Source of the DNA: Asterionella formosa
Taxonomy: Eukaryota
Direction of reading: 5' to 3'
Length of the DNA: 44,556 nucleotides
NCBI GenBank assembly: GCA_002256025.1
Contig: NKIB01014345.1
Location: 1-44,556, forward strand
In this document: positions 1-44,556 of the stretch, piece after piece
Position numbering within the stretch: position 1 is the first letter of the stretch
Layout of the letters: every line of letters starts with the position of its first letter
The notes under the pieces: generated by a model
What the model was told of the DNA's origin: nothing
The model's database searches: none
What the model saw: only the letters and a program-made list of their open reading frames with translations
Program-made: the position numbers and the translations under genes

Positions 1-225
1 CATATTGCTACAAAAACGCAGGCTTTGCAAGAAAATGTCCGTCATGGCAGAGTCCATTTTACCCGGGTCTCGTCTGCTCATAATTTAGCCGACCATTTTA
101 CCAAGGCACTCCCGTATTCTACTCTACATGCACATTGCATGACTATGATGGTGGGATATCAATTTATCGATGCCGGTCATCGTGCGGTCGCCACGCTTGC
201 ACGGCCTGACAAATCAGTTCTTTGA
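1..225 (+). mobile_element. 3' end of Ty1/Copia pol (RNase H C-terminus), truncated by the window edge
   Basis: Frame 1 reads HIATKTQALQENVRHGRVHFTRVSSAHNLADHFTKAL, matching the Copia RNase H pattern HI..K...L.E.V..G.......S..N.AD.FTK.L; followed by a PPT and an LTR. Confidence 0.85.
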
Positions 226-266
226 CAATCATTGATTCTACTCCTTTTATCTCATTTTGTTGTTAT

Positions 267-279
267 GAGATGGGGGGGA
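267..279 (+). other. Polypurine tract of the Copia element
   Basis: GAGATGGGGGGGA immediately 5' of TGTTG, about 40 nt after the pol stop. Confidence 0.75.
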
Positions 280-547
280 TGTTGTGAATCACCTCTTTAC
301 ATGACGTGTCAGTATATGTCTGTGTAAGTTTGTCTGACAGTACCTATGCATCTTATTTAAATCATCGTTCTTCTATATCAACTTAATCTAATCACACTTT
401 TAACAAACACACCCTCCAATCTCCTTTTGAGCTTGTCAGGTTAGTTATCGGACTCCCCTCCTCTATCATCTCCTCGTTCATCGACCTCGTCGATCTCTCT
501 CATCCCCTCTTTCACTGCATCAAATAATGTTGATTACTAATTCAACA
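280..547 (+). repeat. 3' LTR (about 268 bp) of the Copia element
   Basis: Starts TGTTGTGAAT right after the PPT and ends AATTCAACA (TGTTG...CAACA inverted termini). Right boundary inferred because the 5' LTR is outside the window; the predicted TSD would be ACCGG (548-552). Confidence 0.65.
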
Positions 548-1695
548 ACCGGTATTTCAAATTACATGGGAAACAAATCTCGATATGCAATCAAACAAAG
601 CTGTTCCATCAGAATGGAATCTTCAGTCTTGAGAAGGCAGGCATTATGAGACATCTGTAATGGACATTGCTAGACGAGGAGAAGCCATTCATTCAGAAGG
701 GGGAAATTATTCACTCTTGAACAGGCATCATTCTACGAAGTTGCAACATGAATGCATCCTCACACATTGATTTCCTTCTTGTACTTGAAATGAATTCTTC
801 ATTGACCTGCAGAGATTTTCATAACAACAGTGTGTCAGTAATTTATATAATAGAACTAGCAACAGCAGAAAGCAACACACAGATGTGGTAGCATGCAAGT
901 GTTTCTCGGGGTAGTCGAATTGAAACAACAAAATGGCATCAGCCAGGCAGCACCACAACTCGCTCACTGATGCGTTGAAGAGAATGCTCCTGTTGTGAAA
1001 GGAACGGCTACAATGTAAAATAAATGTAGATAACAATAACAGAACCATGTGATTTCTAGCTCGCTTTGCTGATACAATTATGAAAACTGAAGATTAAGCT
1101 CACCTTGAAGGCCTCCATTTCGGGTCTCCATATTGTGTCATTTCATCTGCTATCACTCATATTTTCCAAAGAACACGACTCCTTTTCTGAAAAGGCCTGT
1201 TCAAATGTCAAATGAATGTTGAAAACAACAGCATATCATGAGTTATCCCTTGCTTGGTGATATGATAGTAAAAATAGCAAGCAAATAAATCTTACCTTAA
1301 AAGCATCGATTGCTCACGATCTCAATGTTGTGTCATCCCCCTTTTTATTGTTTCAACAAACAATATGTGAGTTCTTGGCTGATGTAGGATTTGTTAATGG
1401 TGAGGCGCTGAAAAGCTAGAAGGGGATGCTGCTTTTAAGGGTCGTCCCCATGTTGAAAACATATATTGTGCACAGTGGTGGTTAAATGTTGTCTTTATGA
1501 ATTCAGAGGGTCAAAAATCCTGGCGCAGCCATGACTTCATCTTTGTACCAACAGAACCTACAATCTACATGAAAAAACCTGGCGCAGTCTTACTTCGTCG
1601 AGAAAAATTCTGATGCTACAAGTGTGACCTTAAACAAATACCGGTATGACAAGAAGGAGAGGACACAGCCAGTGGTTAGCTACTGTTAATATGTT

Positions 1696-1881
1696 CACAG
1701 TACGAACGCCATATTCTATTGTAATAAGGGGAATACGGGAAGCAATGCTGGTAGTGCAAACCTACAGTTCCACAGTATGCACGAAGAAATGAGTACAGTT
1801 TCTCAGTACGAACGGTATAATTCCTATTGTAACAAGAAGGGAAAGACGGAAATACTGGTAGGGCAAACCTACAGTCTCACA
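1696..1881. repeat. Two diverged direct copies of an ~80-bp unit, ~105 bp apart
   Basis: CAGTACGAACG...CTATTGTAA...CTGGTAG(T/G)GCAAACCTACAGT occurs at ~1698-1768 and ~1804-1875. Confidence 0.75.
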
Positions 1882-2802
1882 CTTGTAACGATGACCTGGT
1901 ACCTACCAGCCAGGAGTACCTGGTGGTACCATACAGTATAGCTATTTGTTAGTATGTCTGAGTGCAGCGTCAAAAGACCCAAGGTACAAGGTACCAGGTA
2001 ACAGGTACTCCCCTGGTACTAGCCCTGGTAGTATGTATCATAGTAGCCCTGTGTAGGCCTTGTATACCGGTAGCAGGTACCTGGTCCCATGTACCATCCC
2101 TATTCATCAGCTGAGGTCAACACACTCAGCATCACGATGCAATTCCAGACATATTCATAATACACCAGGTATGTTATCCATATATTTTGTATCTTCAGAA
2201 TTCATACGAAATATAGTTTATGTAAAAGAATAAGAGAATTCATATTGGATGCTGACAATATCGATGGTAAGGATGATTGTTGATATGCTTCATGCACCCA
2301 CTTGCCAACAACCACATCGCTTCGATTTTCTCCATCAATTCATGCCCAATAGCACTCCGAAGATTTGCAGTCGATAACACACATTAATTCGAATAGATAT
2401 TTAGTTTATCATTTCAAATTTAATATTAAATGATTTGTTCCGTACCTGTTTTGTCCTCATTAGGGTTGGTTGTTGCTTGCATCCTCACAAATCATGTCGC
2501 TATATTTCTCGAGATCCATTTCGCTCCGTTTTTCTCAATCAGCCAATTCAGGGCAGATTGCAATCAAACAATTTGTAGTGAAGTCGTCTTTCGCAATGAT
2601 TTATCCTCTAAAAAATTTATCTTGAACTTTTAAAATGTTTAGTCGTAGCTAACATCAACTAGTCCTGCCTTTGAAATAACTGTATGATTGTGAACCAGCC
2701 ATCACATGAAACCACGATAAGTAATCTTGTTCAGCAAAACAGTAAATATTATTAACGTGAAGTGCACACCAACCATAAACTGTACCTATTAGCATGAATT
2801 AA

Positions 2803-3956
2803 GGTTCCTCCATTTGAACCCCTAGCTCGAGGTAGGGTTAAAAAAATATTATTAAGTCAGAGTAGTCAAACATAGACTTCTTACGAGTAAAACGTAAATG
2901 TATATCGCTAAACGGAGCGTTCACCAATACACACCCTTTCCACATGCTAAAATACAGTCATTTATCAAAGTAGGGGCATAGGTCAACGCTATATATCGTC
3001 AGGATATAGGATCTGGCGAGAAACTGCAGAAAGGAACTTCGGTTTTTTAACTATGCTGAAAATAGTGGATTTTACCGGGCTAACTCGTTTATTTGGCCTA
3101 GTAAAAAAACCGAAGTTCCTTTCTGCAGTTTCTCGCCGAAAGTTAACTACTGGGGCTATATGAAGATTACCTACTATGTACTTAACTCTTCTTCAAACCC
3201 TGCCAACGTTGAGCTATCGTCGTCCAAAAATTCGACAATATCGGCCTTTTCAACGGTCACCAAAACGTCGGAATCAGAATCAGTAATCGCTGAAACGTCA
3301 TCATCGGAATAGTAGTCTTGTGCTAAAATTTGTAGTCGTAAAATCTCGTGTACAAAAAGTTCCAATGTAATTGCCCGCTGTATTAATCATATTCTGATTG
3401 GTTATCCTTCTTATATCCGTTCGATTGGCACGGTTTGCGAGGTCTTGCAATCCCACGCCGGCCACACTGGATACACATGAAGCATTTTCTAGGGTGTTGG
3501 CCGATCCTAGTACCCGTATACCAGTATCGGTATCCGAACGGAGTAGGAATATGGAGTACCGGGTAGTAGGTTTACCCGTAAACCGGAATCCGTACGGAGT
3601 AGGAATACCGAGTACCGGGTAGACCAACCGGTACCAGGTAGCTGATCATCATTCGTTTTAAATATTTTTGCAGCCGCCGGGTCATGCATGTGATACATAT
3701 TTGATGATAGTCTTCGAGTAGGTATACTATCGGTAGAATAGCAATATAAAACATTCAGCGATGAAGAATCTATCAATACATATTTTATGCATTTGAAATG
3801 GAATCTATATACGTATGCGCAAATTTCCACTCATTTGAATTTTTCAAACGGAATCATTGATATTCAAATTAGCACACAAAAGTTCTTAGTTCCAGGGAAT
3901 TTCGGCAACACTAAGCAATATTTCAATTTTTGCCTAGGGGTTCAAATGCAGGAACC
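2803..3956. mobile_element. Non-autonomous DNA transposon/MITE with 23-bp TIRs and TTAA target duplication (Kolobok-like termini)
   Basis: TTAA (2799-2802) + GGTTCCTCCATTTGAACCCCTAG ... CTAGGGGTTCAAATGCAGGAACC + TTAA (3957-3960); TIRs 22/23 identical. TTAA with RR...YY ends fits Kolobok; piggyBac normally starts CC. Confidence 0.8.
3015..3137. repeat. Perfect 34-bp inverted repeat (hairpin) with a 55-nt spacer, nested in the MITE
   Basis: GGCGAGAAACTGCAGAAAGGAACTTCGGTTTTTT (3015-3048) is the exact reverse complement of 3104-3137. Confidence 0.95.
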
Positions 3957-4259
3957 TTAAGACACCACAAATATCCTTACTATTTCACCAAGGAAGATGC
4001 ATGTCGTAAATGAATTAGCCACGAGAGCAGGGTCTTAGTTGAACTTTGAAATGAATTATTTGAAACATCAACTAATTCAGTCTCGAGCTCAAAGTTTTAT
4101 GTTAAATCTTCACATGAAACCGTTAAAAGTAACCTTTTCTCCGGGAAGAGTGGCATTAATTCATGTGAAGTATCACATAATTAACACCCCTACGTAGAAC
4201 AAATTTCGAAATGTGGCGTATTTCGCGGCTTAGATGATGAAGAATGAAATAGATAGCCG

Positions 4260-4597
4260 TGTACCCTATACCGGTATATCTATTAAACGATTTGAATATG
4301 TCGAACGGATTCAATGCATAGCATATAAAATCTTTAATGGGAGTATAGAGTGTCCATGCATACATGTTGATCGTATTTTTAGCATATATATACATTCAGC
4401 GACTCAGAGTGTTTATATATATATTTAGCGATTTTGACAAGGAATCTATGTACGTATTCGCAAATTTCCACTGATTCACATATTTCAAATGGAATCACGT
4501 CATTCAAAAATAGCTAATTAAATTCTTAATTCCAGGGAATTTTCGCAACCCTAAGCAATATTTTAATTTTTGCCTAGGGTTTCAAATGCAGCAACCC
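4260..4597 (+). mobile_element. Right-hand part of a second, diverged copy of the TTAA-MITE family
   Basis: 4441-4597 aligns with 3801-3956 (GGAATCTAT.TACGTAT..GCAAATTTCCACT ... TTTTTGCCTAGGG.TTCAAATGCAG.AACC). Left boundary approximate. Confidence 0.8.
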
Positions 4598-5241
4598 TGA
4601 AACCCTAGGCAAAAATTAAAATATTGTTTAGGGTTGCCGAAATTCCCTGGAATTAAGAACTTTTATGAACCACTTTTAAACGACATGATTCCATTTTCAA
4701 AATTCAAATCATTGGAAATCTACGCGTACGTGCATAGATTCCTTTTCGAATTCGGTAAATATATAGATATTCATTGTACATCTCTATAAATATACCGCTA
4801 TACCCGGGGACACTCTATACACAGATCGACGGTTACGTGTCATACGACCTGGCGGCTCGGCAAATATTTGAATAGCATCTCTATAGATATACCGGTATAC
4901 ACTCTATACACAGATCGACGGTTTGTGTGTCATACAACTTGGGGGGGGCTCGGCAAATATTTGAAGTGCATTCTAGGAGTGGTACGCGTGTGTCATATGA
5001 TAATCATCTACCGGCACCCGTACCTAGTGGATACTGAAGTTGACCTAACCCCCCCCCTACTTCGATCAATGACGGTACCAGGTACCAGGGTATCTAAGCA
5101 TATGGAAAGGGTGTCCAATGGTGAAAGCTCCAAGGAGCGATATACATATTTAGTTTAGATGTGAAAAGTATGTGTTTGATTAGTCTGACGCAATATTATG
5201 TTTTAAACCCTACCTCTAAGCTAGGGTTGAAATGCAGTACC
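4598..5241 (-). mobile_element. Third, inverted and shorter copy of the TTAA-MITE family
   Basis: 4598-4745 is the reverse complement of the family right end. 5090-5241 is the reverse complement of the left end (compare 2803-2955: CCTAGCT..GAGGTAGGGTT.AAA, ATGTATATCGCT, CACCCTTTCCA.ATGCT). Confidence 0.8.
4779..4965. repeat. Tandem duplication, period ~97 bp, inside MITE copy 3
   Basis: CATCTCTATA.ATATACCG.TATAC...CACTCTATACACAGATCGACGGTT...GTGTCATAC...GGCTCGGCAAATATTTGAA occurs twice (starts 4779 and 4876). Confidence 0.9.
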
Positions 5242-5475
5242 AGGTGACAGGGAACCATTTCTACTGTAGCTAACTACCGGTATCTCACTACTTACCACAC
5301 TGCTTGGGATGGCTACGGCAGGATATTACCGGTACTCAAGTACGAGTATTTGTGTATCCGCCGTTTGAATTTCGCCACTTCCACGCTGCTACCGGTAATC
5401 CGAACCAGTGGTACAATTCATTTTCATTAATCCTTGACTACCGGTACCGGATTTTGCAAAAGAAGGCAGACTATC

Positions 5476-6888
5476 ATGGTGACGAAGCAACAGCAAACTG
5501 CCCCCCAACCCGCTACCCCAACCAAAGTGCTTGTGAGTGCCGGCAGCAGCGGCGATTGGAGTGGCGGAGAGGGACTTCTTCCAGGGCGAGAAGCGCTGGG
5601 TCCGCTCTTCCTCATGGCCGTCACTCCTCCCTTTGTCATTGTCTTTTATTACATTTGCACCCACATGGATGGCAACGTCCAAGCCTTTGCTGCTCTCATC
5701 ATGCAAGATGGTTTCCTGTCAACCATGTACTCCATCTGGCCAAGTCCAACCGACCCCCACGCGTGGGCCATGATTTTGAGCTTCTTTGCAGTGCAATTGC
5801 TCCTCATGAAAACCGTCCCGGGCAAATCATTCACCGCCACCCTCACTGCCAAGGGAAACACACCCGTCTATACTGCCAATGGATTGCAATGCTACTTGAT
5901 TACACTTGCTGCACTCTTGTCTCTGACGTACAAGGGTATCCTCCATCCTGCCGTGGTCTATGACAAGTTTGGAAACATTTTGGCCAGCCTCAACGTCTTT
6001 GCCTTTTTCTTTTGTACCATGCTCTTGATCAAGGGTCATGTCGCGCCGTCCTCCACTGATTCAGGTACTAATGGATCGATCGTTCAAGATTTCTACTGGG
6101 GCATGGAGTTGTATCCACGTATCCTCGGATGGGATGTCAAAATGTTCACCAATTGTCGGGCGGGGATGATGTTCTGGGCGGTTGGGATTTGTTGCTTTGC
6201 CTACAAAAATGCACAACTAAACAATGGAGTACTGCAATTGGGTATGGCTGTCAATGTGTCGCTGCAACTGATTTACATTACGAAATTCTTTTATTGGGAA
6301 ATGGGATACATGTGTTCCATGGACATTCAACATGATCGGGCTGGATACTATCTATGTTGGGGATGTTTGGTATGGGTACCATCCATCTATACCTCGACTT
6401 CCTTATACTTGACTGAACATGCTCCACCACTGACTCCATTGCAGGCATTGACTATCTTTTGTTGTGGCTTTGTCATGATTTTTATTAATTATGATTCCGA
6501 TCATCAACGCTATGTCTTTCGGCAAACCAAGGGACAGTGTTCTATTTGGTTAAGTACTAGTGTTCCGAAGCACATTGTTGCCACATACAGTACTACAAAT
6601 ACCTCCGCAACGCCAAACAAAGTACAACAATCCTTGTTGTTGGTGGATGGGTATTGGAAAATAAGTCGACATTTTCACTATGTTCCAGAAGTATTGGCAT
6701 CCTTGTGTTGGTCAGCTCCTGCATTGGATACTGCCTTTTTTTTGCCATACTTTTATGTCATCTATCTGTCAATCCTATTGCTAGACCGGGCTCATCGGGA
6801 TGATGATCGATGTTTGAAGAAATATGGAAAGTATTGGGAAGAGTATTGTCATTTTGTTCCATATAAGATTATACCTGGTGTGGTGTAA
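5476..6888 (+). CDS. DHCR7: 7-dehydrocholesterol reductase / sterol delta-7 reductase (ERG4/ERG24 family, DWF5-like), intronless
   Basis: Motifs FYWGMELYPRI, DVKMFTNCRAGMMFW, MDIQHDRAGYYLCWGCLVWVP, SRHFHYVPE, DRAHRDDDRC..KYGKYW..YC..VPY.IIPG; multi-TM. First ATG at 5476 (the ORF track starts at an upstream TTG). Confidence 0.95.
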   Translation: MVTKQQQTAPQPATPTKVLVSAGSSGDWSGGEGLLPGREALGPLFLMAVTPPFVIVFYYICTHMDGNVQAFAALIMQDGFLSTMYSIWPSPTDPHAWAMILSFFAVQLLLMKTVPGKSFTATLTAKGNTPVYTANGLQCYLITLAALLSLTYKGILHPAVVYDKFGNILASLNVFAFFFCTMLLIKGHVAPSSTDSGTNGSIVQDFYWGMELYPRILGWDVKMFTNCRAGMMFWAVGICCFAYKNAQLNNGVLQLGMAVNVSLQLIYITKFFYWEMGYMCSMDIQHDRAGYYLCWGCLVWVPSIYTSTSLYLTEHAPPLTPLQALTIFCCGFVMIFINYDSDHQRYVFRQTKGQCSIWLSTSVPKHIVATYSTTNTSATPNKVQQSLLLVDGYWKISRHFHYVPEVLASLCWSAPALDTAFFLPYFYVIYLSILLLDRAHRDDDRCLKKYGKYWEEYCHFVPYKIIPGVV

Positions 6889-7703
6889 AAACTCAATGAA
6901 TGTCGTCTATAATACAATAAATATACTGAAAGTATCTATAATCATGATGAACTGATTCAGACTTGTACAGTCTATGCCTCTTCTTGTCAAGATTTTGCTG
7001 GCAGGCAAAGTCAGGGTCTGTCTAAACATACTGACCTGATAACTATAGGCACATGCTATTGTGAATGTGGACATTGGGTGCAAGTAATAGCAAGTATTGC
7101 AAATGTATTTAATGAACATGTTATTCATACTTATTTAGCTAGTTCATGTGATTGTTGTTGTAATTCCTATTACATGTACATATGGTAGTACAAGTGTTTA
7201 AATGTAATTGTTGGATGGTTAATTAATAGCAATGATAATTACCCTGTCGGCCAAAAGGAGAAGCCCTGCATGAATCAACACGGGACCCATAGAACAAGCC
7301 ATAAAAATCAACCATGGGGCGGTCGGTGACTGGACGATGTTTTGTGAGCGAAGCAGGTGGATAATCATTATCGTACACTCCCTTAGTACGTATGATACGT
7401 TGCTAAATAAATGAAACCTGCTGCACATATCATATGTAGAGAATGATCATTCGATTTTTCTACCGGTATATTCATATCCTACTATTCATAGCAGAAAATG
7501 AATTTATGTGATATGTGGTAAATCCTGTACGTTGGTTGGTTCGTTTTTACTATGACCATCCTGAGCCATCACGCTTCTTTACATACTAAAATAGCTACGG
7601 CCGACAGGAAAGAGGCCTGTACGCACGGGGACAGAGGAGAGGCACCATGATCACCACCATGACAAGAAACTAAAATGATGAAGAAGAATGGTGTGTTAAT
7701 GTC

Positions 7704-9431
7704 ATGTGTGTTTACAAAAACGATTCCTCCTCCTCCATCATCATTCCACCTTGGATACAGCCCCGTCCAAAAGCACCATTATTTCCTTCTATAAAATTGT
7801 TGCTATTTCTTTGCATGACGATTCTGTTTTCCATTCCAACGAAAGCATTTCAACGAATTATTGTCTTGTCACAACAACGACCATTCTTCGTTCCTACAAC
7901 TATACTTGCATCCTCTTCATTTAGTACTACTACTAGGACTACTAGTGCTAGTACTAGTACTTCTAGTGCTAACATCAACATGATGTCATCACCTAAAGTA
8001 ACCATTATTATTCTTACTGGTCCAACAGCTGTTGGGAAATCAAAAGTCGCAGCCTTGCTATGTCAAGAAAAACAAGGAATCATTATATCTGCAGATTCTG
8101 TACAAACATATTGTGGAGTACATATTGGTGCAAATAAACCATCCGTACAAGAACAATTGGAAACACCTCATTTGTTAATTGATGTTGTGGATACAAACGT
8201 TGATATTACCGGTAGTGATGGTGGTACCTACAATGCTGCAGATTGGAGAAGTGATGCTTTATTTTGTATCGAGACATTAGTCAATACAACAGCAACTGCA
8301 ATTGCAACTACTCCTACAAACAAACGACAAGATAAACTACTACATCAAATACTACAAATCAAACAAGAACAACAAACAAAGAATGGAAAAATGTCCAACA
8401 AGGACAATATCATTTCACCCATTGTTGTTGGTGGAACAATGATGTATTTGACATGGTTGGTAGATGGGATACCAGATGCAACACCATCCAATGCCTTGTC
8501 CAAACAAAAGGCTATAGAAGTGCTACAATCCTATACTTCCTGGGAGGATGCTGTAGCATTCGTTTCCTCCATCCATCCAATCATGGCATCACGCGTTTCT
8601 ACATTATCTACCAATGATTGGTACCGGTTGTCACGAAGTTTAGAAATTGCCTATGCAACGTTGGAGGATGGTACAATGAGTACTACTAGTACTAGTACTT
8701 TGGAGGATACTACTACTACTATGACAACAAATACAGAACCATCACTCTTTACTGGACAACGTCAAGGTCCATTGGAACAGTGTGGAAACTATGATGTACG
8801 ATGTTTCTTTCTATGTCCAACAGATCGGATGGAACATTCGTTTGTTATTGACGAACGATGTGAAGAAATGTTACTTCAAGGGTTGTTGGAAGAAACAACA
8901 ACACTTTACGAACAGAGACAGTTACCTGATATGGTAACCAAGGCCATTGGATATCGTCAAGCATTGGAATATTTGGAACGGCCAGTACCAAAGATGCAGG
9001 ATGTGGAAACATTTCATCAATTTATAAATGATTTCAAAACAGCAACACGACGATATGCAAAAAAACAAATGCAATGGTTTCGAAAGTTGGATCATTATTT
9101 ATTTATTCCAATCAACTTGCATAAATCTGATCGTATCCATGATGCAGCCAATCAAATTATGGAATTAGCAAGCATGTCAAGGGATGACTATAATGACCAT
9201 CTTTGTGGCAATCATGGTGAAACCTTGTCGGCAAAGACCAAATCAGAAAATGAAAAACAAGGGAAAGGGATGAAATTTTACATGGAAAAACATCATGTTT
9301 TACAACCAGGGTCAAATGAATTCAATGCTATTCTACAGCAAGCCGATCAGTGTACTGCACGAATACAACAATTTCGAATCAAGAACGAAGAACTGATGAA
9401 GCAGCAACAAGATAAGTCGAATGTAAAGTAA
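7704..9431 (+). CDS. miaA: tRNA dimethylallyltransferase (IPP transferase, MiaA type), probably plastid-targeted
   Basis: GPTAVGKS P-loop, IISADSVQ, GANKPS, VVGGTMMY, KAIGYRQ, TRRYAKKQMQWFR. N-terminal hydrophobic signal ends TKA-FQ and is followed by a Ser/Thr-rich transit-like stretch. Exact start uncertain. Confidence 0.92.
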   Translation: MCVYKNDSSSSIIIPPWIQPRPKAPLFPSIKLLLFLCMTILFSIPTKAFQRIIVLSQQRPFFVPTTILASSSFSTTTRTTSASTSTSSANINMMSSPKVTIIILTGPTAVGKSKVAALLCQEKQGIIISADSVQTYCGVHIGANKPSVQEQLETPHLLIDVVDTNVDITGSDGGTYNAADWRSDALFCIETLVNTTATAIATTPTNKRQDKLLHQILQIKQEQQTKNGKMSNKDNIISPIVVGGTMMYLTWLVDGIPDATPSNALSKQKAIEVLQSYTSWEDAVAFVSSIHPIMASRVSTLSTNDWYRLSRSLEIAYATLEDGTMSTTSTSTLEDTTTTMTTNTEPSLFTGQRQGPLEQCGNYDVRCFFLCPTDRMEHSFVIDERCEEMLLQGLLEETTTLYEQRQLPDMVTKAIGYRQALEYLERPVPKMQDVETFHQFINDFKTATRRYAKKQMQWFRKLDHYLFIPINLHKSDRIHDAANQIMELASMSRDDYNDHLCGNHGETLSAKTKSENEKQGKGMKFYMEKHHVLQPGSNEFNAILQQADQCTARIQQFRIKNEELMKQQQDKSNVK

Positions 9432-9653
9432 CAAACAAAAAGCAAAATAATAGGAACAAAAATCAATGCATACAGTGGCCTGTAGTTACCACAATGGTAC
9501 AGCAACTACAGTATAGCATAACTCTTTTGGTCATCACCCTGTTAGATCTACATATATGACATGTCGTTTCCACATTACACATCCATGCGAGTCTACCAGG
9601 ATTGAAAGTCACCAAAATTTTCTCCATGTTGAGCAATTCAACAACTAAGAACA

Positions 9654-12600
9654 CTATGATACCATGAAACCATCTTCATAAATATCGACGAGACTTTGCG
9701 TTTCTCTCCGTTGATAAGGAGTGTCACTTAACACGTGCGATCGATCATACGTCGCCTCCTCCAAATGCAGTAAACACCTACGGCTACTTAGTTCCTTTTC
9801 CAACGAGGGACGTCGTTTCATAGCTTCCTTCTTATCACAACAACCCCAAGCGCTTGTCACACACAGTCCTCTTTCACGCATGGCCTTGATGGAGCTGCGA
9901 ATACAACCACCAATCGAACGTTGTCGTTTCTTTATTTTTGGCACGACTCGACGAAACCCATCATATCTACGATCATCTGCTTGGAGTTCAGAATCCAAGG
10001 TAACGTCATCCGCGACAGACGACGAAGAATCATCCGACCAATCCATCATGCTACCAAACCGAACCGTGGCGCCCATGTGAATGTCACCTGCGGTATCGAC
10101 GGAGCATACACTCGTGTGTTGGGAAAGCTGACGGACAAATTCGGCTCCGGGCCTTATCTTGCGTTGCGACAAATCGCCCTCGGGAACAGGGTCAATGCCC
10201 AGTGCTGCGATATGATCAAAGGAATATTGAGAGACATCATCTGTAAAGACATTACCGGCTTCAGACAAGACTCCCACTTTTGATTGACTGGGTGTCCGAA
10301 AAAAGCGAGGGAATTCCTTCAGGCTGTCCGTTTCTGATTCTGATTCCGATTCTAAACTGCTAGGAAGGAGGGGCTTTTTTTTGACAAAGGAATCACTAAA
10401 GACCAACGCATGGTCTGGTGTGGGTCCTCGACTGCCTTCAGTATGTTCAACTCGCTCCTCCACGATATAAGACGGCGAGGTTGACGCCGAATTAGATGGA
10501 ACCTCCGATGACGATGAGCTCGAAGAATCCGAAGAAGTCGAACCTAAGGTCGAATCTGAACTATCCGACGATCTTGACGATTCGGTGCTACTGCTTTCAC
10601 TCATACTCCCTTCACTAATGCTCTTCAGGTCTGGTATCTCTTCCACCTGTTCACCCTTTCTGTTTCTGCTTCTGTTTGTCACGACCGGCGTAGTGGTAAC
10701 TACAGTGGGTGTAATGCTCTTGACCATTGAAAGCGTGGGGGAACTTTCCGTGCTACCGCTGAATCCATGCACGTTCTCAGATTCGTGAAAGGACGACGGA
10801 AGTAAGTTGGATTTGACAGACCCTCCAGCATGGTCTTCACTACTGTGTGACTCTGGTGACGTGCTCATGACAAGGGGCCGCCCTCCAATGGCAGCCCATA
10901 ACGGGGTAGGCTTGTGATCACTTTTGGTACCCGAGTTGCGAGCCACCCTATCGGCAGCCAAGTTTGGAAAGTTGGATGGATCAATAGATGCTTCGGATGG
11001 ATATGTAAAAAACAAATCACTGGTGGATGTGGATGGAAGTTTGGAATGTACGGACTTGTATGAGTTTTCAGAGGGCGAGGTCGAGTTGGTAGCTGACTTG
11101 CGGCGATCAATTTCCTCACTTGACTTGCTCTGTCTGTTGGACGAGCTGCTGCTAGAGGTGAACGGGTGCTTGGTCGCATGGAAATTAGGAAGCGTGTTTG
11201 CCTCAATGGAGCCATCTTGGCTTGCAATTTCATTTTTTACGGGAACGGGGTTCAACCAGTGAGACATGGCCATCGAGCCATGACTCTCGTCAATGTCTTT
11301 AATCCTGTTATCATCATCATCAGTGTCCGGTTTTGACGGGATGGTTGCCGATGAGAACTGCTTCGGGATTCTAGCAAGGGGAAGAGATGCTACTTGTTGT
11401 TCCGAAGCCAGTACTTTCTTCCCTGCAGTCGCCGTAGGAGGAGGCGCCGGCGATTCAATAGGAATGGTCTTTTTCTTTCTCTTCATTTTCTTCGCGACTG
11501 GACTGTCCATTGCCAGTTCTTGTTTCTTTTCAATTAACATGAATTTTGTTTCGGCAATCTTAGCACGCAGCTCTTCGACTTGTTCGACATCTTGCATTTG
11601 TCGATTCGTAAGAACCGTCAATTGCTGTTTTTCGGATGATGATGGTGTATCTGTTGCATTCATTTCCATCCTTCGTGCCCGTCTTCGATCTGCTGGTGTT
11701 TGCATTCTATTCGCGGCAAGAGGCGGCGTTGCCCCAACTTTGAATCGTGAAGCGGCTTTCAATTCGTTTACTTTCTGTTGCAGTGCCGATTCCTGTTCTT
11801 CTAATTGCGCCATGATCATAGCTTCTTTTTGTTCCAACCTCCGTTGCGTTTCTTCTTGTTCCAATTGTTTCCTTTGTCGTTCTTCATCTTCCTTGAGTCT
11901 GCTAATTTCTTCCTCTTCTTGTTGTTTCAGTAACTTTATTTCTTCTTGTTGCCATCGTATCTTCTCAGTTATTTCCTTTTCTAATGCAGCAGACTTGGTC
12001 CGTTCCTGTTCCATGAATCTGGATCGTTCTTGAGCATCGACATTGACTCGGACCGTCCATTGGAACACATCCAACAATTGCATGGCCGATTGTTTTTGTC
12101 TTGGATTTTTGAGCAACGTGTTGTCATAGGAAACTTCTTGTAGCAGTACGTTCATAAAATTATTCAATGCAACTTCCGCCAATGCAATTTCATCGTTCCC
12201 ATCATCTTCCTCGTAATACCCTTCATCATCATCGTCGTCGTCATCATCTGATGGTGCCTTTGAATAGGATGACAATGTCGGCAAGGATGATTCCTCCATA
12301 TCCTTACTCGTATTGTTGCTGTTGTTGTCACTTGACCGAACTGGCAAAATCATATCCATAAATGAGTGCAATGCAGCTTGTGCCATTTCTAATTCATCCA
12401 ATTGTTCTTGTTCATCCAGTACTTCTTGTGATGACAATGTCGTTGACAGCAAGGATCGTTGTGACATAGCCCTTACGAGTGCTTGTGGTAAAATGTCCGT
12501 CATGGCAACTACGGATTCTTCATCCGAACTAAAGGTATCTGCCATGAGCTTGTCAATCCCTTTCCATATCCGTGCTTCGACAGTGGCTGGGTCTGTCATT

Positions 12601-13205
12601 CTATTTTGTGACATTGTCGATGACGAACTGGTCGATGTCGATTCTTGAAAAATCCCATGATCTCGTGGTAACATAATGGCACGTGGGGCATCCACTTCAT
12701 ACGGCGTTTTCCATGTTGTATGAGCATGATGCAATCGTGCCTTTTCAATTCCTTGACGTATCGTCGATGTTCTAAAGTCATCAACAATTGTTTCTTGATC
12801 CAATCTAAACACTTGTGACATTCTAGATGTTGAAGAAGCAATAGTTGTCGTAGTCGTTGGAGTCGTCACCCGCTTTGCCAAGTTTCTTTGAGAAGCTGAT
12901 TGATAAAAGAATCGTTTTGCATTCAAAACACGAGACGACGTGGAATCCGTATGCATAGATGTTGTTTCTCCTGCGAGTGTTGCCACTTCTTCTTCTTCTT
13001 GTAATCCCTGTGCCTCTGGTCCCCATGGATGGATGCGACCTTCTGTAATACTAGATGCAGGCTTTACTACCATGTAGCGGGAGTTTTTGTGCATTGTACT
13101 GGAGGTTGCTGCAGTGGGAGCCGTCGTTGTCCATGTTGGTTCCATCATGGGAAATGTTCCAAAGGCTTCTTCCTCCTCTTCCATGTGTTGAGCAGTGTCT
13201 GCCAT
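9654..13205 (-). CDS. Hypothetical ~1180-aa protein: central coiled coil, Ser-rich disordered regions
   Basis: Uninterrupted 3.5-kb ORF; first ATG at 13205 (AAA-ATG-G context); E/Q/K-rich heptad region; no recognisable catalytic domain. Confidence 0.8.
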   Translation of the reverse strand: MADTAQHMEEEEEAFGTFPMMEPTWTTTAPTAATSSTMHKNSRYMVVKPASSITEGRIHPWGPEAQGLQEEEEVATLAGETTSMHTDSTSSRVLNAKRFFYQSASQRNLAKRVTTPTTTTTIASSTSRMSQVFRLDQETIVDDFRTSTIRQGIEKARLHHAHTTWKTPYEVDAPRAIMLPRDHGIFQESTSTSSSSTMSQNRMTDPATVEARIWKGIDKLMADTFSSDEESVVAMTDILPQALVRAMSQRSLLSTTLSSQEVLDEQEQLDELEMAQAALHSFMDMILPVRSSDNNSNNTSKDMEESSLPTLSSYSKAPSDDDDDDDDEGYYEEDDGNDEIALAEVALNNFMNVLLQEVSYDNTLLKNPRQKQSAMQLLDVFQWTVRVNVDAQERSRFMEQERTKSAALEKEITEKIRWQQEEIKLLKQQEEEEISRLKEDEERQRKQLEQEETQRRLEQKEAMIMAQLEEQESALQQKVNELKAASRFKVGATPPLAANRMQTPADRRRARRMEMNATDTPSSSEKQQLTVLTNRQMQDVEQVEELRAKIAETKFMLIEKKQELAMDSPVAKKMKRKKKTIPIESPAPPPTATAGKKVLASEQQVASLPLARIPKQFSSATIPSKPDTDDDDNRIKDIDESHGSMAMSHWLNPVPVKNEIASQDGSIEANTLPNFHATKHPFTSSSSSSNRQSKSSEEIDRRKSATNSTSPSENSYKSVHSKLPSTSTSDLFFTYPSEASIDPSNFPNLAADRVARNSGTKSDHKPTPLWAAIGGRPLVMSTSPESHSSEDHAGGSVKSNLLPSSFHESENVHGFSGSTESSPTLSMVKSITPTVVTTTPVVTNRSRNRKGEQVEEIPDLKSISEGSMSESSSTESSRSSDSSDSTLGSTSSDSSSSSSSEVPSNSASTSPSYIVEERVEHTEGSRGPTPDHALVFSDSFVKKKPLLPSSLESESESETDSLKEFPRFFRTPSQSKVGVLSEAGNVFTDDVSQYSFDHIAALGIDPVPEGDLSQRKIRPGAEFVRQLSQHTSVCSVDTAGDIHMGATVRFGSMMDWSDDSSSSVADDVTLDSELQADDRRYDGFRRVVPKIKKRQRSIGGCIRSSIKAMRERGLCVTSAWGCCDKKEAMKRRPSLEKELSSRRCLLHLEEATYDRSHVLSDTPYQRRETQSLVDIYEDGFMVS

Positions 13206-15752
13206 TTTAGCAGTAGCAGTAGCAGTAGTTGCAGCAGTAGTTGTGGTAGCTGATGCTGTCAGAACGCTCAGTCTTGACAAAGAAATCGATTTGTCGCACT
13301 CAAACAAAAATAAATAGACACTGTATTCCTTCACGTCAAATACAGACACCTTTCACAAACAAGGAAAGACCTCTTGATAGTTAATCAATGTTAATTTTGT
13401 GTCAAAGGTTGAGAAAAAAGAAAGGGAAGCCACAACCCAAAAGGTCGAAACGACTTTATATGTGATTGTGGTGTGTGCAAGGTGAAGTGTTGGCAACACG
13501 AGCATGAGCGACGAGCGACGAGGGGCGAAAGCAAAAGAGAAGTCAATACAGTATGCCCATTTTTAAATATTCCAGTAGACACTCCATCGCTGATGGACAA
13601 CGGTATACTACGTAGGGTACTGGTACATGATATTTATTTAGTGTATGTAGCAGCTGAACTCATGGTCGTTTGATATATATCGGTACCGGTACATCCCATG
13701 TACAAATTTTTGGCTCTCCTACCTGGTACTATGAATGTGTATACAGGTATATTGTTTCCAAATAACGGTAGATGAGTGCAAGTCCGGCCGGTGAACAACT
13801 TTGTCCTTGGGGGTCACTTTGGCTGTTATGGCGGGCATAATGGATATTCGCAAGTCGGTTCGAACGAATGAAAAGTGGAGGACATTTGTTAATGGCCCGA
13901 CCATTGGAACAATTGGAGTCGAGTGAAAAGATTGGTCTATATAAAGATATTCATATATGAGCATAGAACATTTCATTTGAAAATTCCTTCTGGTCTCAGA
14001 TGCTCACATGTACATTCGACCATTTTGAAGGATGTCTTGTTTGGACTGCCTGTCTTTGGTGGCAATTGGACATTTTCAGCAGGTGGCAGATTCATCAGAA
14101 GCAGGAATCCATGTATTTCTTAAGTATTGTGCAGGAGTGTATTGGTGCAATGTACCGGAAGGTACCCTGGTACCAGGTACCAGGTAACAGGTAGTTTCAT
14201 TGAGGATGCAACGTGAACATTGCATACGAAATGGAATGTACCTCCAGGTTGCATGCACTTTAGTTGTTGACAAAAAGAAGGACACATTACCGGTATACCG
14301 GTAGTCCCGAGAGGTAATCGTTTGGTCCATCACTGGTCGTGAGCCTGCAATGTTGGAATCGGTACTTGTCAAGGGAACGTCCTATGTAGCGTTAGTCAAA
14401 TTTTGGGCATTTTCACCATGCTGTATAGCCTGTACGCACCACAGATATCATTAGACTGGTATTCACACTAGTAGTCTACCGATACATGAACTGGCATGGA
14501 AATACCAAACTATCACGCATCCAGAGCTGCTGTTCTTAAGAAAATATTGCCTTTGTATACACCGAATTACCGAACTTTTCTGGCTGGGGGCTTATATTGG
14601 TACCATTCACAGGACAACGCAGGCATCACTCTTGCTATTTCCTGACCACATACTGAAGTGTATGCATACAGTTATTACTGGGCGGCTGGTCCCATATTCA
14701 CCTAAAGTTGCAATCAAACTTTAGGTCACTGCCTCTCATGAGGTGCAAGCTCCAATAATTCTCCAGCTAACAGCCCTACTTATTTGAAGATTTGACAGAA
14801 TTGAATGGTGTGTATATAATCATGTTCTAAGTACCTGTAGTCTGGACTTAGATGGACATGACCTCAATTTTGGCGTTTTTTGTATATAGAATTGCACCCT
14901 GCTGATTGGAATGTTTGTTCTGCCCCCACCCCCCCACCTTCCCATCCCTTTTTTGTTGACCATTTGTGTTAGTCAATAGACATGAGAAGAAGGATTGAAA
15001 ACCAGAACAGCAACTATACATTGTTGATGGCTTGCTTTGCAACCTCAAAAGGGAGGCTGATGAGATCATTGACATGGATGATAGTCATTCACTCATTCAT
15101 GGCTGCAAATAAATAACACTCTACCTCTTTTTAGTCCACAAATCTTTAATTTTTTCCAAACAATTATTTGTGGTTATAGAGAGGAGCAGAGGACAAGGTG
15201 CAATTGGCTGGCTACATAGTAATATATGAAAAGGTCTGCTTCTTCTGGACTGTAATGCAATGAAGTTTGCTATTAAAGTGTTGAGAGTTTCTACCAATAG
15301 AATTTCTACCAATAGATGTGGTTGATTCTCAACAAATGCAAGGAGATCAACCAACCATGCATAAATAAGTAATGGTAGTAGTAGTTGAGCTTTAATATAG
15401 TATGACCATGGAAAGACTGCATATAGCATGCTAGTTAACATTAGGTTTGAAAAATGTTTGTTGGAATTAGATACAATTCAATGGATCAATTGTGATGATC
15501 CATATAAATACACTGAATTCCTTTGCATTTTGTTTTGATGGATCAGCTGGTTATACTGAAAATGTATCTGGTATATAGCTTCTCAAAATCTAAATACTTG
15601 TTTCTAGTGTTAAGAGCAGCTCCTGCCTAGTCATTGTGCAAATGAATTAGAAAGGCTCCTTCCTCTTTTACAACAATTAAACCATACATAAATAAAATTT
15701 TGGTGTTTTTGTTGCAATGAGTGCATGTATTTATTTTGTTCATGAATCCTAT

Positions 15753-17795
15753 TCACATTGAGTCGTTGGAATTCCTTCGGTACGCACTGTATGGATCACT
15801 GGGCGTTCTCATTGGTGGGATATATCGTTGACCAATGATAGTTGGGAGGCCATGCTGACTACTACTCTCATCTGTTGACATGGAGTTGTTGTCCAAAATA
15901 TCAGAGTAGTTCAATTGATTTGCAGATGGCTCATCAAATCCATTAGAAAATCCCTGAAAGGTCAAGACTTCTCTGATGGAACATGGTTCCATAATATCTA
16001 ACATTTGAGCAGCTGTAACAGCAGGTGCTGCATTGGAAAAATACTGTGCAGGTTGTGAAAGTGGTTCTTGTCCCATGGTGCGTTCATAAAATTGCGCATG
16101 TAAATGACGATTTGACAATCGTTTGTTGTTGGGCCATGCGGGGGTAAGGGCATATTGTGGAGATTTTGCAGTTGCCGCTGTTGTTGTTGTTGCTGTTGTT
16201 CCTGTGCCACTTGTTACTGACAATGATGATAGTGACGCTCCCAGCTTGTTGGTTCTACTACTATGTTTACTCCGCTGTGTGGAAGTCACAAAGTCACCTC
16301 GAGGCAAGTCATCATGTGTTATACATTTCGACCCTGCACTCCATTCAAACATGGAATGCAAGGACAGACGATGATTTCCTGTTGCTAAACTCATACTGGC
16401 TTCCTTCCCCATCATTTTATTTTGTCGTGTTTGGCGTGTCATATTGGCAAAACTCTTATACATGGCCGAGTTTTGAGTCGATGATGGCATGTTGGACATG
16501 GATGCTGCTTTCCTATCAAACAGTAGGTTACGGTGCCTGTTATTTCTGACTGGTGTTTGATTGGAATCGTCGTCGGAAGAAAACTTTCCTTGTTTTTCAA
16601 ATGGTGGAATTTTGGCTTTTTGGGAACGGTATTTTTTCGTCTTTTTTGATTTTAATGACGTTTGTGTTTGTATCGTCACTTTATTTCCTATAGTAGCACT
16701 TGTCATTGTGACCATTTGTGTTGGTGAATCCTCATAGCAGTGGTCCATTTCCGATATTGATGCACTCATATCACTGACACTTGAGCTCTTTAATGATGGA
16801 GTTGTTGATTTTTTACTGCAAAGTAATGAGTTGGACGATGCCACATTGTCAATCAACATTTGCTTTGCAGCAATCGTAGTAGCAGTAGTAGCAGTAGTAC
16901 TTGTCTTTTTCGATGATGATGATTTCTTCTTGGATCGTCGTGTTCCTTTACTCACAGGTGGCCATGAGGTGGATCCCCAAGATACTCTTGACGCTTTTCC
17001 TTTACGGTCACTGTAGTCATTCTTCTCATCTCCGTCATTGTCTCCGTCATTGTGATTCAAAGATTTCCTCATATGAATTGCAATTCCAACAACTTCTTCA
17101 TCTTCTGGTATACTCATATTCTTATGAGTAGTAGCAGAAGAAGTATCAGTATTCATATGTCTCTGAGATGAAGAGGAACGGGATACTTTTGTCATGCACG
17201 ATTGACTCATCGTGTTGTTCTTCGTAGTAGTACTAATACTGTCATCCCAATGCAAAGAATCAAACGAGTCTTGATCTCCAATCATGATCATGCTGTTTTT
17301 ATTGTTAGTACCAGCACCAGCACTTGATGTTGTTTGGTCCATTCTAGCAAAAGCTTTTGCATCCTTGGCAGTAACTTTTTGTTTGACAGGATCCACAGAT
17401 GCTGTCCGTGAAATCGCTGATGCTGAAATGTCATCGTCCATGTTGCTCTTTCTGTTACTACTATGATGTTTATGGCGGTGGCGGTGGCGCCGGCGTTCAT
17501 GATTCTTGTGATACGATGAGCATGAGGATGATTCTGTTGCAGATGAAAGGCTTGAGTGAAAGGACATGCTGTTGAATTGTTGTTGTTGTTGATGATGTAT
17601 TTCTCCGGTTGTGAATTGCACAACACAACAACCGTATCGTTGTCGTCGTTCTTGCTGTTGCTGTGGTACCAAGTGATGATGACAACGACGATGAGGTGAA
17701 AGTCGTACCGGTAGTTCGTTGGTTGTTATTGTTTTATTGCAAACACCCCCCTCGACTGTGAATGTTGTGGATATAATTTTCAGGTATGAATGCAT
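15753..17795 (-). CDS. Hypothetical Ser/Thr/Lys-rich disordered protein
   Basis: 680-codon ORF with low-complexity tracts and basic clusters (RRRHRHRHKHH, RRSKKK, KSKKTKKYR). The true start may be the later MSFHSS ATG near 17567. Confidence 0.75.
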   Translation of the reverse strand: MHSYLKIISTTFTVEGGVCNKTITTNELPVRLSPHRRCHHHLVPQQQQERRQRYGCCVVQFTTGEIHHQQQQQFNSMSFHSSLSSATESSSCSSYHKNHERRRHRHRHKHHSSNRKSNMDDDISASAISRTASVDPVKQKVTAKDAKAFARMDQTTSSAGAGTNNKNSMIMIGDQDSFDSLHWDDSISTTTKNNTMSQSCMTKVSRSSSSQRHMNTDTSSATTHKNMSIPEDEEVVGIAIHMRKSLNHNDGDNDGDEKNDYSDRKGKASRVSWGSTSWPPVSKGTRRSKKKSSSSKKTSTTATTATTIAAKQMLIDNVASSNSLLCSKKSTTPSLKSSSVSDMSASISEMDHCYEDSPTQMVTMTSATIGNKVTIQTQTSLKSKKTKKYRSQKAKIPPFEKQGKFSSDDDSNQTPVRNNRHRNLLFDRKAASMSNMPSSTQNSAMYKSFANMTRQTRQNKMMGKEASMSLATGNHRLSLHSMFEWSAGSKCITHDDLPRGDFVTSTQRSKHSSRTNKLGASLSSLSVTSGTGTTATTTTAATAKSPQYALTPAWPNNKRLSNRHLHAQFYERTMGQEPLSQPAQYFSNAAPAVTAAQMLDIMEPCSIREVLTFQGFSNGFDEPSANQLNYSDILDNNSMSTDESSSQHGLPTIIGQRYIPPMRTPSDPYSAYRRNSNDSM

Positions 17796-19257
17796 GTATT
17801 GACCCTCCTAATATTCCGCCATGGACCCTGGTACTAAGGTACCGTACCACATACTGTACCTGGTGACCCTTCTACCTATGTACCGGTAGAGTCAATGAAT
17901 CGTCGAAACTTTTAGCAAACATAAGGGGCGTTCTTTTCATCATTTTTTGGATATAGGGTAAGTAAGTACCTGGTATAAATAACAATATTTGAAAAAGTAT
18001 CACGACCAAACGGCTACCATACCCGTACTCGATTTGTACTGAAAAATAATCCATTCTCAACATTAAAAAAACCTTGTACCAGGTACTCCGCAGCTGAGCC
18101 CCAGCTCGGACTTCATAGGAGCCCTCTGTAGAAACAAAAAACATTTTCTACGTGAGACAAAACAGGCTACACAGGTACTACCGAATGTCAATTTGATTAC
18201 CGGTAGTATATTTAGTATAAAATAGCAATACATGTGGAACATTTTGGGCTATAGAATTTACTTGATTCCAGTAGAGTAGTTGTTTTTGCTCTACCGGTAT
18301 ATGGAGTGGTATACAATGATAATCATTGGCTGAGTACAAATGCAACAAACAGAAGTAAAAATGTCTCACTAAACAAAAATTTGGCATCACAGCTGCACAA
18401 AATGCATGGCAATACATAGATGGATCAATGTTGTGCTCTCATGTGGAATGATTTCTTGCAGGCTGGTGTGGTACTATGTTGTTTGAATTTTATCACAAAA
18501 AGCATGCATTATATCTTGTTTTGGTTTTTCTGCTGGAGGCTCATAATGCAAGTTATCCCTTCTTCCTCTCTCTGGGCTTTGCTCCAGCTATCAAGACAAA
18601 TGGAAGTCAAGGATCACAATTCCAGAGGTGTGACACAATGTAATATAGAGTATGATGGTGAAGTTGGATTGTTCACTGTGCTAGCTAGCTTTACCGTCTT
18701 GTGATCACAGGGAGAAGAAAGCATATGAAGGTTTCTATTAACAGACAAATGAGTGATGAATCTCCGAAATAATGAAATCAATGCTCTTAAGAAGTTGAAA
18801 ATCGGATTCCAGCGATTGACCCCTCATGTCGCTTCCATCGATTGGCAACAAGAAAACAATATTTATTTAGCTGAGAAAACACAAGACTGATTAGGATTCG
18901 TTTTACAATGAATTTCAATTGCCCATTTTATCAACGACGAACGTTCGAAGCACAAAAGGTTTCATGTGGATGGACACATGATAAAATATTTTTTAACCAG
19001 AGCGCGCCCAGTACCACCAGTCCCTGATGGTATACCTGCGGTGCCGGTCGTTATAGTACCGATATACTCCGGAGTATCTTTTATCAAATCATAGGTGAGT
19101 GAAAAAAACACATCATCGACAAGGCTTTCTTCTTCCATTTTCTTGTAATCATTGAGGATCGATCCATCCTTCTTTTGATCGCTGTCATCTCTCATTACTC
19201 GTTTGTTCTCATCTCCCTGATACTTTTACTACCTACTATATACTCCTGACTACTACA

Positions 19258-21324
19258 ATGAAGGCATCATCCATTGTTGCCGGCAAAGTCTTTGTCGCTG
19301 TGCTCCTCCTACTTCAACAACTGTGCTGCATCACTCATGCCTTTATTGCACCGACTCATCATCATCATGGTGTAGTGTTGCGTCCATCACTATCATCATA
19401 TCATCCTACTTCTTCTTTTGCTTCATTTTATCTTCATCAACGTCAGGTTACTCTTTCTGTTGCTGCATCACCCATTATGATGGATTACGACAAGACAGCC
19501 GTAACAACATTTTTGATTCAAACAGTAATTTCTACTGCTGTCCCAACGACAGCTGTGATTGTTACCATGTTGGTCCTTGCGACTCTTATCTTTCGTGACA
19601 AGAAGAATAGCGGTGCTGCTATGGGTTTCGACTATAATGATGATGACGATGATGACATGGACAACAATGATTTGTATTCTGATTTGTATGACAACAATGA
19701 TTCAAAGCAAGATGGTAGTGGACTCATTTCTCTTTTCAAGCGATTTGTATTTGGATCCAAAAAGAACAAAAAATTTAAGTCAAGAATGATCCCCAAAAAG
19801 GTGAATATGGGTATACCGTCGAAGGAATACATTACTATTGAAAATCTCAATGACAAGTATGATTCGTATGAATATTCCATCATGGCAGCCACTTCGTCCA
19901 ATGCCAAGGCAAAGCAAAATGGAAGAGATCGACAATTGCAACGTGCCATGAAAAAGGCATTCTCTTCTTCCAATAGTGATGAGTATACTAAGGAAGAAAA
20001 ATGGAAATTAGGACAAGCGGAACAATTGTGTCGTACAGAAGGAAAGGAACTGTTGCAAACGATTAGAGATTTGCAATATCAAATTATGAAATCGACAATG
20101 ATTCATAGCACTGCAAATACTACCGATTCCTCTACCTCAACCTTATCTTCCAAACTATCCAAGGCACAAAAGAACTTATTACAAATTGAATTGGATTTTT
20201 GCAAAACAGTCATGGATATTGCATCCAAGGACGGGGAAGATCAAAAGCGAGCGGAAGCTATTCAAGTTGCATGGTTGGGTGATGTTGCAGCCCGTGGGAC
20301 AGGAGGATTGGTACAATTGTTATTGTCACAGGCTAGCAATTCGTTTTCAAGTCAGCCGCCATGTTTGTTTGTGACTAGATTCAATGGGGACATTTCAGCG
20401 TCGCAAGTGGAACAATTGAGAGAAGAAGTCACTGCTATTGTTAGGACTGCAAAACCAGGTATTGATGAAGCATTGCTGGTTTTGGAATCAGGAGGTGGGA
20501 CTGTGACAGGATATGGATTAGCGGCGGGACAATTGAAACGATTTAAAGATCATAACATTACATTGACTGTATGCGTCGAGCAAGTGGCAGCCAGTGGTGG
20601 GTATATGATGTGTTGTGTGGCAGACAAAATTATTGCTTCGCCATTTGCCGTATTAGGGAGTATTGGTGTCATATCGGATATTCCAAATGTATACCAAAGA
20701 CTCAAGGATGAGGGAATGTAAGTCATTTTGCCTAGTTTTATTGGGACTGATGATGATTGTAGTCCTAACCTCCGGGGGGGGGGGGGGGGGGGGCGGGGNN
20801 NNNNNNNNCCCCCCCCTCCCCCCCCAAAAAGTGAATTCCAAACTGTGACAGCAGGAAAGTATAAACGTACCCTAACCCCTACCAAGCAAGTCACTCAAGA
20901 AGATTTGGAAAAATCTAAAGAGGATATTGAAGAAATTTTAACTCTCTTTAAAGAATTTGTCCATCAGAATCGCCCCTCCTTGGACATTGACGATGTGGCA
21001 ACTGGTGAAACATGGTTTGGATCGGCTGCCATGGACAAGGGATTATGCGATGAAATCCGTGCTGTCGATGATGTATTGCTTGATCATGTGAAGAATGGAT
21101 ACCAAGTATTGGATGTCAAGTACACCCCACCAAAAGAGAAGGAATCGTTGAAGCAATTGTTAGGGGTCAGGGGTGGCAAAGAGCAAAAAAGTCTTGTGGG
21201 TAAGGCAGTCCAGTGGTTCGTTCAGACTGTGGCTAGTGAGATCAAGTCAGAACTTGAGGACAGCCGTGGGATCCAACAAAAGTACATGATGAAGGATGAT
21301 ACCAAGGATAGGTACCGATTGTAA
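19258..21324 (+). CDS. sohB: SohB-like peptidase S49, 2 exons (19258-20717, 20832-21324), plastid-type presequence
   Basis: F.GDI.ASQV..LREEVTAI, LESGGGTVTGYGLAA, VAASGGYMMCCVAD.IIASPFAVLGSIGV. Splicing GTAAGT (20718) to AAG (20831) restores KDEGIEFQTVTAGKYKRTL; VATGETWFG follows. Signal peptide ends THA-FIAP. Confidence 0.9.
20773..20825. other. Assembly gap (10 N) flanked by poly-G and poly-C inside the S49 intron
   Basis: Directly visible; true intron length uncertain. Confidence 0.95.
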
Positions 21325-22765
21325 CTACAAAAAGTTCAACATTCAAAGGAGGTCGGATACAAACATAATGCAAGCCATACTATCCATCCAGTCTAGTTCA
21401 TTGAGATGAATAGGTACATCATACTTTGTTTTTTATTCTTTCAATGTCTCAAAAATAATGTATCGCAATGTTGCAACACTTGTGGTCCACATAGCGATAT
21501 TTTACATCTTTTATATAGTTCAGAGTGGACATACTATCACTGGAAAAATAACTTTCTTGATACCAATCATTATCTAAAGAACCCTCCCAGGTCGTGATCC
21601 CATCATCGACATTTTCATCAACAGTGAAGATTTCCAAACCAGTTTAGTTAGCTAGTATAAAGAGTGTAGGTATAGTAGTAAAGGACGTTATAGTAGCTAT
21701 ATTAGTCCGGTAATAGTTGTCTGAAGAGCCACCAGACACAAGAAAACAGCCAAGAAGTGGAAGACGAAGAGAACGAAAAACGAGTGATTTGATTTGATTT
21801 GAGTCATGGCTGATAGTTGTGTAGCATTAAAGGAGCGAGCCGAGCAGCTGAAACTCGATACTACTACCGGTATGTAACTAACGATCCTCCCTACACTGGT
21901 ACAAACTACTACGTAGGTACCTGGTACAGAGACCAGACTCGCTGCCGGATATAGTATTTGTGGAACACGTCATCATTTGGAAGGACTTCTTCCTGGCCGG
22001 GATACGGAAGTTTCGTGTGGCTGTGGTTGGTATGAAGATGAACACATCTGCCCACCATCCAATTGATCACATGCTTTTTATCATACATAGGAGGGAGGAG
22101 TAGAAAATTGATGTTATGATACCACGCTCTCGGAGGATGAGCAAGCCAAATGATCACGTGCGCCATGACGACCATCAAGCAAGAATGTCGTGATAGATGT
22201 TCCTTCCCTACGGTGCCTGGTACCAGGTACCCTGGTACTGGTATCAGGTCCTACTTGCCTCGATGTTCCTATGTAGCAGGTTGGTACCGGTACCTACACA
22301 CTCTCTACCGGTACCAGGTACTCACTCTCATGTACACGCTCGTCGTCTCAAAGTGCGTTTGGGACTGCTCGCCAGTGCTGTACATAGAGGTAGACAACGA
22401 AGCGGTACCAGGTGGTGTATATATAGTAACTGTAAAACAAAATTTACGTGGTACCGAATGCTTCTTACATACGTATCATGTGCATTATTTGTGATATGGA
22501 GAACACACAAAATTTCTTTCTTCGTGGCTGCTGCTGCCAACCAAACTGCATTTTGTGATAGGCGAATCTTTTTGATCCGGTCTTGTGTGGACCTTCAGGT
22601 AGAATATTATCAATAGGGCACAGAATTTCCGGGAAGCGGATAAAAAGTATTGACTTGAATTCATTCTGAGACTACCAGTAGTACATTGGGATTGAATTCT
22701 CCCCAGGTCGAACCGAATTGGAGCAACAAACCCGAATCCATTGACTCATTCAATTCCATTTCATC

Positions 22766-25700
22766 ATGGGTCTTCGGAAAGATGAAGTTGCCGTGGCGGA
22801 CCGACCCCCAGAGCCCAATTGGCACATTATGGAGATCAATGCAGTCGTCAGCACGCTCAAGGCTCCAGCGGACGTGATCAAGGTGGGGCTGACCTCGGAA
22901 GAAGCGGCTTCGCGGTTGGCACAGTACGGCCCGAATCAGCTGACCCCTGGGCGCAAAAAGACAATTTGGGAACGCATCTGGAATCAAATTAACAATATTC
23001 TTGTCTTGATTCTGTTTGTTGTTGCCATTGTTTCTGCCGTACAAGCATTTACTGCCAAAACCAGCAGTGATAAGATTACCAATTGGCTACAGTTCCTCAT
23101 CATCGTGGCTGTTGTGGTCATCAATACGTACATTGGTCTCGTCCAGGAAGGAGCTGCCGAAAAGGCTGGAGAAGCCCTCAAGGAAATGCTCTCCTCGGAT
23201 GCTCGCGTTATGCGAGATGGGAAGGAAGTTCTAATCGCAGCAACAGAGTTGGTTCCGGGAGACTTGGTCTTGTTGGGACTCGGAGATAAAGTTCCTTGTG
23301 ATATGCGTATCATTACATCGGCCAACTTGGCATGTGGAGAAGCCGCCTTGACAGGAGAACCGGTCCCAATTGATAAGGTCACGGAACCCATGCCTGTGTC
23401 GGAAGGACGAACTCCCGAACAAACGCCATTGGGTGATCGGTGCAATATGGCTTTTTCTGCAACGCTGGTGGCGCAAGGAACTGGGGTTGGAGTTTGTGTC
23501 ACCACTGGAGATTTCACTCAGATTGGTACTATCAACGCTCTCGTGACGCAAGTGGACGACAAGAAGACTGCCATCTTGGTGCAGATTGATACTATTTCCA
23601 AGGTTCTTGCTGTCTTTATTATCACTTGTGCTATCATTACCTTTTTGATTGCTTATCTCAAGACTGGAGAAAGTTGGATTGACGCTCTTACCATTTCCTT
23701 GGTCGCAGCCGTTGCGATGGTCCCCGCTGGCCTCGTGTCGATTTGCACGGCCGTGTTTGCGGTTGGTGTATCCGCAATGGCCAAGCGTAGTGCCATTGTT
23801 CGTGTCTTACCAGCCGTGGAAACTCTGGGATCCGTCACTGTTATTTGCTCTGACAAGACAGGGACATTGACGCAGAACCAAATGTCGCTCACAGCATTTG
23901 TCACATCCAACGCACGATACATTGTCGATGTCAATGCGTCAGAACGTTCCAATGCCAACTTTATCAGGGACGACTCGTTTCTTGCCACCCGTGCTGAGCA
24001 TCAAGTTGGAAAGAAGACATCCAGTGTGATTCGCGATGGTCCCAACGTAAAGGGAACTAGTACGCACGGAAAGACACTTAACGAATTTTCGATTGATTCC
24101 CTCAATACGCCCATGCCCACGGCGTATGCTGGCAAATCAGCATCCAGCAGAGCCCTTGTCAACGAACTACCTGTATCTCCTGGAGAATCCCCTTCTACCG
24201 AATTCATCAAATCAGCCTTGGCTGGAGGTGTTTTGTGCTCCAAGTGTGTCCTGGGAGTCAATGGTACGAAAGATGGTGATATTGGTAATCCCACCGAAAT
24301 TTCAATTCTACGTGCAGCCTACTTTGCCGGAATCGATATTGACGACCTCAAGACAGTTGCTACCTTTGTGACGGAAGTACCATTTTCTTCGGGATACAAA
24401 TTTATGGCCACTGTGCATCACACTGTTGCCGAGGTGGACGGTCCTGGCCTTGACGACAAGTATGTTGTTCATGCCAAGGGAGCTCCGGATCGTATGATTC
24501 CTCTTTGCAAGTACCAAGCCAAGGCTGGATTTGTCGATTCTAATATGACAGAACCGATTGACTCAAGATATTGGATCGAACAAATTGCCATTCTGTCGTC
24601 ACATGGTCTCCGTGTCTTGGCTCTCACTCGTGGGACTATCTCCAAGGCAGAGGTATCTGAAGGGGAGAACCTTGGACCTGATTTTATCAATGGAAAGGGA
24701 CCATGGCTTACCATGGTTGGACTCTGTGCGATCATTGACCCCCCTCGTCCTGAATGTGTTGAAGCTATCAAGTTGGCTCATTGTGCCGGTGTCCGAGTTG
24801 CCATGATTACCGGTGACCACAAGGATACAGCCGTGGCTATTGGACTCATGCTGGGAATTGTTGATGAGAAGTTTAGCGAAGCTGTTACTGGACCAGAGAT
24901 GGATGCCATGAGTGACGATGAACTCCGTATGACAGTCATGTCCGTTAATGTGTTTGCAAGAGCTTCTCCAGAAAACAAGATTCGTATTGTCAAGGCCCTT
25001 CAAGCTGAAGGACAAGTGGCAAGTATGACTGGTGATGGTGTCAACGATGCTCCTGCTCTCAAAGCTGCTGATATGGGTGTTGCCATGGGTAAAGAAGGAA
25101 CAGATGTCGCTCGTGAAGCATCTGAGATGATTTTGGCCGATGACAACTTTGCCAGCATTGTGGCAGCTGTGAAAGAAGGACGTGTCGTCTGGGAAAATAT
25201 TCGTAAAGCGATTCTTATCAACACGGCGATCAATAACGCTCAGGGTCTTTCCGTTCTTTTTGGGTATGCGTTTGGACTGGAATCAACTCCTTTGACTGCG
25301 ATTCAAGTGTTATACTCCAACTTGATTTGCGCCACGACTCTAGGTTTCGTTTGTGCTGTTGAACCTGCCGAAGATGGAATTATGAATGTCCCTCCTCGTC
25401 GCGTGGGCAAGCGGCTCATTGGACGTTACATCGGTCTTCGTATCATTATCGGCACAATCATTCTTACAGGCAGTGTGGTGGCATCGGTGTTCTGGGTCAA
25501 AGATTTGGGTTACGATGAGTTGCAACAGAGAGCTCAGGCCTTTAACGTGCTTGACTTTGGAGCAGTTTCCATCACCCTGAGTGCTCGATTTGCATACAAC
25601 TCTTCTTTCCACCCCCGCGTCTTTCAGGGCAACAAATATGTTAATTATTCCATTCTTTTTGTCATGGCAACCCAAGTGTTCCTCACCTACGTTCCCTACT

Positions 25701-25966
25701 TGAATGATGTTATCTTTGGTATGTCCGGTATGGATGTTATTCAATGGGGAATTTGTGCATTTTTTACTTTGATTGTTTTTATTGTAATGGAGTGCGAAAA
25801 GGCGGTGCTCAGAATGCTAAAGGCAAAGCATTATGACACAAGCGATCAAGAGGAAGATTTCCTTGACCCTAAGATTGAGATTCTACCCGAAGGCTCAGTA
25901 CTTGTCAAGCAACTTCCTCATCCTCCTCGAACTCCAGCTCCCGCAGCGTCTATCTCCGAACAGTAA
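22766..25966 (+). CDS. P-type cation-transporting ATPase, P2 type (PacL/CtpF/ENA-like architecture), intronless
   Basis: [69 protein letters not shown]; about 10 TM segments. Confidence 0.95.
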
Positions 25967-26472
25967 AATTTCCTCTCTGGACGTTTTTGGGCAAAAACAT
26001 AGACAAGCTCATATTTATTTTTGTTGGCTTTACATATTGAAAGGAATTAATTTGTAGGTAAGATGAGTCGAGATGGATTGGAAAGACTCTTGTCATGATC
26101 ACTGCTGTTGATTAAGTAATAGTAAGGGCAGGTCTTATCAGACATTTGATTGACTTTTTATTGTTTTTTTAGAAATAGTTCATCTTTGCAATGATACATT
26201 TCACAAATATATGTTAGAAATGGCAAAACAGTTCGCTGTTTTTTGTGTCTCTGCGAACATGTGCATCAGCAAAATAAAGCAATGTGTGCTTCAATTCTAC
26301 AACCTGCCTGATGATCATCATTACTCAAATGAAAATGACACATCGACTGGTAGAACCTGACAGTTGGGCTGTCATTGACACTCTTGATTCAGAACAGGAA
26401 ATACATGACCAACAGAGATTTCTGTTACTTGCAGCAGTTGCCTTATCATTTTGGAATCATCCTATGGACGAA

Positions 26473-26554
26473 ACTCAAAGCCAATGCAATCAGCAAAATG
26501 TGAGCATCAATTCCGACTCAAAGCCAATGCAATCAGCAAAATGTGAGCATCAAT
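26473..26554. repeat. Perfect 39-bp direct repeat, period 43
   Basis: ACTCAAAGCCAATGCAATCAGCAAAATGTGAGCATCAAT at 26473-26511 and 26516-26554. Confidence 0.95.
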
Positions 26555-26555
26555 G

Positions 26556-27292
26556 ACTTCACTGGAATGATCATGTCACAAAGCTTCTCCATGAGAATAC
26601 TTTTCATCATGAATATTTCAGATCTTTCAAGCTTTCAATCACCACCTTCTGGAGCTAATTTGACCTTAAAAATCACATTTGATGCTGTCAAATCCAATAC
26701 AAGTTCTGGTTTATCCTGCACAAGCAAATCAGCATATTTATCCCAAGTTGATCCTTGCCATTGGCCTTCACTGGCTTGCAGGCAGAAACCTCATAGACAT
26801 TTGAAATGTCTATGGAGTTCCTTATCCATCTGTTTATGTAGTCACTCAAACCTTCCATGATGCTGTGAACTCTTGCCCAGCACTATAAATTAAATTCCCT
26901 GCAACAAAAAAGGAGAAACAAGCAGTGATGAATGGATTTCCTGAAAAAAACGAGCAGCAACTATTTTGCAGATGTGTTGGTGATATAAATGGTTATTTAC
27001 AGTCTATCACCAAACCAAGAATAAGGGATTGAAATGACTTCCATCAAAGGAGCATTATATGTCCTCATATGGACTAAATGTTCAAACTGTTTGAAACAGT
27101 AATTGTTGTTTCCTATACTTTGGTGACAAGGCATTTGAGAGGACATGGCCCTCTCAGATTATATCCAACCTTTGTCCACCAGGTCAATACAAAGCAGGTA
27201 ATGCTGCTTACATGTTGACTAATCAAGTCCTCTGCCCATTGTTGGAAGTCAAAGATAATCAACAAACAAAGATACATACTTTGTTATTACTT
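26556..27292 (+). pseudogene. Decayed PIF/Harbinger (DDE_Tnp_4 / HARBI1-like) transposase
   Basis: Manual translation across frameshifts: HWNDHVTKLLHENTF...HIYPKLILAIGLHWLAGRNLIDI*NVYGVPYPSVY...DAVNSCPAL*IKFP...CRCVGDINGYL...YGLNVQTV*NSNCCFLY...PGQYKAGNAAYMLTNQVLCP. This follows the Harbinger consensus LRWLAGG.Y.DI, CVGAIDG, GLNVQAVCD, GD.AY.L...LLTP. Confidence 0.85.
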
Positions 27293-29007
27293 GCAACCCA
27301 CTAATCATCCAGTTCCCTTGGTGCAGAGTTTCTTTCATTGTCTGAAGAATCAAATGATTCCATGATAAGAAGTAGTAGCAACAACAGCAAGCAAGCTCAA
27401 ATCATTTACAAGTGATGACAAACATAATGACATGAGTATCGATAATATTTGCCGTTGATCCCTTTTCCCAACATTTTTTTCTGTTGCTGTACGTTAGAGA
27501 TAAAAAATGGTGTCTTTTCTGATTAATTTAAATACATAACAAAAATTAAATTTGTAAAAATAGTGTTGCTTAACTCTGTATCTGCAGCGATACACACAGA
27601 TACACGTTTTGGAGCAACAAAAACTGTGTTGCTGAAAGCAATGGACATACCATATAAATCAGTGTCCTGGGAGGACCCTGTAATGTTTACTACCGTGACT
27701 GAATTTTACTGATTTCAGTAAAAGAGGGTCCAGGAATATGGTGAGATTTCCCTTTTACTAAACTTCAATAAATTTTATTAGTTCTACATGATGGCGCTCT
27801 GCCTATTATCTAATAAATAATAGTATTACCGATATTTCGGAAAAGTAAAATTGAAAGCGTTCTTTGCATTCTCAACCTGGCTGCTTTTGTTTCTGTAGTC
27901 CCTTGGGTTCTGGGTGATGAGGTAGACAGCAAGCAGGCATAAGGCGCTCTGGGGGGGGAGGGGGCGGGGCCAAGTGCGACTTCACGACCTCCACAATTGT
28001 CGATTTCTTTAACAATAGAGAACTGAAAAAATTCACTTAATAATTTTAAATTTATATATATGACTATACTTTTTGTCCAAGTAAAAAGAAAGACTACTAC
28101 AGTACTACAGCGCTGATCACAGAATTTAGTGGTACATAATCTACAGGGACCTCCGGGTCCAGATAGTTAATAAACCCTAAAAACGACCAATTCACCATGA
28201 CGAAAGGCGCTTTCCAAGCGGCCAAGAACCAGGCAAAGAAAGAACAGCTCATGCATGTGGGACAGAACCATAAGATAGTAATGAAATCCGAAAGAAAGAG
28301 AAAGCAGAAAGAGGAGGAGATGGAAAAGCAAACAAAGGAGCAGTGAAAACCAGCGATTGCATGGATGTTGATTTGGCGTTTTCCACAAATGCTACACACA
28401 GTTGGGGAATTCACAGCAATGGAATTAACAAAACGCAAACAGAAGAAGAACCAGGCAAAGGCAGTAGCTTAATAACTTTTTCACTACACCGAGCGCTATT
28501 ATAGTGCAAGAAGTAGAAGAATACAAGAATTGCGATGTGCCAAACATTATCAAGAATAAAGAAGATGACAGAAAAATGAAGAAGTTACTGATGAAGAAAT
28601 TGCTCTAGAGCTGGATGGGCTGCTCAAAGCAATAATTTTTGTGATAATGAAGACAAAGACAAAAAACAATGAGTTGGAAGCCCTGGAATCACCAATTGTT
28701 CTGGAGACTTCAAATTGAATCACCAGATTGGGGCCAAACGGGAAATCTTTAATCCAATCCACACTCACCATCCCATTCTCCGGCCGACACAAGAAGTGCA
28801 GTCATAGAGAACTGAACCAAGAATAAAGCTACTACCACAATTTTTTAAAACTACTTCCACAAGAGGAAGTGACTATCAACCAAACCTTTCCCCCCCCCAC
28901 CTTATGTGGGCCATGGAGCGCAATGACAGCAACTCTAGAAATAAAATAGTAACAATGCCCTAAAAAAATGATTAATATATATGTATAAATTACTATCTTC
29001 ACTTGTA

Positions 29008-29063
29008 GAGGAATGGCTTAGTCGGTTGAGCACGTTGCCTTTGTTGTGTGGTTTGATTCCCGC
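29008..29063 (+). other. Degenerate tRNA-like Pol III promoter (possible SINE head or tRNA pseudogene)
   Basis: A-box-like TGGCTTAGTCGG (29014-29025) and B-box-like GGTTTGATTCCC (29050-29061); spacing too short and no cloverleaf. Confidence 0.3.
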
Positions 29064-29649
29064 AATTGTTTTGAGAAGAAATTGTTGGGGTCCCTTACCA
29101 CACTCTTTACCATCCCGCACGGTCTTGCCTGGTGTGTAAGAAATAGTGGGTTTGCCCCTTTACAAGCAGCTTGTGCCGCCTGCCTTGCCTGGTGCTGGTT
29201 GTCAGAGTTTCCCCCAATGCTGTGGCAAAGATGATCACCTTTCGCAAAAGGTGGTTGGGGACTTACCTAGCTATGCTAACAAAATTAAGAAGGCACAAGT
29301 CTTTTTGGCTGGTAGCACAATGAATTCTTGTTTTGTAAATGGGGAGTTTGATGAATTAAACAGATATTTATCATTATTATGTTCACTTTTATATTTGATC
29401 CCTCAGTGAAGGCATACAGTGACACATATATACACACCTTTCCTTTCTAATTTTGACCATTTACATGTATGCACTGACTTTTTGAAAACCAAAGCAAAAG
29501 CTATATTAATCAGCATCATGAACATGCGCCAGTACACTTGACAAGTTCAAGGAGCTCTTAAGAAGTCACTTCACCTTCTGCTGCCTCTTCAAGTGTATAG
29601 CTGCCTTCACCATGGTAAAAGTGTTCTGATCACCTTCAGAAATGATATT

Positions 29650-31256
29650 GAATTCTTCTTACAAGTCCATTCATCTCAGTCGTATCAGCATTTTGTTGTT
29701 GGTAATGGAATATCGCCTGCTTGCTTGTACCATATTGCCATTGGTTTCGTTTGTGCTACTGTCCACTCAGCTGGCTGTTTGTTAAGCGATCTGATTGCAT
29801 AAACCTTGTTTGCAAGCGCCATGTGTGCATCTATTTTCTTATTCTCTCGCTCACTCTGCACTTCTTCTGTATTTTAGCTGGTCATCGACCACTTCAGGAC
29901 CCGACAAGTACCTGCCTGCAGCGACATGAAGACCGGCTGTGTATCGTTTATTGCTTGCAATCGCTCTTAGTGCCGTTTCTTTAGGTTAGCGGGCAAGTTC
30001 ATCCAGATTTATTCCGTTTCTAGCGTCCTCACGATTGCGATACTGTACGACCTGATCAACAAGGGTTCCAGTGATGCCTTAGCTCAAGTTTAGTCCTGAT
30101 GGGGGAATGGAAGACGCGGGTTGATTATTTTTTTCTGTTTGCAGATTTGAGGTACTTGTCAGTTGAATTTCTGGATGGAGCAAGGGTGGCATCATCGTCA
30201 TTAGTTTCACGGACATTCCCCAAATCTTCACAGGTAAGTCCATCTTCATTATTTGCTTCTTATTCTTTCTCTTCATTTTTTCTCACCCTTCCGTTTTCAT
30301 TATTTGCTTCTTTTTCTTTTCCTTCATTATTTCTCATCCTTGCAACACTTGCACCATCACTACTCATGAATGCATCAAGTGGTGGGAGTTGGACATTAAT
30401 ACTTGAATTCGCAGTCAGGGTAGAATTGATAAGATGTGTCGTGTCAACGACTGTGATTCATTTAGCTAGTGTCATAGGAGCAGGTAATTGTACTAGTTTA
30501 TTAGTTGCCTTTCCTGCCTGATTTAGCTTCTGCAAATGGTACTGGACCATAGGTTTTGTTAGCCAAGTCTGTGTAGCCGCCTTAGATGCAACAATATTCG
30601 AGATTGCACCATATGGTAGTTTCCCATTGTTATTTGCCTTTAAAGTTTCTAATTCCATTACTATATTATTTAAAATAAGCAACACAACAGTCTTATCCAA
30701 TGAGTTAGGTATCACCTTGTACTTTTTGGATGGTTGAGGCTGTTTTCTTGCTGTAAGTTTGAACAATGTTAATATGATGATCGCGATTCGACTCATTTTG
30801 TGGTGCATCGGAAGCAATTTCTGATGTGAATTACGGTCTCACATATAAATATGGCGCGATTTCTTTGGCCTACAAAAATATTGCATTCATTTACTTTGAG
30901 TGACTCATTGATTCATTTATTGCTATAGTAGATTGTCCGTGGCGGTTAAACGCAACTAAATAAATATTAGGTATTAAGTTTTCTTCACAAATGCATATGT
31001 GCAGTTTCAGGAGATGCCGGCTCAATGGTACAATATTTTCCCCCCTTTTTGGCCGATCGCTACTTTCCGACACATTTATCTGATTATCTAAACCACAAGA
31101 CCCAATCGACAACAAGACATGTTGTATCCGGCGCAACGTCAGGAACAACTTTGTTGTACCAAAAATAGTAAATAGTCATAACTGGAAAATTAGAAAAAGT
31201 CTATGCATACGCAGTGAATATTATATTGTTAAGTGACTCAAAGCCATTTTTAACTG
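29650..31256 (-). mobile_element. Internally deleted DNA-transposon relic (possibly pogo/Tc1-mariner-like)
   Basis: Broken minus-strand reading frame (NNGKLPYGAISNIV...WLTKPMVQYHL; GLNLS*GITGTLVDQVVQYRNREDARNGINLDELAR*PKETALRAIASNKRYTAG). Its 31044-31256 end is shared with the TIR-bearing end of the adjacent MITE. No DDE core visible, so the superfamily call is from recalled similarity only. Confidence 0.5.
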
Positions 31257-31532
31257 ACCTAAAAACTGAGAGTCAACGTTTAATAACTCCTTCTTCCAAC
31301 TAAAATTATCAAAGTTTCTTAAATCATAAAATTCGAGCTAAGTACGAACTTTTATTGTAGTCGATAGAACAGGGATTCTATCATTTAATCAGTTAATTTT
31401 ACCCATTTTGACTCATAACGTTGTCTTTCATTAAATATTTTTTAATTTATACAGGTAGATTTTTTACCCCTAAACCTTGTTTTATTTTGCTTATTGGATT
31501 GTTTCCACAAAACAGTTGTATACCAGGTACCC

Positions 31533-32348
31533 TGGTACCAGTTAAAAATGGCTTTGAGCCACGTTATTATATCGTTTTCCGACTAATTCTAGAATTATGC
31601 TAAAATCGATCCCCTCTTTCGCCCTTTGGCACAATATTAGTTAGTTCATTAAGCTACATGAGAATTAAATCATTTTTTACTTGAACACATATTTACTGAG
31701 ATCTATAAATTTTAAAAGTGACAAAAACGGCCAAAGTGGCTCAAAGCCATTGATTAAAATTCTAACATACATGAAGGTTTTTTTATAGGCGACGGTTAGA
31801 AAATATTACGGTATATCGTTTGCATGTTTTTTTTCGCAGCCAGAAGCTGCATCTTTCTTATACTGATGGTATCACTTTAATTTTATCTTGTTGGTTCCAT
31901 CAAAGACTCCTCGCATTCTTTCGCTGCAGTCGTTGCATCGCACATTCTTAGACTCCCATCGTATCTTGTCGTGTAGGGTGAGGAAGTGGCACCATTGCAG
32001 TTGCAACTGGTACTGCAGCGTCGCCACACATCATAGTGTCATGGTATCTGGTAAGTACAAGTTGCTTCGTTGTTAGGAATGGAAGATTGCCTGCTCGCTT
32101 GTAACTTTTTTGCCACTTTTTTTGGCCGATCGCTACTTTCCGACACATTTATCTGATTTTCTAAAGCACAAAGCTTATCCGACAGCTAGATATGTTGTAT
32201 CCGGCGCAACATCAGGAACAACTTTGTCTTACTAAAAATAGTCATAACTGGAAAATTAGAAAAAATCTATGTATACACAGTTAATATTATATCGTTAAGT
32301 GACTCAAAGCCATTCGAAGTGGCTCAAAGCCATTTTTAACTGTTACCA
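31533..32348. mobile_element. MITE with 30-bp TIRs, same family as the 29650-31256 relic
   Basis: TGGTACCAGTTAAAAATGGCTTTGAGCCAC (31533-31562) versus reverse complement of 32319-32348: 29/30 identical. 32117-32342 is a diverged direct repeat of 31044-31256. Confidence 0.85.
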
Positions 32349-32822
32349 TACGGTATTTGTCAAGAATTCGTTTGGACCTCGCATATTAATCACTTCAAGT
32401 TTTCATATGTCCAGTGGTCCTCCTCTTGTTTCAACTCATTTCACAGCCAGGTGATTGTGGTGATTTCAAGAAAAAATCTCTTACGTACTGTTTCAGGTAG
32501 TCAGTCATGTTCTGCATTTATGTATAGGACCGGTAAGCACAATGACGTCGTTGCATATTTTGTACCTGTTCGGACACTAAATGAATCTATCGACGGAAAT
32601 ACTTTCTGAAATCATCATATTCGTACATGTATATTGAACGTGATGCCAGCTGAACGGAGTACCGGTAATCATTTATTTTGCTTTTTCATTCCATTTCCCT
32701 TCGACAGCAACCTTTGGGACTAAAAATGGACGTATCGAGGTACATTTTTAGAAAAACAGACCTCGCAGTCCACAACTGCGTGGCCGCAACCTTGCTACCG
32801 GTATTTTCGTTTTAGACTTACG

Positions 32823-32963
32823 GAGAAAACGGTGGTGAAGTTGATTTTTTATAGGTAATGTTCAATGTCTTGTACTTCCCCGTTGAGAAAACGGAGGTGG
32901 AGTTGATTTTTTAAAGGTAATGTTGGATGATCAAACAAGGACCGATGTCTTGTACTTCCCCGT
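32823..32963. repeat. Tandem duplication (~62-bp unit) upstream of the M11 gene
   Basis: GAGAAAACGG.GGTG.AGTTGATTTTTTA.AGGTAATGTT...ATGTCTTGTACTTCCCCGTT twice, the second copy with an insertion. Confidence 0.9.
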
Positions 32964-33264
32964 TAAGTAAAATCAGTCGTGGCTGTGTACATTGAGGGAT
33001 ACCAGACACATTTACGGTCGCCGGAAAGAAAATGACTCACTGATAGATGCCTCGGCCGATCCACTGTCCGCGAAATGTATCATTTCAAGAAAAGAAATAC
33101 CGGTCCCAGGTATGTACCGGTTTACATACCGGTATACCGGTGTTACACATGTATATAGAGGGTTAAAAATGAAGTCGTTGGCAAATTTGCATAGATCCAA
33201 AGACATTCATAATTTAGTGATCATCACAAGGGGAAAAGCCGAGGTGTGCTCGAGCAAAAGGAAG

Positions 33265-34999
33265 ATGCATGTGTTTGTAAACACTTGCGCTGCAGCCTTG
33301 GCCTTTCTCGTCACCGTCGTCGGGGGTAAGGTGCCACACGTAAGTTCAACCGTTGTGTTCGTTGCTGTTAAGCTACCGGTATAGTAGGGCGAAGATTTGT
33401 TTCCTTCTAATCTTGGATGGCGATTGAATTTGTTTTCACTCTACGTGTTGCTGTTGTTGCTTTGGCCAAGGTATCCAACGTGTATGATTTTCCTTCTCCA
33501 TCAATTGTAGGGACTTCCTGGTGTTGACACGCAAGTTGCGGAGTGTCTTTATTGTCATGTTGCAGTAGTTGACGTACAGTTGCCTGGCGGGCGAGGTGCT
33601 AAAAGCTACAGTTGCGTCACTGAGAGCACACAGGAGGGAGACGGAGAGTCGGAAATGTCGTACACTCTCACCTTTCCTCAGGAATTTATTCATAAACGCT
33701 CGAACAAAGCCAAGATTGACACTGGTGCATCCACGATTTGCATCGCTGGTGGTTCTGCGGTTCGTACTGACTTTGGCACACCTGACTATGTAGTTATTCC
33801 TAGTGGAGCGGCCATTTTCTTTGTCCACGGAAAAAATATCTTTCAGCGTCGATTGGCAGAAGTTGGAATAAGATCTGTTCTTGTAGTTCGTGTCAGTACT
33901 AAAGTGGAGGAACCCACACAGTCCGCCGTAGTCTTTGCCAACGAAACCTTTGGCATTGGAGGGCAACATGTCTCGCTTGCCAGTCAGTACAAAGCTTGCT
34001 CGTTTGGAAAGCTCATGTTCGTTCCCGCAGCGACAACAAAGCTCATTAAAAATGGAGTGATGGAATTGAAACTCCATCAATCCATTAAAGGTCTCGATGC
34101 ACGCAACCTCGAAAATCTCATGAACCTTCGGACAAAAGGGTTACTTGGTGTGAATAGCCTTGGGAGTGCATACTCCCATATTCTCTTTTGCTTGCCGTAT
34201 GGTACCAGAATGAACAATATGACAGGATGGATTGCGTATGGAGTTACAGGCGGAAAGTACTCTTACTACAATGATGGTTCGTTTCGACCGTGTATTACAT
34301 TATTTTGACATAGCTCAATTCTTACCAAAACAATGGTTGTCCTTTCATCCAACCACAGGATGGTGCTCCAGTCTCAGTGCCAAAATGCATGAGATCGGGT
34401 AAGTGAAGCAAATTATAAATGCTGTGTTTTCGTTCTAAATTGAAAAGCTAATTTTCATTGTTATGTGCAGGCATAATTTAGGCGTCGTACACTCTGGTAT
34501 AAACAATGAATACTCAGATGTGACTTGTTCGATGGGAGCCTCCACTAAATCGGCTGGACGGCCAACCATGTGCTTCAATGGTCACAAAAACTATGTCTTT
34601 GGCTGGTATAAAGACAAGCAAATTTTTGTTCAGCCAAGCATAACTGGACCTGTAGCTATCAAACTTTATGGGTTCGTCGACTATCAAAATGCCAATGGAT
34701 ATGTTCTCATCATCGTTGGTCAACTATACATTCAGTTCAATCTTGCAGAAAAATTCAATTCTCAAACTAGAAAGTACCCAAACAATGTTACAATTGTAAA
34801 ATCTACTGGAATTGGCAAAACATCAAATCTTATAAGAGCACTCTCGCCAAAGCAATCTGCTGTGATTGACAATTATTCTATTGATGTGTGCGCTTTGGTA
34901 ACTTCCCGGACTCCAAAATACATGCTTGTCTCGGTGCGCCTGAAAACTCAACATTCAGCCTGTCCATCAGGGGCTACATCTGCACCTGCAAGGAAATAG
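33265..34999 (+). CDS. Secreted gametolysin-family (peptidase M11) metzincin; exons 33265-33339, 33511-34276, 34359-34398, 34471-34999
   Basis: GT-AG splicing keeps frame and builds YSYYNDGWCSSLSAKMHEIGHNLGVVHSG (HExxHxxGxxH), the Met-turn YSDVTCSMG and MCFNGHKNYVFGWY. Also SLASQYKACSFGKL and a signal peptide MHVFVNTCAAALAFLVTVVG. Exon 1 donor is the least certain. Confidence 0.88.
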
Positions 35000-35766
35000 T
35001 CTGCCTCTACTTGTACAGGGAGGCCTACTGGTACTCCGCCAGAAATGACTAGCAAGTGCACCATAACTTGCCAGATAGATTTATATCGTTTTGCATTCGG
35101 TTCTTTGTATTTTATTTGATGCATCAGGACTTGATTCAATTATTCTGACTATGTAAGAGTATTACCAGGTTAAGATTCTGCCGTGGTATGCCATCAGGTA
35201 GAATAGAAACTACTACAGGTACGGTACCTTTGTTCTTTCGACATTATATAGAAAGTATGAAGAAAACATCAAATATTATGCGGTGACGATAACAGCTGAT
35301 AGCTATGGGTTTAGGACTTCCGGTATGTAGCTGGAACTACGTTACGTCCGCATTTGATTTACTACAACAACAAACCTACTGCATGGTTGGTATGGGTTCC
35401 TTTTCAAAACAGCCAGGCGTGAAATGTCACATTGAATATTGCCCTCACTCCCCATCAAAGGGGGAAGTACCACCTAATCTATAATGTATATTTTTCCTTC
35501 TGTTTTACTATTATATACATATCATACTGTATTAAACAAATGCGCTGTTCGGGTTAGCCTTGTTTTATTTCACCATTCTGTCATAATCCAGGTGAAGATC
35601 ATACCAGTAAACTGTCAAATAATGGGAAAGTAACACATAAAAATGTCCCATCCATTATTCCACAATCTCATAAATTAAAAATATATTCTTATTCAAAGTA
35701 GGCATGGAGAGAAAACCAATGCCCAAACGTGCCAAGAAGCTGATATTGTCACACACCAAGTCATCT

Positions 35767-36839
35767 TCAAGTCACTGATGGCTTGCATGCTGGAAGGTAA
35801 CCGATCCCAAAAAACGCAACAGAGCAACAACAAAAGCAAATAATTAACCAAAAATATTTAAGGACCCAGCCAGATTCTCTCATACATTTCGGAGCTTGTA
35901 CCTCTTGTTCCACTCTCGTTATTGCATTCAATGTATACATTGATATTTGGTGGGAATATTTTGATGAACATGGCTTTAAAGAAGTCATCTAGATCCAATA
36001 TAAATTCCATTGCAAGTGCGCTAAATACAATGGAATAAGTGTCAGGTTCAAGGAAAATAATCCAAAGATTGATCAGGTACACAACAGGCTCATAGACTAC
36101 TAGGAACATGAATCAGTCCCATATGACATTTTAAAAAAGTATTCCGCCGCTTGAAGTAGTTGTCAGTAATGAATGGTCAAATTCAACAAATCTCTGCATG
36201 AGTGGAAAAACCAGCTTCGATAAGTAAATGACACCAGTGATGGCAAAAGCGAGCGTTTGATCCACACGATCTGCTCCTTTCGGTCAAAATCCTTGATCAT
36301 AATACACATGTTTATAATATCTCCATTTACTGAAAACCACGATAATCGGAATAATCAACTGAATAGCGAGTATAAGAAAGAGGAAAAGTTTGGTACAATT
36401 ACATGCACAACTCCATTTTGGGTCGCTCCTCCTTCGTGAAGAAGAACATGGTAATGATGCCAATATCTCGATGAGTTTCAACGTAATCTTTCCATCTTGC
36501 GCTATGCCATTCCCTCAAGGGAATTCTGACATGAGCAGTTGCATTCACATTCAGAATTGGGGTCCCCCAAGAATTTTCTGCCATGTTAAATTGATAGAAA
36601 CCCCCACCATTCCCTTGGATTTCTCCTACTATGGATGTTGCAACTGCATCTTCTCTATAATCATATTGGAGGCTGCCCCAACAATTTGGTAACAAAAGGA
36701 ATCCAGGCACACTCTTTTGGTTAGTCTTCAACATTTCAAAACCACAATCAGTCAGAGCCCTGAGCTTTTCACTCCAGATTATGTTGGAGTCAATGATAGG
36801 TGCATGATTTAGAACATCTCTCTTAAATACGGCAATCAT
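35767..36839 (-). pseudogene. Pseudogenised paralog of the 39239-40345 membrane protein
   Basis: Fragments in different frames share WK.YV.THRDIGIIT.FFF, PKW...CTKL.L.LI..IQ.I.PI.V, LV.YEP.VYLINLWIIFLEPDT.SIVF.ALAMEFIL..DD.FK, FGI.YLP.CKPS with the intact gene; several frameshifts and in-frame stops. Confidence 0.9.
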
Positions 36840-37364
36840 GGGAGGAACTATTGCTACTACTAGCCAAGGAAGGGAAGCCTAGGCAAAGCAATATCTCCTA
36901 TATTTCTCGGGATTGTTCCTGACATGGCTGAGATGTGCGATTGATTTGAGGTTTATGTATAATTCTTGAAAAAGTAGGAATATGACTAGTGTGACCATGC
37001 ACATGAGTCACATTGATTGTTGAGACAAGGAAGTACTACCTGTACCTGGCTGTAGAAGCAACGACAAGAAACCCCGCAGATGATTGAAAAAGGACGGATA
37101 GGCAGGCGCGATAGCGAATTACACCATGTCCCGTTTTCGTCATGATAAATTTACTGATATATACACATATATGTTACCTCTATTTGGAGCAGTACATGTG
37201 GTTTATCAACGATATAGAAGGTCTCTGCGAAGATCTACTACACGAGGACATGTCAAGCCTATGTGCTATGTAGTATGTAGTATGCCGGTATGAATATATA
37301 CCTATTTGAGATGAAATGAGAAATGAGAGAGGGAGCAAAACAACAATCGGGCAACGAGGGAAGA

Positions 37365-38303
37365 ATGAAATTTATCAATTGCAATAGCTGCATCCTCCTC
37401 TGCATCCTCGCCATCTCAGTCCATGCATTTCCTCCATCGTCATTAAAGCTTCTAGTATCGAAACGAAACAGTTTCCAATTTCTAAAGAAGCGGCAAAGAC
37501 AATTCGTGCGCTTTTTAGCGGATCACGAAAAATCGCCTGCATTGTTTTCCCGAAGAAATCTCTGGAACTATGTGGGTGCTGCGCTTTTGGGTATTCCTGC
37601 TATTGTCGAAGTGTATTCCCGAGTATCTTCCTTAACCATTGGACCGGATGATGACGGTGTATTCATCATGGATGCACCATCGCAGGGATGGGATGGTATA
37701 AAGACTGCAACAGTTGTCTTTCATGGGGCAGGTGGCCAAGACGAAAACACGGACGCACTCCGCAAGGCTCTTCAGAAAACAGACAACAAGTATTCCTTCT
37801 CTACAATTATTGATTGGAGCAACTACTCTACCAACCTGTTTCAAGCGTCGTTCAATGGCCAAACAATCGGACGTTTTATTGCAGATCAACTCGTGTCCAA
37901 GGCACCGTTGATCGAGAGGGTTCATGTTATTGGAATTTCCGTTGGAGCCTTTGGCTGTACCACATGTGTGGAGAGGATCAAATTGTTGTGCCCGAAAATA
38001 TATGTGCAGCAAACACTGTTGGACCCCTTTTGCCAGCGAGGGATTTTTGATGTTGGGTACGGCGAGAGGAGCTTTGGTGCATCAGCAGATTATGCACAGC
38101 AGTACGTCAACACGGACGATCCAGTCCCCTCAACCAATTCGCCGTTGACAAAATGTGTCGTGTATGATGTTACTTCACTACGACCACGAGAAGTGTTTGG
38201 TCATGATTGGCCATTGATCTACTATACCCGACAAGCTAAAGTCGGGTTCGTGGCCATAAAGGACAAGGGACAACGAGGAAGTGTGAAACGTATTGATCAA
38301 TAG
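37365..38303 (+). CDS. Alpha/beta-hydrolase (lipase-like) with plastid presequence and twin-arginine-like motif
   Basis: VVFHGAGG oxyanion motif, VHVIGISVGAF (GxSxG), LLDPF, GHDWP. Signal peptide MKFINC...SVHA-FP, then FSRRNLW and a hydrophobic helix. An alternative upstream ATG exists at 37323. Confidence 0.8.
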   Translation: MKFINCNSCILLCILAISVHAFPPSSLKLLVSKRNSFQFLKKRQRQFVRFLADHEKSPALFSRRNLWNYVGAALLGIPAIVEVYSRVSSLTIGPDDDGVFIMDAPSQGWDGIKTATVVFHGAGGQDENTDALRKALQKTDNKYSFSTIIDWSNYSTNLFQASFNGQTIGRFIADQLVSKAPLIERVHVIGISVGAFGCTTCVERIKLLCPKIYVQQTLLDPFCQRGIFDVGYGERSFGASADYAQQYVNTDDPVPSTNSPLTKCVVYDVTSLRPREVFGHDWPLIYYTRQAKVGFVAIKDKGQRGSVKRIDQ

Positions 38304-38575
38304 TACTACAATAAGCCACATTGTGTTATCATTGATGGCTAGCTCAAAACAAGGTTAATGCTCTACACACCTTTATATCGTCCAGTTCAATCACACGTCA
38401 GATTGAGAATTCAATAGTGCACATGCACATCACTCGTTCGCTTCCTTCAGTTACTGATCTCCTCCCATTCGTGTATTTACCAATATGCCATTAGGCATAT
38501 CCTCAGGTGATGAAAATGTTGCTTATGTGTAATGGAATATTGGGAAAATTCCCGTTCTATTAAATGATTGAAAAA

Positions 38576-38995
38576 ATGTACCGGTAATGATGTACCGGTA
38601 CTCCCCGGTATGTCTACCGGTAATCGACTGCCCATTGCTATGATACGGAGTACGTGTATGCCAGCAAGTGAAAAAACTTTAGCTGTTTTCCTCCTACAAA
38701 AGGTCGGAAACGTGGACCACCGATTTACCAGGTAAGAATAGTACCGATAAAATAGTTTCCCTTCGACCTCCAGGTACTGGTACCTGTACCTCCCAATAAA
38801 AAACAGGTAGCTGTGTTATTTACCGGTACCTGGTACCAGGTACCAGGCACCAGGTACCGGTACCGTTATCAAGTTCCTTTTGTTCCAACATCCATTTTAT
38901 GCATATGCATCGCTCACATTTACCGGTACCAGGTATAAGTCCACCGGTACCGGTACTCAATTTAAATCAATTACCTAGGTACTACTACCGGGTAT
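38576..38995. repeat. Dense cluster of TACCGGTA / GGTACC / TACCWGGTA palindromes upstream of the 39239 gene
   Basis: For example 38821-38864 TACCGGTACCTGGTACCAGGTACCAGGCACCAGGTACCGGTACC; further copies at 38579, 38593, 38615, 38921, 38944. Confidence 0.85.
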
Positions 38996-39238
38996 TGTGA
39001 TGTTCTCTCCCAAATCCTCATTGTTCATGTTTTGCGTTCCTTTCCTTCGTATAGATAATACATTCAATGTTATCTTGTTACATCTCTCAGGATTATCATG
39101 ATTCCTCCCACTATATCATGTACTTGCCAATCACACAGAGGAACCGATTGATCCAGTCATTTGTGCTCACATCGTTCCAAGAGGTCACCAGTACAACAAG
39201 AGCTATTGATCAGTTTCCCCTGTCGGCCTGCTGGAATA

Positions 39239-40345
39239 ATGTCAGCGATTGCAGTATATAAAGCGCCACGCAACCATGGATCCCTTATGATCGGGAGTGA
39301 TCTATTCCGCAATCTGATTGATTGTGGTCTGACAACCTTGACTAGTACTGGTGTAAGCAACTTAAAAGGATTCAAGATGCCAGATGATTGGAATTTCCTC
39401 TCACCTGACAAAATGGAAGGCTTGGTTGCGGCAGCCATTGTAGATGAGATCACTTCCGAGAACTATGCTTTCTACCTATTCGATGCTAATACTAATACAT
39501 GGAAACAAATTAGTCGACAGGCAGCAATTGATCATGCAAGGATTCCTCTGAAAGCTCAGTTTGTGGCTTCACAACTGGCAATCCAAAAAGAAAGAAGAAA
39601 ACAATGGAAAGTGTATGTCGACACTCATCGAGATATCGGCATTATAACGCTATTCTTCTTTCATTCAAGTAACGAACCAAAATGGAATATGGCTAGCAAA
39701 TATTGCAGCAAACTCATCCTGCTTCTAATCTTCTCAATTCAGTGGATAGTCCCGATTGTTGTAGCAATCAGCAAGAACCGAGAGTATAAGTGCATTTACC
39801 ATGATGGTCTTTGTCCGAATGGGGCTGACCTTTTAGATAGAATTCTCGCATGCTCAATCGCTGTACTTTACTTTTCTAAGCTTACTTTTCTGGGAATGCA
39901 GAAGTTTGTGGATGCTGACCGATCACCACTGACAGTGACAGACAATGGTGGAATACTTCAGACAACTGTGATCTGTGACCGATTCATGTACCTTGTCTAC
40001 GAGCCTGGTGTATATCTGATCAATCTATGGATTATATTCCTCGAACCTGACACTATTTCCATAGTTTTCAGAGCCCTTGCAATGGAATTCATATTGCTTG
40101 TAGACGACCAGTTCAAAGAGATCTTAACTAAAGTATTTCCTCCCAATGTCGACATGTACATGGACTTAAACAATGAGAATGGGATGAGCCCTATAAGCCG
40201 CAATGTGCATGCAATTTTCTGGTCCCTTGGACGACTGTGTTATTTGTTTTGCATTTGTTGTTGTTTTCTTGCCGCCTTTGGGATATGGTACCTTCCATGG
40301 TGCAAGCCCAGCCGTCAAGATTTCTTGCAAGGAGTGTGTACATAA
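39239..40345 (+). CDS. Hypothetical protein: N-terminal DUF6824-like domain + C-terminal multi-pass membrane domain
   Basis: Intact ORF from ATG 39239, corroborated by the paralog. N-terminus GSDLFRNLID...VAAAIVDEI....F..D....WKQISRQAA resembles DUF6824. About 4-6 hydrophobic helices including ALAMEFILLVDD. Confidence 0.85.
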   Translation: MSAIAVYKAPRNHGSLMIGSDLFRNLIDCGLTTLTSTGVSNLKGFKMPDDWNFLSPDKMEGLVAAAIVDEITSENYAFYLFDANTNTWKQISRQAAIDHARIPLKAQFVASQLAIQKERRKQWKVYVDTHRDIGIITLFFFHSSNEPKWNMASKYCSKLILLLIFSIQWIVPIVVAISKNREYKCIYHDGLCPNGADLLDRILACSIAVLYFSKLTFLGMQKFVDADRSPLTVTDNGGILQTTVICDRFMYLVYEPGVYLINLWIIFLEPDTISIVFRALAMEFILLVDDQFKEILTKVFPPNVDMYMDLNNENGMSPISRNVHAIFWSLGRLCYLFCICCCFLAAFGIWYLPWCKPSRQDFLQGVCT

Positions 40346-41063
40346 GTCCATGACAACATTAGTCCTGACATGGTGTTTTCGGTAAATTACTTTCTAGATT
40401 GATTATTTCATTTCATAGCAAAATGATACAATTTTTTTTCGCACTTGGACTTCTCCTTGTTTCATCAGTCGTTGAGGACTACAACCTTGCATAATTGAAA
40501 TACCACATCGCAATACGGCCTGGCTCATCACAGGCACATCGTTGTCAGGCTACATGTAATACTTTCACAAACCATCAGATCTAGCAGAGTAGTACTACTA
40601 GTATTGCTATGCTTAGTAGAGAGTTATATGTTTTCACCTTTGCTATTACTGTCAGAATGCTTGGATTTATAAAGCTGATGATCGTTTGAGTCTTTCTATG
40701 TGGCTGAATATCATTGCCACTGGTAGTATTCCAAGGGAATTGAGTAACACATATGAGAGCCAGTAAAACCAGTATTCCCTCTGTTGCTTGATACTATGTA
40801 GAACATTTCCGATCATGTACCACCTAGTACTTTGATGCTTTGTTGCTCTCCCATGGCAACAATTTTTTTGTAATTTACAATTGACAAATCATCCAGTATA
40901 TGTGCACATAATATCTATTTGAGAGAAATCCAAGTGCCTTCAATGGTATCCACTAAAGTCAATCAATGATCAATGATCACTTCGTAGCCTTCCCTTCTTG
41001 TTGATGATTTCTTCGTTCGTGTTGTTGTAAATGCAGGGATTGAATTGTATTGTGTGGAAGGTA

Positions 41064-41291
41064 TTACGCTTGGCAAATCAATTTGTTTCGGAGCAATACG
41101 GTTGGATGCAGTGTAGGCTTTGTGGTGACTAAAGTTGCATTGGGACAAATTGACATTTGATTATTGAGGCGAACTGAAAGTTTCATGTATGTTGGTACTA
41201 TGGAATTTCCTGATACAAAGTTGGATGCTTCTATTACGTAGGAACCTAACACATCAAATTGATTTGCAGCAAGTGATATTTGCAATGATGA
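41064..41291 (-). pseudogene. 3' end of a second M11 protease paralog, interrupted by the Copia insertion
   Basis: SSLQISLAANQFDVLGSYVIEASNFVSGNSIVPTYMKLSVRLNNQMSICP aligns with SNLIRALSPKQSAVIDNYSIDVCALVTSRTPKYMLVSVRLKTQHSACP of the 33265 gene, right up to the LTR edge. Confidence 0.75.
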
Positions 41292-41372
41292 TGTTGGTTA
41301 TCTGGCTGGGGCTATCATATGTAGCAGGTAATTTATTCCGGGATTTTCTTTCCTAAAATAATTTCTCCAACA
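41292..41372 (-). repeat. 3' LTR of the CoDi Copia element (only 81 bp)
   Basis: Minus strand: CAGCAGGAGTG (PPT-like) then TGTTGGAG ... TAACCAACA; 6-bp TGTTGG/CCAACA termini; host coding sequence resumes immediately after. Confidence 0.8.
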
Positions 41373-41394
41373 CACTCCTGCTGGACATGGATGC

Positions 41395-44300
41395 TCACTT
41401 TGAATTCATAATTTGCTGACGAAAATGAATAAATTTCTTTCCAACCAGTGGTTTCGTCATGTAGTCTGCTAACATTGCATCCGTTAGACAGTACTTAATC
41501 TGTACTTCCTTTCTTTCAATAAGATCAGTAATATAAAAATACTTGATGTTGAAATGTCACGTGCGTTTTCCTGGACTTGCTTTTCCATTTGCTTCTAGCT
41601 TCATTGCGCTAGTGTTGTCACGGTAAATGACATTCGTAGTCACCTTGTGTCCTTGTGCTTCAATAAATAATTTCGTCCACAACACCTTTGATATGATGTC
41701 ATCGACACCAACCAATTCTGCTTCAGTCGAACTTCTAGTGTTCACTTTCTGTTTCGTAGACATAGTACAGATAATTCCATTTCCAAGTGACATTGTAGCT
41801 CCTGTGTGACTTTTAAAATCTTTGTGTACTGCAAACGCCGCATCAACATACCATTTAATGCTCTGTGTGTCATCAGCACTCATAGATGCAACCTCGTCTT
41901 GAGTTGCTTTCAAGAAATTCATGATCTTGACTAATTTTACCCAATCGCCTTCATTCGGTTTGGTAGTTCGGGTTGCCAGAAATACAATTCCTGGTTAAAT
42001 GTCCTGTCTTCCTCGCTTACATAGGAACATTCCTTTCATAACAAAAGTATGAAACAATTTTGCTTTTTCAATGTTCAAGCTTCTTTGATTTTGTATCAAC
42101 TGTGAACAATTTATCTGTCCATGGAAATTTTCCGACAACTTCAAGTTTATCCGGAAAATCATTAATCATTGATATCACATATTTGGTCATGTCCACCCTC
42201 AACACTCCTGGAAGAGAGTAATCTAGTGTCATTGCCAAATAATCATGCTTATTTCCACGCATGACCTTGACTTCACCAATTTCGTCAGAAGCGTATTTCT
42301 TTTTGAGCCATTCCAAAAATTGATCATTCACTTTGCTGTCCACGTGAATTGATTTCAAATCGTCTACGTGCCAAGTAACTGTGTGCTGTTTGCCATTAAC
42401 AATGCGATTTGCAACGCATGGATCATATGGGTTGACCTTGAATCCAATTGACTCAATATCCTTCCGAAATTTCTTGTAATATAATAATGATGACTGTAAC
42501 ATGCCATATAATGCCTTGATCATCCTAACATATAGGACCTTGTTGTTCCCTTCATAAACAACATATTTTTCATAAGTCTCGGGGCTGAGTTCTGTCAACA
42601 TATTGACAAGCAAACCTCTAATCTTCATAATGATTCGTTCCCCTTTTTCTTTCTCATCGATATCCACTTGCACAAATGCATTGGGTATATCTGCAGTCAT
42701 AACATCGCGATTTTGCTTCGCATCAATTGTTGCTGTTATCATAACAGATTCAGTCATGGTAGTTGGACTAGCTGCTTCATCTCTTTCCATGTATTCACGT
42801 TGCGAACTGCCATTGGCACATGCTCTGCCTTTAATGCTCTTATCTCTCTTTTCAACCAAAAAAATTAGGCTTTCCATTGCACGTCGCTTTTCGATATCGG
42901 TTAGGTCTTCAATCCTAATCGGTTCAAACACAACTCTATCATGTAGTTGTTTCATTTCTTTATAGGCAGCGTCTCTTCCTTTCTGGCCAAATTTCTTGAG
43001 GCCTTTCCTTAAGCTGTATGACTGAACAAAGTGAAATGCTTCTTTATCGATACACATCTCATTCATATAACACATTGTCTTTGCGATCACTTTCGCATTA
43101 TCAGTCGTGTATTCTTCTCGACAGTGTGCTTGGGTATGCAAATGATTTTGGACCATAGTTAGTTTTGATGGTGGTCTTGAGACTCTTCCAGACCTTGTAG
43201 TTCTAACATTTGGGTCTGAGTCATCCTGAGTGCTTGGATTGACTTCTAACATTGCCTCTTCATTTTCAGTTTCATTTGCTGGCTCTTCATCCTCATCTTG
43301 GATATCATCTGCATTCATTTCGATATTATTCTCATTGTTGCCCTCGTCAGGTTCAGGGTCATCCTCTTGAGTATTGTCGTTTAATTCGAGCTGTTCTGCT
43401 TCATATATTTCATCCGGAGTCATTGCGTCATAGTCTTCTTCTCCGAGAATTTCATCATTGCTTTCGTTGTCACTAGCATCTTGATCTTCATAATCTTCAT
43501 CTTGTGCATCTTCAAATGCTTCGTTATCATAATCCACTCCTGCAATCCAAGCACTATCATAAAATAGTTGTCCTGTTCGATTTGATATCTTGAGACCATC
43601 TGGCATATTTTCTTGCACAGCAAGGGCGTGTACTTGATTCATGATTGCTGGGGTAAGTGGTAGAGGAGTAATTGTTCGTCTAGTGATCAATGAATTTGTA
43701 GGTAGGTGTAACAATTCATGACCTCCTTGCACATTGTCATTGTAGCGTAGAAAAATGCAATCTAGGCTGCGGGGTGCATTAGTGTTTGAAAACACAGGTT
43801 CTTCATGTGCTTGGACATAAGTGCCAAATGTATACTGGCAATGTCGAGCATAGTCCAGGTTTCGTTGATGTAAAATCATACGAGGACTGTAATACGGGGA
43901 TATCCCGTTCTTTGCCGGAAAGAAATTCAGTTTCCTTGCAGATTCTGTCACTAGAATCTTAATCATCAGTCGCGGCAAATGTTTGAAAGGTAATCGATGA
44001 TAAGCTGCGCGCACGCGTTCTTTAATCACTCGATTATTTCGCTCCGCTTCGGGAACATGTTCTTGTGGGTTTGCGTAGTTCATAGTGACTTGAAATTCAT
44101 TGGAAATTTGTTCCATCAAAGGTCGAAACTCGTTGTCACAGTGGATTGTTGTAATTTTAAATCCTCCGGTATTATAAACACGGAATACTTGAATCAAAGC
44201 ATCTCGATAGACTTCAGCTGTCTGATTCTTGACCCATTGCGCTGTCCTATACATAATGTTTCGAGAAATTGTTGTGAGAAATGATTGTCCATTGACTTTC

Positions 44301-44556
44301 ATTCCGTCCATGCAAAGAGTCACTTCGCGTTGAGCTTGAATAAGCTCCTTAGGAATCTCGATGTAGTCGTTCACGACTGGCAGCGGCTTGCGACGAGTTG
44401 TCTTGCCTTTTAGTGTTCCGATGTCAGGCCCAAAAATTTTCTCTGCAATTTTGATATCATCGGTAGTCACTGGATTATTGTTGATCGTATTCATACGAAT
44501 TATTGCCTTGAAATCATTAATTGATGGTGTACCCAAGGCATGAAATAGATCACGAG
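41395..44556 (-). mobile_element. Ty1/Copia (CoDi-type) pol: integrase-RT-RNase H, disabled; 5' part outside the window
   Basis: Integrase (DGMKVNG, IHCDNEF, EHVPEAERNNRVIKER), RT (ADIPNAF, KALYG, NPYDPCVAN, WHVDD), RNase H (WYVDAAF, SSTEAE, YRDNTS, ADYMTKPL). Lesions: frameshift near 42070, TAA at 41995-41997, TGA at 41557-41559. Confidence 0.95.

Follow-up and report, generated by a model that had tools for sequence, protein, structure and literature searches.

The window analysed here, a stretch of 44,556 nucleotides from the diatom Asterionella formosa, carries an open reading frame whose product joins a soluble N-terminal domain to a set of membrane helices. An earlier note, made from the DNA letters, read it as a membrane-tethered regulator with a DUF6824-like head. 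The locus thus raises the question of what the two halves of the protein are, and which of them does the work. Our answer, a tentative one, is that it is a five-helix membrane module, likely ion or solute handling, carrying an exchangeable cytosolic adaptor derived from DUF6824.

An intact gene and its decayed neighbor

Translation of positions 39239 to 40345 on the forward strand met no stop and gave a protein of 368 amino acids (Table 1). Two related proteins are also predicted on other public contigs, one that differs from the 368-aa protein by a single residue (position 180) and one that is a close homologue. Contigs from four RNA libraries, belonging to three studies, aligned to parts of 39034-40579 with at most a few differences; none of them contained a splice joint over this interval, and one (39034-39278) was colinear across the start of the ORF. 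Contig depth over the 368-codon gene was low (2 to 15). These contigs show that the gene is present in RNA libraries, which by itself does not prove transcription. The region of the decayed paralog (35500-37200) had no cover in any of the four RNA runs, and such gaps prove nothing either way.

The paralog, which lies about 2.4 kb from the intact gene, aligned with the 368-aa protein from end to end, with 38% identity in the N-terminal part and 50% in the membrane part, and the DNA of the two copies was 68% identical over 724 nt. One of its stops stands where the family has the conserved Cys192. The nonhydrophobic N-terminal part of about 110 residues was present in both copies, so that the description of an intact ORF and a decayed paralog, both with such a soluble part, was borne out by translation and alignment. 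Relatives of the decayed copy were found elsewhere, namely, P0003, an intact protein of 214 aa with 72% identity, and P0006 and P0007, of 334 to 339 aa.

Table 1. Features of the intact gene and of the decayed paralog; percentages give residue conservation across the family
Feature	Position	Strand	Details	Basis
Whole coding sequence	39239..40345	+	368 codons and a stop codon; the ATG at 39239 is the first in frame	
Alternative start			Met17, the start chosen in a 352-aa database entry	
Predicted cytosolic N-terminal domain	39239..39559	+	residues 1-107	AlphaFold2
DUF6824-similar core	39404..39559	+	residues 56-107, aligned to columns 39-90 of the DUF6824 profile	hhalign
Linker helix and interfacial helix	39515..39661	+	linker 93-129 with basic juxtamembrane stretch; interfacial helix 135-141, motif around Gly134 (G 91%)	
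Membrane helix 1	39689..39799	+	residues 151-187; Gln168 (96%)	hydropathy, AlphaFold2
Loop 1, predicted outside	39800..39829	+	residues 188-197; Cys192-Pro193 motif (C 94%, P 77%)	
Membrane helix 2	39830..39919	+	residues 198-227; Tyr211 (92%)	AlphaFold2
Membrane helix 3	39956..40042	+	residues 240-268; Asp247 (97%), Glu255 (62%), Asn262 (96%)	AlphaFold2
Acidic turn Glu-Pro-Asp, predicted outside	40043..40051	+	residues 269-271, between helices 3 and 4; Asp271 (53%)	
Membrane helix 4	40052..40135	+	residues 272-299; Arg278, Ala281, Glu283 (89%), Phe284, Asp289 (91%), Lys293	AlphaFold2
Membrane helix 5	40199..40300	+	residues 321-354; cysteine-rich in the 368-aa protein	hydropathy, AlphaFold2
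C-terminal Cys355-Lys356-Pro357 motif	40301..40309	+	C 96%, K 89%	
Decayed paralog	~35770-36839	-	two frameshifts, three in-frame stops; N-domain in one frame (36839-36405), membrane part, with the three stops, in a second, C-terminal helix in a third	

The membrane half and its relatives in algae and giant viruses

Hydropathy marked segments at about 157-177, 200-220, 258-288, and 326-352, and AlphaFold2, run with 132 sequences, modelled five long helices (pLDDT 87.1, pTM 0.79). We take the ORF to specify a genuine integral membrane protein with five helices. The mean number of lysines plus arginines was 13.7 for the three segments predicted to lie inside and 3.0 for the three outside ones, and the predicted topology places the N terminus in the cytosol and the C terminus outside or in a lumen. 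The columns of Cys192 and Cys355 were both covered by 103 sequences, of which 98 had the complete cysteine pair, 3 lacked both residues, and 2 had just one of them; a disulfide connecting loop 1 to the C-terminal tail is probable. The structural check that had been proposed for this domain yielded the model and no relative, since Foldseek returned nothing from PDB or BFVD at an E value of 1e-3 or below; with VIA-align against 48,161 chains, the best Z score was 6.3, in the noise range for helical bundles. A 34-residue PDB-profile match to the soluble methyltransferase 3g5l_A (E value of 1.3e-4) was rejected as a local hydrophobic match, and the sole Pfam match of the whole protein, zf-LITAF-like (E value of 0.12, over the cysteine-rich helix 5), was taken as composition.

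The membrane half, formed by the C-terminal 250 residues, belongs to a family of 136 representative clusters at an E value of 1e-3 or below (56 at 1e-10, 12 at 1e-30), nearly all of which match just residues 115 to 360 or so. No Pfam model fell on the membrane domain in 135 relatives. In front of it, 4 of the 135 carried LRR, ankyrin, or SPRY modules, and one more had a ZZ finger behind helix 4, within a loop that is predicted to be cytosolic. Of 139 proteins retrieved (the 136 family matches and 3 from a word search), no more than about 8 had a DUF6824-like head. Cellular members, all hypothetical proteins, include Fragilaria crotonensis KAI2502794.1, KAI2502771.1, KAI2502778.1, and KAI2502773.1, Tribonema minus KAG5181017.1, and Phaeothamnion confervicola CAM9518306.1. 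Fragilaria has several copies on one contig, resembling the Asterionella tandem pair. The N-terminal regions of these proteins differ, being acidic and of low complexity in Fragilaria, an LRR in Phaeothamnion, and part of an 1,841-aa multidomain protein in Tribonema.

A language-model (Atlas) search with the whole protein, which we used as a lead only, returned unnamed clusters, partly from Nucleocytoviricota, at scores of 0.81 to 0.82, and prompted a scan of viral sequences. With a 20-row family alignment, we found at least 52 giant-virus loci in IMG/VR, each with a profile-matching ORF of 228 to 401 aa, the 228-aa one being incomplete at the end of its locus. The 52 ORFs matched the family HMM at E values of 1e-28 to 1e-43, and their neighbors include genes for PolB, PCNA, ribonucleotide reductase, Pox_A22, and D12 methyltransferase. 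A search with one viral query returned 482 clusters. The same five-helix domain is present in viral ORFs of 300 to 400 aa (for instance, L127:2248-3324 and L124:2674-3747 of IMG/VR) and in UniRef A0A6C0C443, "Uncharacterized protein, viral metagenome." These ORFs share the interfacial Gly motif, the Gln of helix 1, the Cys-Pro of loop 1, and the C-terminal Cys-Lys, stopping exactly at the equivalent of residues 355 and 356, and they also keep the Asp, Asn, Asn, Glu, and Asp of helices 3 and 4. They differ by their low identity (21 to 29%) and other N-terminal extensions, and none of the 52 has a DUF6824-like head. Judged by sequence, the membrane half is an undescribed family of ochrophyte algae and aquatic giant viruses. 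In the tree, 43 viral rows stood on one side (support of 100), and the 368-aa protein fell within a cellular clade of 45 rows (support of 97).

The earlier note had seen conserved acidic residues in the membrane segments of the two paralogs. This conservation extends to the whole family (Glu255, Asp271, Glu283, and Asp289 in Table 1). The 368-aa protein keeps 12 of the 13 family landmarks (G134, Q168, C192, Y211, D247, E255, N262, N278, E283, D289, K293, C355, and K356), the exception being position 278, which is Asn in 114 of 130 relatives (88%) and Arg, among all 130 sequences, in this protein only. The branch to which it belongs, a clade of 11 rows, kept Glu283 in just 2 and Asp289 in just 3 members, whereas outside this clade they were kept in 114 and 115 of 119 sequences, respectively; the members from Fragilaria, Tribonema, and Phaeothamnion keep the canonical Asn278, Glu283, and Asp289. 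Because the acidic pair is often replaced in this branch and the 368-aa protein has Arg278, the activity of this protein is probably modified relative to that of canonical members, and the canonical function may have been lost in the branch.

Such losses would be expected if the branch that gained the DUF6824-like head had become a nonconducting adaptor, or pseudo-channel, in which the ancestral polar site is gone and the bundle just anchors and positions the head, or enters the assemblies of canonical paralogs and so regulates them. The decay of one of the two local copies would fit this as well. However, the 368-aa protein itself retains Asp247, Asn262, Glu283, Asp289, and both cysteines, and the membrane part is the better conserved one between the paralogs, so that we consider this explanation unlikely. 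That the gene is simply a decaying or nonfunctional one, specific to its lineage and heading for the fate of the neighboring copy, we regard as extremely improbable: the pseudogene nearby, the replacement of a near-invariant Asn, and the low contig depth would agree with it, but the reading frame of 368 codons is unbroken, other assemblies contain a copy that differs at one residue, the other landmarks are kept, and RNA-library contigs from three studies cover the gene.

The N-terminal head and DUF6824

DUF6824 (PF20710) is a large domain family without assigned function, abundant in aquatic eukaryotic metagenome records; no paper on it was found in the literature searched. The earlier note had proposed that the N-terminal domain resembles it and that a search against PF20710 would tell. 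The HMM part of this check did not succeed, and the profile-profile part did. With residues 1-118, PF20710 was the best Pfam match, over residues 62-99, but at 13.3 bits (E value of 0.12) it fell below the gathering threshold of 27 bits, and when the whole protein was the query, PF20710 was absent from the matches at an E value of 10 or below. Two of 7 related N-domains matched PF20710, the best at an E value of 0.032. In contrast, hhalign of 7 N-domains against 50 DUF6824 domains, all 50 confirmed as PF20710, gave a probability of 94.3% and an E value of 1e-7 over 51 columns. None of 150 column shuffles reached the observed score of 44.5 (the best gave 16.5, and the reversed alignment 9.2), and three disjoint subsets of N-domains matched the same region of the DUF6824 profile (E values of 6.6e-5, 6.1e-6, and 1.3e-4). 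The significant match covers the C-terminal half of the head only; the N-terminal half has no significant similarity to DUF6824, which counts against our main explanation. Run against the 139 family proteins, the DUF6824 HMM picked only 8, those bearing the N-domain, and it picked none of the viral ORFs. The N-domain is common to P0006, P0007, P0016, P0011, P0020, P0140, and the pseudogene fragment P0128. Word-indexed searches with the 368-aa protein and with the N-domain profile returned 4 and 5 proteins, respectively, and no DUF6824 carrier.

The predicted structures point the same way. The head was modelled by AlphaFold2 as a strand (4-8), two helices (21-29 and 32-36), an insert, a helix (56-73), a hairpin (76-82/87-90), and a long helix from residue 93, and the DUF6824 model (pLDDT of 93.3) as E7-9, H19-37, H41-56, E64-69, E76-80, and H83-95; the order strand, helix, helix, hairpin, helix is the same in both. 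Two weak PDB segments (8a3t_T 208-287 and 6wq2_A 72-167) were common to both models. In an Atlas search, again a lead only, the ten best named clusters all bore PF20710 (scores of 0.80 to 0.82). No clear fold relative of the DUF6824 model was found with Foldseek (PDB and BFVD) or VIA-align, and its profile matched nothing among the PDB sequences at or below an E value of 0.18. The TAM/MBD domains of BAZ2A, the top Foldseek rows for DUF6824, were too weak to be retained (E value of 0.4).

The likeness to DUF6824 lies in the helix, the beta-hairpin with its Gly-Gly-x-Phe and Trp positions, and the following helix. By contrast, the invariant Gly/Arg/Asn/His loop after strand 1 is missing, the head has a lineage-specific insert of about 19 residues, and, in an extended alignment of low confidence to the 50-sequence reference, the 368-aa protein retains no more than 3 of the 16 invariant columns. 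An Asp-Val-Leu start is still seen in the pseudogene copy, P0006, and P0007, but nowhere else. The head is also fused to five membrane helices, whereas the canonical DUF6824 ORFs encode soluble proteins: a strongly hydrophobic stretch is absent from 120 of the 122 (2 have one), and none of the 122 matches the membrane profile, in agreement with the claim that the architecture is undescribed. By profile comparison and predicted models, the N-terminal 110 residues or so are a remote, degenerate relative of DUF6824 in which the order of the fold is kept and the invariant loop is lost. This profile match and the predicted cytosolic location of the head are the opposite of the two results, among them an extracellular head, that the earlier note had named as counting against it.

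The regulator that this note envisaged did not fare as well. Its head would be freed by proteolysis, possibly by a neighboring secreted metzincin, and move to the nucleus. A cytosolic, DUF6824-related head would suit such a protein, as would the canonical DUF6824 proteins, which are long and soluble with no other Pfam domain in 57 of the 58 examined and would fit regulators, and a metzincin-like ORF does lie about 4 kb away. However, it is the membrane half that is conserved and widespread, occurring without the head in most relatives and in all the viral copies, the reverse of what a tether would lead one to expect, while the head is exchangeable and has lost most invariants. With the topology predicted here, a protease that is secreted would encounter the loops on the outer face and not the cytosolic linker. 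The M11-like ORF itself is split, scores 20.9 bits against a cutoff of 21, and adjoins the pseudogene rather than the intact gene, and adjacency, the one tie between the two genes, weighs little functionally in a eukaryotic genome. We therefore regard a releasable regulator as very improbable.

Possible function of the membrane module and comparison with known systems

The reading that we prefer, a membrane module with an exchangeable cytosolic head, would have the helix bundle as its working part. Read from residue positions along the predicted helices, not from measured distances, the polar residues would form layers in the bilayer, with Asp247 and Asp289 near the cytosol, Gln168, Tyr211, Glu255, and Glu283 in the middle, and Asn262 and Asn278 near the outside. 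Such a bundle might serve to bind or conduct cations, protons, or small polar solutes, and a channel-like protein with a cytosolic regulatory domain, as the earlier note had put it, would be compatible with the evidence. Since the head takes the place that ankyrin, SPRY, or LRR modules occupy in other members, its role would most likely be that of an adaptor or a regulatory handle, not that of a factor to be released.

The same nearly invariant carboxylates and amides inside the helices, together with the conserved interfacial helix, could instead form the active site of a membrane-embedded enzyme, built from Asp, Glu, Asn, Gln, and Tyr, whose substrate would be a lipid, a glycan, or a lipid-linked compound, with the cytosolic module recruiting or regulating it. 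Algal giant viruses often encode lipid- and glycan-modifying enzymes. Yet neither the 135 cellular and metagenomic relatives nor the 8 viral ORFs tested matched a Pfam enzyme family, no fold match was obtained, and the residues conserved at 60% or more include, save for His142 (66%), none of the His or Ser that membrane hydrolases and transferases typically have, which makes an enzyme quite unlikely.

Membrane proteins encoded by algal viruses have more than once proved to be channels or transporters of minimal size, such as the chlorovirus potassium channel Kcv and the viral phosphate and ammonium transporters. More speculatively, the family might represent a novel class of small membrane proteins, conducting ions or protons or binding cations, that are common to algal giant viruses and their ochrophyte hosts, with a five-helix fold that has no solved or annotated relative; one branch in the diatom lineage would have captured a DUF6824-derived cytosolic domain and altered the polar pathway, which would have produced a regulated variant specific to the host. 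We hold this extended proposal to be doubtful. Independently of function, the locus provides the first divergent relative of DUF6824 in a membrane context and suggests, by the predicted models, that the DUF6824 fold can outlast the loss of its invariant loop. It also reveals an unannotated five-helix family with striking buried polar residues, abundant in aquatic giant viruses and present in ochrophyte algae, and offers a compact, well-conserved candidate that is directly testable by heterologous expression.

Two known designs are worth comparing. In factors of the SREBP, ATF6, or NTL type, a cytosolic DNA-binding or transcription factor domain is held by a simple, less conserved anchor and released by regulated proteolysis. 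In contrast, the 368-aa protein has no DNA-binding or transcription factor Pfam domain at an E value of 10 or below, and its membrane half is the conserved part and not a simple anchor. TRP channels and ryanodine receptors differ from the present family, which has five helices per chain; Pfam, PDB, and BFVD searches found no known homologue tying the membrane domain to transport, and Foldseek, VIA-align, and the PDB profile search revealed no solved channel or transporter that resembles it in sequence or fold. In these channels, the ankyrin repeats (TRP) and SPRY domains (ryanodine receptors) are cytosolic N-terminal modules, and it is in this design logic only, by analogy, that the 368-aa protein and its relatives would resemble them: a conserved membrane core fitted with exchangeable cytosolic N-terminal modules.

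Gene, decayed paralog, and surrounding DNA

The window is eukaryotic DNA with a GC content of about 40%, and its genes include those for an ERG4/ERG24 sterol reductase, an IPP transferase, an S49 peptidase, a P-type ATPase, and a copia-type reverse transcriptase. The gene under study translates without a stop into 368 residues from the first in-frame ATG (39239), the frame being closed 78 nt upstream. A 368-aa protein predicted on other public contigs (P0002) differs from it by one residue, at position 180. Contigs from four RNA libraries of three studies span parts of 39034-40579 at 95 to 100% identity, with no splice joint in them over this interval; because these data are assembled contigs, they indicate presence rather than proven transcription.

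The second copy of the gene aligns with the intact protein from end to end, requires three reading frames, and contains three in-frame stops, one of which falls on the conserved loop 1 cysteine of the family. The two copies are 68% identical in DNA over 724 nt. Intact relatives of the decayed copy are P0003 (72% identity), P0006 (334 aa), and P0007 (339 aa), and its N-terminal fragment is found as a database ORF (P0128).

RNA-library contigs extend across the full length of the 326-aa ORF between the paralogs, more deeply than over the gene under study, and the sole match of this ORF is a weak one to Lipase (alpha/beta-hydrolase; E 0.05). In the RNA-library comparison the neighboring gene is placed at 37341-38505, again with greater depth. 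The copia-type fragment, 1.7 kb downstream of the gene, comprises an RVT_2 reverse transcriptase on an open-ended 828-aa ORF and a downstream 121-aa ORF. The palindrome-rich word GGTACCGGTA has 10 copies in the window (0.02 expected; 0 of 100 shuffles reached 10), all at four intergenic spots just upstream of ERG4/ERG24, a 1183-aa minus-strand ORF, the P-type ATPase, and the gene under study, and may be a promoter-associated motif. At the spot shared by this word and the TACCAGG array, contigs of foreign origin accumulate in RNA libraries.

Features of the window, of the encoded protein, and of its relatives (percentages: share of the family keeping the residue)
Feature	Position	Strand	Basis or conservation
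Gene under study	39239-40345	+	
Second copy	~35770-36839	-	alignment to intact protein
326-aa ORF	37323-38303	+	
Metzincin-like gene	33655-34996	+	
Copia-type fragment	41557-44554	-	
7-nt TACCAGG array	38821-38864		
GGTACCGGTA spots	5439, 13682, 22283-22315, 38821-38955		
Long linker helix	93-129		AlphaFold2
Short interfacial helix	135-141		AlphaFold2
Five long helices	151-187, 198-227, 240-268, 272-299, 321-354		AlphaFold2
G134	134		91%
Q168	168		96%
C192	192		94%
P193	193		77%
Y211	211		92%
D247	247		97%
E255	255		62%
N262	262		96%
N278	278		88%
A281	281		93%
E283	283		89%
F284	284		94%
D289	289		91%
K293	293		75%
C355	355		96%
K356	356		89%
LRR	N-terminal side of P0058		Pfam
Ankyrin repeats	N-terminal side of P0080		Pfam
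SPRY	N-terminal side of P0107; also P0138 (below cutoff)		Pfam
ZZ finger	P0093, predicted cytosolic loop after helix 4		Pfam

Membrane family and its distribution

An exhaustive HMMER search of 1.84 billion representatives returned 136 proteins at E ≤ 1e-3 (56 at ≤ 1e-10 and 12 at ≤ 1e-30), nearly all of which match residues ~115-360 only. Pfam assigns no domain to the membrane region in any of 135 relatives, and all members with names are "hypothetical" or "unnamed" proteins. The AlphaFold2 model, built on 132 sequences (pLDDT 87.1, pTM 0.79), had no Foldseek match in the PDB at E ≤ 1e-3 and none in a BFVD fold search, while the best VIA-align Z score against 48,161 chains, 6.3, lies inside the stated helical-bundle noise. 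A PDB sequence profile gave a single 34-residue match, which was judged spurious. The membrane family might conceivably already have an unnamed entry in InterPro, PANTHER, or AlphaFold DB.

The mean number of lysines plus arginines is 13.7 for the flank before helix 1 and loops 2 and 4 taken together, versus 3.0 for loop 1, the turn between helices 3 and 4, and the tail. Cys192 in loop 1 and Cys355 in the tail occur together in 98 of 103 sequences; three sequences lack both and two lack one of them, a pattern compatible with a disulfide on the side away from the cytosol. Together with the lack of any hydrophobic leader in the first 150 residues, the charge bias and the cysteine pairing therefore predict a cytosolic N-terminal domain (the head), as the earlier note had proposed. 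Counting along the predicted helices would place the conserved polar residues in three depth layers, namely, D247 and D289 on the cytosolic side, Q168, Y211, E255, and E283 in mid-membrane, and N262 and N278 on the outer side.

Fragilaria crotonensis has at least four members (P0031, P0153, P0045, and P0162) on a single contig of 94,055 bp, a tandem expansion that resembles the pair of copies in the window, and Tribonema minus and Phaeothamnion confervicola also carry members. Scanning IMG/VR with a 20-row alignment yielded 52 loci (L124 to L175), many from giant-virus MAGs, each with an ORF of 228 to 401 aa (the shortest is cut off at its locus end) matching the family HMM at 1e-28 to 1e-43. 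Neighbors in the eight loci examined include DNA polymerase B, PCNA, ribonucleotide reductase, Pox_A22 resolvase, D12 methyltransferase, a RecQ-type helicase, and PHO4. The contigs look like authentic ones from giant viruses. A word-indexed search with one viral ORF returned 482 clusters at E ≤ 1e-5, all lacking both Pfam domains and informative names; the membrane domain is common in giant-virus metagenome assemblies, always unnamed. In a quick, unrooted FastTree tree of 147 membrane domains with long branches, the 43 viral rows form one side of one branch (support 100). The window's protein and the Fragilaria proteins fall in a 45-row clade (support 97), inside which the window's protein belongs to an 11-row clade (support 94) that contains all seven head-bearing rows.

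Proposed role of the bundle

The membrane bundle is the conserved and portable unit, and what lies on its N-terminal side can be exchanged. A tether for a factor that is to be released would show the reverse pattern, which argues against the membrane-tethered, cleavable regulator of the earlier note; together with its metzincin partnership, we consider that model very improbable. The suggested partnership with a secreted metzincin has adjacency as its only basis, and the M11-like ORF adjoins the pseudogene copy and is divided between two ORFs, with 20.9 bits falling just under the 21-bit cutoff. Only the second of these ORFs scores against Peptidase_M11 (gametolysin); the interruption may reflect an intron or a frameshift.

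The reading that we tentatively regard as the best fit is a module handling an ion, a proton, or a small solute: carboxylates and amides would be stacked across the bilayer, the outer face would be stapled by a disulfide, and the cytosolic head would act as an adaptor or regulator. It is favored because of the compact bundle with these stacked residues, the stapled outer face, and the occurrence in algal giant viruses. That the same bundle is a membrane enzyme is considerably less probable.

Within the head-bearing branch, the conserved positions diverge. Of 119 sequences outside the 11-row clade, 114 keep Glu283, 115 keep Asp289, and 107 keep Asn278; of the 11 inside, 2 keep Glu283 and 3 keep Asp289. 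In the clade, position 278 is Ser in three rows, and the window's protein has the sole Arg there among 130 sequences. A partly or wholly non-conducting adaptor in this branch is thus a serious rival, unlikely as it is, slightly ahead of the enzyme. The least probable account is a dying gene, which the decayed paralog favors; against it, 12 of the 13 landmark residues are intact in the window's protein.

N-terminal domain and DUF6824

Residues 1-~115 are common to few relatives only (P0006, P0007, P0016, P0011, P0020, P0140, and the fragments P0128 and P0043). A Pfam scan of the whole protein gave no DUF6824 row. With the head alone, PF20710 ranked first, matching residues 62-99 to profile positions 40-77 of 84 at E 0.12 and 13.3 bits, far below the 27-bit threshold, and it matched two of seven N-domains (best E 0.032). 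By Pfam's criterion the head is outside the family.

We assembled a DUF6824 reference set by scanning a metagenome collection with a degenerate pattern for the family's N-terminal loop, taken in part from the earlier note. It matched at least 123 loci, and 50 of 121 distinct domain stretches were taken, all 50 being PF20710 (best E 9.4e-35). An hhalign profile-profile comparison of the seven N-domains with these 50 gave a probability of 94.3%, E 1e-7, and a score of 44.5, pairing residues 57-107 of the window's protein with DUF6824 columns 39-90; none of 150 column-shuffled versions scored above 16.5, and the reversed alignment scored 9.2. The same region was found with three disjoint subsets: the window's protein alone (E 6.6e-5), P0006, P0007, and P0128 (E 6.1e-6), and P0016, P0011, and P0020 (E 1.3e-4). 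Applied unfiltered to 139 proteins (the 136 family matches and 3 from a word search), an HMM of the 50 domains picked exactly the eight N-domain bearers; it matched none of the 52 viral ORFs.

The AlphaFold2 model of a DUF6824 domain (pLDDT 93.3) has the order strand, helix, helix, hairpin, helix, which the head repeats in the full-length model with one short extra helix and a ~19-residue insert; both models picked the same weak PDB segments (8a3t_T 208-287 and 6wq2_A 72-167). As a lead rather than a test, the ten best named clusters for residues 1-118 in a language-model atlas were all PF20710 (scores 0.80 to 0.82). Among the 50 domains 16 columns are invariant, mostly in the loop after the first strand, and in an extended, low-confidence alignment no more than 3 of these survive in the window's protein; the Asp-Val-Leu start is still present in the pseudogene copy, P0006, and P0007. 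We conclude that the head is, in line with the DUF6824 likeness seen in the earlier note, a true relative of DUF6824, though a degenerate one.

The literature searched contained no mention of DUF6824 or PF20710. Some canonical DUF6824 proteins at the metagenome loci (L007, L026, L031, and L051) have two DUF6824 domains within one ORF. Long canonical ORFs carry PF20710 in 58 of 58 cases and no other domain, with one weak exception. A 1015-aa ORF (L032) shows a weak KAP P-loop NTPase match as well. A hydrophobic 19-residue window occurs in 2 of 122 canonical DUF6824 ORFs and the membrane HMM matches 0 of 122. Canonical DUF6824 ORFs are thus soluble, and the fusion of a DUF6824-like head to a membrane domain is therefore limited to one small cellular branch.
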